Origin: an uncultured Nitrospiraceae bacterium
GTDB taxonomy: Bacteria; Nitrospirota; Thermodesulfovibrionia; Thermodesulfovibrionales; SM23-35
Direction: 5' to 3'
Length of the DNA stretch: 64,000 bases
Assembly: GCA_963727775.1 (NCBI GenBank)
Contig: CAVSHB010000001.1
Span: 1,024,001 to 1,088,000, forward strand
Under the pieces are notes generated by a model that ran no database searches, was not told the DNA's origin, and saw only the letters and a list, made by a program, of their open reading frames with translations. The translations under genes were made by a program, and so were the position numbers. Below, piece by piece: positions 1 through 64,000 of this stretch; the first letter of the stretch is position 1; the number at the start of each line of letters is the position of its first letter.

Positions 1-1
1 C

Positions 2-1396
2 ATGACCCATAGGTCGTTCAACCGCCAGAAAATGTCGGCTAAAACTCAAGAGATGACTTCAACCCGCATATTCCAAATGGATCCCTTAAAGATCAATTAT
101 TACGGTAATCCCGGAACATTTCAGTATATTTCAATGTCTGACGTAATCGATGGAAAATATCCTCCAACCTTTTTCAGCGGCAAAGCTGTTCTGGTCGGAC
201 TAACAGCGCCGGGCATTGTTGATATGGTATCGACCCCGTTCAGTCGGCAGAGAAACAAAATGCCCGGAGTGGAAGTCCATGCAAATATACTGAATAACCT
301 TATTGATGGGAACTCAATTCAGGACATAAAAGAATGGATACGGTGGATTTCCGCAATTGTTTTTTCCGTCATCTGCTTTTTATTTTTCATAAAGCTCGGT
401 GAAAAAAAAGCTGCCCTTTTGTTGATACTTGGCTTTCTTATCATAACAGTCTCGGCATTTTCCCTTTTTACAACTTTCAATCTGTGGACGGGCCCTGCGC
501 TTTTTTACTTTTCAGTCATTTATATCTATATGGCTACCTATATTCTGAGACTGGATGAAGCAGCAAAAGAACTTGATATAAAATATTCATCAGTCACCGG
601 TCTTCTTGGAGGGTATTCAGATCAACCTCCACAAAAAGTGCCTGCCGATGGACTTGTCGGCTTTCTCTCCCTGGGAGGAATAAATGTAAAAATACAAAAA
701 CTCATATGGGTGGAGCATCAATATGAAAAACAGCTTGAAAATACCGTACAGCAAAAGACAAAGGAACTGTCACATGCCCTGTCAATGATCAGCAATATGA
801 GTGCAGAGATGATTATGCGATTGACAGCTGCCGCTGAATCAAAGGACAAACATACAGGGAAACATATATCACGGATAGGGCTTTATGCAAACAGGCTTGC
901 AGAGAAGATGGAAATGCCTTCAGATTTTATCGAAAAAATCACTTTAGCAAGCGCAATGCACGATATAGGGAAAATCGGTATACCCGATGAAATACTTTTA
1001 AAGCCGGGATATCTCACAGAGGAAGAGTTTGAAATTATAAAACGCCACACGATAATCGGCTCAAAGATTCTCTCCGGATCAGCATATCCGATGATACAGA
1101 TTTCTGCCACAATCGCACTCTATCATCACGAAAGATGGGATGGAACAGGATACCCGAAAAGTTTAAAAGGACAGGATATACCCCTCGAAGCAAGAATAAT
1201 CATGATCTGTGATATTTACGATGCACTGCGGAGTCCCCGGCCATATAAACCTGCTTTTGATCATCAAACAACTTTTCAAATAATCACGAAGGGCAATGTC
1301 AAGACTATACCTGACCACTTCGACCCGGATGTATTACATGCATTCATTCAGATCGCCCCAATATTTGATGACATATTTAATAAGCATTCTGGTTGA
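2..1396 (+). CDS. CHASE2-domain membrane protein with C-terminal HD-GYP phosphodiesterase (5' part probably outside the window)
   Basis: MPGVEVHANILNNL (CHASE2 end), three hydrophobic segments, then HD-GYP motifs HDIGK, HHERWDGTGYP, DIYDAL and RPYK. Confidence 0.88.
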   Translation: MTHRSFNRQKMSAKTQEMTSTRIFQMDPLKINYYGNPGTFQYISMSDVIDGKYPPTFFSGKAVLVGLTAPGIVDMVSTPFSRQRNKMPGVEVHANILNNLIDGNSIQDIKEWIRWISAIVFSVICFLFFIKLGEKKAALLLILGFLIITVSAFSLFTTFNLWTGPALFYFSVIYIYMATYILRLDEAAKELDIKYSSVTGLLGGYSDQPPQKVPADGLVGFLSLGGINVKIQKLIWVEHQYEKQLENTVQQKTKELSHALSMISNMSAEMIMRLTAAAESKDKHTGKHISRIGLYANRLAEKMEMPSDFIEKITLASAMHDIGKIGIPDEILLKPGYLTEEEFEIIKRHTIIGSKILSGSAYPMIQISATIALYHHERWDGTGYPKSLKGQDIPLEARIIMICDIYDALRSPRPYKPAFDHQTTFQIITKGNVKTIPDHFDPDVLHAFIQIAPIFDDIFNKHSG

Positions 1397-1745
1397 ACGG
1401 ATTCCCCAAAAACGCCAGTTTACGGCAATGCTTTGGCAGGAGAATACGAAGGCATTGTTAGCAATATCCGTCGGCGCGGCTCGCCTTGCGGATTCAATAC
1501 CATTAAAACAGTAACAGAATGGATAACATTGGAAACTGCCCTTAAACCAGACAAAGTGGGCTTGCCCATTGATATCTTGCGTATTATTAACAAGGGAGCC
1601 GAATGGATTCAACACAAACCAGAATGTCCAGAAATAGATCAGGAATTTTTTAAATAATTCAAACTGAACCACTACCCGGTTTTCTATTCCATTGCGCCTC
1701 AAACCTCAATAGGTTAGAATACAATTTACTTGATTTGTACTGTAA

Positions 1746-4700
1746 CTACGTTTTCCCCTTCCCAGAGAGTTTCACACTAACAACTGGTTTCTTAGGATCA
1801 TTGGACGAAATAGCAATTATTGCATTCTTATTGCCAGTTGATGCTGGACCAAATGTGACAGTAATAGCACATGAGCTTCCTTTTGCTATTGTTGAACAGC
1901 TGTTCTCCTGACTAAATTCAGGTGCATTCGCACCTGTAACTGTTATCGAATTTATTACAAGGTCTGATATGCCGGTATTCTTGACTGTTACAACCTTAGG
2001 TGTCGATATACCACCGACCTGTGCAGAACCAAAATTGACCGACTGTGGGGCGACAGAAATCTTTGGAGGAGCACCTTGCCCAGAGAGTTTCACATTAACA
2101 GTCGGTTGCTTAGGATCGTTGGACGAAATAGCAATTATTGCATTCTTATTGCCCGTTGATGCTGGACTAAATGTGACAGAAATAGCGCATGAATTGCCTT
2201 TTGCTATTGTTGAACAGTTGTTCTCCTGACTAAATTCAGGTGCATTCATACCTGCGACTTTTATCGAATTTATTATAAGATCTGATATGCCGGTATTCTT
2301 GACTGTTACAACCTTAGGTGCCGATATACCACCGACCTGTGCAGAACCAAAATTGACCGACTGTGGGGCGACAGAAATCTTTGGAGGAGCACCTTGCCCA
2401 GAGAGTTTCACATTAACAGTCGGCTTATTGGGATCATTAGAAGAAATACTCAAGATCGCACTTTCCTTGCCAAAAGGCAATGCAGGGGCGAATGTTACAG
2501 TAATGGGGCATACACTCTGTGCAGATACTGTCGAACAATTATTTGTTTGAATGAACTCAGATTGGTTTGCGCCCGTCACGGATATCGAATTTATAATAAG
2601 ATCAACATTGCCCGTGCTTTTGATGGTCACTGTTTTAGGACTGGATGTACTCCCAACACCTGCAGAACCAAAATCAACCGACATTGGGCTGACAGATATT
2701 ATAGGCCCCGTCGTCACTCGATTGGATGCAGCTGATGCCGGACCAGTTCCAATAGCATTAGTCGCTCTAACTGTAAAAGTGTAAGCGGTGCCATTTGTTA
2801 GCCCTGTTACCGTTATTGGGCTAGATGCCCCCGTTGCTGTGATGTTTCCTGGGGAGGACGTCACCGTATATGATATGATAGGACTGCCTCCGATCAAAGC
2901 TGGCGCTGAGAAGCTTACTGTTGCCTGTGCGTTGCCCGCGACTGCCTTTACCCCCGTCGGCGCGTCGGGAACTGTAAGGTCCAAGAGTTTCAGCACAAAT
3001 ATAGCAGTGCCGCCGCTGTGAGCGTTTAAAGGGGTTTGACCGTTGGGTCCATTCCATGTGTCCCCACTCTGGCCCGTCAGATACACATCGCTGCTGCCGT
3101 CTACCGCTATGCCATTGGCAACATCATTGCCCAACCCGTAGAAGGTATGCCATTGATACGCCCCGCTGCCGTTGAGTTTCAGCACAAATATAGCAGTGCC
3201 GCCGCTGTGAGCGCTTAAAGGGGTTTGACCGTTGGGTCCATTCCATGTGTCCCCACTCTGGCCCGTCAGATACACATCGCTGCTGCCGTCTACCGCTATG
3301 CCATTGGCAACATCATTGCCCAACCCGTAGAAGGTATGCCATTGATACGCCCCGCTGCTGTTGAGTTTCAGCGCAAATATAGCAGTACCGCCGCTGTGAG
3401 CGCTTAAAGGGGTTTGACCGTTGGGTCCATTCCATGTGTCCCCACTCTGGCCCGTCAGATACACATCGCTGCTGCCGTCTACCGCTATGCCATTGGCAAC
3501 ATCATTGCCCAACCCGTAGAAGGTATGCCATTGATACGCCCCGCTGCTGTTGAGTTTCAGCGCAAATATAGCAGTACCGCCGCTGTGAGCGCTTAAAGGA
3601 GTTTGGCCGTTGGGTCCATTCCATGTGTCCCCACTCTGGCCCGTCAGATACACATCGCCGCTGCCGTCTACCGCTATGCCATTGGCAACATCATTGCCCA
3701 ACCCGTAGAAGGTATGCCATTGATATGCCCCGCTGCTGTTGAGTTTCAGCACAAATATGGCAGTGCCGCCGCTGTATGCGTTTAAAGGGATTCGTCCGCT
3801 CGGGCCATTCCATGTGGCATCACTCTGGCCAGTCAGATACACATCGCCGCTGCTGTCTACCGCTATGCCATTGCCATAATCATTACCCGCACCCGACCCG
3901 TAGAAGGTGTGCCATTGATATGCCCCGCTGCTGTTGAGTTTCAGCACAAATATGGCAGTGCCGCCGCTGTATGCGTTTAAAGGGATTCGTCCGCTCGGGC
4001 CATTCCATGTGGCATCACTCTGGCCAGTCAGATACACATTGCCGCTTACGTCTACCGCTATGCCATTGCCATAATCATTACCCGCACCCGACCCGTAGAA
4101 GGTGTGCCATTGATATGCGCCGTTGGTGTCAAGTTTCAGTACAAATATGTCATAGTTGCCAGAGTCGCCGCTGTAAGCGTTTAAAGGGCTTTGGCCGCTG
4201 GGGCCATTCCATGCGGCATTACTGTATCCCATCACATACACGTTGCCGCTTACGTCTACCGCTATGCCATTGCCATAATCATTACCCGCACCCGACCCGT
4301 AGAAGGTGTGCCATTGATATGTCGGGTCTATGATAAGGTCCCGGTTTCTGTCGTATTCGGCCACTCTAAAACCAAACTGCCCGTCCTCTATCTTGAAGGC
4401 AACTTCTACAGGTATCCTCTTGCTCCCTATCTCCTGCCATGCCACCGGTTTGCTCTCTATCATCCATCCCCGAGCCGTGGGGAGCTTTATCTTTAGGGAG
4501 CCATCCTGCTGAAGCTCTGTTTCTGCACTGTATTTGAGTCTTATATCCCTTGCGTTTGTACCCGGCTTTATTCTATATGTGCTCTCCGCTATGCCACCTC
4601 CTACCCCTTCATAGCTCAGGGTTATTCCTTTCCATAGGTCCTCATACTCTACCTTGCCGAGTTGCTCCAGTCCCTGCCCCTTGCCCTGTGCCTTGCCTGC

Positions 4701-5030
4701 CGATGCCTTCGGCATTACTCCCTTGGTACCCATGAACTCAACGCTCAGAAAACCTGCCGTGTTCACAAGATAAACCTTGTCAGGCTTAAAGCCCATGATA
4801 TGGCTGCCTGCCTTGAATTGCATGATATCGTTCCCTAAAGATTTAGGGGTTATAGGGTTCAAAGGTATATTGTTGGTTAAGTTTACAGGGTGTATAGCCG
4901 AAAAGGCGGCGTTCCCAAGCGCAGAAGATGGACAGATATTATCCTGCCCTCCAATGCCTATTGCGGCAGATGCTGCAAACGGCACAAAGATTAACGCATA
5001 ACAGAGCAATAAGGCCGATATTTTTTTCAT
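1746..5030 (-). CDS. Secreted SBBP-type seven-blade beta-propeller protein with FN3 and three Ig-like (choice-of-anchor D/ASH) domains
   Basis: Signal peptide; N-terminal domain ending LIIDP; 7 YQWHTFYG...GIAVD...IFxLKL repeats; FN3 (PDAPTGV...YTFTVRATNAIGTG); 3 FGS...VTVKNTG...SSNDP domains; GGAG RBS. Confidence 0.88.
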   Translation of the reverse strand: MKKISALLLCYALIFVPFAASAAIGIGGQDNICPSSALGNAAFSAIHPVNLTNNIPLNPITPKSLGNDIMQFKAGSHIMGFKPDKVYLVNTAGFLSVEFMGTKGVMPKASAGKAQGKGQGLEQLGKVEYEDLWKGITLSYEGVGGGIAESTYRIKPGTNARDIRLKYSAETELQQDGSLKIKLPTARGWMIESKPVAWQEIGSKRIPVEVAFKIEDGQFGFRVAEYDRNRDLIIDPTYQWHTFYGSGAGNDYGNGIAVDVSGNVYVMGYSNAAWNGPSGQSPLNAYSGDSGNYDIFVLKLDTNGAYQWHTFYGSGAGNDYGNGIAVDVSGNVYLTGQSDATWNGPSGRIPLNAYSGGTAIFVLKLNSSGAYQWHTFYGSGAGNDYGNGIAVDSSGDVYLTGQSDATWNGPSGRIPLNAYSGGTAIFVLKLNSSGAYQWHTFYGLGNDVANGIAVDGSGDVYLTGQSGDTWNGPNGQTPLSAHSGGTAIFALKLNSSGAYQWHTFYGLGNDVANGIAVDGSSDVYLTGQSGDTWNGPNGQTPLSAHSGGTAIFALKLNSSGAYQWHTFYGLGNDVANGIAVDGSSDVYLTGQSGDTWNGPNGQTPLSAHSGGTAIFVLKLNGSGAYQWHTFYGLGNDVANGIAVDGSSDVYLTGQSGDTWNGPNGQTPLNAHSGGTAIFVLKLLDLTVPDAPTGVKAVAGNAQATVSFSAPALIGGSPIISYTVTSSPGNITATGASSPITVTGLTNGTAYTFTVRATNAIGTGPASAASNRVTTGPIISVSPMSVDFGSAGVGSTSSPKTVTIKSTGNVDLIINSISVTGANQSEFIQTNNCSTVSAQSVCPITVTFAPALPFGKESAILSISSNDPNKPTVNVKLSGQGAPPKISVAPQSVNFGSAQVGGISAPKVVTVKNTGISDLIINSIKVAGMNAPEFSQENNCSTIAKGNSCAISVTFSPASTGNKNAIIAISSNDPKQPTVNVKLSGQGAPPKISVAPQSVNFGSAQVGGISTPKVVTVKNTGISDLVINSITVTGANAPEFSQENSCSTIAKGSSCAITVTFGPASTGNKNAIIAISSNDPKKPVVSVKLSGKGKT
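1780..2420. repeat. Intragenic 318-bp duplication of an Ig-like domain (approximate limits)
   Basis: Near-identical sequence at 318-bp offset (1969 vs 2287); QGAPPKISVAPQSVNFGSAQVGGIS occurs twice. Confidence 0.85.
2986..4116. repeat. Coding tandem repeats: four near-identical 189-bp blades, then near-identical 195-bp blades
   Basis: Near-identical shadow ORFs at 3036, 3225, 3414 and 3603 (189-bp period); segment at ~3739 recurs at ~3934 (195-bp period). Confidence 0.92.
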
Positions 5031-5087
5031 TGCTAAGCTCTCCTTAAAAAGTGTTTTCCCTTAAAGGTCATTTTCTTTAATCCTTTC

Positions 5088-5191
5088 CCCATCTTTGGAC
5101 TTCTTTCTGTCCCGTTCTTAATAAGGAAGATGGGAGCTTCGCTTTACAGCTTAAGCGATGTATCCTAGGTTTTAAACCTTTTGAAGGATAC
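5088..5191 (-). other. Three adjacent stem-loops between the two propeller genes (candidate cis-regulatory RNA)
   Basis: cccatctt/aagatggg (5088-5134) with inner ggac/gtcc; tcgctt/aagcga (5139-5158); gtatcct/aggatac with inner aggttt/aaacct (5160-5191). Confidence 0.5.
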
Positions 5192-5223
5192 GCGTTGAGA
5201 AAATCGCAGTGCATTTATTTTTT

Positions 5224-8200
5224 TTACTTTCCTTTACCCGATAGTTTTACGACAGAAATTAACTTCTTCGGGTCATTGGATGAATTATTAATCACCGCGC
5301 TTTGATTTCCCACAGCTACAGGGGAAAACGTAACGGTAACATTACACGAATTGCCTTTTGCTAACGTACTACAATTGTTTGTTTGACTAAATTCAGATTC
5401 GTTTGTACCCGTGATAGATATTGAATTTATCGTAAGATCAGAGGTGCCCGTATTCTTTATTGCTACGGTTTTAGATGCAGATGTGTTTCCAACTACCACA
5501 GAACCAAAGTTAACTGATGTAGTAGAAACGGTAATTACCGGAGGCGGGTCCTGCCCCGAGAGTTGCACGTTAATGGTTGTTTTCTTAGGGTCACTGGATG
5601 AAATACTCATAATCGCAGTTTTATTACCAAAAAGAGATGTTGGGCTGAAAGTCACCGAGATAGTACATGAGCTACCTGGAGAGATTACGGTGCAGGAGTT
5701 TGTTTCACTGAAGTCATTTGGATCTGCACCTGCGATACTTATCGAATCTATTATAAGACTGCCCTTGCCCGTATTCTTGACAGTTACTGTTTTCGGAGCA
5801 GACGTGCTTCCGGCTTTCAGTGAACCGAAGTTAATCGATGTGGGGAGTACGGAGATTTTGGGGATACCAGCCTGAACTGCTGTAAAAGTTGCTGTGACGG
5901 TTGTGTCGGCATTCATCGTTATAGTACAAGTGCCCATGCCTGAACACCCGCCGCCGGACCAGCCTGCAACTGTTGAGCCGGTAGCCGGGGTGGCTGTCAA
6001 GCTTACCACAGTACCAGAGGTAAATGATCCTACGCAAGTGGCCCCACAATCTATGCCGGCCGGTGAACTTATCACTTCCCCTGTCCCTGTTGATGTATTT
6101 GATTTTGTTAGCGTGAGAGTATGCGGGACTGTAACCCCTATGCCTGTTAGTGAAGCACTCACTGTTATGTTTGAGTCATATGTTACAACCAGGCTTGCAC
6201 TTTTAGTTCCATTTGAGTCAGGAGCGAATAATACTTGAACTGTACATGTTCCCGCTGGGGGAAGTGTCTTACCCGAGCAGGAATCTTTTTGGATACTGAA
6301 TTCAGAGGGATTGGCACCTCCTTTTGATATCGATGTTACGCCGGAACCGGCCGTGCCATTGTTTGTGACAATAAAAGTTTGAGGCTGCGAAGAGTTACCA
6401 ATATTTACGCTACCGTAATCCTGAGAAGTTGGAGATATGTTTAACGCTGCCTGCGGCAGTGTGTCCGAGAGTTTCAGCACAAATATGTCAAAGTTCCCAC
6501 TGTAAGCATTTAAAGGAGCAGTCCCTCCGGATCCATTCCATGTGGCATCACTCTGGCCCGTCACACACACGTTCCCGCTCCCGTCTACCGCTATGCCATT
6601 GCCAAAATGATCACTCGCTGACGACCCGTAGAAGGTATGCCACCGATATGCGCCGCTGGTGCCAAGTTTCAGCACAAATATGTCAACGTTGCCGCTGTAA
6701 GCTTTTAAAGGAGAAGTCTCTCCGGGACCATTCCATGCGGCATCACTCTGGCCCGTCACATATGTGTCCCCGTTGCCGTCTACCGCTATGCCATTGCCAG
6801 AACTGTTCCCCGACCCGTAAAAGGTATGCCACTGATATGCGCCGCTGCTGTTGAGTTTCAGCACAAATATGTCAAAATCCCAGGTGCTGCTGAAAGCATT
6901 TAAAGGAACAGTCGCTCCGGGGCCATGCCATGTGGAATTACTGTATCCAGTCACATGCACATTGCCGCTGCCGTCTACTGCTATGCCTTTGCCAAAATCA
7001 TCACCATCTGCCGATCCGTAGAAAGTATGCCACTGATATGACCCGCTGGTATCGAGTTTCAGCACAAATATGTCAAAGTTGCCACTGTAAGCATTTAAAG
7101 GGGCAGTCGCCCCGGGGCCATTCCATGTAACATCACTCTGGCCTGTTACATACACATTGCCGCTGCTGTCTGCCGCAATGCCTCTGCCAGAATTATCACC
7201 CCCTGCCGATCCGTAGAAAGTATGCCACTGATATGACCCGCTGCTGTTGAGTTTCAGCACAAGTATGTCATCGCCGCCGTTGTAAGCGTTTAGAGGGGCA
7301 GTCGCTCCGGGGCCATTCCATGTGGCATTACTGTATCCCGTCACATACACGTTGCCGCTGCCGTCTACCGCTATGCCCCAGCCAGAATCATCACCCCCTG
7401 CCGCACCGTAGAAGGTATGCCATTGATATGCGCCGTTGGTGTCAAGTTTCAGCACAAATATGTCATAGTTGCCAGAGTCGCCGCTGTAAGCGTTTAGAGG
7501 AGCAGTCGCTCCGGGGCCATTCCATGTGGCATTACTGTATCCCGTCACATACACGTTGCCGCTGCTGTCTACAGCTATGCCAGTGCCATAAGCATAATTC
7601 GACCCGTAGAAGGTATGCCACTGATATGTCCCGCTGGTGTCGAGTTTCAGCACAAATATGTCAGTGTCTTCGCCGCCGCTATGAGCGTTTAGAGGAGCAG
7701 TCGCTCCGGGGCCATTCCATGTGGCATTACTGTATCCCGTCACATACACGTTGCCGCTGCCGTCTACCGCTATGCCATTGCCATAATCATTACCCGCTAC
7801 CGACCCGAAGAAGGTATGCCACTGATATGTCGGGTCTATGATAAGGTCCCGATTTCTGTCGTATTCGGCCACTCTAAAACCAATCTGCCCGTTCTCAATC
7901 CTGAAGGCGGCTTCTACCGGTATCCTTTGGACACCTATCTCCTGCCATGCCAACGGTTTGCTCTCCATCATCCAGCCCCGATCCGTCGGAAGCTTTATCC
8001 TCAACGAGCCATCCTTCTGAAGCTCTGTCTCCGCACTGTATTTGAGTCTTATATTCCCTGCGTCTGCGCCCGGCTTTATTCTATATGTGCTCTCCGCTAT
8101 GCCCCCTCCTCCAACCCCTTCATAGCTCAGGGTAATCCCTTCCCATAGGTCTTGATACTCTACCTTGCCGAGTTGCTCCAGTCCCTGCGCCTTGCCTGCC

Positions 8201-8529
8201 GATGCCTTCGGCATTACTCCATTGGTCCCCATGAACTCCACGCTCAAAAAACCTGCCGTGTTGACAAGATACACCCTGTTAGGCTTAAAGCCCATGATAT
8301 GGCTGCCCGCCTTGAATTGCATGACTTCGTTTCCTAAAGATTTATGGGGCACGGAATTCAAAGGTCTGATGTTAGTTAAGTTGACAGGGTGTATAGCCGA
8401 AAAGGCGCCGTTCCCCGGACTGACAGATGGAGAGATATTATCCTGCCCTCTACTGCCTATTGCGGCAGATGTTGCAAACGGTACAAAGATTAACGCATAA
8501 CAGAGCAATAAGACCGATACCTTTTTCAT
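5224..8529 (-). CDS. Secreted SBBP-type seven-blade beta-propeller protein with Ig-like domains and a divergent InlB B-repeat-like domain (paralog of 1746-5030)
   Basis: Same N-terminus; 7 divergent blades; SSPAGIDCGATC...LTATPATGS..GWSGGGCSG..CTITM motif; three Ig-like domains. Confidence 0.88.
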   Translation of the reverse strand: MKKVSVLLLCYALIFVPFATSAAIGSRGQDNISPSVSPGNGAFSAIHPVNLTNIRPLNSVPHKSLGNEVMQFKAGSHIMGFKPNRVYLVNTAGFLSVEFMGTNGVMPKASAGKAQGLEQLGKVEYQDLWEGITLSYEGVGGGGIAESTYRIKPGADAGNIRLKYSAETELQKDGSLRIKLPTDRGWMMESKPLAWQEIGVQRIPVEAAFRIENGQIGFRVAEYDRNRDLIIDPTYQWHTFFGSVAGNDYGNGIAVDGSGNVYVTGYSNATWNGPGATAPLNAHSGGEDTDIFVLKLDTSGTYQWHTFYGSNYAYGTGIAVDSSGNVYVTGYSNATWNGPGATAPLNAYSGDSGNYDIFVLKLDTNGAYQWHTFYGAAGGDDSGWGIAVDGSGNVYVTGYSNATWNGPGATAPLNAYNGGDDILVLKLNSSGSYQWHTFYGSAGGDNSGRGIAADSSGNVYVTGQSDVTWNGPGATAPLNAYSGNFDIFVLKLDTSGSYQWHTFYGSADGDDFGKGIAVDGSGNVHVTGYSNSTWHGPGATVPLNAFSSTWDFDIFVLKLNSSGAYQWHTFYGSGNSSGNGIAVDGNGDTYVTGQSDAAWNGPGETSPLKAYSGNVDIFVLKLGTSGAYRWHTFYGSSASDHFGNGIAVDGSGNVCVTGQSDATWNGSGGTAPLNAYSGNFDIFVLKLSDTLPQAALNISPTSQDYGSVNIGNSSQPQTFIVTNNGTAGSGVTSISKGGANPSEFSIQKDSCSGKTLPPAGTCTVQVLFAPDSNGTKSASLVVTYDSNITVSASLTGIGVTVPHTLTLTKSNTSTGTGEVISSPAGIDCGATCVGSFTSGTVVSLTATPATGSTVAGWSGGGCSGMGTCTITMNADTTVTATFTAVQAGIPKISVLPTSINFGSLKAGSTSAPKTVTVKNTGKGSLIIDSISIAGADPNDFSETNSCTVISPGSSCTISVTFSPTSLFGNKTAIMSISSSDPKKTTINVQLSGQDPPPVITVSTTSVNFGSVVVGNTSASKTVAIKNTGTSDLTINSISITGTNESEFSQTNNCSTLAKGNSCNVTVTFSPVAVGNQSAVINNSSNDPKKLISVVKLSGKGK

Positions 8530-8616
8530 TACTTCGCTCTCCTAAAAAGTGTTTTTCCTTAATTGATACTATTGTGTCAACGGCATACAAGTGCATCTTA
8601 AAAATAGATAGATATA

Positions 8617-8893
8617 TCACTTATCTTTCCGGGACAATTCCCATAACTGAATATATTTCCATAACATTGAATATGCCGCGCCCGTAGCCGCAATAAATCC
8701 GTAAAATCCGTCCATAAAACCCTTTTTTATGAAGTAAGTTTCTATAAATTTCCATGATGCTTTTATCGGGATGATATACATCTGAATCAACCACAATAAT
8801 TTCATCGGCCCATTTTACACTGTCAAGACAGTCCCTGATATTGTCTTTCTCATTATGCGTTATAATGGTAACCGATATTTTTTCCCTGTCCAA
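8617..8893 (-). pseudogene. Internally deleted family 2 glycosyltransferase (KdtX/WaaE-like)
   Basis: N-terminus ISVTIITHNEKDNIRDCLDSVKWADEIIVVDS joined out of frame to C-terminus KFIETYFIKKGFMDGFYGF...KYIQLWEL; central region absent. Confidence 0.85.
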
Positions 8894-8935
8894 AAATCTC
8901 CTCCGTTCAGAAATAAACCGAAAATAGCTACATCA

Positions 8936-9124
8936 ATCAACATCCGCTTCTGGAGCAAAATAGGCTATGTCTCAGAGATAACTACCAGAGGAGGAGGCGC
9001 GGCAAATGTAAATACAGGGACATTAATGCCAATTCCTAAGTTTACGCCCGCACTGCTCTGTGGAGAAAATCCTGTCAGCACCAAAAACAAGGCGCGCCGT
9101 AAGAGCTCTGATACCTTTCTCCAT
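8936..9124 (-). pseudogene. Frameshifted remnant of a small exported Pro/Tyr-rich protein
   Basis: Hand translation LFLVLTGFSPQSSAGVNLGIGINVPVFTFAAPPPLVVI, then after a frameshift AYFAPEADVD. Confidence 0.5.
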
Positions 9125-9189
9125 GTTATTCTTTCCTGTTAATATTGAAGACGATGAAAGCAGTCAGGAGGTTACAGGCAAACATATAG

Positions 9190-9320
9190 GTCGTCTGAAA
9201 AAGATTTCCCTCCAGAGTATGCAATTCCGTAGGGTTTACCGTAAATAATAAACTGATGGAGGTGAGCATCACCCATCCCATCCCTGTTTGAAGAATATAG
9301 TGATAATCTGCTATGGTGGC
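9190..9320 (-). pseudogene. Fragment of a plasmid pRiA4b ORF-3 family gene
   Basis: ATIADYHYILQTGMGW, frameshift, DAHLHQFIIYGKPYGIAYSGGKSFSDD; fits the family's LH..LQ..MGW...HLH motif. Confidence 0.7.
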
Positions 9321-9350
9321 AGCCAGTCGATAGGAGGGAAGACTGGCTGC
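9319..9350 (-). terminator. Perfect 10-bp stem hairpin downstream of the DUF3443 gene
   Basis: gcagccagtc-N12-gactggctgc, 16 bp after the stop; no clear U-tract. Confidence 0.5.
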
Positions 9351-9365
9351 TGCGGATGATTACAA

Positions 9366-11339
9366 TCAATAAGCCCAGTAAGGACCGTTGCCAAGGCTGG
9401 ACGTAGTCCCATCGATCCCCAGATAGACATCCCGCCCTAAATAAAATGGAAGTCCCCAGTCGAATTCGCCAACATCACTCCCCCCTAAATCTGGAAATAC
9501 GTTGTTGGGCGAAGACATAAGACTATCGAAGTCTCCTATCTCGAAAGAGACTACTCCACTCGGGGAATCGAAGGCGCCTGTATTGGTAGCACTGAAGCTC
9601 CTTATGACAGAGGGGCAGTAAAATCCTGAATTGGGAGGAGCGCAATCCGGAAGCAGACTGGATGAGGGAGAAGGAAAGAATAGGCCATTTGAGCCGCTGT
9701 CGATAAAACTGCTGTAAGTGTTACCGTTGAAGGTTGTAATGAATTCACCGTTCTCGTCGGCGGCATAGGTTGACACTGCTGGAGGCACGTTGTTGGACCG
9801 GGTCCCGATACCAAGCACAAGGGTGCCATCGACCGAGGGCGAGCCTCCAGAAGGAACGCTCGGAAGCTTAACTATTACGCCGTTGTTGTCAACGGGCAAC
9901 AAAGCTACCGGGTTCTGCACTTGACTTGAGATTGCAACAGTGGTTCCGCTGCAGCTCGATCCGTTACACGAATAATATTGCCCGTTGTCGAGGTTGTCTG
10001 AGCAGAGGGAACCACAGTCCTGCGCAAAGAGTCCGACCCCAAGTAAACCGTTATACCCCGGATCATCCGGAACTTGGTCGGCATTTCGGCATGCGTGAGG
10101 GGCCCTTGCAAAAGTTGAGTCAATAACATGAATCGGTACCAAGACCGCAGGTTCGTTCCCCAGGATAACGCTCGCTGTCTGAACAGGCCCCCACTCCGAG
10201 GAATCGTCTGCGAACTGTACGCACTCTGCGAGCGAGCCCGAACCGGTACTTACCTGCGTCAAAGGAACGCTCAGTACCTGTTTAAATATACGTAGCCCAT
10301 AGCTTCCGGTATCAAGCAGAATATCATTTATCGTCTGACAGGTCGAGGTACCGGGCGAACAGATCGTCAGACTAACGCAAGGCTTATTCGTGTAAGAGTT
10401 AGCCGAACACAATGACCCGTTCACGGTTATGGTGAGTACATTGTCCTCAGTATTGACTGGTGGTGTATACGTGCATGATTGAGATAATATGGGAGTCCCA
10501 ACACAGCCCGCAGGGCTGCTTGATACGACTGTCCTTGTCTGTGTGCCGGTTTGTTGACATGCTGACCAGTCGGAGTAAGTGTAAGTGCATTGCTGGGGTG
10601 GAGGGGTACCAGTGCCTTTTCCACTGAGGTTAACATTAGAAATTGGTTTCTTCGGGTCATTAGTTGAAATACTCATCGTTGCACTCTTACGGCCCGCTGA
10701 TGTTGGACTTAACGTGACACTGATCGCACATGAACTGCCTTTTGCCACTATCGAACAGCTGTTGGTCTGATCAAACTCAGCAGTATTCGTGCCTGTAAAT
10801 GTTATCGCATTTACAGTAAGGTCTGATATGCCTGTATTTTTAATCGTCACTATTTTAGGAGCAGATGTAGAGCCAACTGCCACAGAACCAAAGTTAACTG
10901 ACATAGGAGAAACGGTGATCGTCGGGGGCGGAACCTGCCCTAAGAGTTGCACGTTAATGGTTGGTTTCTTAGGGTCATTGGATGAAATACTCATAACCGC
11001 ACTTTTGTTGCCAAAAGGGACTGTGGGGTTTAATGTTACAGTGATAGGGCATGAATTCTTTGCTGGTATCGTTGAACAACTATTTGTCTGATTAAACTCA
11101 TAGAGATTTGCTCCGGTAATAGTTATCGAATTTATTATTAAATCTTCGTTACCTGTGTTTTTGATGGTCACCGTCTTGGGACTAGACGTACTTCCAGCCT
11201 TTACGGAACCTAAATTGACTGACATGGGGCTTATGGATATTTTAGGCGCACTTCCAGCTTCAACAGAACCTAAAATGATAGCTGGCAATAAAATCACAAT
11301 AATTGTTGCTGCTAAGCCTAAAACTTTCTTCATGCCCAA
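9366..11339 (-). CDS. DUF3443 family protein with two N-terminal Ig-like domains and a TSP1-like Cys motif; putative pepsin-like aspartic protease
   Basis: NKPCVSLTICSPG, ILLDTGSYGLRIF, ECVQFAD..WGPV, QVQNPV, FIDSGSNG, FDWGLPFYLGR; signal peptide; YSDWSAC..TQTRT. Confidence 0.85.
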   Translation of the reverse strand: MGMKKVLGLAATIIVILLPAIILGSVEAGSAPKISISPMSVNLGSVKAGSTSSPKTVTIKNTGNEDLIINSITITGANLYEFNQTNSCSTIPAKNSCPITVTLNPTVPFGNKSAVMSISSNDPKKPTINVQLLGQVPPPTITVSPMSVNFGSVAVGSTSAPKIVTIKNTGISDLTVNAITFTGTNTAEFDQTNSCSIVAKGSSCAISVTLSPTSAGRKSATMSISTNDPKKPISNVNLSGKGTGTPPPQQCTYTYSDWSACQQTGTQTRTVVSSSPAGCVGTPILSQSCTYTPPVNTEDNVLTITVNGSLCSANSYTNKPCVSLTICSPGTSTCQTINDILLDTGSYGLRIFKQVLSVPLTQVSTGSGSLAECVQFADDSSEWGPVQTASVILGNEPAVLVPIHVIDSTFARAPHACRNADQVPDDPGYNGLLGVGLFAQDCGSLCSDNLDNGQYYSCNGSSCSGTTVAISSQVQNPVALLPVDNNGVIVKLPSVPSGGSPSVDGTLVLGIGTRSNNVPPAVSTYAADENGEFITTFNGNTYSSFIDSGSNGLFFPSPSSSLLPDCAPPNSGFYCPSVIRSFSATNTGAFDSPSGVVSFEIGDFDSLMSSPNNVFPDLGGSDVGEFDWGLPFYLGRDVYLGIDGTTSSLGNGPYWAY

Positions 11340-11375
11340 ATCTCCCTTATTATGGTTCCCGGAATTATTCGATGT

Positions 11376-11491
11376 TTACTGATAATTTCTTGCAATAGGC
11401 CCCCAATATGACGAGCCGTCTCCGTATTGGATGCACTCCACAATTGAGTAGGGACCGCCGCCCCACAGCCAGTCGCGGGCGCAAGACGCAT
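11376..11491 (-). pseudogene. Collapsed remnant of a second DUF3443 gene
   Basis: ATG 15 bp after the DUF2844 stop gives MRLAPATGCG; a shifted frame gives SIVECIQYGDGSSYWGPI, matching SLAECVQFADDSSEWGPV in the intact gene. Confidence 0.65.
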
Positions 11492-11505
11492 GGGAAAACA
11501 GTATT

Positions 11506-11976
11506 TTACCGGATTTCATCAACGCTCACTCCGGGAGGGATTAAGTCCGGGGCGTAAGCCCGGCCCTGAAGGTTCCGCATGTGCCCCCATTTCTCTACAA
11601 CAACCTGGTTCGTTCTCACTTGGAGGCGCCTTCGGCCCGGTTGACGCGAGGTCTGCCGGAGGGCTTTCTCGTATTCGCCAGCATAAGTGCCCAGAAGCTG
11701 CGTGAGATCCGGGTGGATAAGTCCATTCCAGGCGATTCCAAATACTATGCCGGACGGCGAAATGTATTCTCTCACGACGGTAGAATCAGAGGCGAGTTCG
11801 TGGACGGTGTAACCAGTGCCGACTGTAGCGGCACGCCGCACTGCCGACAGGGCCTTTCTATCCAATGTGATCGAATCGGCGGATTCACCGAGAGTGGCCT
11901 GAGCTTGCTGGACAGTAACCAAAATAGCTACCGATAGTCCGAGACTGAGAAAAAGGGCATAAGGTCTTATTTTCAT
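11506..11976 (-). CDS. DUF2844 family exported protein
   Basis: Signal peptide ending AQA-TLG; VREYISPSGIVFGIAWNG..PDLTQLLGTY; GHMRNLQGRAY; upstream of DUF3443 as typical. Confidence 0.88.
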   Translation of the reverse strand: MKIRPYALFLSLGLSVAILVTVQQAQATLGESADSITLDRKALSAVRRAATVGTGYTVHELASDSTVVREYISPSGIVFGIAWNGLIHPDLTQLLGTYAGEYEKALRQTSRQPGRRRLQVRTNQVVVEKWGHMRNLQGRAYAPDLIPPGVSVDEIR

Positions 11977-12026
11977 GGGATTGGGTCCCCCTTCATTTCT
12001 TGATTTGAACCGGTCTTCCCCTATTG

Positions 12027-12521
12027 TTAAAACCCCCGTGACCGGCCGCCGCGTGATCCTCTGCCGCCTTGTTCGTCACTACGCTGTATCTTTTCACTTT
12101 GTTCTTCCCTGAGCTTTTCGTACTCTTTCATCTGTTCCTTGGTAAGAATCACGCCAAGCCGCATATCAGTCTTCCACTGAAGTTCCTGCAGCTCATTTTT
12201 TATTGCGCTTCTGTCCTGTGCATCCCTTTTCAATATCTCACGACGCGTCTTAACGCTTTCCTCGATGATCGGACGTATCTTTGTTTCCTGTTCTTCGGTC
12301 AGGTTAAGACGCTCCTTCATTTTTGCCATGACCTGCTCGGCAGAACTGTTCGTATCCGGCAGGTCAGCAGCCTGCGCCGGAATCGGCTGCGCCATAAAGA
12401 TCGCAGCTATAAGCGTAATGCAAGTTGCAAAAGCAAGATGTTTCAGCAGACTCCTATTTCTTAAGCCCAGGACACGGCATCTTATTGCTGCCGAAGTCAC
12501 TGTCATCAAATCATTATTCAT
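12027..12521 (-). CDS. Exported helical protein with LT.EQ motifs (Spy/CpxP-like)
   Basis: Signal peptide; LNLTEEQ and ILTKEQ motifs. Confidence 0.6.
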   Translation of the reverse strand: MNNDLMTVTSAAIRCRVLGLRNRSLLKHLAFATCITLIAAIFMAQPIPAQAADLPDTNSSAEQVMAKMKERLNLTEEQETKIRPIIEESVKTRREILKRDAQDRSAIKNELQELQWKTDMRLGVILTKEQMKEYEKLREEQSEKIQRSDEQGGRGSRGGRSRGF

Positions 12522-12546
12522 GGTAAGCTACACGCGCAATCCACCG

Positions 12547-13098
12547 CTAACGCTCCGGAGGTGCCGTATCCGGGTATGGCGTAGAATACCCCGGTCCTGG
12601 TGGCGGAGGAGGTAGGGGCACAATTCTCCGTGAACGGGGAGGCTGCGTCACTACCCCTGGGATTTGGTCCCCTTTAGCATACATGCATTGTGTATATGCA
12701 ATATCATACCGATGCTGCGCCTCCCGTCCGTAAAATTGACCGGCGTTGGCGCCTGAGGCAGTTCCAACCAAAAGTCCGCTGCCGGCCCCGATAGCTGCGC
12801 CAGTACCTGCATGACCTGAAGCAGCACCTATGGCTGCGCCAAGACCTGCGCCGATGGCCGTGCCGACAACAGCCCCTGTGGCAGTATTCTGGTTGATAGT
12901 CTCCTGAGGGGACAGCCCGCTCTGCTGTGCTGCCCACTGCCTGCAAATGGCGTCATCAGCCTGAAATTGTTCAAAGGTTTTTCCAGAACCTGGCAGGGCC
13001 ATAACGCTCGGCCCTCTTGGAACGGTTGCACATCCGGCAACCGTCACCAGGAGCAGAGATAAAAAGATAATTATGTTGATGATGTTGCGTTTCCCCAT
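12547..13098 (-). CDS. Glycine-zipper lipoprotein
   Basis: Lipobox VAGC; GAVVGTAIGAGLGAAIG; YDIAYTQCMYAKG; Pro-rich tail. Confidence 0.82.
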   Translation of the reverse strand: MGKRNIINIIIFLSLLLVTVAGCATVPRGPSVMALPGSGKTFEQFQADDAICRQWAAQQSGLSPQETINQNTATGAVVGTAIGAGLGAAIGAASGHAGTGAAIGAGSGLLVGTASGANAGQFYGREAQHRYDIAYTQCMYAKGDQIPGVVTQPPRSRRIVPLPPPPPGPGYSTPYPDTAPPER

Positions 13099-13102
13099 GT
13101 CT

Positions 13103-13480
13103 TCATTCCTCCTCGTCCGGTGGAGCTGGCGGAATAACTTTCAACCAGCCTTTAGGACACTTTTTCACGTATGGATAGTAGCCCTCAGGTTTTCGGCAGA
13201 AATACCAGTAATATCGTTTTTCTGCTTGAGGGATCGGCTGGACATATGCCGGAGGCTGCTGTTGGATGATAACCTGTGTTTCCGGATAATATGGGTAGTA
13301 TGGATAGTACGGATAGTATGGAGGACCCCACCACCACGGACCCCATCCGTCCCATCCTGGCCCTAACCAGATACCCCCACCATGAAAGTGACCACCATCA
13401 CGTGCGTAGCCGGGGATGGTGATTGCAAAGAGCAGTACCAAAACGACAACGACAAGACAACCTGCTTTTTTCATTTCCAT
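13103..13480 (-). CDS. Exported Pro/Tyr/Trp-rich hypothetical protein
   Basis: Signal peptide; PYYPYYPYY repeat; YWYFC..PEGYYPYVKKCPKGW. Confidence 0.78.
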   Translation of the reverse strand: MEMKKAGCLVVVVLVLLFAITIPGYARDGGHFHGGGIWLGPGWDGWGPWWWGPPYYPYYPYYPYYPETQVIIQQQPPAYVQPIPQAEKRYYWYFCRKPEGYYPYVKKCPKGWLKVIPPAPPDEEE

Positions 13481-13898
13481 CTCCTTTTCTGCGGAGGGTT
13501 TTTGTTTCTTCCCCCATAATTAAGAAAATACTTATCCCTTTTGTTAAAGACATTGAAAACAATAAAAAGGTTACAAGGGAGACAGGATCATCTGGCCAAT
13601 AGCCGGGTTTTTTAAAGGGGTATCTTAGATGAAGTATGTCTGGATATTCCGCTGAGTTCAAACACCCATTCCGGCGCAGTTCGAACACCTCAGTTTTTTG
13701 AGCAAGTCCACCGCCCATGGCATCGGACTTCTGGCCGTACTATACACGGAGATGTTCTTCCTTGTAATAACACCGCACGGAGTCGCTGTGAGGAGCAACA
13801 ATTCACATAGAAACAAATGATTTCAAAAGTTATCCTCTACGATGATTATTATGTAAAATAATCACGTGCAGTTAGTAGAATTTTTGTACGCAAAAAAA

Positions 13899-13927
13899 TT
13901 GACAATTAGGAATAACTCCTATATAGT
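13899..13927 (+). promoter_or_regulatory. Sigma70 promoter with an overlapping palindromic operator (candidate PerR box)
   Basis: TTGACA (13899), 17 bp, TATAGT (13922); spacer holds TAGGA-N5-TCCTA (13907-13921). Confidence 0.72.
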
Positions 13928-13934
13928 TTAAATT

Positions 13935-14378
13935 ATGGGAAACAGATTAGAGGCAAATACAATGATGGAAATATTTTATCGGAGATCCAAAGAACACGGT
14001 CTGAAAATAACCCCCCAGCGTACCGCTATATATCAGGAACTGCTCAAAGCAAAGGACCATCCGTCTGCAGACATGATTTATAGGAGAATAGCAAAAAAAA
14101 TACCGAATATATCCCTTGATACGGTAAACAGGACCCTCTTGACTTTCTCTAAAATTGGTATTACAAATGTAGTTGAGGGGTACGGGCAGGCAAAGCGGTA
14201 TGATCCTGATATGGATATTCATCATCATTTCAGATGTATTCAGTGTGGCAGCATAATAGACTTTCACAGCAAGGAGTATGACAACATAAGTGTCCCTGAA
14301 GAAATCAACAAACAGTTTACGGTGATAAGTAAAAAGGTAGTACTTGAAGGTCTTTGCAGTAAGTGCAGAAAAGGCTGA
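13935..14378 (+). CDS. perR: Fur-family repressor, probably PerR
   Basis: GLKITPQR, HPSAD, HHHFRCIQC and CSKC motifs; adjacent to katG and sodC. Confidence 0.85.
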   Translation: MGNRLEANTMMEIFYRRSKEHGLKITPQRTAIYQELLKAKDHPSADMIYRRIAKKIPNISLDTVNRTLLTFSKIGITNVVEGYGQAKRYDPDMDIHHHFRCIQCGSIIDFHSKEYDNISVPEEINKQFTVISKKVVLEGLCSKCRKG

Positions 14379-14395
14379 TATTTTTTCTTCTTTAA

Positions 14396-14416
14396 TAGTA
14401 TTAATTACTATATAGT
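14396..14416 (+). promoter_or_regulatory. Second candidate PerR box plus -10 element upstream of katG
   Basis: TAGTA-N5-TACTA followed directly by TATAGT; same geometry as the 13907 site. Confidence 0.62.
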
Positions 14417-14605
14417 AGTTTTACATAATATTGAGGAGGTGATGACAATGCGTTAAGACAACTGTTCCCCGCTGGTGAATAATAAATAACGATAAATCTA
14501 CACAAATGGTTGGGTTTGACGTGATGATGGTGCTTGATGTAGCTTTTGGTTAAACACATAAGCAAAGATCTGTTTCACTTTAAAAAACAAATAAATAAAT
14601 ATTAG

Positions 14606-16861
<2,256 letters not shown>

Positions 16862-16899
16862 CATAAACGTATAGGGCAACTTAAGTGAAATGCAACGAC

Positions 16900-17025
16900 G
16901 CTATGGGTGATGCTCCTAAAAAAATCAAGATCCGTAACATTGGCAACTGTCTGAAGGCCGATAAAGCTTATGGCAAAGGGGTAGCCGACGCACTTGGTAT
17001 TCCACTGAGCGAAGTGCCCAAATAG
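16900..17025 (+). pseudogene. C-terminal remnant of a monofunctional (KatA-type) catalase
   Basis: Hand translation [41 protein letters not shown] resembles the KAD..YG.GVA.ALG end of small-subunit catalases. Confidence 0.8.
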
Positions 17026-17117
17026 CAGCGGGGTAATCTTTCAGGGGGAAATGATTTCACACAAACACCGGGCCGGAACAGCCAGCCCGGAAATATAAAT
17101 AAGAGGAGGAAGATATT

Positions 17118-17639
17118 ATGTTGAAAACTTTGCTTGTCATAGTGTGCATACTGTCGCTTTCCGGTTTTGTCTTTGCTGAGGATATAGTTGTAAAGGTTAA
17201 CCTGGTGGATGAACACGGAGTAGGGAAGGAGATCGGAACAGTGGCTGCATCTGACAGTAAATACGGACTTATCCTTACCCCCCAGTTGAGTGATCTTACT
17301 CCGGGTTTGCACGGCTTCCATGTGCACGACAAACCGGACTGTTCCCACGCCGTGAAAGACGGAAAAGCGATCCCGGCCCTTGCCGCAGGGGGCCATTATG
17401 ATCCTGCCGGCACTGGAAAGCATGAGGGGCCTTATGGAAACGGACATCTTGGCGATCTGCCCGCCCTCTATGTCGCGGCTGACGGAAAAGCAACCCTTCC
17501 TGTCCTTGCCCCTCGTTTGAAGGTGGCGGACATTAAGGGTAGGTCTCTTATGATCCATGCCGGAGGCGACAACTATTCCGACGCTCCTGCCCCGCTTGGC
17601 GGGGGCGGCGCCAGGGTAGCATGCGGAGTCGTCAAGTAA
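17118..17639 (+). CDS. sodC: Periplasmic Cu/Zn superoxide dismutase
   Basis: Signal peptide; [40 protein letters not shown]. Confidence 0.96.
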
Positions 17640-17717
17640 AAGCAAAAAGACTGTAATATTCCTTTGCAACTGTTATAAGAAAATAACATCCTGTGCTCTT
17701 GGCACAGGTCCTTATCA

Positions 17718-17750
17718 GCGACCCACAGGGTTAACGCCCTGTGGTGTCGC
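17718..17750 (+). terminator. GC-rich hairpin downstream of sodC
   Basis: gcgac-ccacaggg / ccctgtgg-t-gtcgc. Confidence 0.55.
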
Positions 17751-17973
17751 AATGACTTTATTTACAAGGAAAAAATAAAATCAAGGAAGAAAAGCAAATG
17801 ACAGGTGAAGTGATCACCAATTTGAGATGAATTGATGTGCGCAGTAGATGAAGTATTCAACAAAACTATGAGACCCTTGAAAAAGAGTAGTTGTACTCCT
17901 GTGTTTGGGACTAATTGGTATTCTCTGCCAGGCCATAAGGTAACTACGACATCTAAGGCGGTATGGGATAATA

Positions 17974-18022
17974 GTGTCCGAAGTACTCCGGAATTGATGT
18001 CCGAACCCCACCGGAATGTCCA
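17974..18022. mobile_element. Isolated terminal-repeat remnant resembling an IS21-family end
   Basis: Two tandem tgtccgaa-N5/6-ccggaat units ending in CA; reverse strand starts TGGACATTCCGG; no transposase nearby. Confidence 0.4.
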
Positions 18023-18306
18023 ATTTCAGCTAAACAAAATTGCAGGTGGATACTACAATTCCAACAGGAAGCATTATTTTTCGCTGAACGGTAAAAATGT
18101 CTTTTTGCAAGTATTAGAAATTTTATTGTTTTTAGGTATATGTAAACTAAATTTTCTTAGCTGCTTCATTAAGTCCTCACTTCGTGCTCATACTACGGCG
18201 CGACTTTCCCATCCAATGAAATAGTTTCAAGAAGCGCCAAGAGGTGCATTTGAGAGGGCCGAAGGCGTACTGCCTCCACTGCTTTTTCCACTAAGTTTAA
18301 CATTAA

Positions 18307-19926
18307 CCCGAAAAATGCGTTTGCTATAGGCATACCTATAGAGTCAAGCCTATCAAGGCATTGGCTGATTTGTCGATATAAAAGCTAATACTGATGCTGT
18401 TTCTTGTTCCACCTCCTGAAAATTATGTTCTTTTTATCTAAATGCAGTGCAATTACCAAAACTGGGGGGAAAGTATTGTCCCACGCGGTTAAAGAGGTAG
18501 CGCAGTTTTGATCGTACTTTCTGCGTAAAGACAGAAATCCGCAATACAGGTTTCCTTCCATCCCATCCTAATTGGGCTGGAAGGACAAGATACTTGTACC
18601 GTAAGGTTTTCAAACGTTCTGTCTTTTCTTTTTGACCGAGTATCTGATGCCTGAACAGGACAAACAGATTGTAGATGAATACCCGAATAAGCATAGCCGC
18701 CTCCGTTGAGTAGAAATACTTCATCGAGAACCCGCCGAGTGCAAAATCCTCTTTCAGTTCCTTGATGGTATTCTCATCGTTCGCCCTATGCCTGCATTGC
18801 TTCCATACCTCATATGTAGAATCATGTGAATTGGTTATCCATACGCTATAACGATAATGCCCTGTATCAAACTCATCTCCGAAAAGAGACAACTCTTTTC
18901 CCATCGCGTGCGGTCTCTTCTTGACATCCTGGCGCACTGCAATAAACCTCCTGTCGATTATCCACTCTACATGCTGGAAGAAGAACTCAGTGATCCATAT
19001 CCCTTCTTCTACCTGTGCCCAGTTTTGTTGTGCGTAGATTATCCTCTGCAGCGGACGATATAGGCGAGCAGCTATGATATATACTAATTCTCTCTTCTCA
19101 AGCAGTTCGATGAACTCCCTAAGATAAAATCCACTGTCTGCAATAATGCCCTTGATATCGATATGACCGTTGATCCTCTGCCATGTGGATTCAAAAAATC
19201 CAATAATGTTGTTCCATGACATCACGTTGCCGGGGCGGTTCCAAAGATTTATCACATACTTGTTTCTGTTAAGAAATGCCAGAAGCGGGCTGTGGCTACC
19301 ACGGCCCTTCTTCTTCGGGTTATATCCCCTCTTGACTCCCTCCTGTTTTCCGTATCGCTCAAGGACTGTAGAATCGAACGTCAACCAGTCCTCTTTGAGC
19401 TCTTTCCAGGGGATCAATCTCTTCAAGTATCCCCATAATCCCTCCGACATCTCTTCCACTTCCTTCAGTTTTCTGATCTTCCTGAAAAGCCTGCCCAATG
19501 TCGTCGAGGCGATAGGAAGCCTCTTCACTGCAAAAAGATCGGTGAAAATCTCCTGCCAACCAAGATAAAGTAGATGAGAAAACCTGCTGCCTCCCGCATA
19601 GATCAGAAGGATGTATGCCAATACCTTGCTGTATATCCCCATTCCATTGGGTGAACTCTCATGGATCGGAATCACCTCTTGCAAAATTCCTCTCAATTTG
19701 ATCTTTTCAAAAAATGCAGCCAATAAACTGAATCCCCCATATGCCGTCATCTTCTTCTCCGTAAATCCAATCCTTACTTTATTTATTTCGATCTTTGTGC
19801 TACATTTTGACTGCATATTTCTATTCTCCTTTCGTTTAGAGTTGATGGTCGGGTAAACCTATTGATTCTAATACGAAAGGAGAATTTCTTCGGGGATATT
19901 ATTTTAGGTCAACTGCACTTTTTGGG
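18307..19926 (-). mobile_element. IS1380-family insertion sequence, 1620 bp, TTAA target duplication
   Basis: Imperfect IRs CCCGAAAAATGCGTTTG / CCCAAAAAGTGCAGTTG; TTAA at 18303-18306 and 19927-19930; excision restores the host reading frame. Confidence 0.9.
18434..19816 (-). CDS. IS1380-family DDE transposase
   Basis: TAYGG, TFDSTV..YGKQEG...GYNPKKKG, RPGN, ADSGFY, RANDENTIKELK. Confidence 0.92.
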   Translation of the reverse strand: MQSKCSTKIEINKVRIGFTEKKMTAYGGFSLLAAFFEKIKLRGILQEVIPIHESSPNGMGIYSKVLAYILLIYAGGSRFSHLLYLGWQEIFTDLFAVKRLPIASTTLGRLFRKIRKLKEVEEMSEGLWGYLKRLIPWKELKEDWLTFDSTVLERYGKQEGVKRGYNPKKKGRGSHSPLLAFLNRNKYVINLWNRPGNVMSWNNIIGFFESTWQRINGHIDIKGIIADSGFYLREFIELLEKRELVYIIAARLYRPLQRIIYAQQNWAQVEEGIWITEFFFQHVEWIIDRRFIAVRQDVKKRPHAMGKELSLFGDEFDTGHYRYSVWITNSHDSTYEVWKQCRHRANDENTIKELKEDFALGGFSMKYFYSTEAAMLIRVFIYNLFVLFRHQILGQKEKTERLKTLRYKYLVLPAQLGWDGRKPVLRISVFTQKVRSKLRYLFNRVGQYFPPSFGNCTAFR

Positions 19927-21199
19927 TTAATAATTTGTTTCTTCGGGTCATTAGAGGAAATACTCATCAGCGCAGTCTTACTGCCCGCTGATGTTGGACT
20001 TGATGTGATACTAATAGCGCACGAACTACCCTTTGCTACTACTGTGCAGTTGTTTGTCTGACTAAACTCAACTGCATTTGTACCCGCAATTATTATTGCA
20101 TTTACAACGAGGTCTGATGTGCCTGTATTTTTAATCGTAACTTTTTTAGGAGCAGATGTAGAGCCCACCACGACAGAACCAAAGTTAACTGATGTAGTAG
20201 AAACGGTGGTCGTCGGAGGCGGGTCCTGCCCCGAGAGTTGCACGTTAATGGTTGTTTTCTTAGGGTCACTGGATGAAATACTCATAATCGCAGTTTTATT
20301 ACCAAAAAGAGATGTTGGGCTGAAAGTCACCGAGATAGTACATGAGCTACCTGGAGAGATTACGGTGCAGGAGTTTGTTTCACTGAAGTCATTTGGATCT
20401 GCACCTGCGATACTTATCGAATCTATTATAAGACTGCCCTTGCCCGTATTCTTGACAGTTACTGTTTTCGGAGCAGACGTGCTTCCGGCTTTCAGTGAAC
20501 CGAAGTTAATCGATGTGGGGAGTACGGAGATTTTGGGGATACCAGCCTGAACTGCTGTAAAAGTTGCTGTGACGGTTGTGTCGGCATTCATCGTTATAGT
20601 ACAAGTGCCCATGCCTGAACACCCGCCGCCGGACCAGCCTGCAACTGTTGAGCCGGTAGCCGGGGTGGCTGTCAAGCTTACCACAGTACCAGAGGTAAAT
20701 GATCCTACGCAAGTGGCCCCACAATCTATGCCGGCCGGTGAACTTATCACTTCCCCTGTCCCTGTTGATGTATTTGATTTTGTTAGCGTGAGAGTATGCG
20801 GGACTGTAACCCCTATGCCTGTTAGTGAAGCACTCACTGTTATGTTTGAGTCATATGTTACAACCAGGCTTGCACTTTTAGTTCCATTTGAGTCAGGAGC
20901 GAATAATACTTGAACTGTACATGTTCCCGCTGGGGGAAGTGTCTTACCCGAGCAGGAATCTTTTTGGATACTGAATTCAGAGGGATTGGCACCTCCTTTT
21001 GATATCGATGTTACGCCGGAACCGGCCGTGCCATTGTTTGTGACAATAAAAGTTTGAGGCTGCGAAGAGTTACCAATATTTACGCTACCGTAATCCTGAG
21101 AAGTTGGAGATATGTTTAACGCTGCCTGCGGCAGTGTGTCCGAGAGTTTCAGCACAAATATCTGTCCGCTGTAAGCGTTTAGAGGGATCTGTCCGCTAG

Positions 21200-22902
21200 G
21201 AGTCTGTCGGACTTTCAACATTTCTGAAAAGTTTACTTCTTGAAGGACACGGCAGTCTCTTAAGAACCTTTATTGCAAACTGGGCAGCAGAAATCTTTTC
21301 GGCCTGTAATTATCTAAGTCCGACAGACCTGCATGGGCGTTCCTTATGGCATAATAGACAAGCGGCATAAGAATGAACAACAGGAGATCAGCATAATGTT
21401 CAAACAATGTGACAGAGAGACGATATATTTATTTCCGCCGTCGGTGCAGGAATGGTTGCCCGAGGGTCACTTGGCGAGATTTGTCGTAGAGATAGTGGAT
21501 CAGCTTAATCTTGACCGGTTGAAAAATGATTATGCAGGACGAGGCAGTGAGGCATACAGCCCTGAGATGCTGGTGGCATTATTATTTTACGGATATGCGA
21601 CGGGAGTCTTTTCGAGCAGGCAATTAGAGCGTAGCACGTACGACTCTGTAGCATTCCGGTATGTGGCAGCCAACAGTCACCCTGACCATGACACAATAGC
21701 AACCTTTCGACGTCGGTTTTTGCCTAAGCTGAAAGAACTGTTTGTGCAGATACTAATGATAGCAGCAGAAACCGGGGTATTGAAGTTAGGCACGGTCAGC
21801 TTGGATGGGACCAAAATGAAAGCCAATGCCTCAAAGCACAAGGCGTTGAGCTACGGGCATGCATGCAAAATAGAGAATAAGTTGAAAGTGGAAGTGGCGG
21901 AACTGATGAAGAAAGCTGAGGCTGCTGACAAAGCTGACATTCCTGACGGCATGAACATCCCGGAAGAGCTGGAGCGGCGAGAGAAGCGGCTGAAAATGAT
22001 AGCTGAAGCAAAAGCTGAGATAGAGCGCCGTGCGGCAGAGCGGCATGCAATGGAACAAGCCGACAGTGAAAAGAAACAGGCAGAGCGTGTAGCCAAACAA
22101 AAGCAGAGCGGCAAGAAACCCCGAGGCAAAGGACCCAAGCCGCCTGCAGCCGGGCCAACTGACAAAGATCAGGTCAATCTGACCGATGAAGAATCTCGCA
22201 TAATGCCGGCATCGGGTGGAGGATTCAAGCAGGCTTATAATGCTCAAGCAGCCGTGGATACAGAAACAATGCTTATTGTCGCAACGCATGTAACACAACA
22301 ATCCAATGACAAACAGCAGATGAAACCAGCGCTTGAAGCGCTTACATATCTGCCCGAACAACTTGGCAAAGTAAAAACTATAATAGCCGACAGCGGGTAT
22401 TACAGCGAAGCAAATGTGCAAGAATGTGAGAGCAAAGGAATAGAGCCATATATAGCAGTAGATCGGCAGAGTCATAATCAGCCTTTATGGGAGCGATTCG
22501 TCGAACCGCCTCCATTGCCGGTTGATGCTGATGCAGTGACAAGAATGAAACATCGGTTGAAGACAGTTGCCGGTAAGGCAATTTATGCGATACGCAAGAG
22601 TACTGTGGAGCCGGCGTTTGGGGTAATCAAGGCAGCTATGGGATTTGACCGATTCCTGTTGCGTGGTTTTACTGCAGTCAATGGCGAGTGGGATATGATC
22701 TGCATTGCATGGAACATCAAAAGGCTGCATGCATTGAGGAACAGCCAGGTAGGCGCCTGAAAATGGCGATGGCATAATGTATCCAACAAAACACCGGCAG
22801 GAAAGAACCGATGACAGACGATCAAATCATGAAAAATAACTACAATCGACTCTCTCGGATTCCAACCGCTGTCAAAAACAGCAATTCAAGTCCGACAGAC
22901 TC
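21200..22902 (+). mobile_element. IS1182-family insertion sequence bounded by CTAG
   Basis: Perfect 15-bp IR GAGTCTGTCGGACTT / AAGTCCGACAGACTC; CTAG at 21196-21199 and 22903-22906; extra internal IR copy at 21316-21328. Confidence 0.9.
21396..22760 (+). CDS. IS1182-family transposase
   Basis: WLPEGHLARF, YGYATGVFSSR, PDHDTI, LDGTK, TDEESR, ADSGY, RKSTVEPAFG; start chosen after a GGAG RBS (ORF is open from 21333). Confidence 0.92.
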   Translation: MFKQCDRETIYLFPPSVQEWLPEGHLARFVVEIVDQLNLDRLKNDYAGRGSEAYSPEMLVALLFYGYATGVFSSRQLERSTYDSVAFRYVAANSHPDHDTIATFRRRFLPKLKELFVQILMIAAETGVLKLGTVSLDGTKMKANASKHKALSYGHACKIENKLKVEVAELMKKAEAADKADIPDGMNIPEELERREKRLKMIAEAKAEIERRAAERHAMEQADSEKKQAERVAKQKQSGKKPRGKGPKPPAAGPTDKDQVNLTDEESRIMPASGGGFKQAYNAQAAVDTETMLIVATHVTQQSNDKQQMKPALEALTYLPEQLGKVKTIIADSGYYSEANVQECESKGIEPYIAVDRQSHNQPLWERFVEPPPLPVDADAVTRMKHRLKTVAGKAIYAIRKSTVEPAFGVIKAAMGFDRFLLRGFTAVNGEWDMICIAWNIKRLHALRNSQVGA

Positions 22903-22904
22903 CT

Positions 22905-23639
22905 AGGCAAGATAACTACAACCGAATGTCCAACTATCCCGATAGGGTTTGGTTCAGGTTGGACGTTGATTTCAAAGGTATGAACAAAACTCGGTGTCTT
23001 GGCGGTTGTCCCGACAACAGAGGCTACTGTGCAAATGATTTAAAATCAGCAAGGGCCACATTTCTTTGGTTCTCACTCACCAAAGTTCTAAACGGTGTAT
23101 ATCCAGTCTGGGCGAATCAATTCGACATCTGGACCCCGAACATTCCCAAGGAAAATGAAAAAATGCTTTATTCACTCTGTTTCGCATTTTGCTTAGCGGA
23201 GAACCGTTGTGTGGTAACGAAGTTCGAGAAAGACAATCCGGTGGAAGGCGCTCCAGAGGTGTTCGTTGACAATCCACTCTGCCCAACCAATCCGGAATCC
23301 TTTTGGTCAAAAACACTCGACAGCGAAATCGTTGAGGAGTCGCAGTTGGCCATTGAGTTGGTAGAGCTTGTCAAGCAACTTTACAAAAAGTGGAATCATA
23401 AATATTGCAAGGGGCAAGTCCTGCGCAGCATCGGGTTACAAGACGAGCCATATTTCAAGTATTTCGACTACAAGGATTTTGTCACACCGCATTCAGGACT
23501 TATCCAAATTCAAAAATATGCTGAAACCCACAACGCGGAAGACCTGATGGAACTCTTCGAGAAAATCTCTGCAAAGACCAAAGAGGTACGAGAAGAAATT
23601 TATAGGCTGTTGACTCAGGAGTTTGCGTATTTTGAATAG
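22905..23639 (+). pseudogene. C-terminal part of a larger unknown protein, truncated at the IS1182 end
   Basis: Frame is open from the IS junction (RQDNYNR-MSNYP...); no RBS before the ATG at 22926. Confidence 0.55.
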
Positions 23640-23657
23640 TCAGCGAGAAATCGAGGA

Positions 23658-23713
23658 GCACCAAATAGGGGCTGCACCGGACGCTGGGTAGCGCCGGTTG
23701 TGAGCAAGTCATT
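23658..23713 (+). other. Degenerate attC-like hairpin
   Basis: ACCGG-A-CGCT-gggt-AGCG-CCGGT with an extrahelical base, just after the stop of the preceding ORF; R boxes eroded. Confidence 0.4.
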
Positions 23714-24037
23714 TCATTGCGATGAACACCTGATACTTGAGAGTGTTGAAAAAATAAAACTATACAAAAGTTCTCCGCGAAACATGCAGCATGTAGTTTT
23801 TGAAATCGGAGTTTTCCATTTATCGAACGCAGTCGCCAACTCCCGCCGGCCTGTGTGTGTTTCTCGGGAAAATTGATAAACTGAGGGTCATTATCTGGTC
23901 GCCGCAGATTTCGTCCCGAACCATGCATTGCTTTCCGGGGCTAAAAGATAAGAAATAAGAGGGGACCGGATTTCAACTTCACCTACGAAGAGTGAAAAAT
24001 GAATGTTGAAGTAACTTAGCGATTATGAAAAGAAATG

Positions 24038-24089
24038 GACATGAAGTTCACCGGGAGTGTAAGCGATCCGGTGGAACGACGCGGTAGAC
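24038..24089 (-). other. Degenerate attC-like hairpin
   Basis: Minus strand GTCTACC..GTTCCACCGGATCGCTTACACTCCCGGTGAAC, starting 4 bp after the stop of 24093-24797; bulged stem typical of attC. Confidence 0.55.
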
Positions 24090-24092
24090 TCA

Positions 24093-24797
24093 TTAGTCTT
24101 TCCACAAGTCAAAAGTTGCTACCATTTGTGGTATTCCATGTCGGCTGGCTACACCCCGTGTTATTTCAACAAAGTGTCGCAGTGTTTTCTCGTCGATAAC
24201 GTTCGCCTCAGCAACCCCCAGTTCAGCTAGTTCCGCCTTGGAGGCAAGACCTTGAATTCGCATAGTAAAACGTTCTATCTCATATGCAAAGCGTTGACGC
24301 ATGACTAGAAATGGACGCCAGAGAAACCAACCTGTGTAGAACAGCAGCACACCCAAGCCGCTAATGACACGGTGTTCTACTACGTCAGAAGAAACCTGCG
24401 GCTTGAGCTCCTTCCATTCTTTATTTAGGGCTAGCAGTTTTTCTTTCTCGTCTCGTTGATTAGCTCCTTCAGCCATACCCAAATGAGAATTTAGCCGCTG
24501 GAAATTTTCATCTATAACCTGGATATGCGTTTCCATCTTAATTGCTTCACCCCCCGCCCACATGGCAAGGATAAGCGGAAAAATAAGGAGCAAAATAGTG
24601 AGTATACTAGTATTCGCCGCCGCTGCTCGTCCTCGAACTGCCCCAACGAAAGCCCTAACATATATCCTTCGTACCCACCCTCTTCTCTGAGTACTTAGGT
24701 ATTGCCGTATCTGTTTTTCTCTTTGACCGAGAATAAGACCATAGAGAATCGCGACGACAGCGCTACCAACTATTCCTATTATCAAACCTGTGATCAT
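24093..24797 (-). CDS. Hypothetical membrane protein
   Basis: 234-aa ORF with three hydrophobic segments; GGAG RBS. Confidence 0.7.
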   Translation of the reverse strand: MITGLIIGIVGSAVVAILYGLILGQREKQIRQYLSTQRRGWVRRIYVRAFVGAVRGRAAAANTSILTILLLIFPLILAMWAGGEAIKMETHIQVIDENFQRLNSHLGMAEGANQRDEKEKLLALNKEWKELKPQVSSDVVEHRVISGLGVLLFYTGWFLWRPFLVMRQRFAYEIERFTMRIQGLASKAELAELGVAEANVIDEKTLRHFVEITRGVASRHGIPQMVATFDLWKD

Positions 24798-25103
24798 TGA
24801 TCATCTCTCCTGCGTATTCTACAATTTAATAAAAGACTATTACTTCTCAGGCAGATTGTCAACAAAGTTTGCCGGAAAACGGCTCATGAGAGGCTTAAAA
24901 CTCCACATAATATTGTTATTTTTATTGATATTTAGAATACACTAAATCGCACAAAGAAATAATTTTCACTGGATTCCTTGAGTAATCCCTGTTCAAACAT
25001 TCACCTCTCAGATTCAGCTTTCAGATGTGTTCTACAGGAAGTTGTCTTGCAGTCTGAAGTTGCTGAGAATCCATACAGCACGCAAAGTTTCATAGTCTAA
25101 TTT

Positions 25104-25979
25104 CTATTTTCTTTTACAAAACTCAATCATTGCTCTTTTTAAGACTTCTGCAAACTGCTGAAAAGTAGCCCTGACGAATTTCTCTCTCGAAATAAACCAC
25201 ATAGTTATTGTTCCTGTTCTTAAAGGCCAATCAATAATTCTTGCATTAAATGAAATTAAAACGTCGTAGTATTTTTCACAAATTTCATAAAATTGGTTTA
25301 CCTCAGACAAGTAGCGATTTGAGATTAATAGTTCAATGCAAGCATATCGAAATAAGCTAGTAGTAAAAGTTGAACTTTTATTTTTGTCTTTTAATTTCGC
25401 GATTGTCAACAACTTTTCGAAGTATTTTGTATTGTACTCAAGCTCACTAATCAAACCGAAGAATCGCCGTCCAATTTCTTCATTCTGTATCAACTCATAA
25501 AAAGAACCCCTACCAATAGTTGATTCAAGAACTATGCTGTCTGGTTCATTGGGATTATTTATACAGTCCCCTAAGGCTTCTGTAAAATTCTCCTCAAATT
25601 CAGCATTTTTTATATGATCTTTAGGATAATAAAATAATACTCCTTTACCGGTAATATCAAAAGGTATTTTCGTGCCAGCTTCCGCAATTGTAATCGTCCC
25701 ATGTTTAAAGCTTTGCCTAATGCCTAACTCATAAAAAACATTCGGATTGTGGTCAGTTAGGTCAGCGACTACGATGTCTGATGAAATTAAATCTCTTATG
25801 ATTTCTTTTAAAATTTGTCCTCTTAGAGCTTTGGATCTTTCTGCAATCAGTCCTTCGACAGATTCAATTTTGGGTTTGAGAAAATTCTTGAAGTGATCTT
25901 TCCAATATCTCTCTGTTCTTTTAGTAGTCGTTTTAGAGAAAGGCATTATTACGAAGCACTTTTTCATATCACCCTCCAA
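25104..25979 (-). CDS. Protein with an N-terminal nucleoside 2-deoxyribosyltransferase/TIR-like domain
   Basis: KCFVIMPFS...IIRDLISSDIVVADLTDHNPNVFYELGIR; AT-rich. Confidence 0.72.
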   Translation of the reverse strand: MEGDMKKCFVIMPFSKTTTKRTERYWKDHFKNFLKPKIESVEGLIAERSKALRGQILKEIIRDLISSDIVVADLTDHNPNVFYELGIRQSFKHGTITIAEAGTKIPFDITGKGVLFYYPKDHIKNAEFEENFTEALGDCINNPNEPDSIVLESTIGRGSFYELIQNEEIGRRFFGLISELEYNTKYFEKLLTIAKLKDKNKSSTFTTSLFRYACIELLISNRYLSEVNQFYEICEKYYDVLISFNARIIDWPLRTGTITMWFISREKFVRATFQQFAEVLKRAMIEFCKRK

Positions 25980-26297
25980 GGACTAACTTGGCGGTATTAT
26001 ATCAAATTCCGATAATCGCATTATCTTTCTACATAATACCATGTGGAGTGTTGCTCTCTATCGGGACCTTACGAGGTGTTTGTAACAGGAAGAAGTTTGC
26101 TTTCCATAGTTCTGTTCAAAAGAGTTACGTTAACACATCTTTTGAGTGCAGGTTTTTATTGGAAAGGTGACAGATGAATAGTCCCTTTGGAAATTTCTTT
26201 AAATAAGAATTGACGAGGATATTTAAAAAATATTACTGTGTAGCAGTAGCATTAGCAGTATAAAAACAATATCATGCCCCGACATTAGGAATAGAAT

Positions 26298-26663
26298 ATG
26301 CCATCAGGTGATGCGCACAGACAATGGTTTCCGGAAATGATAGAAATACTGCGGCAACAGTGGAAACCTGAATTTTCATGGGATGAACTTATCCATCTTA
26401 CGTCTCATCTGGATGCTATACTGCAACAAATAAGAAAAGACCGTAATATCATTCCCCCCATGTGTACTTGCAGTAAGTGCGGCGTATATGGGCGCTCACT
26501 CTTTGGTAGGATTTCGATAAATGCTACAATTTTAGCGGCTGGACGTTTCGGAATTGCATCACCGTCCAACGTTAAGGAACTATCCAAGGGCTGGAAAAAA
26601 TATCGAAAGGAACACGACCTTGACCACTATGGAGGGAAGGAGAGCACAGCAACTACCTATTAG
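26298..26663 (+). CDS. Hypothetical protein with a CxxC motif
   Basis: 121-aa ORF; CTCSKCG. Confidence 0.65.
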   Translation: MPSGDAHRQWFPEMIEILRQQWKPEFSWDELIHLTSHLDAILQQIRKDRNIIPPMCTCSKCGVYGRSLFGRISINATILAAGRFGIASPSNVKELSKGWKKYRKEHDLDHYGGKESTATTY

Positions 26664-26717
26664 GCCCTCTGTATCTAATTGGCGATTGCTGTGAGCTATT
26701 AATGGATTTATTGTTCA

Positions 26718-27386
26718 ATGAAACCAGCTGACGATCTTAAAGTCTTCATCACGAGTAGAGACTCGACGTGCGACGAGTGTGGCGAAAATCTGGGTCGTAA
26801 GGCGTGGATTACTCTAACCCGAGACAAAGGGGCGCTCTGCTTAGCCTGTGCCGATCTAGAGCACCTTATATTCCTGTCGTCGGGAAATGCCGCGCTTACC
26901 AGACGGGCCCGCAAGCACTCAACGTTATCAGCTGTGGTCCTAAAATGGAGCCAGAGTAGAAAGCGATATGAACGACAGGGGCTTCTAATAGAAGAAGCGG
27001 CATTGGAAAAGGCCGAAAAAGAATGCCTGGCTGATGAAGAAATAAGACTACGGCGACAGAAACGTGAAGCAGACCGGAGGGAGGAGATAGACCTCCAGTA
27101 CATAAGTAATTTCGCCGATCGTGTGCGGCAACTTTTCCCTTCGTGCCCACTTGGACGAGAATTTGTCATAGCCGAACATGCATGCTTGAAATACAGTGGC
27201 CGAGTGGGCCGCACAGCGACAGCAAAGAGTCTCGAAGAGAATGCTATTCGCCTAGCCGTTATTGCGCATATTCGTCATGTGGAAACGCCGTATGACAGAT
27301 TGTTGGCCAAAGGTCACGATAGACGAACCGCACGAGCCCGGGTTGAAGAAAAAGTTGATGAAACAGTGAGTAAGTGGGAACACTAA
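26718..27386 (+). CDS. DUF2293 domain protein
   Basis: CDECG..CLACADL, WSQSRKRYERQG, SGRVGRT, AVIAHIRHVETPYD. Confidence 0.88.
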   Translation: MKPADDLKVFITSRDSTCDECGENLGRKAWITLTRDKGALCLACADLEHLIFLSSGNAALTRRARKHSTLSAVVLKWSQSRKRYERQGLLIEEAALEKAEKECLADEEIRLRRQKREADRREEIDLQYISNFADRVRQLFPSCPLGREFVIAEHACLKYSGRVGRTATAKSLEENAIRLAVIAHIRHVETPYDRLLAKGHDRRTARARVEEKVDETVSKWEH

Positions 27387-27600
27387 TGACCTGGGGAAAA
27401 GTTGCACGATAGAGGCTTTTCATTCATTTAATTCTTCCTTGTAATCCGCGTCTGTGGTATACTCTTCAAAAATGCTGAGTATAACCAGAAATCAATGTCG
27501 ACAACATTGGAAAGCAAGGTATCACATCATATTACGTTAAAAATGGTTCTGGGTGGTTTTGGATTGCGCAGAGACGGAAAGAATGGGTTAGCTAATTATC

Positions 27601-28179
27601 TTATTGTTTAACTACTACCAAAGTGCCAGCCATCATGTCGTGAAGAGCTTGTTTCTTCTGTGTAAACCCAGCCATCATGTAACCGATAAGCAATATTAAT
27701 GTGGATAATATTTTTGCAAAATATCGCCCAGTTGCCTTACCGAATGAGATTTTATTGCCTTCAAGGTCGGTAACAACAATGCCTATCGCCATCTTCCCCA
27801 GCGTTGCTTGTTTATCTGAACTTTCCATAATTGCAGAGTATAGCCAAGATGCGATAAAAGTGAATAAGTTTGCAGGAAGTGAGTTTGCTGCCCGAAGACC
27901 GCTTCCTGTTAATGCATATAAGGCAACAACAAATATCACCGATATAAAGAGCCACACAATGAAATCTACCAAAGAAGCCATTACCCTTCGCCAGAATCCC
28001 GCATACACTACATTCTCTGCTGGTCCTGAGAAATATTGGTGTCTGTATCCTGAAGTTTCCTTTGTGTTTTGTTCTTCTTGTTGAGAGTGTATTGACACAG
28101 AGTCAGTTCTTTTTTCATTGTCCTTAATTTTCTGCGCCTTCCATTTCTCATATTCTTCTCTGTTTTTAAATTCTGGCAT
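27601..28179 (-). CDS. RDD family membrane protein
   Basis: YAGFWRR..A..VD, QATLGK, KKQALHD..AGTLVV. Confidence 0.9.
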   Translation of the reverse strand: MPEFKNREEYEKWKAQKIKDNEKRTDSVSIHSQQEEQNTKETSGYRHQYFSGPAENVVYAGFWRRVMASLVDFIVWLFISVIFVVALYALTGSGLRAANSLPANLFTFIASWLYSAIMESSDKQATLGKMAIGIVVTDLEGNKISFGKATGRYFAKILSTLILLIGYMMAGFTQKKQALHDMMAGTLVVVKQ

Positions 28180-28273
28180 GGCTCCCTTTGTTACCTTCTA
28201 ACATAACCTACGAGAGTTTTCCTTTTCAACGTCTTCGGGACATGATCTAATGATGTGGAGTTGATGGAAATCA

Positions 28274-28512
28274 TCACATTAACCTGTAATCTCTCAGAGA
28301 GTTTTTCCACAGCCCGGCAAGACGTGACCCCACTTCTATCTTTTTCCTCTCCAGCTCTATTGTTTCCTGGCAATCCCGGCAATAAAGAGCAAAGGGGACG
28401 ACGCTCAGACGGTCTTCGCTGATCTCTTCATTCCGCTCTTCAAGATTCTGAGCGCATCCATTTTTCTTTCAAGAAGCATTCTTCTTACCGTCTCGCGTCG
28501 TACCTGTGTCAT
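28274..28512 (-). pseudogene. Internally deleted DksA/TraR-family zinc-finger gene
   Basis: MTQVRRETVRRMLLERK... joined out of frame to EEISEDRLSVVPFALYCRDCQE; coiled-coil and first CxxC missing. Confidence 0.72.
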
Positions 28513-28678
28513 ATACAGCCCCCGTATGAAAAGGTCAGTATCTGATGGATATCATATTGTGATTACTCTTACGGCTTGATGACAGAGAGATGAAGAGTTT
28601 ATTAAATTGCAGAAAGTAATCTTTAGCATTTCTTACCCCTGTTTGATCCCTCTAAATTAGCGGCTTCAAACTTACGCA

Positions 28679-28828
28679 ATGTTTATAGAGGAGGATGCAG
28701 AAGGAATCATACTGGGATGCACCGAGATACCATTGTTGATCAAACAGGAAGATGTGAGCATGACAGTTTTCGACATGACGACGATGCACGTGGAGGCTGC
28801 AATAGAATATTCACTGAATAGAAAATAA
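28679..28828 (+). pseudogene. C-terminal fragment of an aspartate/glutamate racemase
   Basis: AEGIILGCTEIPLLIKQED...FD.T..HVEAAIEY. Confidence 0.8.
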
Positions 28829-29159
28829 TCCCTTTCTTGTGGAAACAAGGCCCCTGCGCATAACAAGGTATACGCCTAAAAGGACGAAAGAAATGCAGTA
28901 TTAAAGAGAGTCGTGAGAGGCAAACATCCATCCTGAAGCAAACAGAACGAACATTTGATATAATGATGAATATTACAACCAGAAATAACTGATTGAAGAT
29001 GTGGGTTAAAATGGTTGAAGGGATAGAATTTATAATCAATAAGTATCCAGTAGGCTTAATTGTCGCTCAAGTTGAAAAGTTAAATATTATTCCCTGCTGA
29101 GGCTGGATTGAAAAACCAGACTAAAAAGTCCAGACTAAAAGCAGCCTGGGGGTGTAATT

Positions 29160-29456
29160 GTGAAAGTACTCATTCTGTTAATTTCTCTCTCAGCAATTTT
29201 CGTGATTTTCTACGCATTGTTCAGAGCTGCAACCCTGAATAGCAAGATCCCAGGAGGGCTTGTCAAGGAAACTTGGCGGCTTCTTTACTACCTAATAGGA
29301 CTTTTGGCAGTAGGATATCTAACGATGCCATTATTTCCAATGTTGCCTGAGTCATCGAGAGACCTCATTGTTTCAACTATTTATCTGGCGGGGGCTATCT
29401 TTATTGTAAAGGTAATCAATCTCATTTATAAGATAACAAAAGAGATAGGATTATAA
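29160..29456 (+). CDS. Small three-helix membrane protein
   Basis: 98-aa hydrophobic ORF, 8 bp upstream of the PilZ gene. Confidence 0.68.
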   Translation: MKVLILLISLSAIFVIFYALFRAATLNSKIPGGLVKETWRLLYYLIGLLAVGYLTMPLFPMLPESSRDLIVSTIYLAGAIFIVKVINLIYKITKEIGL

Positions 29457-29464
29457 ATCAAGAA

Positions 29465-30031
29465 GTGGGCGCCAAGGACGATTTAAAGAATATTATAGAA
29501 AAGCATATCGGCGAGGCTGTCAGCTCTTTTTTTCTTGCAAAGTCTTTAGCAATCATAAACGAGTCAACTGAGAATAAAGAGAGTTTCATCGCTGCTGCCG
29601 ATCGGATCTGCAAAAGGATAGCCTTATTTATTGATAAAAACCTGGCGCAAACAGTATTTGAAAAGCTCATGGCAGAGATTGAGAAAAAACCCTTATTGCA
29701 TGGACCAAAAAGGAGATACACAAGGGTTACTTACTGCAAGAAGGTGCGAGTGAAATACAATGGTGCACACCATGAATTAGACTCTGAAAATCTCTCAGAA
29801 GGAGGGATGTACATTAGGGCAAAGGAACCATTTCCTGCCGGTTCAGAATTAGAAATAACTTTGTCTTTAGGAGTTGGAAGCAAGATATATTTAACAGGGG
29901 TCGTAGTTTATGAAACGAGCCCGCTGAGTGACTCTTCAAAACTTCCCCCAGGCATGGCAATCGAGTTTAAAGAAATCGGGGACAAGGAGATCGAGATGCT
30001 GCGGGGCTATATAAAAAGAGCCCAAGATTAA
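29465..30031 (+). CDS. PilZ domain protein (c-di-GMP receptor)
   Basis: KRRYTR and ENLSEGGMYI motifs; PPGMAIEF. Confidence 0.85.
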   Translation: MGAKDDLKNIIEKHIGEAVSSFFLAKSLAIINESTENKESFIAAADRICKRIALFIDKNLAQTVFEKLMAEIEKKPLLHGPKRRYTRVTYCKKVRVKYNGAHHELDSENLSEGGMYIRAKEPFPAGSELEITLSLGVGSKIYLTGVVVYETSPLSDSSKLPPGMAIEFKEIGDKEIEMLRGYIKRAQD

Positions 30032-30275
30032 AATTTTATTGAGAGTATGGAACATCAGCTTAATAAAACCCTCTCTATTGGATGAACAAGACTCCTTCCT
30101 CCTGAACTCAACACCCTTGCATCCTGATATAATTGTCCATAGTACAACTGGTATTGACTATGAAGAAGAGTCTTGGAAATAAGAACCGAATTGGTCATTT
30201 TGAAAGGGAAGCAACACTCAACTTGTTGAGGTGGTTGTTCAAGGCTCGATCATCAAACTGATGCTCTTAACTTTC

Positions 30276-30962
30276 CTACTTTCTCCTCGCAGCTGCCATC
30301 CCCAAAAGACCCGAGCCTAAGAGCCATACAGAGGAAGGGATGGGAGCCCATGTGGTCGTAGTTACATGTGAAGCAGAATGGTTGGTTTCCCAAAAAATAG
30401 GATTGTTGTTGTTCGTTGGGTCCCAAGTGCCTCTCCATCCCGTCAAATTGCTCTCGGTGACATAGACGTAGAGATACTGATCCAAGCCGTAAAAATTGCT
30501 GTTTTTCTGGTTGTTGGCAAACAGGAATTCCATGGTGCCTTTTCGGCCGCTGCCATCGAACCAAACCTCCTCTAAGGTATATGACGAGGCAATAGTATGC
30601 CCAGGCCATTTACTTTTGTCTGTGCCTGTAATTGTTAGACTTCCGGACTGGAAAGCACCGGTCTCGCTAAACTGCGCCGTAAGAGCAAACTTGCCATTTG
30701 TCACCGGGTAATATTGATATTTTGGATTCGACTTCGGCGCATAGAGTGTCAAGCTTCCTCCACTGACATTAAGCGTACCCCCTGCGCCACTGTATTTGTA
30801 AGTCAACTGATCGCCGGTCGACATAACTTCAGGATAGTAGGGGGGGGTCCAATTCTGTAGATAGGCGTTTGCGTCTACCGCCGCTGACAGCAACGCGAAC
30901 ACCGCAAGAAAGACCACACCGATAAATTTTAGATATCTCGGTAAACCCACACTCTCCTTCAT
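30276..30962 (-). CDS. Exported protein with a VPLPA/PEP-CTERM-type sorting signal
   Basis: Signal peptide; C-terminal APIPSSVWLLGSGLLGMAAARRK. Confidence 0.82.
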   Translation of the reverse strand: MKESVGLPRYLKFIGVVFLAVFALLSAAVDANAYLQNWTPPYYPEVMSTGDQLTYKYSGAGGTLNVSGGSLTLYAPKSNPKYQYYPVTNGKFALTAQFSETGAFQSGSLTITGTDKSKWPGHTIASSYTLEEVWFDGSGRKGTMEFLFANNQKNSNFYGLDQYLYVYVTESNLTGWRGTWDPTNNNNPIFWETNHSASHVTTTTWAPIPSSVWLLGSGLLGMAAARRK

Positions 30963-31410
30963 TGCTTTCCTCCTGATTAATGTTAAAAACAGTGCTTTTC
31001 GTGATTTATCCTTTAAATCATGTTCTCATTATACTAAATATACCCAATAATAAATATAAGGGAAAAAGTAACATTGTTACCACTGATTTCTCTCGTAAAT
31101 CTTCAGTGTTATAACATGTTGACCCGCGAGGATTTGTAGGTGTACTTGATGTCCGGCCTTGCTGAACAATCCTCACCACGATCATATCTGTTGCCGATGA
31201 ATGTTTCTACCGGAATTTCACGCCGGGGAAACGGGACCAACTGCAGGGTGATCTAACCGGGTCATAATATCGGTGTCGCCAAGGTCAGTATAATTCAGGG
31301 CGTACTATGCAGTTATGAGAACTCGCAATTTTTGAGAGTTACTGTGAGTACTCGGATGCCAGAACTGAAAATTGTATAATGCAGATTTCTCAAAAACCTC
31401 AAATTACTTC

Positions 31411-32358
31411 TTAATTCACACCGCACATCGTCAAAGCAGTATTCAGGGCTTTTCTGTTAATATCGTTGCTTTCACCAAACCACAAACTATCCAGCCTGCC
31501 ATCCCGAGTCTTACCTCTCTCATAGTTGAGATACTCATTGACAGCGTTGTATGCCCCCCAATAGGTTTTCCCGGCTAGTTTGCTTCCCTTTCCGCTTTCG
31601 AAGAATTTGTCAACGGCAGGCATGATTTTCTTGCTCTTCTTAATATCCTTAATATCGAAGACCTCTTTCACATATTTCTTCAAGTCTTCTGAATTGATGT
31701 CTTTTTTCGCTAATTCTTCATATTGCTTTACAGTGGCGACAAACTCTCTATTGGCTGTATCCATAATTTCTCTTATGTCTTCAAGATTCTTGATAAGTCC
31801 AGACGTGTGCTTGACTCTTAGCAATTTACTGGCTTTTGATTCATGAGCCAGAGTCAAAGTGTTCATACAGACAACCCTGATTGGGGTGAAACCCACTCTA
31901 ACGGCCAGGCTGCCATCATGGGAATTAGAGAGTAGAATGAAGTTCTGAATGGTGTCATCCTTCTTGACCTGCAACGTCGCGTCCTTTATCCTTGCAAGGA
32001 CCCAGACGCGCCTCCCTCTCTTGAGGCTTCCTGCAGTATCAATAATCGCAATGTCTTTATCAAGGAATGGCTGAAACCATGCAAAGGCCTCTTTGTTCTG
32101 TAAAAGTCTATATTCGGGCCCCACAACGCCCAGGATTGCATTATCAGTTTTTCGACAAGTTGCATAGTAATCATCTATCCCAAGTACGGCTCCTCTCTTG
32201 TCCTGAGTAAATATCTCTCTAAGCTCAACCTCCCAGTCCAGTCCTGCCGCAACTATAGCCGCCTCAAGGCTAAGGTTCGTTCCTTCCGGAAATGATACTC
32301 CCAGACTATGCCAAGGCTTTGCCCCCACAAAGAATCCACTCTCGAACTCATGTCCCAT
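31411..32358 (-). CDS. DUF932 family phage/plasmid-associated protein
   Basis: PWHSLG, AGLDWEV, LQNKEAF, LLSNSHDGS, TPIRVVCMNTL, WGAYNAV. Confidence 0.9.
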   Translation of the reverse strand: MGHEFESGFFVGAKPWHSLGVSFPEGTNLSLEAAIVAAGLDWEVELREIFTQDKRGAVLGIDDYYATCRKTDNAILGVVGPEYRLLQNKEAFAWFQPFLDKDIAIIDTAGSLKRGRRVWVLARIKDATLQVKKDDTIQNFILLSNSHDGSLAVRVGFTPIRVVCMNTLTLAHESKASKLLRVKHTSGLIKNLEDIREIMDTANREFVATVKQYEELAKKDINSEDLKKYVKEVFDIKDIKKSKKIMPAVDKFFESGKGSKLAGKTYWGAYNAVNEYLNYERGKTRDGRLDSLWFGESNDINRKALNTALTMCGVN

Positions 32359-32550
32359 AGTTCCCTCCTCGACGAATACGGTTTTCCCTAACTAATGTTC
32401 TATCTCCAATAGACGGTGTAAACCCCCACTTGATGTTTTTTTGCATTTCTAACAGATTAACACGAATATTGTAGATAGTCTATGCATTATGTTAAATAAT
32501 ATGACGATAGTCTATTAATATTCTTCATAAAAGTATCATATCCTCTATCC

Positions 32551-32925
32551 ATGGATATGACAGAACTGTTGAAGGGTATCGGACAAAAAATTAGGACTAT
32601 ACGAAAAGCGAAAGAAATCTCCCAAGAACGGATAGCAGAATTGGCTGGTCTTCATCCGACTTATATCAGCCATATTGAACAGGGCAAAGTAAATGCATCA
32701 ATTTACAGTTACTACATGGTGGCAAAGGCACTAAAAGTTCCTCTTTCTGAGATTGTGGATATTCCGGTAAAGCCAAAAGACCGAAGACTCGCCAATGACC
32801 TTGCGGTTATCACTGGCCTTGTGAGAGAGCTCGACAGAAACAGGCAAACGATATTCTTGTCTGTAGCAAAAGGTTCTCTCGACGCTATCAGAGGATTACC
32901 AACTCGTAAAGCCTCAAAAAAATAA
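32551..32925 (+). CDS. XRE-family HTH regulator
   Basis: IRTIRKAKEISQERIAELAGLHPTYISHIEQGKVNAS. Confidence 0.9.
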   Translation: MDMTELLKGIGQKIRTIRKAKEISQERIAELAGLHPTYISHIEQGKVNASIYSYYMVAKALKVPLSEIVDIPVKPKDRRLANDLAVITGLVRELDRNRQTIFLSVAKGSLDAIRGLPTRKASKK

Positions 32926-33377
32926 GATCTTCGCTGCACTCACCGTGCTGTAGGAGATTTCATCTGCGATATCAGATACCCGGACATGTCCATAAATCAG
33001 ATGTATAGTGGACACCTAAATGTTATGCCGCGAATCCACATTCATCAAGCAATCCATCCCGAAAATTTGCGAGGGTTTTATGGACAAGAGATGGATCGAG
33101 ACCTGTGTGCGTTTCATTGGGAAAGAGACACTACTTTCTCAAATTGTCAGGTATTGCTAACACCTACGAACAAACGTTTTTAGATGTGCCGAAGTTTTAT
33201 TGATTTCTTCATCAAATGTGCACTTCTGACATTTTGCATCAAGTGTGGAGTATTCTTGAAAATGCGCGAACTCAAGCGTGGTTGAATTTCGAACTGTGTC
33301 TATAGTTGCACTATTGGATGCATCTTGCACATGTTAGATGCCGAATTATAAGATCATCTCGAATCTACTTCCAGCAT

Positions 33378-36300
33378 TTATTTCCTCAAAACTTCTCTTA
33401 TTTTTTGTAAAAGCTTAGTCGGTGAAGCAGGTTTTTCGATATACGCGAACTCCTTTTCGATGATCCCGTGTTTGTGAATGATGTCCGCCGGATAACCGCT
33501 CATAAAGAGCACCTTAATGCCGGGTCTTATTTGCTTTATCTCATCATACACCTCTTTGCCGTTCTTGTTCGGCATTATTACATCAAGGAGTACGAACTGA
33601 ATTTTATCCTCATTCTCCTTAAATCTATTAACCGCATCCTGACCATCTATTGCCTCTATTACCGTATATCCGTTTTCCTCAAGCAATTCTCTTGTGAATT
33701 CCCTCACCGCCGTCTCATCCTCTGCCAGGAGCACTGTCTCAGTTCCTCTTTCGATATGGTGTATAACTTCTTTGGGTTCTATCTCTTCCGCCTTTGCCTG
33801 TATCAACGGTAAATATATCCTGAATGTGGTTCCTATCCCCGGTTCACTGTAAACATTGATATATCCTTCGTTCTGTTTGATGATACCGTATACCATGGCA
33901 AGCCCCAGTCCCGTACCTTTTCCGACTTCTTTGGTCGTAAAGAAGGGTTCAAATATCTTCTCCCTTGTCTCCCTAGCCATACCGGAGCCTGTATCTGTAA
34001 ACGATATAAGAGCATATTTTCCTTCCTTTCCAAAGCCGTGCTCTCTTATGTATTCATGATCAATATCAGCCGTTTCAGCCCGGATAGTCAAAAGACCGCC
34101 TCCGGGCATTGCGTCCTTTGCATTGGTTGCAAGGTTCATCAATACCTGCTCTATCTGCCCGGGGTCAACCATAACGATCAGGTCGTTCTCTGAAAGCATT
34201 GTCTGTAATCGAATGTCCTCCCCGATAATCCTTGATAGTAAATGATCTATCCTTCGGATAATCCCATTGAGATCTACCGGCCTTGGATTGATTATCTGTT
34301 TCCTGCCGAAGGCAACAAGGCTTTTTGTCAAATTAGCTGCTTTATCTGATAAGGAAAGTATATGATCGGCATAATTCCTTAAAAGGTCTTCTTCCTTCAG
34401 CTTCATTTTCAGCAGGTGACCATATCCTATCATCGCGGTGAGGATATTATTGAAGTCGTGAGCAATGCCACCTGCAAGCTGTCCGACAGCCTCCATCTTC
34501 TGGGCCTGAAGAAACTGGGAATACAGCTTTTCCTTCTCATACTCTACCTGCCTTCTGACAATGATTCCTGCCAGTGTATCTGCAACAGTGCGTAGGAATT
34601 CTTCCTCTTTCTTGTCTCTTATATGACCTTCTTTCAGATAGATATTCAGGACTCCCAGCGTTCTGCCGCTGAACAAAATGGGCACAGAATATTGACCGTG
34701 AGGCTGTATCCCTTTGTAGCAGATTTCATGACGTTCATCGATGTGATCTGCAAACTCAATTTTTTGAGACTGCGCAGCCTTTCCGCAAAGGCATTTTCCA
34801 AAAGGAACTCGCGCACATAGTTTTTTCGAAGGTTCGTCAAGATTGCTTTGAGCTTTCATTACCAAAACATCTGCCTCATCTTCCACGAGGGATATACTGC
34901 CGACTGATTCAAAGGTAATCCAGGGAATTGCCAGTATCATATTCAATGCCTTCTGTAAGATTTCTTCTAATGGTATATTTTCCAGTGATTCGCTCAGAAT
35001 CACATTAATCGCAGACTGGCTAAAGTAGTTATCATGGAGTTCCGCTTCTGATACCCTCAGCGCATCCTCCGCTTTCTTGCGCTTAGTGATGTCCCTGATA
35101 ATACCTACAGCACACCATTTATTATCAATTTGAGTTGCCGAAACGGAAAGGTCAATCGGGAACTCGGTTCCGTCTTTTCTGATAGCGCTTAATTCAAGCG
35201 TTTTCCCTGTGACTGGTCCCTGCCCTGTTTCTTTGAACCTTTCGAAACCTTTTTTGAAGTCTTTATGGTACCGCTCGGGAACAAGTAAATTATGCAAATC
35301 CTTCCCTATTGTTTCATTGTTTGTATACCCAAACACTTTTTCGGCTGAAGGATTCCAGTAAGTTATTTTGCCGTCATTATCCATGAGGAGAATGGCATCA
35401 GCTGCTGTATTGCTGATCGAACGGAATTTTACTTCACTCGTTTTTAATGCTTTCTCAGCTTTCTTGCGTTCTGTAATGTCGCGGGCTATACTAAGGATTA
35501 ATTTCTTGCCTCCCACTTCAATCAAGCGGGCACGTACTTCAACCGACATAAAAGATCCATCTTTACATATGTGAGCAGATTCAAAGGTTGCTTCACCTTT
35601 TTCCATCAGTTCTGTGATTCTTGGCTTAATGAGAGGTGCATAGTCTGAGACGACAAAATCATGAAGGTTTATTGCCATCAATTCATCTTCAGTATATCCA
35701 CGAGATTTATAGGCCGCTTCATTTGCGTAAACGAACTTCCCATCAAAATCGTGTAAGTAGATTGAATCATTAGCTGCATTAAGAAGTTGTGCTCTTAATT
35801 TCAGAGATTCCTCCGCACGCTTGCGCTCGGTAATGTCATTGAATGTGACAATGAATTTGTTTGCCAGAAAAGCGGCGTAAAGCTCGCAAATGCGGACCGA
35901 ACCATCTCGGCAGGTAACCCGATACTCGCCAGTGTTAATTGTTTTGCCTGACGAGTGTGCCTTTTCCAGCATAGGTTTCCACCGCTTAATCACCTCGCGT
36001 CGGTAATTGGGATCCGGGTACGCTATCTGATACCACTCAGCTGCGGTAGCCCCGGTATGTCCGAAAAGGGTAAGGGCGCTGCGACTCCAGAAATCAATCT
36101 TGTTATCCTCAAGATCGACCAAGGCAATGGGGAACGGTGTCGCATCGAGAATAGCGCGGAGTTGTGCATCGCTCGCACGCAAAGCCTCCTCTGCCTGCCT
36201 TCGCTCTGTGACGTCGCGGAATATCCAGATCCTTCCGAAATACGTTCCATCTTTTCCGATAACCGGGGCAGAGTACCTGTCCAGGATCGTTCCATCCTTA

Positions 36301-36998
36301 AACTCCAGTTCTTCTTGACTGGTTTCATTCGGATGAGTATAAAGATAGATGACCTTTTCGACGAACTTTTGCGGATCCTTGGCCCTGTTCATGACGAATT
36401 CGACTTGTTGTTTATCGTCGCGATTGTCAACGATATGCTGTGGAATCTTCCACAAATCGATACATCGCTGATTCTGAATGACCTTGTTTCCTTTTTCGTC
36501 AACGATCAAAATGCCATCTATGGTAGCGTTTAACTGAGCTTCGAGGAGGGCTGTTTTCCAATGCGTTTCCAACTCTACCCGCTTGCGTTCTCTTATCTGC
36601 TTAGCTTCTTCCAATGCCCGATTTACCGAGGGAACAAGACGCTTTAAATTGTTTTTTAATACATAATCAGTTGCACCTTCCTTGAGTTTTTTAATTGCAA
36701 ATTCCTCTCCGAGTTTCCCGGTAACTAAGATAAAAGGCACATCAGGGCACTTTTCCTTTGCAATTCTTAATGCTGCAAGACCATCAAAAGAAGGAAGTTT
36801 ATAGTCCGACAGAATAAGATCAGGAAGAAATTCTTCAAGTGCTTCCAGAAAGGCTTCTCTTGTATCTACAATCTTTGAGGTGAATACCAATCCGGCGTTT
36901 CTTAATTCATGCTCTTCTAATTCAGCGTCAGCAGGAACATTTTCGAGGATAAGTATGCGGAGTTCTTTGTCCATAACCCCTTTTTCCCTCAGTCGCAC
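33378..36998 (-). CDS. Hybrid sensor kinase (REC-4xPAS-GAF-HisKA-HATPase-REC)
   Basis: N-terminal receiver; DVTER/DITER PAS ends; AHDFNNIL H-box; [16 protein letters not shown]-terminal receiver. Confidence 0.93.
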
Positions 36999-37254
36999 TT
37001 TATATCTACGACAATTTTTTATGGAGAAAGCAGATACACTATTACTGTCTATTTACAATTGTACCATGAACAATCGCAATAATATCTTTAACCGTTTGTT
37101 ACATGAAGACATTGCCAGGTTTAAAAACTGTTGCGGGCGTTGCCTTCTATGTGAACTGTGGTGCTTTACGGCGACTCGTTGGCGCGTTGATTACAGGAAG
37201 ATCTAAACGTAGATCAGAAACCACTAAAAAGTGTGCAGTTTACCTGATAGCTCA

Positions 37255-37878
37255 TTAGCAGCTAACTACACTCATTTGCTCCTTCAGGATTTTCCCAACG
37301 AAACTTTTTGACAATTTTGTCTTCTCTGCGATAGTTCGTATTGACAGTAACGGATCTTGTGTATGTAATCGTATTGCTTTCTCAATGTCAATAGGCGCAA
37401 CTGGCTTTCTGCCTAATCTCTTGCCCTTCCTCCGCGCATTCTCAAGGCCAGCCTTTACTCTTTCCCGGATAAGCTCCCGCTCAAATTCAGCCATAGACCC
37501 GATAATGTGAAACATAAGCCTTCCCTGGGGTGTTGTGAGGTCTAAGTTGTCCTGATACGATATAAATCCCACCCCGAGGCTCGAAAGCTCCTCAAGGGCC
37601 ATTACAAGCTGTTTCAGGCTCCTTCCGAATCGGTCCAGTTTCCACACTATTACAAGATCAACCTGCCTTTTCCTTGCGGCCTCAATGAGCCTATCAAGCT
37701 GAGGTCTTCGTTCCTTAGTTCCGGAGATGCCATTATCAACGTATTCCCCGGCTATGGTGAATCCTCTCCTTTGACAATACTCCCGAAGAGGCACAAGCTG
37801 AAGTTCAGGGTCTTGACCTTTATCGTGGGTTGAACAGCGGGCATATATTGCAGCTCTGACTTCCTTTTTCATTTTCAT
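37255..37878 (-). CDS. Small serine recombinase (resolvase/invertase)
   Basis: YARCST, RPQLDRL, VWKLDRFGRS, AEFERELIRERVKAGL, GRKP, C-terminal HTH. Confidence 0.93.
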   Translation of the reverse strand: MKMKKEVRAAIYARCSTHDKGQDPELQLVPLREYCQRRGFTIAGEYVDNGISGTKERRPQLDRLIEAARKRQVDLVIVWKLDRFGRSLKQLVMALEELSSLGVGFISYQDNLDLTTPQGRLMFHIIGSMAEFERELIRERVKAGLENARRKGKRLGRKPVAPIDIEKAIRLHTQDPLLSIRTIAEKTKLSKSFVGKILKEQMSVVSC

Positions 37879-38003
37879 TCTCCTTTTCGTTCGCGTAACC
37901 TGCTATTATATTAATACGATAGCAATATGATTCCAATATGTCAATAGTTTGTAGTATTGAAATGCTATCACGATAATGTTATTATTTTTCAGGAGGAAAC
38001 AAC

Positions 38004-38177
38004 ATGGTCAGAGAGAGGCTGTCAATAATGCGGAAGTCTTTCGGATTTAGGATTAATGTTGAATTAGCAAAGCAACTGAAGATTCTTGCTGTCGGTCAGG
38101 ATAAAGCTGTCAATGTTATCCTCGAAGAAGCGATAGAGGACTTACTGAAGAAGTATTCAAGGAAGGGCAGCAAATAA
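38004..38177 (+). CDS. Ribbon-helix-helix DNA-binding protein (57 aa, not in the ORF track)
   Basis: AGGAGG RBS; MVRERLSIMRKSFGFRINVELAKQLKILAVGQDKAVNVILEEAIEDLLKKYSRKGSK. Confidence 0.8.
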   Translation: MVRERLSIMRKSFGFRINVELAKQLKILAVGQDKAVNVILEEAIEDLLKKYSRKGSK

Positions 38178-38272
38178 GGCAAACTTCCATAAAAATAGAA
38201 TTATATTCTTGTTGTCAATAGAACATCCGTCAGGTATAATTTCTCTCAACCAATTTTAACGGAGGGGACTCT

Positions 38273-38545
38273 ATGAAAAAAGCAGACTTTATCGAAAGAA
38301 TGGCAAAAGAGGCAAAGATTGCCAAGAAAGCAGCAGGAAAGGCACTCGATACATTTCTTGATGAAATCAAGAAGACATTAAAGAAGGGAAGCAAAGTGAG
38401 CCTTATCGGTTTCGGAACATTCCATGTTGGCAAAAGGAAAGCAAGAACAGGCAGGAATCCGAAAACAGGAGCAGCAATAAAAATCCTTGCCAGAAAGATT
38501 CCAAAATTTAAGGCGGGTAAGGCTTTTAAGGATCTATTGAAATAG
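38273..38545 (+). CDS. hup: HU family DNA-binding protein
   Basis: MKKADFI, VSLIGFGTF, RTGRNPKTG, PKFKAGK. Confidence 0.95.
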   Translation: MKKADFIERMAKEAKIAKKAAGKALDTFLDEIKKTLKKGSKVSLIGFGTFHVGKRKARTGRNPKTGAAIKILARKIPKFKAGKAFKDLLK

Positions 38546-38553
38546 TTTTATGT

Positions 38554-38584
38554 AAAGGGGGTATGGTCAGCCATACTCCCTTTT
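38554..38584 (+). terminator. Intrinsic terminator after hup
   Basis: aaagggggtatgg-tcag-ccatactccctttt. Confidence 0.8.
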
Positions 38585-38595
38585 ATTACATTAGC

Positions 38596-38760
38596 CTAAA
38601 GAAAATTATAATGCTTCCTGACAGGTTCTTTTATATCCCATACACAAGACAGCCCCTTGGGGAATGTAACAAAGTCCCCAGCTTCTAATTCGACCTTGCC
38701 GTCTTTGGTCTCCACAACAACTTTACCCTCAAGTAGGTAGCACTCTTCAATACTGCTCAT
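38596..38760 (-). pseudogene. N-terminally truncated cupin (DUF861-like)
   Basis: EECYLLEGKVVV...GDFVTFPKGLSCVWDIKEPVRKHY; usual N-terminal part absent. Confidence 0.72.
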
Positions 38761-38846
38761 CCATTATTAATAATAAAACAAAACACATTATAATTGATGA
38801 GGTAGCTTGGGAATTTATCAGTAGGTTAAAAACAGGAGGACAAAAT

Positions 38847-39395
38847 ATGCAGAAGATTACATCCTATATAGTGATTTTGCTCTTATCGCTATTCTTCATT
38901 GCCTGTTCAAACACTCAAGCCATAGAACTGACACTCAATAACACCCCTGCCCAAGTATACTTCAGCCCCAATGCTGGTGCTACGGATGCGGTTGTAAAGG
39001 AAATAGGCAAGGCCAAGTCTGAGATTTTAGTTCAGGCATACAGCTTCACAAGCATGGAAATCGCAAAGGCTCTTGTAGATGCCCATAAAAAAGGAGTTCA
39101 TACGGAAATCATCCTTGATAAAAGCAACAGGTCACAAAAATATTCCGCTGCTGATTTTACTCGCAATATGGGTATCCCCACCTTTATTGATGCCAAACAT
39201 CAAATTGCCCATAACAAGATTATGATAATAGACAAGGAGACTGTCATTACCGGCAGTTTCAACTTCACCAAAGCTGCTGAAGAAAAGAATGCCGAGAACT
39301 TATTAATTTTGAAAAACAAGGAACTCGCAAAGCTGTATATTGATAATTGGAACAGGCATAAGGGGCATTCTGAGGAATATGGGGGGAGGGAATAG
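38847..39395 (+). CDS. Phospholipase D family endonuclease (Nuc-like), probably exported
   Basis: VYFSP, QAYSFT, single HNKIMIID motif, TGSFNFT, NAENLL; N-terminal IAC lipobox-like signal. Confidence 0.92.
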   Translation: MQKITSYIVILLLSLFFIACSNTQAIELTLNNTPAQVYFSPNAGATDAVVKEIGKAKSEILVQAYSFTSMEIAKALVDAHKKGVHTEIILDKSNRSQKYSAADFTRNMGIPTFIDAKHQIAHNKIMIIDKETVITGSFNFTKAAEEKNAENLLILKNKELAKLYIDNWNRHKGHSEEYGGRE

Positions 39396-39430
39396 TGGAT
39401 ATTTACAAATGAAATTGGAAAATCAGGGTA

Positions 39431-40186
39431 CTATTTGGGCACTGGAGTTTTAACATAATGCAATCCTGTCCAGATTAATACAATTGCAAATATCACACGC
39501 AAGGTATTATCAGGAAGTAAGTGAGCAAGGGTTCCTCCCACATATGTACCTACAAGAATTCCTGGGATAAGACCAATAAGGAGATTTGTTGTAACATTCC
39601 CCAATTTCCAATGCGTGTAGGCTCCGACTCCGCCAGCAGGAATCATTGCGAGCAGCGAGATTCCCTGTGCTGTATGTTGCCCGATACCAGCCAGAAGAAC
39701 CATTGCTGGAACCATGACTGTCCCTCCGCCAACTCCCATCATACCTGATAAAAAGCCTGTAAAAATACCTGTTATTAACAGTACAATAATTTTGAGGAAA
39801 CCCGTAGCAGATACCATGATAAATGATAAATAGGGTTTTAAAAGCAAGAGTGCCGAGACAAAAATTAAGAAAGCTCCGAATACCCGCTTTAATTTCCATT
39901 CAGGGAGTGCATGAGCATACTGTGCTCCTGCCCGTGCCGTAAATATTGCCGTTGTTGCAATGAGTATAGAGGCAACCACATCAATAGAACCTTTTAAGGC
40001 ATAAGTTATTGCTCCGCTAATGCCTGTAAAAACAAGGGCTACCAGACTGGTACCATGTGCCTTGTGTTGACTCATCTTTAAGAATCCGACCATCAGGGGA
40101 ATCATAACTACTCCCCCTCCGAGACCAACAAGTCCACCAAAGATTCCAGCAATGAGTCCGATTAGTAAACTGCCTATATGGAGCAT
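39431..40186 (-). CDS. TauE/SafE family membrane protein
   Basis: Two GxxGxGGG repeats; AHGTSL. Confidence 0.9.
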   Translation of the reverse strand: MLHIGSLLIGLIAGIFGGLVGLGGGVVMIPLMVGFLKMSQHKAHGTSLVALVFTGISGAITYALKGSIDVVASILIATTAIFTARAGAQYAHALPEWKLKRVFGAFLIFVSALLLLKPYLSFIMVSATGFLKIIVLLITGIFTGFLSGMMGVGGGTVMVPAMVLLAGIGQHTAQGISLLAMIPAGGVGAYTHWKLGNVTTNLLIGLIPGILVGTYVGGTLAHLLPDNTLRVIFAIVLIWTGLHYVKTPVPK

Positions 40187-40269
40187 GAATTAATTTTATC
40201 ATTAAAAAGGAAAAGGATTATCTTATAATTCTCAGTAGGTCATTATTAAAGGAGGCAGGATAAAAAATC

Positions 40270-40755
40270 ATGAAACAAATAACATTTCAACCAATCGGCA
40301 CAATCCACACTCCCTTTAAGGATCCAAAAGATATGCCTATACAGGCAAAAGGTGGAAAGGGCATCAAAGGAACTATAAAAATTAAACCCGCATTTGCTGA
40401 AGGACTAAAAGATATCAGGGGGTTCTCACATATTATATTGATTTATAACTTCCATCGTTCAAACGGATATTCTCTGGTGGTTAAGCCATTTTTGGATGAT
40501 AAGTTGCGTGGAGTATTTGCAACGAGGGCACCCAAACGTCCAAATCCGATAGGGATATCAGTTGTCAGGCTCAAGAAAGTGGAAGGTAGCATTCTGCATA
40601 TCGAGGACGTAGATATCGTGGACGGGACTCCATTATTGGATATAAAGCCGTATATCCCCGATGTTGATGTGTTTAAAGCAACACGTATCGGGTGGCTCTC
40701 CAAGAAGACAAAGGGGTTCAGGAAGGCTAAAGCGGATGCGAGGTTTAAAGCATAG
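40270..40755 (+). CDS. tsaA: TsaA/TrmO-family SAM-binding tRNA methyltransferase
   Basis: GVFATRAPKRPNPIG; DGTPLLDIKPY. Confidence 0.9.
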   Translation: MKQITFQPIGTIHTPFKDPKDMPIQAKGGKGIKGTIKIKPAFAEGLKDIRGFSHIILIYNFHRSNGYSLVVKPFLDDKLRGVFATRAPKRPNPIGISVVRLKKVEGSILHIEDVDIVDGTPLLDIKPYIPDVDVFKATRIGWLSKKTKGFRKAKADARFKA

Positions 40756-40800
40756 ACTATCTTTTTAGAAATTTTACTAATTCTATTTACGGAGGATTAT

Positions 40801-41217
40801 ATGGTTTCAACAGATACAATCTCTTTAATTACAAAAGGCTTTAGCGATGTGCTTGATATTACCGATAAGGTTACAGCAATTATCGCAAAGTCGGGGATTC
40901 AGAATGGTTTGGTAAATGTTTTCTGCTCGGGATCCACAGGAAGCATTACCACTATTGAATTTGAATCAGGTGTCATTAATGATTTGAAGAAAGCCATTGA
41001 AAAGATTGTTCCTTCAAATATCCCCTATGAACATGACAAGAGATGGGGAGACGGTAATGGCTTTTCTCATGTGAGGGCAGCTCTCATGAAACCTTCCCTT
41101 ACAGTCCCTATTGTCAACGGGAAACTGACTCTGGGTACATGGCAGCAGATAGTCTTTATGGATTTTGATAATCGGAGTAGGGATAGGAAGGTTGTTGTTC
41201 AGGTTGTGGGGGAGTAA
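40801..41217 (+). CDS. YjbQ (UPF0047) family protein
   Basis: YEHD...GNGFSH; LGTWQQI. Confidence 0.9.
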   Translation: MVSTDTISLITKGFSDVLDITDKVTAIIAKSGIQNGLVNVFCSGSTGSITTIEFESGVINDLKKAIEKIVPSNIPYEHDKRWGDGNGFSHVRAALMKPSLTVPIVNGKLTLGTWQQIVFMDFDNRSRDRKVVVQVVGE

Positions 41218-41306
41218 GAAGATCTTTGTTACACCTACTATGCTTTTAAAACAATAGAAGACGATCAATGATGATATACACGAGAAACAAAAGAAATAAT
41301 TAACCT

Positions 41307-43346
41307 TTAATTGTTTCGCTTATAAATATTCAGCAGCTTTTCGAGCAGTTGTTTCTTGTCATATAGTGGAGAAACTTCCGGCCTCTCTTTTTCAGGCAAT
41401 TCTCTCATTCCCCGTCCGGCCACATCTTTGAACTCCAATTTAGTTAGCACATTCGGTACGTCTACAAACCTGGACATCTTATTAAACTGCGTGATGCCGC
41501 CCCTGAGGCCTTCATGATGCAAGGTGAGAAAACATCTCTTCTTCGCCCTGGTAAGCGCCACATAAAACAACCTCTGCTCCTCTTCAATCTCATCTTCGCT
41601 GTCCAAAGCAAATGTTATCGGCAGTACTCCATCCATAAGACCCATGATTACGACTGTATCCCACTCCAGGCCCTTTGCCGAATGTATTGTCGAGAGCACA
41701 AGCGGTTTTTCCTCTTCCTTAGTCTCCGGCTCTATCCCCCAAACCCCTCTTTCGGGAGGCTCGATGGCAAAGGCTTCAAGGAGGTCTTCCAGCGAGTCGT
41801 ATCTCATCGTTATCTGCCTTAAAGCTTCAAGGTCGTTCTGTCTCATGTGCCAGTCATCATATCTTTCTTTCATGAGAGGGATATAATAATCAAGGATTAC
41901 CTCGTATGTTTCTCCTACATTTATTTGTTGTCCATAAACTGCTTTAACCGCTTTTTCGAGCTTGCCGAGTCCCTCTGAGTAAGGATGCCCCTTTGCATAC
42001 TTGGAGAACACTTTATCCAGGATCTCGTCAAAAGAGGAACATCTGGTGGCTTCATCGGTAATAGCCCCGGCTGTTTTAGGTCCGATCCTTTCTATCAGCA
42101 TTAAGACCCTGTTCCAAGCAAGTTCGTCTTTGGGGTTTATAAGCAATTTCAGATGGGAGAGGATATCCTTAACATGGGCTGTCTCATAGAATTTAAGACC
42201 GCCATAGGTCTCATAGGGTATATTCCTTTTGCCCAATTCGGACTGGAGTGGAATCGACAGATACGAGGACCTGAATAAGACACACTGGTGTCCCAATGAT
42301 ATGCCCTGGTCCAACTGCTGTTTAATTAAATCCGCGACCCACTCGGCTTCTTCATAAGCATCCTTAAAGAAAAGCAGCCGGCTCTTCTGTCCGGTATGCT
42401 TTTTAGCTGCGACGAGGCATTTGGAATATTTGTTTTTCATGTTTTCCATTACCGCATTGGCAACATCCAGGATGGATTGGGAACTTCGATAGTTTTGCTC
42501 AAGCGTGACAACTCTGCACTCCGGGAAACGTTTGGGGAATTCCATGATATTTTCATGCGACGCTCCCCTGAACCCGTAAATGCTCTGGGCGTCGTCTCCG
42601 ACAACCATGATGTTCCTGTGTTTATCCGCCAGAAGGTAAGCAATATCTCCCTGTATGATATTGGTGTCCTGATATTCGTCGACCATGACATATCTATACC
42701 TCTGAGAAAGCTTTTCCCTTATCTCTTCGTTTTCAAGCAGGATCCTTAAATAAACGAGCAGGTCATCGTAATCGAGGTAGTTCTTGTCTAACTTGTACGC
42801 AGCGTATTCTTCCCTCAGGTTGTCCATCTCGGATAGATACTCTACAAAGTGAGGGTACTCTCTCTTTATGACCTCTCCGATGGACTTATTCTTATTTATG
42901 GACATGCTGATGATGGCCCGCAGGGTATCTTTCTTGGGGAATCTCTTTTTCTTTTCATAAAATCCCAGTTTTGAAGCGCACCTATGTATTGCCTCTTCTG
43001 CATCGCTTTCATCCAGGACAACAAACCCGTCAGGGAAACCAAGGGATTTTGAATATATCTTCAGCATTTTATAGGCGAAGGAATGGAAGGTCCCGCCTTC
43101 TACATTCTTGCATTGCGGGTCGTGCTTGGAGGCCCGAGAAAGCATTTCATGGGCTGCTTTTCGGGTGAAGGTCAGAAGCAGGATGGAGTTGGGACTGACC
43201 TTATTCTGTATGAGATTCAATACCCGGTATTCGATGACCCTTGTCTTGCCTGAGCCTGCGCCGGCGATTACAAGAACAGGCCCATCCATTGCTGTCACAG
43301 CGGACAACTGAGCGGGATTCAATGTATTTTTTAAGTCATCACTCAT
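41307..43346 (-). CDS. UvrD/Rep/PcrA-family helicase
   Basis: AGAGSGKT, TFHS, VDEYQDTN, GDDAQSIYGFRGA, NYRS, TIHSAKGLEW, RLFYVALTRA. Confidence 0.95.
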   Translation of the reverse strand: MSDDLKNTLNPAQLSAVTAMDGPVLVIAGAGSGKTRVIEYRVLNLIQNKVSPNSILLLTFTRKAAHEMLSRASKHDPQCKNVEGGTFHSFAYKMLKIYSKSLGFPDGFVVLDESDAEEAIHRCASKLGFYEKKKRFPKKDTLRAIISMSINKNKSIGEVIKREYPHFVEYLSEMDNLREEYAAYKLDKNYLDYDDLLVYLRILLENEEIREKLSQRYRYVMVDEYQDTNIIQGDIAYLLADKHRNIMVVGDDAQSIYGFRGASHENIMEFPKRFPECRVVTLEQNYRSSQSILDVANAVMENMKNKYSKCLVAAKKHTGQKSRLLFFKDAYEEAEWVADLIKQQLDQGISLGHQCVLFRSSYLSIPLQSELGKRNIPYETYGGLKFYETAHVKDILSHLKLLINPKDELAWNRVLMLIERIGPKTAGAITDEATRCSSFDEILDKVFSKYAKGHPYSEGLGKLEKAVKAVYGQQINVGETYEVILDYYIPLMKERYDDWHMRQNDLEALRQITMRYDSLEDLLEAFAIEPPERGVWGIEPETKEEEKPLVLSTIHSAKGLEWDTVVIMGLMDGVLPITFALDSEDEIEEEQRLFYVALTRAKKRCFLTLHHEGLRGGITQFNKMSRFVDVPNVLTKLEFKDVAGRGMRELPEKERPEVSPLYDKKQLLEKLLNIYKRNN

Positions 43347-43395
43347 ATTTTTAATCTTAAAATAATCCTTTATATTTTTTCTTCATGACCCAACC

Positions 43396-44709
43396 TCATA
43401 CTCTCATGTTCAGCATGGGCAACCCCAGCCTCTGTCTTTTGTTTTCACCTTTGAATAGGGTTGTCGTCCTATTAGGTACATCGCCTCTTTCTCCCTCGTG
43501 TTGGGCCTGGAGTTTTGTAGGCAGGCTTGCCGCATGATGGACTGTGTATTTCCCGAATTTCGCTGAGAGTTCATCGACTGCATTGTAAATCTTGGCCATC
43601 TTATCGACTTTGGCAGTGTCATCAAAGAGGGTATACTGTAACCCTGTCTCCGGAACCAATCCGGCCAGTACAACCCCGGTCTGCCGATAAAAGCTATGAA
43701 TCTCATAGACACGTCCAAAGCCTTCTCTTAATGGACCAAAAAGCTCTGAAGGATAGGCAGTCGCACGGTTTAATTTCAGCTCAATGCCGGTGTCTTTGAA
43801 TTCCTTAGTTCTCAGAAAGACTATGAGTCTGTTTGCCGCAAGCCTATATCTTCTTGCCTTTATGCATGCATTCTCCAGGTTCTTGGACAGCTGAGCAAAG
43901 ACGAACGATTCATTATTTGAGGGAGGAGTAAAGGTCTTTGTCTTGCTTATGGATTGATAGCTATTCTTTGATTCGGTTGTAACAGGATAGACAGACCTTC
44001 CGTTCAACTCATGCCAGATCTCCTTATAAGGTTTGGAGAGTTGGTTCTTTATGAAATATTCATCCTTCTTTGCAAACTGAAGTGCTGTGATAATCCCGAA
44101 CTTTCTCAGGAATGCCGCAGTGTTCGGCCCGATGCCCCATACTTTTTCCACCGGCAGGTTTTTCAGGTAAATATGGATGTCCCTTCCCGGTATGATGGTC
44201 AGCCCATGAGGTTTGTTGTGCTTTGAGCCTATTTTTGCAAGGACCTTGGAAATACTCAACCCGACTGATACGGTAAGCCCTAATTCTGTCTCAACAGTCT
44301 CCTGCATCTTTTCAGCGATCATTCCGTAAGGACCATGGTAATTTCTTCTCAGGCCGGTGAGGTCAACAAATGCCTCATCAATCGAGTATTCTTCCACATC
44401 AGGCGAGAAACGCCTGAGTATTTCAAACATCCTTAGAGAAAAAAGACTATAGGTCTCATAATCCGATGGAAGGATGACGGCATCAGGGCAGACCTGTTTT
44501 ACTTCAAAGAGTCTCATGCCTCTTTTTACTCCTCTGGCCTTTGCCTGATAACTGGCAGCTGCGACGATCCCGCGTTCCTTGCCCGTGATGACAGGTTTCC
44601 CTTTAAGCTCTGGGTGAATGGCCTGTTCACAGGATGCAAAAAAGGCGTCGGCATCTATATGTAGGATTGCCCTTGGCCAGGAACGAATGGTTAATGGTTG
44701 ATTGTCCAT
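43396..44709 (-). CDS. dinB: Y-family DNA polymerase (Pol IV/UmuC-like)
   Basis: HIDADAFFAS, YSIDEAF, LAKIGS..KPHG, VWGIG. Confidence 0.92.
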   Translation of the reverse strand: MDNQPLTIRSWPRAILHIDADAFFASCEQAIHPELKGKPVITGKERGIVAAASYQAKARGVKRGMRLFEVKQVCPDAVILPSDYETYSLFSLRMFEILRRFSPDVEEYSIDEAFVDLTGLRRNYHGPYGMIAEKMQETVETELGLTVSVGLSISKVLAKIGSKHNKPHGLTIIPGRDIHIYLKNLPVEKVWGIGPNTAAFLRKFGIITALQFAKKDEYFIKNQLSKPYKEIWHELNGRSVYPVTTESKNSYQSISKTKTFTPPSNNESFVFAQLSKNLENACIKARRYRLAANRLIVFLRTKEFKDTGIELKLNRATAYPSELFGPLREGFGRVYEIHSFYRQTGVVLAGLVPETGLQYTLFDDTAKVDKMAKIYNAVDELSAKFGKYTVHHAASLPTKLQAQHEGERGDVPNRTTTLFKGENKRQRLGLPMLNMRV

Positions 44710-44729
44710 AATGCTTTATTAAAAGGATG

Positions 44730-45323
44730 TTACTTATATTTTCTTACTACTGCGGTTACCACGCCTGCGATCTTGAGCTCTTTTTTAGGTCTGATAGGCT
44801 GGTACTTGGGGTTAGCAGGCAATAGCGCCACATTTTCACCCCGTTTCCTTAGGTACTTCATAGTCCAGTCCCCATCAACTTCGGCAATTACGATATCCCC
44901 ATTCTTTGGGACCTGCCCCTTATCAACAAGCACCATGTCACCGGGCAATATGCCTGCGCCTGACATCGAATCCCCCGATACTTTAAGCAGGAAGGTTGCT
45001 TCACGGTTTTGAATGAGGAGATCGTCAAGGGACAGGTTGTCGGCAAGTTCCTCCTCGGCAGGGCTCGGGAACCCCGCTTCCACTGTGCCGAGCATTTTTA
45101 CCGGGGCTGCGATCGATCCCGGGATAAGCCTGCCTTTAGGGTCTCTTTGAAGCACTCTCATCTTCTCAAGCCGGTTGATGAGCTTATAAGCCGCATTCTT
45201 TGACCTGAATCCGGCAAGTTGAGCGATCTCTGAAAAGCTCGGCATTCTGCCTTTCTGGTAATAGAACCTGGCTATTGCCCGGATTCTGTTTTTCAGCTTA
45301 TCATCTTTGAGCTCATTCTCCAT
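44730..45323 (-). CDS. LexA-like repressor with an S24 autopeptidase domain
   Basis: wHTH PSFSEIA..GFRS; EAGFPSPA cleavage site; VSGDSM and TMKY catalytic residues; start reassigned to the ATG at 45323. Confidence 0.88.
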   Translation of the reverse strand: MENELKDDKLKNRIRAIARFYYQKGRMPSFSEIAQLAGFRSKNAAYKLINRLEKMRVLQRDPKGRLIPGSIAAPVKMLGTVEAGFPSPAEEELADNLSLDDLLIQNREATFLLKVSGDSMSGAGILPGDMVLVDKGQVPKNGDIVIAEVDGDWTMKYLRKRGENVALLPANPKYQPIRPKKELKIAGVVTAVVRKYK

Positions 45324-45329
45324 TTTTTC

Positions 45330-45359
45330 AGTATATAGTGTACGTTCGTTCACTGTCAA
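45330..45359 (-). promoter_or_regulatory. Sigma70 promoter with an SOS-box-like operator
   Basis: TTGACA, 18 bp, TATACT; palindrome AGTGAAC-N4-GTACACT (45337-45354) lies between the boxes. Confidence 0.72.
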
Positions 45360-45423
45360 GATGGGGTGAGATTTCTGAATGAACTATAAAGATCACAGCT
45401 TTATTTTATGATAGAGTAATCAT

Positions 45424-46086
45424 ATGTGCGGGCGTTTTGTAAGATGCAGCTCTATCGAGGAGATCGCTGACTATTTTGACATAGAGCAACCCTCGTTTGA
45501 GTTTGAGCCAAGCTACAACGTTGCGCCTACACAAGACATCGTTATCATCAATAACCGGGGGGTCAAGCAGTTGGTGAAATGTCATTGGGGCTTTGTTCCG
45601 CCCTGGTCCAAGGACCTTTCTGTAGGCTATAAGATGATTAATGCCCGATCAGAGACTGTGGCTGATAAGCCAAGCTTCAAGTCTGCTTTCAGAAAGCAGA
45701 GGTGTCTTGTGATTGCAAACGGTTTTTATGAATGGAAGAAGGATAAAAAGACAAAGGTTCCGGTCTATGTGAGCCTGAGGTCCGGCAAGCCTGTTGGTTT
45801 TGCCGGGTTATATAATGTTTGGATTTCTCCGGATGGCGAGAAGATATGCACCTGTACAATACTGACAACGGAAGCCAATGATATTTTATCTTCTATCCAT
45901 GACAGGATGCCGTTAATAATATCCCGGGATAAGGAAGACATTTGGCTAAACCCCGAGCTGGATGATGTTGAGCTTCTGAAAGGTTTTCTAAGGCCCTATC
46001 CATCAGAGGAGATGGTGGTAACCAAGGTCTCTGATAGGGTAAACTCTCCGAGGTATAACTCTCCTGATAATATAAGGCCAATATAG
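45424..46086 (+). CDS. SOS response-associated peptidase (SRAP/HMCES/YedK family)
   Basis: N-terminal MCGRF; YNVAPTQ; INARSET; GFYEW; IHDRMP. Confidence 0.95.
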   Translation: MCGRFVRCSSIEEIADYFDIEQPSFEFEPSYNVAPTQDIVIINNRGVKQLVKCHWGFVPPWSKDLSVGYKMINARSETVADKPSFKSAFRKQRCLVIANGFYEWKKDKKTKVPVYVSLRSGKPVGFAGLYNVWISPDGEKICTCTILTTEANDILSSIHDRMPLIISRDKEDIWLNPELDDVELLKGFLRPYPSEEMVVTKVSDRVNSPRYNSPDNIRPI

Positions 46087-46306
46087 GGATCATTACCTGG
46101 TCGAGATAGATTTCATCCAGTACCACGCATTTTTTCTTTTGATAAAAAAAGAAGAAGTAATAGGGGAATGAAATCTCGACTTCACCTACTACTAAACGGA
46201 ATTGGAGAAAATCCAAATGTGAAGATTTACAGGAGAAGTCTGCTCTAATGTCACTAACGAATTCAATGAGGCGCAGGGGCAATAAGGCTGAAATGAAAAC
46301 CAGAAG

Positions 46307-47164
46307 CTATACTACCGTTTCTCTTCTTCCAAATGTCATTTCTACAATGTGATATACAATAATTGGGAACAAAAAAAGAAATATGGCATACTCAAATTGG
46401 ATAGACCATGGGCTGACAAGTCTTCTCTGATATATATAAAATATTTCTGTGTAGGCAAGGATATTGAGAATAAAATGCAGCAAAACACATAGCGACAAGG
46501 ATTTTGTCTTGTAGAAGAAGTAACCTAAGAAGAGTCCTACTGCAAGGCGGTTCAAACTAAAGTCCCAATGCATCAATGTCCAAATCATTGCAGGAATCAA
46601 GATAGCTGTCAACTTATTGGTTCTCTCTCTCAATGAATTTATTGCAAAGTATCTAAAGACTATTTCTTCACTGGTGATCGCTATAGGAGACATGATCAAC
46701 AGCAGCAAAATTGAACTTAGCGGTGCACGAATAACAGAATTCAGAATAATCTGGTTCTCGCTACTCCCTAAAATCTGTATTGGCACTGTATGAACTGCTC
46801 TAAGCGTGCCCGCAGATATAAACAGGAAGAAAAGAAGTAGCATGAAGTAAAGAAATGACGTTTTCTTAATTTTAGGGAAGAATGCAAGGGAATGAATTAC
46901 AACGCGATATTGGACAGAACGCGACAAAATTAGAAAAGGAGCTATCGCCATCAAGAGTAGGAAAAAAAGGTAAAAGGATAAAGTATTTAGCTCAAAGGAT
47001 AATGCTTCATTACCAAAAAAGAATACAGCATAGATTACAAGCATGATGAATGTAATCTTGCTTAGGTCAGTCAACTTAAATCCAGTGCCACCAGGCGCAG
47101 GCAGAAGCCTATCGGCAATCAAGGTTAGAAGAACACCCGCTAAGATGAGAAGCAAACTCTGCAA
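46307..47164 (-). CDS. CPBP (CAAX/Abi) family intramembrane protease
   Basis: SEEIVFR, W.LMH, LH..LN motifs; multiple TM segments. Confidence 0.8.
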   Translation of the reverse strand: MQSLLLILAGVLLTLIADRLLPAPGGTGFKLTDLSKITFIMLVIYAVFFFGNEALSFELNTLSFYLFFLLLMAIAPFLILSRSVQYRVVIHSLAFFPKIKKTSFLYFMLLLFFLFISAGTLRAVHTVPIQILGSSENQIILNSVIRAPLSSILLLLIMSPIAITSEEIVFRYFAINSLRERTNKLTAILIPAMIWTLMHWDFSLNRLAVGLFLGYFFYKTKSLSLCVLLHFILNILAYTEIFYIYQRRLVSPWSIQFEYAIFLFLFPIIVYHIVEMTFGRRETVV

Positions 47165-47381
47165 GATATTTCTTCGCCTTACTCTTTCTTTAGCGTCATC
47201 AATCCCATCATCACCGTCAACCGCTTAAACAAAACTTATTCTCTTCAGCTAACCTACGCATAATCATATCGTCTCGAAAGTGACGTAATATTTACGAGAA
47301 AATTACCAGTTGTACTCGACACGATTATATCACAGCTGGTATGTGTGATGTTCAGGAAGAAAAAGTTAGGCTGGGAATCTT

Positions 47382-47768
47382 CTATTTTGTTCTATGTGCA
47401 TGTCTTTTCGCTTCCTCAACTAACCAATCCTTTGCTTCTTCAATATCATCAAATGCTAAAAGGTTTCTTCCGGAAAAATGCATAACACTATTGTAAATGA
47501 TCTTTTTTAATGCATCTAATCCAACTACAGCACCTGCTTTTACAAAGGGCTTGTTGCCTTTTACAAATTCCTTTAATGCCTGAGTTACTTCAAGGTTATA
47601 TTTTGCACCTGTCACATCAGACAAAGTAAGGACTGAGTTAGGAGGTTCCGCTCTTATAAGTTTTTCTGCTTCCTTAATTGTGATATGAAAGTCTTCAACA
47701 TTACAGCCCGAAAAATCTAAGAATAGAATTTGTCTTCCGTTGTGGTAGATGTATTTCACCCTTTTCAT
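47382..47768 (-). CDS. Hypothetical STAS/SEC14-like small protein
   Basis: ILFLDFS, LTLSDVT, AVVG, FDDIEEAKDWL. Confidence 0.6.
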   Translation of the reverse strand: MKRVKYIYHNGRQILFLDFSGCNVEDFHITIKEAEKLIRAEPPNSVLTLSDVTGAKYNLEVTQALKEFVKGNKPFVKAGAVVGLDALKKIIYNSVMHFSGRNLLAFDDIEEAKDWLVEEAKRHAHRTK

Positions 47769-47816
47769 TTACAGTTTTATTACTTTCTACGATCTAAAAA
47801 TGTCAGAAAATCGCCA

Positions 47817-48407
47817 TTACTTAAACCAATGCAATTCATAAACTATCTCCCAAAGATCGTCGGATGCTTTATCAGTGCCCTTCTTTTTCATATTCAAATT
47901 CCTTCCTCCTGCCATTTCCACCGCCTTTTTTGAATATCCGAGGCATGCCGGCTCCAGCCAATCAAGGAAAATTTCAGGAAGTGTAAACTTCAGTATTGCA
48001 TGACCACTTTCTGACACTGGAACTTCTACCTTTCCGGTATTAAAGAATCTGCTCCAGAGTTTCGGATAGTTCTTTATTACAAATGATGGGTTCGCAAAAC
48101 TAAAGAATATTTTATATAAGCTATTAAGGCTATGATCGGCTATGTATTCATAAATACTGGCAAGCTCGGATTCATGGTCCAGCTTTAATTCTGAAGATAG
48201 GATCGATGTGAGTTCCTTAAATGACGAAAAGGGATATTCGCCTATGGGCAAAAGAGAGCCACCCCAAATTTTGCGGCTATCGTTTGATAATGACTGTAAC
48301 ATCCCTTCCCATCTTTCATTCCCGTATTTGTTCACAATAAACTGTTTCGTATAAATGAAGTTTACACCTCTTGCCAATGCCTGTTCCATATCATATACCT
48401 CTTTCAT
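47817..48407 (-). CDS. Hypothetical H-NOX/V4R-like (DUF2378-like) protein
   Basis: RGVNF...YG..RW, EYP, LWSRFFNTG, G..K.A.EMAGG pattern; family call tentative. Confidence 0.5.
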   Translation of the reverse strand: MKEVYDMEQALARGVNFIYTKQFIVNKYGNERWEGMLQSLSNDSRKIWGGSLLPIGEYPFSSFKELTSILSSELKLDHESELASIYEYIADHSLNSLYKIFFSFANPSFVIKNYPKLWSRFFNTGKVEVPVSESGHAILKFTLPEIFLDWLEPACLGYSKKAVEMAGGRNLNMKKKGTDKASDDLWEIVYELHWFK

Positions 48408-48679
48408 ACTACCTTTGTCCTAATAAACGTATCGCCAATTTTATTTCATCATTAATGAAGTCGTCAATCCTACTTGAGTAGGAGATGATTATTATCGATT
48501 ACTATTTGTACTGTGCATTCTTTCTGGAGAGATTAGGAATGAGTGCTTCAGGAAGGAAGCTTGCGCATGGCTTAATATTATTTCGCATTGCGACTTTCGC
48601 CCCTAAAAAACAGGGTATTTTTGCGATGTGCAGCTACAAGAATCATATCTGTATAAGTGATCAGGAATGGCTTTGCCAC

Positions 48680-49372
48680 TCATTGTTCCTGTGTGATCTC
48701 TCCCAACAAGAAATTATATCTTATCATCGTAGCTTTGGTTTCGATCTTATTCCTTCTAAGACTAACATTGCTCAGAAAATCAGCGTAAATCGGAAAATGA
48801 TCTAAAACTACTTTTTGACTTATAATTGTCGTCAATACCGCTCTTTTGACCGCTGCCATAAAGACGTTGCCCAGCATCTCGATATTTGTTATCCTGTTTT
48901 GTTTTTCAGTAAAATGCACAAACAAATTGTCTGCGTGAAACCCTGTGAAACTATCAAGTTCAAGATCAACACCACCTTCGAAAGCTATCATATCTTTTTC
49001 TGTTCTTATTGTTCGGGCCGCCACTTTGTAAGGAAACTGCTGAAATACTGCACCAAGGATGTGATCAGTTTCCGCAACTGGCTGATTTAAATTGTTGTCG
49101 GAAGCAACTGACAACGTATGGCAACCGAGCACAGAGAAGAAAAAGACTGAGATTAAAACAGTCAGAAATGGCCAGTGAATTGTAGGTAATAGGCGAAGTC
49201 CATCGACTATTTGATTGCGCGGAGAAAATGTGACTAACAGCAAGAATCCAACTGCGACAACTACCGTCCAAAACCCTCTAACATCGAGCCAATAGGATGA
49301 GAAGAAAAAACAAGTGACAATTACAACTACCGCTGTCAGAAAGAGCTTTGGCACAACCCGTCTTATGCTCAT
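48680..49372 (-). CDS. Hypothetical membrane protein
   Basis: 230-aa ORF with three N-terminal hydrophobic segments. Confidence 0.55.
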   Translation of the reverse strand: MSIRRVVPKLFLTAVVVIVTCFFFSSYWLDVRGFWTVVVAVGFLLLVTFSPRNQIVDGLRLLPTIHWPFLTVLISVFFFSVLGCHTLSVASDNNLNQPVAETDHILGAVFQQFPYKVAARTIRTEKDMIAFEGGVDLELDSFTGFHADNLFVHFTEKQNRITNIEMLGNVFMAAVKRAVLTTIISQKVVLDHFPIYADFLSNVSLRRNKIETKATMIRYNFLLGEITQEQ

Positions 49373-49759
49373 GTTACACTGAGAATATTTTCATTAATAA
49401 TTTCCGCTTGTACTACACACAATTATATCAGGTTTCAAAAGTGTTAAGTACAGGAAGTATTCGAAGAAATATTTATAGACTTCCCGAATATCTTTTTGGA
49501 TTATAGTTCGGGATAAAATACGTATTCAAAAGAACCCAGTGAGCGTCGCATCCTTTCTTCATCTAATGCGCAAATCTGAGAATTTCTGTTTTGTGCGGAG
49601 TACGCTTGTAAATGTTGGAATTGAAGCGTCTTGAAGGTCCGGAATTATTAACAGAAAGACGCCATAATGATTTCTATTGATGGTATAGCCTCGCCCGCTT
49701 AATCAAGCAAATAATATTGTGGTATACTTTTGACATATGAAAGCGCTGCCGAATAATAC

Positions 49760-50041
49760 TTGTTATGTTACCAACGAATGAAAACATTCTTTGCGGCCGC
49801 TACCGAAAAAGGTACTGTGGCTGCGTCAGTCAAGGTTGCTTTGTTCGTCGGATCAATCCTTGCACTGATCAACTATGGCGACCACATCTTTCTGCATTAC
49901 GATATGCGCGTCCTTGACTGGATCAAGCTCGCCGTTACTTACTGTGTTCCGTATTGCGTGGCCACGTATGGCGCGGCCAGGTACGCTATGAGTCATGCCA
50001 ACGACAAGGGCGTCAAAACAAGTGGTAATTGTCAATCATGA
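49760..50041 (+). CDS. NrtS-like small membrane protein
   Basis: KVALFVGSILALINYGD; WIKL..TYCVPYCVATYG. Confidence 0.8.
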   Translation: MLCYQRMKTFFAAATEKGTVAASVKVALFVGSILALINYGDHIFLHYDMRVLDWIKLAVTYCVPYCVATYGAARYAMSHANDKGVKTSGNCQS

Positions 50042-52434
50042 AGAAGACTTCCAAAGCTGCGATCGATAATGAACGCCTACTTGCAGAGAATGAGGAATTG
50101 AAAATGCGCCTCACTGATCTGAAGCGAGCAGAGGAGCGTATGAGACATCTTGCCTCTTTTCCACAGATGAATCCGGATCCCTTGGTGGAGGTAAATTCTT
50201 CCTGTAAAGTCACTTTCTACAATCCGGGAGCACAAAAAGCTCTTAAAAGCCTGGGGATGGACAAAGAAGATTTCAGCATTTTCCTGCCCTCTGATATTGA
50301 CGTCATCTTAAAGGATTTAGGGAAAAAAGAAGAATCGGTTTTCTATCGTGAGATAATCATAAAAGACAGGGTTTTTGGCCAAAACATTTATCTCACTCCT
50401 CAGTATGATGCCGCGCGTATCTATGCTCATGACATCACCGAATATAAGAGGGTCGCGTCGTTGATCCAAACTCGCCTGCGCATGTCCGAGCTGGCACAAC
50501 GGACCGGCATGGAGGAACTGATGCAAGCTGCCCTGGACGAAGCGGAACTCCATACCGGCAGTCAGATTGGTTTCTTCCATTTCGTTGACGAGGACCACGA
50601 GCATCTCACCTTGCAAGCTTGGTCCACCAATACTCTTAAGAACATGTGCAAGGCCGAGGGCAAAGGTTTGCACTATCCGATCAGCCAGGCAGGTGTCTGG
50701 GTGGATTGTTTCCACGCACGCATTCCAGTCATCCACAACGACTACGCCAGCGTGCCCCACAGAAAGGGATTACCCGAGGGGCATGCGCCGGTTGTGCGTG
50801 AACTTGTTGTGCCGATCCTGCGCAACGGCTCCGTGGTCGCCATCATTGGCGTGGGCAACAAGCCGATAGATTACACAGAGCAGGACGTGGATACGCTGCT
50901 CACGCTCGCAACCCCGATTATGGATCTTGTTGCGCGCCAACAGGCCGAGAAAGCGTTGCGACAGGAGAAACTATTTACGGATACGGTTATCGAGACCATA
51001 CCGGGTCTGTTCTTCGTCATTAACCGCGACCGTCGTTTTGTGCAATGGAACCGCGCTTGCGAGGAGCTGTTGGGTTTGTCAGGCGAAGAGTTCAAGGCAC
51101 TCGATGCGCTTGCGCCGCTTTTGGAACCCGACCGCGAAATGGCGGCGCGCAAGTTGCGCGAAGGGTTTGAGACCGGTGAGACAGAACTGGAAGCGCGCGT
51201 CGCCGGCAAGGACGGGGTGCGGGAGTTTCAGTTTGCCGCCAAGCGGATGACACTGGGCGACGAAATGTTCCTCATCGGCAATGGCGTTGATATCACTGAG
51301 CGAAAGCGGGCCGAGGAGGCATTGCGGACCAGCGAGGTAAGGTATAGGACACTGTTTGAAACAATGCTGCAAGGCGTGGTCTATCATGACGCCGATGGAA
51401 TGATCGTCTCGATGAATCCCGCTGCTGAACGAATCTTTGGAAAGGGGCCTGAAGAATTCCTCGGAGAGAGTCCGGTGTCCATCGAGCACCACACAATTCG
51501 GGAAGATGGCTCGCCTTTCCCTGGCGTGGAGCATCCATCTTCTGTGGCACTGCAGAGCGGACGCGAAATGCGGAACGTGGTGATGGGAGTATTTAACCCA
51601 AAAGAAGAAGACTATCGTTGGATCAACGTTACTGCAGTGCCTCTGTTCCGAAAGGGTGAAAGCAAACCCTACCATGTCTACACGCTCTTTGACGACATCA
51701 CCGAGCGCAAACGTGCCGACGAAGAGCTGCGCAAGCTTACGGAAGAACTGAGACGCTCTAACGCTGATCTCCAGCAGTTTGCCTATGTTGCATCCCATGA
51801 TCTTCAGGAACCTCTGCGTATGGTCGCCAGCTATATTCAGCTCCTTGAGAAAAAATACAAGGGGAAACTGGATGAGCAGGCAGACAAGTTTATTAACTAT
51901 GCAGTTGATGGTGCTTTTCGCATGCGGACGCTCATTGAGGGGTTATTAGCGTATTCCCGTGTTAGCCGTCAGCGAGGCGAATTTGGATTAGTCAATACCA
52001 ATGATGTTTTTGCAACAGCTGTTGCAAACCTCACGGCTTCAATCCAAGAAAGCAAAGCAATGATCACAAAAGATGAATTGCCCACGGTCTTAGGCGATCA
52101 GACCCAGCTTATACAACTTCTGCAGAACCTTATAGGCAATGCCATAAAATTTAGAAGGCCTAACGCTCCTCCCTTAGTCCATATCTCGGCAAAGAGAGCG
52201 GGAGTGGAGTGGGTATTCTCCGTTTCAGACAACGGTATCGGGATAGAACCGCAATACTACGAAGGTATATTCCTGATCTTTCAGCGCCTGCATACGCGTG
52301 AGAAATACCCGGGCACGGGGATAGGGCTTGCTTTATGTAAACAAATTGTGGAGCGCCATCATGGGCGCATTTGGGTTGAGTCAGTCCCTGGCGAGGGTAC
52401 GACATTCTTTTTTACTATTCCTATTGGAGGATAA
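50029..52434 (+). CDS. PAS/GAF sensor histidine kinase (Cph1-type transmitter)
   Basis: GLPEGH GAF; FAYVASHDLQEPLR; QNLIGNAIKF; GTGIGL. Confidence 0.93.
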   Translation: MSIMKKTSKAAIDNERLLAENEELKMRLTDLKRAEERMRHLASFPQMNPDPLVEVNSSCKVTFYNPGAQKALKSLGMDKEDFSIFLPSDIDVILKDLGKKEESVFYREIIIKDRVFGQNIYLTPQYDAARIYAHDITEYKRVASLIQTRLRMSELAQRTGMEELMQAALDEAELHTGSQIGFFHFVDEDHEHLTLQAWSTNTLKNMCKAEGKGLHYPISQAGVWVDCFHARIPVIHNDYASVPHRKGLPEGHAPVVRELVVPILRNGSVVAIIGVGNKPIDYTEQDVDTLLTLATPIMDLVARQQAEKALRQEKLFTDTVIETIPGLFFVINRDRRFVQWNRACEELLGLSGEEFKALDALAPLLEPDREMAARKLREGFETGETELEARVAGKDGVREFQFAAKRMTLGDEMFLIGNGVDITERKRAEEALRTSEVRYRTLFETMLQGVVYHDADGMIVSMNPAAERIFGKGPEEFLGESPVSIEHHTIREDGSPFPGVEHPSSVALQSGREMRNVVMGVFNPKEEDYRWINVTAVPLFRKGESKPYHVYTLFDDITERKRADEELRKLTEELRRSNADLQQFAYVASHDLQEPLRMVASYIQLLEKKYKGKLDEQADKFINYAVDGAFRMRTLIEGLLAYSRVSRQRGEFGLVNTNDVFATAVANLTASIQESKAMITKDELPTVLGDQTQLIQLLQNLIGNAIKFRRPNAPPLVHISAKRAGVEWVFSVSDNGIGIEPQYYEGIFLIFQRLHTREKYPGTGIGLALCKQIVERHHGRIWVESVPGEGTTFFFTIPIGG

Positions 52435-52435
52435 A

Positions 52436-52900
52436 ATGGAAAATGCGATTGGCAAGATCATAGAGATTTTGTTGGTAGAGGACAATCCAGGCGATGTCGA
52501 CCTGATAAAAATTGGCTTGGAGGACGCCAAAGTGCTAAATAAGCTGCACGTTGTCACCGATGGCCTAGAGGCGATGAAATTTCTTAGAGGGGAGGACATC
52601 TATGCAAATGCTCCATGCCCCGACCTTATCCTTCTGGATTTGAATCTTCCCAGAAAGAGTGGCAAGGAGGTGCTCCAAGAGATCAAGGTAGATCCAAAGC
52701 TGCAGGCCATCCCGGTTGTCATCCTCACGAGCTCGGAAGCAGATGAAGATATTTGTAGAGCCTATGAACTTCACGCAAACTGCTACATTAGCAAGCCAGT
52801 CGATTTTGAGCAATTTGTCAAAGTGGTGCAATCATTAGAGCATTTTTGGTTTACTGTGGTTAAACTGCCCGGCAGAAATTTACCGCCGCACAGATCATGA
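52436..52900 (+). CDS. Single-domain response regulator (Rcp1-like)
   Basis: ILLVEDNPGD, LLDLNLP, ANCYISKP, HFWF; GGAGG RBS before the ATG at 52436. Confidence 0.92.
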   Translation: MENAIGKIIEILLVEDNPGDVDLIKIGLEDAKVLNKLHVVTDGLEAMKFLRGEDIYANAPCPDLILLDLNLPRKSGKEVLQEIKVDPKLQAIPVVILTSSEADEDICRAYELHANCYISKPVDFEQFVKVVQSLEHFWFTVVKLPGRNLPPHRS

Positions 52901-53182
52901 GACTGCCACTATCTCAAAAAACCTGTCCCACCCCGAAATAGTCGAAGCATTCACTGCAGACGGGTTTGCTCTCATGAGCATGGGTTTCTTTAGTTGTGTT
53001 GTATACAATGGGATTAGTGATGATAAGAACTTGCGCAATACCACTGATTTAGGTTTTTGTAAAGACTTTTGTACGTAACCTTAATCGTTCCTATTCCCAT
53101 CGACCGTTTATTTCCAGAGGAAACCTTACGCCTGTAGCAAAAAAGAGACACTGAGGATTTCAGGAAGTAGCCCATGAGGGTG

Positions 53183-53671
53183 TTATGTTTCTTGTTCCTG
53201 GCGTAAATACAATTTGCCAACGCGACTACCTATAAAACCAGCTACGCCTATACCGACGAGGTATCCAATTCCGAAAATTACGCCGATAAGAGCGGTGGCT
53301 ATGCATATCCCTGATAAAGCAAAGGCTTTCCACCCCGAACGTTTTTTATAGCCAATCTGCAGTTTTATTGTCGTCCCAATTTTGGTATTTATATCCATTG
53401 TGTTGCTTTTTATCCAGTCAATCTTAATTAGAACGCTATGTGGCCCTGGAGCAAGAGGAATTAGTGATGTTGTGCCGTTCTTTATTGAGCCTACCTTTTC
53501 TCCATCAACCAATATTGAATAGGAGCGCAGGCCTCTACTCAGATGAGATTCTCTATAAATTTCTAAGTTACCAGTTGGCAGTGTAGGCAGTTCATGAACG
53601 AGCGCAATGTGGCAATCGCTGCAAATAGTAAAGCCAGATCTATATTCGGCTTTACAGGCTGAACAAAACAT
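53183..53671 (-). CDS. Hypothetical protein with an N-terminal zinc ribbon and C-terminal TM helices
   Basis: MFCSACKAEYRSGFTICSDC; GGAGG RBS. Confidence 0.72.
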   Translation of the reverse strand: MFCSACKAEYRSGFTICSDCHIALVHELPTLPTGNLEIYRESHLSRGLRSYSILVDGEKVGSIKNGTTSLIPLAPGPHSVLIKIDWIKSNTMDINTKIGTTIKLQIGYKKRSGWKAFALSGICIATALIGVIFGIGYLVGIGVAGFIGSRVGKLYLRQEQET

Positions 53672-53954
53672 TCAAAATATCCTCCTCCAATAAGGCTGTT
53701 GGCGAAATCGATTACCAATTGTAACTTACGCTATTCTATCAAATCCCGGCGATGAGGACTACAGTCAACTATCATCAGTTTGCCTTTCTTAATGGAATAA
53801 AAAGATTCCTGATGTTTGTGATTGAGAATAATTGCTCCATCACCATTAGCACATTTTTTGACATTGAAGAGGCAAACCCGGGAAACGAGCTTCGTAGAAT
53901 CGCATAGAATCGATTTTCTCGGATCGACCCATATCCCAGATACCCTATTGTGAA

Positions 53955-55169
53955 TCATGAATTCGCCTTTACGCTGAAAGTAGTTTTCTGTGAAAGCATG
54001 GCACATATTACCCTGATGAGTTTATGAGCAGTAGCTATGACGGCCTTTTTGTAGATCAACCCGTCTTTGATTCTTTTCTCAAAGTAGCGATGAAAATATG
54101 CTTCAAACTGGATGACCTTGACGGTCATAAGCCAGATGATCCTTCTGAGATGTCTGTTACCTCGTTTTGATATCTTGCTTAGGCCTACATATTGTCCTGA
54201 TTGGTATACGGAAGGGTCCAGCCCCGCCATGGCAATGACTTGTCTATGACCTGGGAAAAGCCCGGGATCACCTCCAAGCTCAACCAAGAAATTCATGGCG
54301 GACTTCTCACCGATTCCCCGTATAGAGGTGAGAATATCGACATTGTCCTTCATCTGTGCCTGGCATTGCTCTATCAGCATGTCAGTCAGCTCCTGCAGAT
54401 GATCTTCCAATTGTATCAGGATAGATGCCTTTTGCTTGATAATCATCTCTTTGGCGGGACTGGCTGTCCCGATGGAGGTTGCCGCAGCTTTGATAATGGC
54501 GCCAACGGACTCCTCAGTCTGTTTTCCATAAGATCCTGGTATCAGGATCTTTGCTATCTTTGCTCGTTTAGCTTTGCGAATAGACTCCGCAGATGGATAA
54601 TGACACAGCAGGCGGAGCATGGATTTTGTGAAGATGCCCGTAATATGTTCCAGTTCAGGAAATGTAATTGTAAGAACTCTTTTAGTGTCGCTCTTGATTG
54701 CCGTCATCTGGTCGACTAAGCTTTCCCTCTGCCGTGATAGGTCTCTCATGTCCGCATTATCAGGAGTCAGAACATTTTGGGAGAGCGAATCTTTTTTCAT
54801 GCGGAGAAATTGCGCGATGACCATCGCATCTTTTTTGTCTGTCTTGGTCTTCCTCAGTTGAAGTTTCATGAAGTTGCATATGAGCAGGGGATTGATAATG
54901 ATTACGGTAAATCCTTGGGACGTAAGGAACGAGAAGAGGTTGATATGGTAGCATGCCGTAGATTCCATGCCGATAAGGATGGAATCCTTAGGTCCCTCTA
55001 TAGATGAGACTTTCATGAGCAGTTCATCGAACCCGCCCCTGCTCATGGAAGCAGATACGCGGAAAAGTTTTTCTCCATTACTTCCTATACAGCATGCATC
55101 AAACTTTTCCTTCGAGATATCGATACCAAGAAAGATTGTGAACTCTGCCTTTTCATGTGTTTCGGACAT
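53955..55169 (-). CDS. IS110-family DEDD recombinase/transposase
   Basis: GIDISK, MESTACY, KTDKKDA, GLDP...SG, SKRGN, AHKL; GGAGG RBS before the ATG at 55169. Confidence 0.95.
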   Translation of the reverse strand: MSETHEKAEFTIFLGIDISKEKFDACCIGSNGEKLFRVSASMSRGGFDELLMKVSSIEGPKDSILIGMESTACYHINLFSFLTSQGFTVIIINPLLICNFMKLQLRKTKTDKKDAMVIAQFLRMKKDSLSQNVLTPDNADMRDLSRQRESLVDQMTAIKSDTKRVLTITFPELEHITGIFTKSMLRLLCHYPSAESIRKAKRAKIAKILIPGSYGKQTEESVGAIIKAAATSIGTASPAKEMIIKQKASILIQLEDHLQELTDMLIEQCQAQMKDNVDILTSIRGIGEKSAMNFLVELGGDPGLFPGHRQVIAMAGLDPSVYQSGQYVGLSKISKRGNRHLRRIIWLMTVKVIQFEAYFHRYFEKRIKDGLIYKKAVIATAHKLIRVICAMLSQKTTFSVKANS

Positions 55170-55189
55170 ACGAAAACCTCCTGCGTTCC

Positions 55190-55372
55190 GGTAAAAACAG
55201 GAAATGCCTCCCCACCAATCCTCCATCGTGACTAGGATTCTTTGACCCGATCAACCTATTATGGTTTTGGGAGGCAGGGGACATACTGAAGTAAGGGTTC
55301 TGTGACCCAGGAAGAAAGAAGCCCTCCTGCCTTTCCAGACTGATTATATTATCTGAGTATGAAATACTCATA
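55190..55372 (-). ncRNA. Candidate IS110 bridge/seek RNA
   Basis: Stems gagta/tactc, aggcagg/cctgcct, gcctccc/gggaggc and aatcct/aggatt with large internal loops; expression not shown. Confidence 0.5.
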
Positions 55373-55548
55373 CTGGGTTATAACATAAACTCATGGTAGG
55401 AGGAAGAAAATGACTCTCCGTATTTCTATTAGAAGGTCTCATTACCGCAGCCTGGAAGGTAGGATTAGAACACCGTATACTGTACACTCACAGTCTTTCC
55501 AATTACGGATCTATCTTCCGCATCTCTCCCCGTCTGCCGGTCCACCGA

Positions 55549-56247
55549 TTAAGAGGACTTCAATTTGCTATTTTTCAGGTGTCCTCTTAACTTTAATCCT
55601 GCTTCAATGTATTTATGCCGAGCTATGAAATCAGGCACCTCTATGAAGTTCTTTGTCGCACCGCTTGCCTCTTTCATCTCTTCGCCGCTCGGAGCAATGA
55701 CCATAGCGGATATCACCTTTGTAGCATCAAGACCTTCAGCGAGCTTTTTTACCAATTTTCTATCCGAAATTCCTAATTCATCCATAACAGCAGCGATTCC
55801 ACCACTTTTGCCCACTACACGATCAACGATTTCCGTTGCTTTTGAACTGACAGTTGTTTCGGCATAACCGGCTAACCGACAGGCTTCCGCTTTGCTCTTC
55901 CCTTCTATTAAGGCTTCTTTTATTTTCTGCTCGCGGATTACCTGCACTGCGTTTGTTTTAGAAGGTTTTACGGGAGGTTTTCTTTTTTTCTTAGCTTCTG
56001 ACTTAGCAGGTAAAGAGCCATCTGTTTTAATCTGCTTGCTTTGTGACCGAAGCAAAATGAAGAAAGCTTTGGAAATATCCTTTTTGCAACTACTGCAGGT
56101 TATTATCGGATTGAAGACTTGCCATAGTCCTTCCTGTTTGTAGGTTATTTGGATTTTGTTATTGCACTTAGGACAGATAAAGGATTGTGTGGCGATAGGT
56201 GTTACTTGCTTCTCTTCAGCAGTCTCGTTTTTCGTGCCTATGCTCAC
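55549..56247 (-). CDS. Phage-like protein with a zinc ribbon and a terminase-small-subunit-like HTH region
   Basis: CPKC/CSSC; GKSKAEACRLAGYAETT; LAEGLDA...VPDFIARHKY. Confidence 0.6.
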   Translation of the reverse strand: MSIGTKNETAEEKQVTPIATQSFICPKCNNKIQITYKQEGLWQVFNPIITCSSCKKDISKAFFILLRSQSKQIKTDGSLPAKSEAKKKRKPPVKPSKTNAVQVIREQKIKEALIEGKSKAEACRLAGYAETTVSSKATEIVDRVVGKSGGIAAVMDELGISDRKLVKKLAEGLDATKVISAMVIAPSGEEMKEASGATKNFIEVPDFIARHKYIEAGLKLRGHLKNSKLKSS

Positions 56248-56459
56248 TGGTGAACACTCCTTTTGTCGTCAAATTTTAAGCAATTTAGGTTCATAGCTCT
56301 GCACCTCACAAATATATCATATTCTATTAGATTTTGGTCGATTTTGCTCGATTTCAGCAGTAATTCGAAAACACAATTAGCAGTTATTTTACAAAGTGGT
56401 AACCTTTGTACGAATCGCTGCCTGCGTAGCATTAAGAGGACTTCGTTTTCTTTACTCAC
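56244..56459 (-). CDS. Small hypothetical protein coupled to both neighbours
   Basis: 4-bp overlaps with the flanking ORFs. Confidence 0.45.
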   Translation of the reverse strand: MSKENEVLLMLRRQRFVQRLPLCKITANCVFELLLKSSKIDQNLIEYDIFVRCRAMNLNCLKFDDKRSVHQ

Positions 56460-57040
56460 TTCGCTTCCTCCAACAACCTTTTCTGTTCTTTAAGCCTTCT
56501 CACTACTTCTTCCGCTGGCATATCATCAAGGCCAAGTCTTTTACGCCTCGCTTCATAGGTTTCCAGGGGTACATTTATGGTGACCTGCTCCTTAAGCATG
56601 CCGAGTCGTTGCATCTTTATTCGAATGGCTTGCAGTTTATCAAAAAACTTCAGCGTCCTGTGGGTCCCGATCTGGGTTTCGAGGATTCCCATCTCCTTCA
56701 CACAGGCGACCTGCTCGACTGTAAGCTCGTGGATATTCTTCAATTCCCCATTCTCATGCACGAAATCCTTGAGATTAAACCGTATTATCGTGTCAAGGTG
56801 AGCCTCCACTTCATGAGCCTCCATAAGTGCTTTATGAGTCAAGTTCTTGAGGGAATTACGAGAATTAGCAATCGCAGTTTGAATTTGAGGTTTTTTGAGG
56901 TTTTCATACCCAATATGATAAGCCGTATTCTTCGAGTAACCCGCACGAATCGCTGCTTGTGTAGCATTGAAATCTTTCAGGTACTCGGCGACAAAGAGCT
57001 GTTCTTTCGGGGTAAGCTGACCGTTCTTTCTTATTGGCAT
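56456..57040 (-). CDS. Terminase small subunit
   Basis: LTPKEQLFVAEYLKDFNATQAAIRAGYS..TA..IGYENLKKP; KFFDKLQA. Confidence 0.9.
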   Translation of the reverse strand: MPIRKNGQLTPKEQLFVAEYLKDFNATQAAIRAGYSKNTAYHIGYENLKKPQIQTAIANSRNSLKNLTHKALMEAHEVEAHLDTIIRFNLKDFVHENGELKNIHELTVEQVACVKEMGILETQIGTHRTLKFFDKLQAIRIKMQRLGMLKEQVTINVPLETYEARRKRLGLDDMPAEEVVRRLKEQKRLLEEAK

Positions 57041-57351
57041 AGTTCCTCCTGACGATCATCCAGGGAGCACAAATACTATCCACCCCCCAAAGGTTTGGTT
57101 TTGCTTTCGTTATGCTACAAGATGTAAAATAGCTTATATCAAGGGGAAAAGCGGGTTCAATTCCCGCGCTCATCACCCTAACTTTTGTGATTGCTTTATT
57201 GGCTGAATTACATCTGGTGACAGTTGACGGCTTCTTAAACGACCCTGCTTGCAAATTGCTCGCAAAATGCGAGCAGAACAGACACCTCATGCTACCACGT
57301 GATACCATGTGACACTTGATAAGTATTTGAATTATAATAAAACTGTTAATT

Positions 57352-57437
57352 GCGAGAGTGGCGGAACTGGCAGACGCGCTGGACTTAGGATCCAGTGGGG
57401 CAACCTGTGGGGGTTCAAATCCCCCCCCCTCGCACCA
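57352..57437 (+). tRNA. tRNA-Leu (anticodon TAG)
   Basis: GCGAGAG-TGGCGGAACTGGCAGACGC; anticodon arm CTGGA-CTTAGGA-TCCAG; long variable arm; GGGGG-TTCAAAT-CCCCC; ACCA end; acceptor stem imperfect. Confidence 0.9.
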
Positions 57438-57477
57438 TTCCTATTATTAAAATATTTTTTTGAATGCTGCGAGTCTG

Positions 57478-58827
57478 CTATTCCCTTTCAATCTTAAGCC
57501 TCTCCCACATCCATGATATATCATAAAAAGGTCTGCCTTCCCTCTTGTTATGTTCCTCTGAGTTTTCAATGGACTTCAACAGTTCAATAACCTTCTTTTT
57601 GCCTTCTTTTGTCTTTACCGCTTGCATAGGGGTTTTGCCATCGAGGGCAGGGATTTTTTTTCTTAACCATTTTTCGGAATGTTTTTGCATGAACCGGGTA
57701 TAGAATTTCTGTTGGATTTCCATCGGCAATTCATTCGCGGGTTCCTCAGCGGGACTCACTTTGTATGCCTTCACAGCCTCCATCGGGTCTTGGAAAGTGT
57801 CCACCTTATGGACAATGGCATCAGATAAAGCCTTAAGTATGAGCTTCTTGCCCTTTTCAAGCCTTTTCTTGGAATTGCTCTGCAGTATCAGTTTGTTGTC
57901 TTTTATTTCGGCCGTGCCGAGAATTGTGGCACTCCCCTCCTTATTGCGCTTGTCGTACCACGTGAAAGATTGGGTACCCCGTTCAAAACCTTTGATTTTT
58001 GGCAAGCCGTTCATGACAGCCTCTTTGTCTGTGATTTCAAAAACTGCTTTTGAAATCAACATAGGCTCCCCGCTCGTTGTGTGCAATTTTATTGGGGTAG
58101 GGTTCTGGATTAAATCATACCAATAGAAATTAAAGTTCTCACTGTTATATTTCAGGAAATCATCCATTGAAGCATCAGGATATTCCATCTTGGAATCCTC
58201 AAACTCGGCGTGGATGTCATCGAGTATCCGTTCTTTTTGTTTTAGATGATAGGGATAGACAGAACCGCTCATTATATACTGTCCGTCGACAAGCAACAGC
58301 CTTGTCGCGAAGATATCCCATTTCCTCACGCTTCGTGTAGCAGACTTTTCTCTCACGTCATATTCTCCGCCCATCAGAAGGTCTTTCAACAATAGTCCTT
58401 TGTCAGGGAATACCTCTTGAACCTCATAAAGGCTTATCACGGAGTTTTTCATCATGGTTAATACCTTATGTTCATCCAATGACAACATCCTGTTATTCTC
58501 CATATATAGGTCTATAAGGCTTTTGTCATTATCCTCATCAATAAGATAATCAAAGACAACCCATTCCATGAAGTTTTGGTATGCAATATTAAGGGCCTGA
58601 CCTTCAAGATGTTTTTTTGGAATAAAGTCATCCCAGAACATGAAATGGGCATGCTCCAACGCGTGCTTATAATTCTTATCAAAGAATCCCATCAGTTTTT
58701 GGACAAGCCTTCCTCTGATGGAATCTTCTTTGCCGACATCAATATAGGTTTTATTCAGGCAACACTTTTTGTATTTCTTCCCGCTCCCACAGGGGCAAGG
58801 GTCATTTCTACCGATTATATTCACCAC
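57478..58827 (-). CDS. SEC-C motif protein with a C-terminal DUF2384/MbcA-like region
   Basis: GRNDPCPCGSGKKYKKCC; WL...IPALDGKTP. Confidence 0.8.
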   Translation of the reverse strand: MVNIIGRNDPCPCGSGKKYKKCCLNKTYIDVGKEDSIRGRLVQKLMGFFDKNYKHALEHAHFMFWDDFIPKKHLEGQALNIAYQNFMEWVVFDYLIDEDNDKSLIDLYMENNRMLSLDEHKVLTMMKNSVISLYEVQEVFPDKGLLLKDLLMGGEYDVREKSATRSVRKWDIFATRLLLVDGQYIMSGSVYPYHLKQKERILDDIHAEFEDSKMEYPDASMDDFLKYNSENFNFYWYDLIQNPTPIKLHTTSGEPMLISKAVFEITDKEAVMNGLPKIKGFERGTQSFTWYDKRNKEGSATILGTAEIKDNKLILQSNSKKRLEKGKKLILKALSDAIVHKVDTFQDPMEAVKAYKVSPAEEPANELPMEIQQKFYTRFMQKHSEKWLRKKIPALDGKTPMQAVKTKEGKKKVIELLKSIENSEEHNKREGRPFYDISWMWERLKIERE

Positions 58828-58843
58828 TGACCGTCTCCTTTTT

Positions 58844-61036
58844 CTACATGATAGAAGGTATCGCTGACATCAACCTGTCTCTCAATAAAGTATGCCTTTG
58901 CTGTGGTTTATCATTTTTTATTGCGATTGCTATAGCTTTCTTAGTCCCGACCAATATTACCAGTTTCTTCCCTCTTGTGATTCCTGTATAGAGAAGGTTC
59001 CTTTGCAAAAGCATGTAGTGCTGAGTAAGGATGGGCATAACAATCACAGGGTATTCACTTCCCTGGGCCTTATGCACCGATACAGCGTAAGCCATTACTA
59101 TCTCATCAAGCTCGGAATACTCGTAAGGAACAGGTCTACCCTCATAATCCACAATAATTTCCTGTTCTTCCCTGTCTATTTTGACAATCCTGCCGATGTC
59201 CCCGTTAAAAACCTCTTTGTCATAATTGTTCCTGATCTGCATGACCTTATCCCCGAGTTTTAAAACCATGCCTCCCCGTGTAAATTCATCACTTGAATGG
59301 TTCAAATGTTTCTGTAGTTCTGTATTAAGATTGGAAGTCCCTACCACTCCTCTGTGCATTGGTGTTAATACCTGAATGTCATTGACTGGATTGAACCCGA
59401 ATTTTTCCGGTATTTTTTCTTTGCATAATTCAATGATCTTCTCCAGGGCCTTTTCCGGTTCTTCAATCTCGAAAAAATAGAAATCCTGGGGATGGTCTTT
59501 GTGATAAGTAAACATAGGCATCTCCCCGTTGTTTACTCTGTGGGCATTTACAATAATCAGGCTCTCTTTTGCCTGTCGAAAAATCTCTGTCAGTCTTACT
59601 GTAGGTATGACCCCGGAATCTATGATGTCCTTTAAGACATTTCCGGCGCCTACCGAAGGCAATTGGTCAACATCCCCAACCAAAATTAATGTAGCCTTTG
59701 TTGGAACAGCCTTCAGGAAATGATACATAAGGATGGTATCCACCATAGAACACTCATCTATTACTATTAACTCTGCATCCAACGGGTTGTTCTCATCCTT
59801 CTTGAAGCCGCCTTCTTTTGGACTGAACTCAAGCAGTCTGTGGATAGTCTTTGCCTCATGACCTGTGGCCTCTGTCATCCTCTTCGCAGCTCTGCCTGTA
59901 GGGGCTGCAAGCAAAACCCTTTGACCTATTTTATTGCATATCCTTATGATGGAATTGATAATGCTTGTCTTTCCCGTGCCCGGACCTCCTGTAACAACCA
60001 TGATTTTCTTATCAATGGCTTCCATGACAGCCTGTTTCTGGTTCTCGGCAAGCTGTATCTTTAACTCTCCCTGGACCCATTCGATTGCCTCGTCCCTATC
60101 AAAAGTTTTTAGAGTTTTCGGTACAAGCATCAGATGCTTCAGTTTGTTTGATATGCCGACTTCACTGACATGTAATCTGGCCAGGTAAACAGCTTTGTTG
60201 TTCTCCTTCAATTCCCCTTCTTTATTCAAGTCCTCAATGATTATCTTCCTGTCTGAGACGATCTTTCCAAATGCCTTTATGATGGTATCGTTGTCTACAC
60301 CAAGAATCTTTTTACATTCCTCTATCAACTGCTCATATGGATAATAGACATGCCCCTCATCGGATAATTGGTGAAGGACATATAGAATTCCTGCCTCAGC
60401 CCTTATCTGTGATTCTTTAGCAATACCAAGCTTCTCCGCAATCTTGTCGGCTGTTATAAACCCGATACCGAATATATCCGTTGCAAGCCTGTAAGGGTTC
60501 TCCTGGACAATTTTTATGGATTCTTTTCCGTACTGTTTGAATATCTTGGCCCCATATGCGGGACTGACACCTTGCCCCTGAAGGAACAGCATGACTTCCC
60601 GTATTTCCTTTTGGTCATCCCAGGCCTTCCCTATCATCTCGATTCTCTTGTCCCCTATGCCTTCAACTTCATGCAACTTCTTTATATCTGTTTCGATGAT
60701 ATTCAGGGTTTCCAACCCGAATTTGGAGACAAGTCTTTTAGCCATGACAGGACCGATGCCTTTAATAAGTCCTGAGCCGAGATATCTCTCTATACCTTTG
60801 ACTGTAGCAGGGACTATAGATTCGTAAGATATTATCTTGAACTGTTCGCCGAATTTAGGGTGGTTATGCCATTCTCCTTTTAGCTTCAGTACTTCCCCGG
60901 GGCTTACGGAAAGGAGATTGCCGACTACCGTTACAAGGTCATTCCTGCCTCCGACCTTCATTTTTGCAATAGTATAGGAATTCTCTTCATTGCGGTATGT
61001 GATCCTTTCAAGTTGTCCTTTGATTTCTATGATCAC
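58844..61036 (-). CDS. recD2: RecD2-like ATP-dependent helicase
   Basis: IKGIGP HhH, NPYRL..IFGIGF, TGGPGTGKT, APTGRAAKR, DECSM, GDVDQLPSVG, HKAQGSE, YTGITR. Confidence 0.95.
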   Translation of the reverse strand: MIIEIKGQLERITYRNEENSYTIAKMKVGGRNDLVTVVGNLLSVSPGEVLKLKGEWHNHPKFGEQFKIISYESIVPATVKGIERYLGSGLIKGIGPVMAKRLVSKFGLETLNIIETDIKKLHEVEGIGDKRIEMIGKAWDDQKEIREVMLFLQGQGVSPAYGAKIFKQYGKESIKIVQENPYRLATDIFGIGFITADKIAEKLGIAKESQIRAEAGILYVLHQLSDEGHVYYPYEQLIEECKKILGVDNDTIIKAFGKIVSDRKIIIEDLNKEGELKENNKAVYLARLHVSEVGISNKLKHLMLVPKTLKTFDRDEAIEWVQGELKIQLAENQKQAVMEAIDKKIMVVTGGPGTGKTSIINSIIRICNKIGQRVLLAAPTGRAAKRMTEATGHEAKTIHRLLEFSPKEGGFKKDENNPLDAELIVIDECSMVDTILMYHFLKAVPTKATLILVGDVDQLPSVGAGNVLKDIIDSGVIPTVRLTEIFRQAKESLIIVNAHRVNNGEMPMFTYHKDHPQDFYFFEIEEPEKALEKIIELCKEKIPEKFGFNPVNDIQVLTPMHRGVVGTSNLNTELQKHLNHSSDEFTRGGMVLKLGDKVMQIRNNYDKEVFNGDIGRIVKIDREEQEIIVDYEGRPVPYEYSELDEIVMAYAVSVHKAQGSEYPVIVMPILTQHYMLLQRNLLYTGITRGKKLVILVGTKKAIAIAIKNDKPQQRHTLLRDRLMSAIPSIM

Positions 61037-61051
61037 GGTAAGCCCTTGACC

Positions 61052-61732
61052 TCAGTAGTACCGCCCCGAAGGTTTTTTGAAAAAAGAGACCAACAAAACC
61101 CCGGCGATAAAACCCCCGATGTGGCCCCACCACGCGACTCCACCGCCGGATGCGGGAAGCACCTGGGCTACTGTTCCGGAAAATAGCTGTAGCAAGAACC
61201 ACCACCCTAAAAAAAAGACCGCTGGAAGCTCTATAAACCAAGGGATAATGAATATCGGAATGAATGTCAGGATTCTTGCCCGTGGAAACAACACATAATA
61301 TGCACCCATGACCCCCGCAATGGCGCCTGAAGCGCCTATAACCGGCATTGAGGACCGTGGGCTGAAGCGTATATAGAACATGCTCGCCAGGATCCCCACG
61401 ATTAAATAAAACACAAAAAAGCGACTGTGTCCTATGCGGTCTTCCACCTTACTGCCGAATATCTTGAGAAACCACATATTGCCCAGGAAATGTAGCCATC
61501 CGCCGTGCAGGAACATCGTGGTCAGGAACGACAGATAATGCATAAGAGGAAGCCTGTGAATGTTGCGTTTTGTATATTCAATAGGAACAATCCCGAAATA
61601 ATATGTGAACTGTTCAAGGAGTTCCTGGGGCAAGGTGGTTTCAAACAGGAAAATAATTCCGCACAGTATTATTAGCATCCATGTGGTTGATGGGAATGTT
61701 CTATTTGGTACTGTATCCCGGATCGGAAACAT
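61052..61732 (-). CDS. Rhomboid family intramembrane serine protease
   Basis: FLHGGWLH..GNM; GASGA; GHIGGF. Confidence 0.93.
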   Translation of the reverse strand: MFPIRDTVPNRTFPSTTWMLIILCGIIFLFETTLPQELLEQFTYYFGIVPIEYTKRNIHRLPLMHYLSFLTTMFLHGGWLHFLGNMWFLKIFGSKVEDRIGHSRFFVFYLIVGILASMFYIRFSPRSSMPVIGASGAIAGVMGAYYVLFPRARILTFIPIFIIPWFIELPAVFFLGWWFLLQLFSGTVAQVLPASGGGVAWWGHIGGFIAGVLLVSFFKKPSGRYY

Positions 61733-61856
61733 ATCGGATTATCCTACTATAAGGTATCAGCCATTTACGGCATCAACTGAGAATGGAGGATCAGAAATTA
61801 TTCTCATGTTTCATCTTTCATTTTCTAAGAGATGTCTTCAATAAATGCAGAAAGCA

Positions 61857-62270
61857 TTATTTTGGCACTTCAATATTTTCATATCCCTTACCGGCTTCAG
61901 CCATAATTCGGATGCGTTCCGGTTTCAGTCGAATGACAACATATGTAGGTTCAGCCGGGTCTTTAATATATTTTTTTAAAATTGGCACGGCTTCATACAG
62001 TTTCAACTTATCATCGTTGTCGGTGCTGATGGTGCAGGCTCCTGCAATTCTGACATGCTTTCCTTCTCTATCGCTGAAACAGTATTCAGCATAAGGGACC
62101 TTCCTGAGCTGCATGATTTTTTCCGTTCCATCCGTGGTTGCACTCCATAACTCGCTGCTCATCCATATACAACTGCCCATGGGTCGAACACCCACCTTAT
62201 TTCCGTCGCTTGTAGCAAGAAATCCCCATCCGATTTCTTTCACGAAATTCTTAACTGTTTCGAAGTTCAT
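61857..62270 (-). CDS. Pyridoxamine 5'-phosphate oxidase-like protein
   Basis: FLATSDG...VRPM; K..QL; VRIAG. Confidence 0.8.
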   Translation of the reverse strand: MNFETVKNFVKEIGWGFLATSDGNKVGVRPMGSCIWMSSELWSATTDGTEKIMQLRKVPYAEYCFSDREGKHVRIAGACTISTDNDDKLKLYEAVPILKKYIKDPAEPTYVVIRLKPERIRIMAEAGKGYENIEVPK

Positions 62271-62418
62271 AGCCCATCTCCTTGGTATAATATTTTCTTC
62301 ATCACTTCCTCATCTTGTTTCCTATCCTAAATTCAGTCAGCAGATCCGAAGCACGTAAAGATTTTAGCATCATATATGTCATGTTTTCTTATACTTCATA
62401 TGCAAAGGCTCACTGTGA

Positions 62419-64000
62419 CTATCTGTCTGTATCGCTATCCAGAATCTCTCTCACCTTTCTTAAAAGGACCTGAGGTGAGATCGGCTTGTGAATAAACACG
62501 GAACCCTCAAACAGATTTCCCTTCTGTTGAATAATGTCAGCGGTATACCCACTTGTAAAGATCACTTTTATGTCAGGACTTATCTTCCTTATTTCCTTAA
62601 ATACCTCTTTGCCATTCTTCTTTGGCATTATCATGTCGAGAATTACAAGCTTAATTCTATCTTTATATCTTTTGAATTTGACTATCGCGTCTTCTCCGTC
62701 TGTTGCCTCGATAATTTTATATCCGAATTCCTCAAGCATCGCTTTGGCGCTTGCTCTCACTTCACCATTGTCCTCTGCTAAAAGTATTGTCTCTATACCC
62801 CTCTTAATTATATCAGCAACTTCAGGTTGTGCCTCTTCTGTTTTTGTCCATATCAGGGGCAAATAAATATTGAATGTCGTCCCTTTCTCAGGTTCACCAT
62901 AAACTTCAATGTATCCGCCATGCTGTTTGATTATCCCGTATACCATGGAGAGCCCAAGTCCAGTCCCCTTGCCCACTTCCTTTGTTGTAAAGAAGGGCTC
63001 AAATATCCTGTCCCTTGTCCGTTCATCCATTCCTATGCCGGTATCACTAACTGAAATAAGGGCGTACCTCCCCGTCTTTCCATATCCATGTGTCTTTACA
63101 AATGTTTCATCGAGGTCTGCAATCTTTGTCTCTATCTCGAATTTCCCACCGTGAGGCATAGCGTCCCTGGCATTTGTTGCAAGATTCATAAATATTTGCT
63201 CTATCTGTAAAGGGTCTGCCATTACGGTCAAATCTCCCTCAGTAAGCACAGTCTTTAGCTCAATGTCCTCCCTGATAACCCTTGCCAGTAGTTTCTCCGC
63301 TTTCCTTATAATTCCATTAATATCTACCGATTTTGTATTCATTATTTGTTTCCTGCTGAAGGCGAGAAGACTATGGATCAGATTCGCTGCCCTGTCCGAT
63401 GATGAAAGAATATGATCGGCATACGTACTTAAGGGGTCATCCTTTCTCAGCTTCATCTTTAAAAGAGAACCGTAAGAGATTATTGCTGTTAGGATATTGT
63501 TGAAATCATGGGCAATACCTCCTGCAAGTTCACCAACTGCCTCCATTTTTTGAGCTTGCAGCAGTTGATGATGCAGCTTCTCTTTCTCATCTTCTATCTT
63601 TTTGCGCACAATGATACCAGCCAGGGTATCGGCAACAGCAAGAAGGAATTCTTCCTCTCTTTTGTCTCTTATATGCCCTTCTTTTAGATAGATATTCAGG
63701 GCTCCCAGCGTTCTGCCTCTGAACAAAATGGGCACAGAGTAATGACCGTGAGGCTGTATCCCTTCATAGCAGATTTCATGACGTTCATCGACATGATCGG
63801 CAAACTGTATTTTTTGGGTCTGCGCTGCCTTTCCACAAAGGCATTTTCCAAAAGGAACTCGCACGCATATTTTTTCCAGCGGTTCGGGAATATTGCTTTG
63901 GGCTTTCATCACCAAAACATCTGCGTCATCTTCCACGAGAGATATACTGCCAATTGCTTCAAAAGCAATCCAGGGGACTGCAAGTATCATATTCAATGCC
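62419..64000 (-). CDS. Hybrid sensor kinase (GAF-HisKA-HATPase-REC), 5' part beyond the window
   Basis: [24 protein letters not shown]; receiver; paralog of 33378-36998. Confidence 0.92.
   Translation of the reverse strand, partial: ALNMILAVPWIAFEAIGSISLVEDDADVLVMKAQSNIPEPLEKICVRVPFGKCLCGKAAQTQKIQFADHVDERHEICYEGIQPHGHYSVPILFRGRTLGALNIYLKEGHIRDKREEEFLLAVADTLAGIIVRKKIEDEKEKLHHQLLQAQKMEAVGELAGGIAHDFNNILTAIISYGSLLKMKLRKDDPLSTYADHILSSSDRAANLIHSLLAFSRKQIMNTKSVDINGIIRKAEKLLARVIREDIELKTVLTEGDLTVMADPLQIEQIFMNLATNARDAMPHGGKFEIETKIADLDETFVKTHGYGKTGRYALISVSDTGIGMDERTRDRIFEPFFTTKEVGKGTGLGLSMVYGIIKQHGGYIEVYGEPEKGTTFNIYLPLIWTKTEEAQPEVADIIKRGIETILLAEDNGEVRASAKAMLEEFGYKIIEATDGEDAIVKFKRYKDRIKLVILDMIMPKKNGKEVFKEIRKISPDIKVIFTSGYTADIIQQKGNLFEGSVFIHKPISPQVLLRKVREILDSDTDR

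Follow-up and report, generated by a model that had tools for sequence, protein, structure and literature searches.

Gene pair and domain layout

The window, the whole stretch of 64,000 nucleotides that was analysed, carries a DUF2844 gene and a longer gene that ends in a DUF3443 domain. Both open reading frames described in an earlier note on this DNA were found where it had placed them, and its observation as a whole was confirmed. The features of the locus are as follows.

9366..11333, minus strand: Ig-Ig-TSR-DUF3443 gene, 655 aa (open reading frame 9366-11339, likely ATG start at 11333)
11256..11333, minus strand: likely Sec signal peptide without lipobox Cys (hydrophobic stretch; putative cleavage site)
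10932..11249, minus strand: Ig domain 1 (ASH/HYDIN, choice-of-anchor D; Pfam/NCBIfam)
10611..10931, minus strand: Ig domain 2 (ASH/HYDIN, choice-of-anchor D; Pfam/NCBIfam)
10461..10595, minus strand: TSR/pleiotrophin-like mobile module, 45 aa (residues 247-291), four Cys
9369..10463, minus strand: DUF3443 domain, predicted bilobed pepsin fold, net charge -24, 12 Cys
10311..10313, minus strand: Asp341 (DTG motif), predicted first catalytic aspartate, from alignment
10203..10214, minus strand: likely flap tip Phe374-Ala-Asp-Asp377, equated with the pepsin flap by motif spacing
9699..9701, minus strand: Asp545 (DSG motif), predicted second catalytic aspartate, from alignment
9366..9752, minus strand: 3' tract near-identical to a paralogue on contig C2
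11376..11519, minus strand: decayed DUF3443 remnant of the lipoprotein type (tblastn and synteny)
11506..11976, minus strand: DUF2844 gene (Pfam PF11005), 156 aa, signal peptide and 129-aa basic alpha/beta domain, pI 9.5
11575..11586, minus strand: G-H-M-R hairpin tip of DUF2844, residues 131-134 (mature 104-107), predicted to enter the cleft
12027..12521, minus strand: upstream Spy/LTXXQ-like gene (weak Pfam and NCBIfam matches, below cut-off)

Residues 295-655 of the long protein matched DUF3443 (PF11925) over model positions 2-367 with an E-value of 1.6e-128 and 429 bits against a Pfam cut-off of 25, and the smaller protein matched DUF2844 over positions 1-130 (E 3.1e-45, 153.7 bits, cut-off 22.4). 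Judged by these sequence matches, the window proteins are full members of both families. The signal peptide of the long gene has a mean Kyte-Doolittle value of 2.75 across 19 residues. Surface display, which had been proposed earlier, found no backing: the protein lacks a Cys in its first 35 residues and a hydrophobic segment after residue 40, and an NCBIfam scan of the window copy gave no match to a sorting-signal model. A scan for promoters and terminators, with 12 and 4 sites where 6.8 and 5.0 were expected, was set aside as evidence.

Predicted pepsin fold of DUF3443

The pepsin fold that had been expected for DUF3443 was supported by an AlphaFold2 model together with Foldseek and VIA-align. 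The model (mean pLDDT 95.8, pTM 0.93) had BACE1, endothiapepsin and rhizopuspepsin as its best Foldseek matches (E about 4e-12 to 1e-11), and VIA-align superimposed it on 1wkr over 278 aligned residues (model range 6-365) with Z 23.9 and rmsd 3.0, the first unrelated row appearing at Z 2.9. At the sequence level, the pepsin model PF00026 did not match the window protein at E up to 1 and matched 1 of 88 family members (E 0.0022); PDB sequence searches with the DUF3443 domain, DUF2844 and a DUF3443 profile gave nothing meaningful and no pepsin.

The motifs LLDTGS (Asp341) and FIDSGS (Asp545) are present as noted earlier, 204 residues apart. A search with a single DUF3443 domain as query found 2342 family representatives at 50% identity (E up to 0.001), of which the best 150 were examined. 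All 88 aligned homologues conserve both Asp residues, as do 134 of the 139 representatives among those best 150 that cover both sites. Each motif had been said to be followed by a hydrophobic-Gly motif, which is correct for GLLGVG, whereas DWGLP is Asp-Trp-Gly and not strictly hydrophobic-hydrophobic-Gly. The first psi-loop motif of DUF3443 is L-L-G and the second D-W-G, with an invariant Gly and an Asp at the hydrophobic position. The flap position, located by motif spacing, is Tyr in 50 and Phe in 38 of the 88 homologues and corresponds to Phe374 in the window copy, where Asp377 stands for a Gly kept in 83 of 88, a Gly-to-Asp change found once among the 88. In the first DTG motif, 13 of the 88 aligned homologues have another residue for Gly, but only 3 of 141 among the best 150 of 2342 representatives. 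On the strength of the model, DUF3443 is predicted to be an exported, two-lobed aspartic endopeptidase of the pepsin type.

The fold itself had been listed before, as PF11925 was assigned to the SCOP acid proteases (b.50.1) in supplementary files 3 and 4 of a 2015 paper (PMC4520260). The earlier description of an undescribed system therefore holds for the partner and the function and fails for the fold. A search of main texts, with supplements and most subscription journals outside its scope, found no paper that names DUF3443, DUF2844 or PF11925; since the 2015 assignment sits in a supplement, further assignments may sit in supplements too.

Linkage, fusion and distribution of the pair

DUF2844 had been named as a common neighbour of DUF3443, and after removal of three duplicate loci it was adjacent in 38 of 42. 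The four partnerless loci comprise two at contig edges (L010, L036), one whose partner appeared in a longer fetch (L035) and one with a broken partner (L024); L019 was automatically scored as having a downstream partner, and its full gene has the partner upstream. The two genes overlap at start and stop by 14 nt in 28 of the 42 loci, and their order is inverted in some lineages. Among 301 genomes of the phylum, DUF3443 occurs in 51, DUF2844 in 50 and both in 48, and a search of 18 genomes of the same family found no pair DNA. The pair also occurs on plasmids, where 2 of 8 copies have no annotated partner and still hold both Asp motifs. The two families show a mirror correlation across 39 loci (Spearman 0.77, reached in 0 of 2000 permutations), a value that was not taken as a sign of co-evolution, given that related loci have a common history.

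One natural fusion, P0247, consists of a signal peptide, DUF2844, a spacer and DUF3443, without an internal signal peptide. As read from this single sequence, the fusion puts DUF2844 in the position of a propeptide. When longer DUF2844 proteins were sought, P0247 was missed and the sole candidate was a frameshift join. The candidate P0394 was rejected as a second fusion and taken for a frameshift join because it retains an internal signal peptide and a lipobox.

DUF2844 as a predicted cleft plug

An interface between the two proteins, envisaged in the earlier note, was predicted with confidence and lies in the catalytic cleft of DUF3443 in the complex model. The ipSAE was 0.93, against 0.11 for the best of three controls; 116 of the 157 solved complexes reach the mark used, as do 2 of the 215 mismatched pairs, a benchmark that applies here only roughly because custom alignments were fed to the complex prediction. 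Runs shared at least 99% of contacts, with a partner pLDDT of at least 89. Within an interface of about 120 contacts, partner residues 105-106 are predicted to touch domain residues 53-55 and 253, in the two Asp motifs, as well as residue 335. Residue 105 is contacted by both motifs in the model, which indirectly favours a juxtaposition of their Asp residues where the lobes meet. The G-H-M-R tip lies in the most conserved 7-residue stretch of the DUF2844 alignment; conservation is 0.85 at the hairpin tip and 0.68 for the whole interface, versus 0.67 for the rest of DUF2844. Charges are complementary, with a pI above 8 in 40 of 47 partners and below 6 in 42 of 42 enzyme domains.

The single-chain model of DUF2844 (pLDDT 84.7) shows the tip as a tight beta-hairpin turn within a folded domain. 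Foldseek gave this model no match at E 0.001 and no clear fold family. In the fold search the best Z was 7.7, within a background range below 8, and BLIP/PepSY-type rows reached Z 4.5-5.7. These include YpeB (Z 5.5), 3elg (Z 5.4), BamE (Z 5.3) and BLIP-like proteins (Z 4.5-4.6), all at background level, so that the presence of BLIP/PepSY-like folds among the model's matches may serve as a lead only. Structure models tend toward docking loops in protease clefts, and a complex prediction by itself does not tell whether the partner is inhibitor, substrate or structural subunit.

A rearranged locus

Between the two genes lies the DUF3443 remnant, which the earlier reading overlooked. The remnant shares a 14-nt start/stop overlap with DUF2844, has its lipobox shifted out of the reading frame and contains a flap-loop fragment at 11394-11456; tblastn detected it at E 4.7e-10 to 3.8e-8 (261-nt subject). 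The syntenic locus L007 carries an intact DUF3443 gene at this position, and the Spy/LTXXQ-like gene marks the synteny with L007 and L095. The remnant fragment is identical to L007 at 15 of 18 positions versus 10 of 18 for the window's own DUF3443. From these comparisons, the original lipoprotein partner of DUF2844 appears to have decayed to this remnant.

The 3' tract of the window gene differs from the C2 paralogue at 4 of 387 nt and the upstream part at 85 of 711 nt, which is likely to reflect recent gene conversion or an assembly artefact. It is likely that the Ig-bearing paralogue is served by the window DUF2844 or by a second copy on contig C2. Ahead of the start codon of the long gene is a purine-rich, RBS-like stretch, and the metagenome protein P0015 shows the same uncoupled N-terminus. 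Compared with a typical pair, an ASH-Ig pair and a TSR-like module replace the lipobox in the window, and the remnant gene uncouples DUF2844.

Stalk and propeller neighbours

The two Ig domains had been called closely related to those of the neighbouring SBBP propeller proteins, and they are indeed 56-69% identical to the closest Ig of these and 32-37% identical to one more distant Ig. The thrombospondin-like WSxC..QTRT motif marks a real and mobile module, whereas its identity as TSP1 was not upheld. TSP_1 (PF00090) gave no match for the window module and matched 2 of 42 related modules (best E 0.01), while PTN_MK_C matched the window module at E 2.4e-4, below the Pfam cut-off, and 35 of the 42 at E up to 1 (best 8.7e-05). 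A profile of the 42 copies found MIC2, pleiotrophin and midkine in the PDB at E 0.002-0.14. Because of the E-values of these PDB matches and the sub-threshold PTN_MK_C match, the label TSR-like is weakly supported and TSP1 is not.

The idea that the Ig stalk forms part of the system did not survive a survey of the best 120 homologues: this Ig type occurs in 17, Big_2 in 15 and a lipobox pattern in 56, and the TSR-like module was found in 0 of the 17 Ig-bearing ones. By this comparison the stalk appears to be an interchangeable add-on, many homologues being plain lipoproteins. Processing of the co-located propeller proteins fared no better: of 16 genome loci, 2 had a propeller homologue in the flank that was fetched. 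Between the DUF3443 gene and the propeller gene lies a gap of 836 nt with short ORF fragments, the second pair of the genome sits amid housekeeping genes, and the same Ig pair is also found on another, distant protein of this genome.

Comparison with known aspartic proteases

Over the whole DUF3443 domain, the two-lobed fold matches the pepsin family (MEROPS A1, PF00026; Irpex lacteus proteinase 1wkr, penicillopepsin, endothiapepsin, BACE1) with Z 19-24. The likeness includes two D[TS]G motifs, two psi-loop Gly residues, an aromatic flap residue, export and a high Cys content. In contrast, DUF3443 is only 10-19% identical to pepsins, lacks a covalent prosegment, has a separate partner and carries Asp-Trp-Gly as second psi-loop motif; the flap Tyr75 of A1 is replaced by Phe374 in the window copy.

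According to the consulted parts of the sources on shewasins A and D, these have a bilobed bacterial pepsin fold without prosegment, as DUF3443 does (PMC2761423, PMC4814920), and a spacing from first Asp to flap of 32 residues, against 33 in the window (PMC2761423). Shewasins, in these excerpts, and DUF3443 share a Leu at the place of pepsin Asp303, following the second psi-loop Gly, in a register set by the motifs. As portrayed there, shewasins lack signal peptides, are cytoplasmic and occur in seven genomes, (PMC2761423, PMC4814920), whereas DUF3443 is exported or lipid-anchored, counts 2342 representatives at 50% identity (E up to 0.001) and has a partner gene. The aspartic domain of PecA/PE_PGRS16 (PF20729, PDB 4ehc; Z 19.6) is likewise a C-terminal bilobed DTG/DSG domain of a long exported protein, and the sections drawn on present PecA as a proven surface protease (PMC6819658). 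The likeness extends to Atlas neighbours at 0.90-0.92. PecA uses type VII secretion and a PGRS stalk in these sections, where DUF3443 has a Sec signal and an Ig stalk or lipid anchor (PMC6819658). The same sections mention no cleft-plugging partner for PecA (PMC6819658), whereas DUF3443 has a predicted one.

Proposed mechanism and alternative explanations

The pepsin fold, the conserved Asp residues and the predicted DUF2844 interface are what stands of the interpretation in the earlier note, without its stalk as system part, surface display and propeller processing. We consider it somewhat probable, guided by the models, that DUF3443 is an exported pepsin-type protease and DUF2844 its separate propeptide or inhibitor, which plugs the catalytic cleft via the hairpin tip. 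In most relatives both genes overlap by 14 nt and co-occur; both products would be exported via Sec, after which the basic partner and the acidic enzyme would form a 1:1 complex. The His-Met of the tip is predicted to sit on both Asp motifs, beneath the flap. By analogy with the pepsinogen prosegment, release might follow from, say, lower pH or cleavage of the partner. The N-terminal Ig/TSR stalk may act as a swappable spacer or binding module in place of the usual lipid anchor, and the window pair would be a rearranged one in which DUF2844 came with the now-decayed lipoprotein DUF3443. The window Phe flap, the Gly-to-Asp flap change, the DTG Gly substitutions, the single fusion and the partnerless plasmid copies speak against this explanation; Phe at the flap weakened rhizopuspepsin, according to the parts consulted of PMC2761423.

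That DUF2844 is instead a dedicated substrate of an active DUF3443, its conserved tip being a scissile site whose cleavage frees a signal or activates the partner, is distinctly improbable. Strict gene pairing would suit a substrate, as would the predicted contact of the best-conserved part of DUF2844 with both Asp motifs inside the cleft, but the tip is a tight beta-hairpin turn of a folded domain, whereas aspartic proteases usually cleave extended strands; the interface of about 120 contacts is large, and one-to-one translational coupling would better fit a stoichiometric partner. Non-enzymes with the same fold (3aup, Z 18.6; 3hd8, Z 16.9), the DTG Gly substitutions in 13 of 88 homologues and the inactivity of PE_PGRS16 despite intact motifs, as given in the sections consulted of PMC6819658, would fit a stable, non-proteolytic two-subunit envelope protein that binds or senses, like the pepsin-fold plant xylanase inhibitors, with the Asp residues retained for the partner His. 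We regard this as fairly improbable, since both Asp, both psi-loop Gly and the aromatic flap residue are kept across 50%-identity representatives (best 150 of 2342) and two partnerless copies hold both Asp motifs.

A toxin-immunity cassette, in which the protease attacks envelope proteins of competitors and periplasmic DUF2844 shields the producer, would agree with the plasmid copies, the patchy distribution (not found in 18 same-family genomes), the variable N-termini and a weak DUF2844 fold match to the Rhs immunity protein 6xtd (Z 5.2). It is nevertheless very improbable: many members are lipid-anchored, no secretion-system genes stand beside the loci whose genes were listed, genomes with DUF2844 only are rare (2 of 50) and the DUF2844 fold matches are at background level. 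Least probable is the version first suggested, in which a surface protease on a stalk matures the SBBP propeller proteins next to it. The common Ig domains (56-69% identity) and the precedent of PecA, in the sections consulted of PMC6819658 an aspartic protease of the cell surface with co-secreted proteins as substrates, favour it, but a propeller is nearby in only 2 of 16 loci, the 836-nt fragment gap intervenes, the Ig pair is also on a distant protein and no anchor was found. Finally, the window copy could be a paralogue of little activity, decaying or chimeric, with the intact pair on C2 as the functional one; this is unlikely though not negligible, and compatible with a DUF2844-plugged protease. 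The remnant gene, the lost coupling, the downstream fragments, the near-unique flap Gly-to-Asp change and the mosaic identity with the C2 paralogue all fit decay, whereas the 655-aa reading frame is unbroken and retains every motif and cysteine, P0015 shares the uncoupled N-terminus and the RBS-like stretch precedes the start.

Significance

A wider reading of the cleft-plugging mechanism, which we offer tentatively and with less than even confidence, is a split zymogen: a large branch of exported bacterial pepsins whose propeptide is separate, folded and translationally coupled and plugs the Asp pair with a conserved hairpin bearing His-Met. Now and then, on this reading, the propeptide would be joined to the N-terminal side of the enzyme as a true prodomain. 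The Ig/TSR stalk contributes little to the significance of the finding. In the parts of the literature consulted, pepsin-type proteases of bacteria are portrayed as rare and for the most part cytoplasmic; in contrast, the DUF3443 family is exported, has more than 2300 representatives at 50% identity and possesses a dedicated partner. The predicted binding mode names residues for mutation. If confirmed, the proposed mechanism would give a function to two DUFs and a new type of protein inhibitor for aspartic proteases, and the control of prosegment-less bacterial pepsins would become directly testable. Should the split zymogen prove true, it would establish folded bacterial inhibitors of aspartic proteases as a new class and offer a living model of how pepsin prosegments could arise.

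The DUF2844-DUF3443 gene pair and its predicted fold

Both ORFs of the earlier note were found at its coordinates, on the minus strand.

Features of the gene pair
9366-11333, minus strand: DUF3443 gene, 655 aa; the ATG at 11333 is the most likely start
Residues 295-655 of the 655-aa protein, minus strand: DUF3443 domain (Pfam, E 1.6e-128)
N-terminal of the DUF3443 domain, minus strand: two HYDIN/ASH Ig domains (Pfam)
11506-11976, minus strand: short ORF, DUF2844 (Pfam, E 3.1e-45)

The proposed pepsin-like nature of DUF3443 was supported by structure prediction. The AlphaFold2 model of the domain (88-sequence alignment) had a pLDDT of 95.8 and a pTM of 0.93, and the Foldseek matches listed for it were all BACE1 or fungal pepsins. 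In an independent wide fold search, bilobed aspartic proteases ranked first, at Z 23.9 with an rmsd of 3.0 over 278 aligned residues (model residues 6-365); PE_PGRS16 scored Z 19.6, retropepsins Z 4-9 and unrelated folds Z <3. An Atlas feature search returned PE-PGRS_C and Asp clusters at 0.90-0.92. Pepsin was absent among the matches of a PDB sequence search with DUF3443, and PF00026 matched 1 of the 88 members. The fold assignment is not new in print: a 2015 supplement (PMC4520260, supplementary files 3 and 4) puts PF11925 under SCOP acid proteases, and DUF2844 is absent from these two files. Neither family is named in any paper found by a search of main texts.

Catalytic residues

The LLDTGS and FIDSGS motifs, earlier estimated to lie about 200 aa apart, are separated by 204 residues. 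Both catalytic-type Asp residues are kept in 88/88 aligned homologues and in 134 of 139 representatives at 50% identity, the latter being those that cover both sites among the best 150 of 2342 found. In the 88 homologues both psi-loop Gly residues are invariant, the DTG Gly is substituted in 13, and the likely flap residue is Tyr in 50 and Phe in 38. The window protein has the flap Phe, plus a Gly-to-Asp change present in 1/88. According to passages in PMC2761423, family A1 is defined by these motifs together with a flap Tyr, and a flap Phe lowers activity. The window DUF3443 is thus predicted to work like pepsin, but it is not assigned to family A1 here. That the family consists of active proteases, as predicted, we consider quite probable.

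Three loci (L017, L018 from Ca. Magnetominusculus, and L021) have D-T-M in place of D-T-G as first motif, with DUF2844 downstream, and possibly form a pseudo-enzyme branch. Some DUF3443 lipoproteins are circularly permuted: their C-terminal lobe comes first, and both Asp motifs are retained (locus L140:4490-5821, from G247:C35; proteins P0264 and P0295). The G247 gene is still coupled to DUF2844, and P0295 has a different permutation point. They may have arisen by tandem duplication and trimming, or by misassembly.

N-terminal domains and neighboring genes

The Ig pair is of the choice-of-anchor D type (NCBIfam). Its kinship with the neighboring propeller proteins was confirmed, with 56-69% identity to the closest Ig domains of two SBBP propeller proteins, where these domains are C-terminal. 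An Ig/TSP1 stalk as part of the system did not hold up among the best 120 DUF3443 homologues: 17 carry the window's Ig type, all of them lacking the TSR-like module, 15 carry Big_2 and 56 a lipobox pattern. Other N-termini include CARDB, SLH, fn3 and InlB-B repeats (32 longer proteins scanned). The TSR-like module, which bears a weak relationship to pleiotrophin and MIC2, occurs in 37 other ORFs of the fetched loci, often in tandem, accompanied by Lcl, laminin-G, cytochrome c or dockerin domains (19 ORFs scanned); it is a mobile, linker-type module.

This TSR-like module, at window 10461-10595 and in loci L087 and L097-L137, is 41-45 aa long and has four cysteines (residues C, W, C, R, C and C are invariant). 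Single or tandem in many secreted environmental-bacterial proteins, it is not covered by a dedicated Pfam family; the weak resemblance is to the pleiotrophin/midkine C-domain and MIC2. The same Ig pair also ends another secreted protein of the window's genome, far from the DUF3443 genes (G000:C1:206097-207758; L139:6098-7759).

Surface display had been proposed, but the window protein has a signal peptide and no anchor was found in it; it could therefore be periplasmic or released. A dedicated role in processing the propeller proteins is unsupported, because a propeller gene lies within the fetched flank at only 2/16 genome loci; PecA, as presented in PMC6819658, shows that a role of this kind exists in mycobacteria.

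Rearrangement of the locus

The 172-nt intergenic stretch between the two genes holds a DUF3443 gene remnant rather than a plain spacer (tblastn E 4.7e-10 to 3.8e-8): a start codon overlapping the DUF2844 stop by 14 nt, then a lipobox that is out of frame and a flap fragment. In the syntenic relative locus L007, which shares a Spy-like gene and a DUF2844 89% identical, an intact lipoprotein DUF3443 gene occupies this position. The flap fragment matches that lipoprotein at 15/18 residues and the window's own enzyme at 10/18. The L007 relative has its Ig-bearing DUF3443 elsewhere, with its own coupled DUF2844. The closest relative of the window enzyme domain is the paralogue on contig C2 of the same genome (89%), and that of the window DUF2844 is in L007. 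The remnant of an L007-type lipoprotein partner and the differing nearest relatives argue that the window pair is a secondary juxtaposition; the partnership in the family is real. The window and C2 genes differ at 4 positions in the last 387 nt and at 85/711 upstream, a near-identical tract that suggests either a recent conversion event or an artefact of assembly.

Short ORF fragments (8617-8893 and 8965-9090), one presumably resembling the start of a family-2 glycosyltransferase, lie between the DUF3443 and SBBP genes, where genes appear to be decaying. At 19899-21221, the C-terminal half of the SBBP protein encoded at 5224-8529 recurs as a truncated near-copy, flanked by two ORFs (18434-19816 and 21333-22760) that we take to be transposase-like.

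Linkage and predicted complex with DUF2844

Across 301 genomes of the window's phylum, in which kin are not independent, DUF3443 occurs in 51, DUF2844 in 50 and both in 48. The genes adjoin in 38/42 non-redundant loci, with the 14-nt overlap of start codon and DUF2844 stop in 28 of the 42, and their order is inverted in some lineages. The C2 pair is intact and coupled, amid housekeeping genes. Plasmid records contain both genes in 6/8 cases and DUF3443 without DUF2844 in 2/8.

The partnerless genes (L083:6022-7092 and L091:3016-4092, on Caballeronia and Burkholderia vietnamiensis plasmids) lie directly 3' of a TAXI-family TRAP solute-binding gene, and both proteins, as annotated, have no signal peptide. 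On Burkholderia glumae pBGF2 (L081:5217-7029), the pair sits within a chemotaxis-flagellar cluster, with cheZ on one side and flhB on the other.

A confident DUF2844 interface at the catalytic motifs was predicted. The complex scored 0.93 against 0.11 for the best control, to be read against a mark that 116/157 solved complexes and 2/215 mismatched pairs meet and that applies here only roughly. Contact agreement between runs was at least 99%, and partner pLDDT at least 89. Residues 102-109 and 59-61 of mature DUF2844 make the closest predicted contacts, with the first and second Asp motifs, the flap and the Asp-Trp-Gly motif of DUF3443. The hairpin tip G-H-M-R is the most conserved DUF2844 stretch (G 47/47, H 42, M 41, R 44), with GGHMG or GGRMR as its Burkholderiaceae form. 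The charges are opposite, with a strongly acidic enzyme domain and a basic DUF2844; pepsinogen prosegments are basic. Modeled alone, DUF2844 gave moderate confidence (pLDDT 84.7) and background-level fold matches, several to BLIP/PepSY-type proteins.

A natural fusion, represented by one sequence (P0247) on a contig of 159 kb, has in one frame a signal peptide, then DUF2844, ~165 aa of unannotated spacer and DUF3443; it contains no internal signal peptide. The sole further fusion candidate was a frameshift join and was rejected.

Gene structure, motif conservation and linkage were observed directly, and the fold and the plugged complex are predictions. The predicted complex suggests that DUF2844 acts as a separately encoded propeptide or inhibitor whose hairpin tip plugs the catalytic cleft, a model that we favor by a small degree when taken whole. 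The two proteins would be exported together, DUF2844 would inhibit the enzyme, and pH or cleavage may then free it.

Follow-up and report, generated by a model that had tools for sequence, protein, structure and literature searches.

An intact IS110-group element of an uncultured Nitrospiraceae bacterium and the predicted bridge RNA that would guide its movement

The closest described systems are IS621 of E. coli and the bridge-recombinase elements of the IS110 group (Durrant et al. 2024, PMC11208160; Hiraizumi et al. 2024, PMC11208158). As described in the portions of these reports available to us, they have a recombinase with a DEDD and a serine-bearing Tnp domain, and a non-coding RNA, encoded upstream of the gene, that folds into a 5' hairpin and two stem-loops, each opened by an internal loop. 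Their left guides are in the sense of the top strand and their right guides complementary to it, their core CT is read by the guides, their right donor guide is short, and they place a -35 box in the right end and a -10 box in the left end. The same traits are read or predicted from the sequence of the locus analysed here, which lies in a 64,000-nt stretch of DNA (the window) from an uncultured Nitrospiraceae bacterium. The window element is nevertheless distant from IS621 in sequence: the two match at 8.4e-21 over parts of the protein, and the window RNA finds no match in Rfam. The target of IS621 is a REP-type site, whereas that predicted for the window element, TTTCTTC-CT-GAAGT, is not. The window element also differs in its uncultured host and in carrying an extra 183-nt segment before its right tip.

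Two further groups offer comparisons. Elements of the IS1111 group, with their seekRNA, have the recombinase superfamily and RNA-guided target choice in common with the window element; in the available part of their description, the non-coding region usually lies downstream of the gene, its target-matching segments are in reversed order, and the elements carry subterminal inverted repeats (Siddiquee et al. 2024, PMC11187229). In contrast, the predicted structured, guide-bearing region of the window element is upstream, which sets it apart from the IS1111 group, and the roughly 183 nt downstream of its recombinase gene contained none of the guide-like matches that were looked for. Cargo-bearing IS110 elements, as far as the accessible text of a preprint describes them (Hu et al. 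2026, 10.64898/2026.08.14.744561), resemble the window element in having DNA added inside their boundaries and in the duplication of element sequence that flanks this addition; in the window, however, the addition is just about 183 nt long and holds no recognisable gene. The bridge-RNA mechanism was already described in 2024 and the locus adds no new principle to it, but it would represent a clean natural case of that mechanism in an uncultured environmental lineage far from E. coli.

We consider it very probable that the minus-strand segment 53765..55400 forms an intact insertion sequence of the IS110 group, whose recombination is predicted to be guided by a bridge RNA; the window contains one such intact element. 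The element, its gene and its site are as follows.

53765..55400, minus strand: complete insertion sequence of 1636 bp, with CCTACC as left tip and TAGTTGA as right tip, ends taken from relatives with differing flanks
53955..55169, minus strand: recombinase gene, 404 amino acids, with Shine-Dalgarno sequence AGGAGG at 55182-55177
53763..53771, minus strand: right-end tip TAGTTGA (53771-53765) and core CT (53764-53763), kept in 17 of 17 relatives and also in all close relatives
55401..55409, minus strand: left target half and core in the host flank, TTTCTTC plus CT (core at 55402-55401), nine bases identical to the loop segment 55317-55309
53758..53762, minus strand: right target half GTAGT in the host flank, where the flanks of the copies begin to diverge; 4 of 5 bases agree with the guide-predicted GAAGT

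The recombinase carries both domains of the family (PF01548, 7.6e-40; PF02371, 1.1e-21), and its reading frame is unbroken over 404 amino acids with all catalytic motifs in place (D17, E69, D111, D114 and S324-G325). Among solved structures, the best sequence match, compared by protein alignment only, is the ISCro4 transposase (PDB 9t56; 4.9e-23), and the GID, ME, TDxxD and SG motifs align with those of ISCro4 and IS621. With the roles of these residues taken from Hiraizumi et al. 2024 (PMC11208158), the protein has a RuvC-like DEDD domain at its N terminus and, at its C terminus, a Tnp domain with the catalytic serine.

About 125 related loci served as the comparison set for the ends, the guides and the RNA. 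The ends were set by close relatives (71-90% amino acid identity) whose flanks differ on both sides, and more distant relatives concur. On the left the element accordingly ends at 55400 (CCTAC...), and on the right at 53765 (...TAGTTGA): in nine close relatives (L118-L124, L138, L139), unrelated flanks abut CT|CCTACC and TAGTTGA|CT, and four copies that share the 3' segment of the window element have four different right flanks after TAGTTGA-CT. Similarity to metagenome contigs that are about 93% alike starts at 53762 and stops at 55406 or 55410. The dinucleotide CT stands on both sides (55402-55401 and 53764-53763), and the two tips, CCTACC and TAGTTGA, are unlike each other by eye. The element thus seems to have defined ends with the same core dinucleotide on each side and, judging the tips by eye, without terminal inverted repeats. 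Two other candidate right ends were tried and dropped: TGATTCA plus CA at 53951/53949, proposed by positional homology to TGATAGTTGA-CT, in favour of the canonical tip at 53771-53765, and AGGGTAT-CT at 53941/53939, once that tip had been found by alignment. We also dropped the suggestion that the G054 copy occupies the same site as the window copy; beyond TAGTTGA-CT their right flanks diverge.

Upstream of the start codon, 231 nt of conserved, structured non-coding sequence extend to the left tip; the core of this region is 71-86% identical among relatives at the nucleotide level, compared with 65-70% for the gene and 45-51% for the protein. The predicted RNA elements of this region, together with the promoter box at the opposite end, are listed here.

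53763..53768, minus strand: predicted -35 box TTGACT, in the right tip, conserved in relatives
55377..55385, minus strand: TGTTATAAC, the extended -10 box proposed for the bridge-RNA promoter; TGnTATAA is conserved here in relatives
55356..55374, minus strand: 5' stem-loop of the predicted RNA (AGTATGAG...CTCATACT), folding as a 7-bp hairpin
55272..55332, minus strand: putative target-binding stem-loop, with a basal helix (55332-55321 with 55282-55272), an internal loop and an apical helix within 55308-55295
55309..55318, minus strand: left target guide with core positions, CTTTCTTCCT = CTTTCTTC-CT, in the same sense as the left flank
55286..55292, minus strand: right target guide ACTTCAG (ACTTC-AG; reverse complement CT-GAAGT), 6 of 7 against core and right flank CT-GTAGT
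55210..55271, minus strand: putative donor-binding stem-loop, with a basal helix (55271-55263 with 55216-55210) and an apical helix within 55248-55235
55250..55256, minus strand: left donor guide GGTTGAT, which corresponds to AGTTGA of the right-end tip and the first core base
55221..55224, minus strand: core of the right donor guide, GGAG, the complement of CT-CC (core and left-end tip)

Folded as a single sequence, the region did no better than shuffles (z = -1.32), and Rfam matched no family across 53000-56500 at E <= 1. Across 67 sequences, pairing in the 24 pairs of the two-loop fold amounts to 95.3%; with the partners slid out of register it falls to 30-62%. In the target loop, helices 1 and 2 reach 98.3% and 98.9%, with compensatory changes at three pairs, and helices 3, 4 and 5 of the donor loop reach 92.3%, 83.5% and 98.5%, with compensatory changes at six. 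Nine pairs in all thus carry compensatory changes, and 87 cells show them, compared with 25.3 +/- 5.5 in shuffles, none of 500 of which reached 87. Relatives have different sequences at the place of the 5' stem-loop and still form hairpins there (for example ACGGGTTTTACCCGT). These patterns suggest that the 5' non-coding end encodes an RNA of the published architecture, with a 5' hairpin followed by two internal-loop stem-loops.

Both strands of the predicted loop 1 match the target, core included, with the left guide in the same sense and the right guide complementary. In the window, the left guide agrees with the left flank and core at all nine positions, a 9-mer match that recurs in 29 of 20,000 shuffles of the element's own non-coding end. 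Across relatives, where guides were taken from alignment columns (extraction by regular expression gave only 11 loci), 605 of 808 left-guide positions are identical to the flank over 101 unique loci, as against 475.7 +/- 10.1 with permuted flanks, and 363 of 664 right-guide positions match over 83 unique loci, as against 280.2 +/- 8.5. On neither side did any of 2,000 permutations attain the observed match, although these permutations ignore the kinship of the loci. By the covariation set, the left guide spans about 8 nt plus the core, and the right guide the core plus about 5 nt. That CTTCCT comes from the host is shown by three paralogous loci in the same genome that lack the insertion sequence and carry ...CTTC-CT followed by unrelated sequence; such sites read CTTC-CT-G... 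Since the site of this copy agrees with the element's guides at 15 of 16 positions, the copy most likely arrived by a bridge-RNA-guided route.

As a separate observation, the guides of a sister group spell a ribosome-binding site and start codon, which we regard as a lead rather than a result. A non-exhaustive literature search found no IS110 elements targeting ribosome-binding sites in titles or abstracts, and the sole mention opened concerned a cargo construct.

The strands of the predicted loop 2 likewise match the abutted ends of the element, that is, the donor. The left donor guide is identical to the right tip at five of seven positions in the window, and the remaining two are wobble-compatible; across relatives, the guide G[T/A]TGAT is concordant with the right end TAG[T/A]TGA at 89 of 90 loci (74 T/T, 15 A/A and one discordant). 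The right donor guide is short, its 4 bp all matching in the window. GGAG is found in 106 of the 115 loci with data, and the only two loci with GGTG have a CA core and hence CA-CC. Natural CT-to-CA core variants are part of the covariation set. In the three loci with CA before CCTAC the right target guide ends in TG, as opposed to AG in the other 113, and where these loci are visible CA also follows TTGA and the right donor guide reads GGTG. Of the guides, only the two pairing with the top strand have changed in these variants.

With the ends abutted, TTGACT and TGTTATAAC would be 18 nt apart, and transcription is predicted to start near 55371. In the integrated state, a consensus scan of 53600-55600 found no sigma-70-like promoter on the minus strand, the total not exceeding that of shuffles. 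By analogy with IS621 (Durrant et al. 2024; Hiraizumi et al. 2024), excision of a circle would recreate a promoter from the -35 box of the right tip and the -10 box of the left end, at a predicted junction ...GATGATAGTTGA-CT-CCTACCATGAG... (...TAGTTGA-CT-CCTACC...). A bridge RNA of about 180 nt would then begin near 55371 and be bound by the recombinase. The target TTTCTTC-CT-GAAGT would be recognised by loop 1, whose left guide would pair with the bottom strand and whose right guide with the top strand, and loop 2 would pair with the joined ends ...AGTTGA-CT-CCTAC.... Finally, S324 would cut beside the core CT, and the circle would enter the target by strand exchange. Twenty sequencing runs match the stretch, as contigs with shares of at most 0.16 each, and none is an RNA run. 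At 85% likeness, contigs from four runs contained no end-to-end joint and only pieces of related copies, and a search of 60 relatives with the right flank found no match to an empty site outside the window's own genome.

Three other readings of the locus were weighed against this one. The first-pass annotation had drawn the element from 55374 to 53945 with an AG core, CATAATAG as left donor guide and CCTGGGT as target guide, a model to which we now give almost no credence. Its assignment to IS110 is borne out by the PF01548/PF02371 recombinase and the long non-coding 5' region, as is its structured, RNA-coding non-coding end by the two-loop fold and the covariation of guides and donor. The strings it named are present where it placed them (CATAATAG at 55263-55256 and CCTGGGT at 55311-55305, minus strand), and AG does occur at 55374-55373 and 53946-53945; the flanking dinucleotide, however, is CT, and in all 113 loci without a CA core the right target guide carries the AG that pairs with a CT core. 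It had itself named different ends in other copies as grounds for rejection, and this is what they define: homology among copies with unrelated flanks extends 26 nt past 55374, to 55400, and 180 nt past 53945, to 53765. The position 55374 is close to the predicted start of the RNA, not an end of the element, and the right end was misplaced because a segment of about 185 nt separates the stop codon from the true tip. As both ends were wrong and the core is CT, the pre-insertion target AACCCAGGGTAT and circle junction CACAATAGTATGAG reconstructed from them never existed. CCTGGGT is conserved although the targets of relatives differ, being the near-invariant 5' strand of a scaffold helix (GGGT/ACCC, 98.9% paired in 67 sequences) and not a guide. 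Although CATAATAG is part of the donor-binding loop, on its 5' strand, it only touches the left donor guide GGTTGAT (55256-55250), and the donor with which it was matched, CACAATAG at 53950-53943, is internal to the element. Both short matches are at chance level: they occur together in 61 of 1,000 shuffles of the 203-nt non-coding stretch then assumed, with an exact 7-mer of the supposed target, in either sense, in 108 and a 7/8 donor match in 564. The covariation between loop and target across homologues that it had suggested seeking was found, for the corrected guides (0 of 2,000 permutations). From a single copy the class could thus be read correctly, while the ends and guides of such an element could not.

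The second reading, that the protein or a structural feature of the target picks the site and that the identities between loop and flank are by-products of shared descent, is very unlikely in our judgement. Relatives do have guides and target preferences in common, the permutation test ignores phylogeny, and a 2026 preprint reports that another IS110 element recognises its target partly through a structural layer. Against this stand the base-for-base identity at variable positions, in the strand sense of the RNA model (left same, right antisense), the natural CA-core variants, which alter the RNA at exactly the complementary positions, and the reprogramming of IS621, experimentally shown according to the available part of Durrant et al. 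2024 (PMC11208160). The third reading has a somewhat better claim, and we still think it improbable: the copy would be a fossil, well preserved yet no longer mobile, disabled by the extra 183 nt or by other changes and keeping its guide-flank match only as the record of a past insertion. The element has a single copy in its own genome, a 5'-truncated remnant of the same lineage is found in G054, the right guide mismatches the right flank once, and the contigs of related copies show no circle joint, the matching runs including no RNA run. However, the 404-codon frame and its catalytic motifs, every helix and both tips are intact, the right tip keeps its -35 box, and the extra segment recurs in copies at four different sites, so that the form bearing it has transposed. 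Our preferred reading remains an intact element predicted to move under the guidance of its bridge RNA.

The extra 3' segment can be divided as follows.

53772..53954, minus strand: extra 3' segment, about 183 nt, from the recombinase stop codon to the right tip, missing in nine close relatives
53789..53954, minus strand: module within this segment, from alignment with relatives
53772..53788, minus strand: second, diverged copy of the last 17 nt of the gene (compare 53972-53955)
53846..53932, minus strand: 28-codon open frame

A form 55 nt longer is present in L128, L136 and contigs of three runs. At the core of the module lies a motif, about 65 nt long, whose open frame of 28-33 codons is conserved (M-G-x-x-E-K/I-I-D-x-x-x-F-Y/H-E-A-x-F). 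Pfam gave no match for a 91-aa frame, a 72-aa frame and three micro-frames, and Rfam found only tRNA-Sec in L198 and L199. That the segment is a portable accessory module of RNA-guided IS110-family elements, and not junk, is unlikely, and we offer it as a lead, not a result; should it encode a small protein or a regulatory site for excision or expression, it would be a third component of bridge-recombinase elements. The motif also occurs in another IS110-family element (L199-L201), unrelated to the first, where it lies in the non-coding region 3' of the gene; this element has a downstream, IS1111-like layout, with about 510 nt past its stop codon and at least four identical copies in the genome. 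It is found once more upstream of an excisionase-like gene near tRNA-Sec, and is confined to 3 of 301 genomes of the order.

Judged from its sequence, the window element is a canonical member of the IS110 group with its own bridge RNA: domains, fold and guide matches agree on this, as the first-pass annotation had proposed, and at the insertion site 15 of 16 positions fit the element's own guides. It is a family member only, of a known kind of system already described, and we see nothing new in it beyond that membership. Expression, circle formation and mobility would be expected of such an element.

Features of the element and its surroundings
55400-53765, minus strand: insertion sequence, 1636 bp; ends from relatives with differing flanks
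55402-55401 and 53764-53763, minus strand: core CT, on both sides of the element
55401 to about 57050: module ending at the element, five copies in its own genome (window and L002-L005)
57040-56456: terminase-small-subunit-like gene (PF03592, 1.1e-32)
55382-55377, minus strand: predicted -10 box TATAAC, from sequence; TG precedes
53768-53763, minus strand: predicted -35 box TTGACT; joining of the ends would put it 18 nt upstream of TATAAC
55318-55309, minus strand: left target guide plus core, CTTTCTTCCT against flank TTTTCTTCCT (55410-55401), 9 contiguous identities
55292-55286, minus strand: right target guide ACTTCAG, reverse complement CTGAAGT, against CTGTAGT (53764-53758), 6/7
55256-55250, minus strand: left donor guide GGTTGAT against AGTTGA-C, 5 identical and 2 potential wobbles with the bottom strand
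55224-55221, minus strand: right donor guide core, GGAG in the loop 2 3' strand, complementary to CT-CC
53954-53789, minus strand: 3' module, part of a 183-nt addition
53788-53772, minus strand: diverged repeat of the 17 nt that end the gene, against 53972-53955
53772-53954, minus strand: whole 183-nt addition, containing the motif of about 65 nt; related sequence at L199 (1500-1560), L198 (1500-1620), L128 and L136

As its own genome holds a single full copy, the ends were taken from relatives. A DNA search that covered 100 related genomes gave matches in 25 of 101 genomes (the window's own counted), and scans of genome and metagenome collections yielded 160 further loci, including some relatives at 71-90% amino-acid identity. 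Nucleotide identity to relatives is 71-86% in the non-coding core (55337-55194) versus 65-70% in the gene, with the protein at 45-51%. Across 27 aligned 5' regions, conservation starts at ...C-CT-CCTAC, with TGnTATAA 12-13 nt further on, and not at 55374, the left end first proposed, which lies close to the predicted RNA start. At the 3' side, TAG TTGAC stands at most 9 nt from the stop codon and is followed by divergence in 17 of 17 relatives (the copy in the related genome G054, L038, left out). In nine close relatives (L118-L124, L138, L139) unrelated flanks adjoin CT-CCTACC on the left and TGATGA TAGTTGA-CT on the right, while in the window, L038, L117 and L125 the tip GATGA TAGTTGA-CT lies about 180 nt past the stop codon, with a different flank after it in each of the four (GTAGTCC, GAAGTCA, GAAATAA and GTACCGT). 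These shared tips with unrelated flanks therefore delimit the element at 55400 to 53765, leaving the earlier right end, 53945, internal to it and replacing the suggested AG core with CT. In agreement with these ends, three relatives have CA in place of CT before CCTAC and, whenever their sequence reaches the other end, after TTGA as well. Three runs likewise gave contigs of similar copies (about 93% alike) that begin at 53762 and end at 55406/55410. Two metagenome copies, L122 and L124, have right flanks identical but for one base and differing left flanks, a pattern that could reflect recombination between copies.

The element lies about 90 nt upstream of a 162-aa frame (53671-53183), and a module of 1.5 kb or more with terminase-small-subunit-like genes ends exactly where the element is inserted; the neighbours on both sides are two genes in the element's own orientation. 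Three IS-free paralogous loci in the same genome read ...CTTC-CT and then unrelated sequence, so CTTCCT is host DNA, again in agreement with the ends given above. In the module paralogues L002, L003 and L005 homology stops right after CTTC-CT, with G.A next, and these are thus unoccupied near-cognate targets; in the fourth, L004, it stops about 10 nt earlier.

The recombinase open frame (53955-55226, minus strand) contains both IS110-family Pfam domains, PF01548 (7.6e-40) and PF02371 (1.1e-21). Its start codon is likely the ATG at 55169, giving 404 aa; AGGAGG lies ahead of it (55182-55177, minus strand), and the relatives' alignments begin at residue 7-13 of this version. Sequence matches to solved structures include ISCro4 (9t56, 4.9e-23) and IS621 (8wt6, 8.4e-21), and the GID, ME, TDxxD and SG motifs aligned with these recombinases correspond to D17, E69, D111, D114 and S324, residues of types whose roles in IS621 are described in Hiraizumi et al. 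2024 (PMC11208158).

The predicted RNA was examined in an alignment of 67 non-redundant sequences (<93% pairwise identity) out of 102 distinct ones. This revealed two stem-loops, loop 1 (target-binding, 55332-55272) and loop 2 (donor-binding, 55271-55210), each with a basal helix, an internal loop, a 4-bp apical helix and a small loop; the loop 2 basal helix was added by eye from the alignment and is absent from the RNAalifold prediction. Over 24 specified pairs, 95.3% of cells are paired versus 30-62% after a shift of the 3' partners by 1-3 columns, and compensatory changes occur at 9 pairs (87 cells versus 25.3 +/- 5.5 in shuffles, with 0/500 reaching 87). The window's single-sequence fold is no better than those of shuffles (z = -1.32). 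Ahead of the two stem-loops the window has a 5' hairpin, and in many relatives other sequences form a hairpin at that place. The predicted RNA has the architecture given for IS110 bridge RNAs in the account of Durrant et al. 2024 (PMC11208160), namely a 5' hairpin and two internal-loop stem-loops.

Following strand rules from that account, the loop 1 5' strand was compared, sense to sense, with the left flank, and core plus right flank with the reverse complement of the loop 1 3' strand. The 9-mer common to left guide and left flank turned up in 29/20000 shuffles of the true non-coding end. Family-wide, 126 aligned sequences gave 111 left flanks and 91 right ends, the others running off contigs or lacking the tip motif; removal of duplicates left 101 and 83 pairs. 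Guides match flanks base for base in the predicted strand sense, at 605/808 left positions (-8 to -1; 475.7 +/- 10.1 with permuted flanks) and 363/664 right positions (+1 to +8; 280.2 +/- 8.5), the signal being located at -8 to -1 and +1 to +5. On either side 0/2000 permutations, which ignore relatedness, reached the observed match. The 9-mer TTTCTTCCT has six occurrences in the window versus 1.14 expected, every one on the minus strand; outside the element it lies at 17784, 36822, 46824 and 47354.

The donor guides fit the joined ends similarly. The loop 2 5' strand ends G[T/A]TGAT and the right tip is TAG[T/A]TGA, the variable base being concordant in 89 of 90 loci (74 T/T, 15 A/A, 1 discordant). 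GGAG is present in 106/115 loci with data, and GGTG only in two, both with a CA core (site CA-CC). In all three CA-core loci (L026, L027, L030) the right target guide ends TG, not AG, and both left guides keep CT; in these natural variants, then, the guides pairing with the top strand (right target, right donor) are altered to match. Across the joined ends the predicted promoter may fire, with RNA starting near 55371, by analogy with IS621 in Durrant et al. 2024 (PMC11208160); in the integrated state, a promoter scan calls no minus-strand promoter.

The guide strings of the first-pass annotation are present where it placed them. In 1000 shuffles of its 203-nt non-coding stretch, however, an exact 7-mer of its 'target' appeared in 108, a 7/8 match to its 'donor' in 564 and both together in 61, and the matches consequently carry no evidential weight. 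Its target guide, CCTGGGT, joins the final CCT of left guide plus core to the apical-helix 5' strand (GGGT), bases nearly invariant in 67 sequences with different targets. Its donor guide, CATAATAG, does lie in the loop 2 5' strand and shares one base with the real left donor guide, but the partner, CACAATAG (53950-53943), falls within the element, where an extra 3' segment begins.

Relative to the nine close relatives, this segment places 183 nt between stop codon and right tip; L128, L136 and contigs from three runs have a form 55 nt longer. Growth of IS110 elements through additions is reported in the preprint of Hu et al. 2026 (10.64898/2026.08.14.744561). Within the module, a motif of about 65 nt occurs at six places in the genome and in 3/301 genomes of the order (the window's own counted). 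One place is the window's copy, four belong to a second IS110-family element, in its 3' non-coding region, and the sixth is upstream of an excisionase-like frame, which has a tRNA-Sec about 1.3 kb away. In the second element both Pfam domains are present and about 510 non-coding nt follow the stop codon, an IS1111-like layout; at least four identical copies occur in the genome (L199-L201, L203-L207). One frame is open in three divergent motif versions (28, 29 and 33 codons), with the common pattern M-G/D-x-x-E-K/I-I-D-x-x-x-F-Y/H-E-A-x-F; the window's other open frame has a stop codon in L199. Pfam and Rfam gave no match for the motif.

In a sister group (L010, L011, L012, L015, L016, L021, L032, L036), left and right guides read jointly as an ideal ribosome-binding site and start codon in reverse complement, for example CATATCAC-CT-CCTTTAA, and the left tip CCTAC restores part of the AGGAGG. 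Of eight such loci, grouped by right guide and having 120 nt or more of flank, five have a divergent open frame whose start is no more than 25 nt from the left end, versus 4/83 in the window's group. A distant paralogue on contig 3 of the window's own genome (L006, about 48% amino-acid identity) has its own conserved 5' RNA; its right guide shows no match to the right flank, and its left guide fits the flank (TTTCAC-CT).
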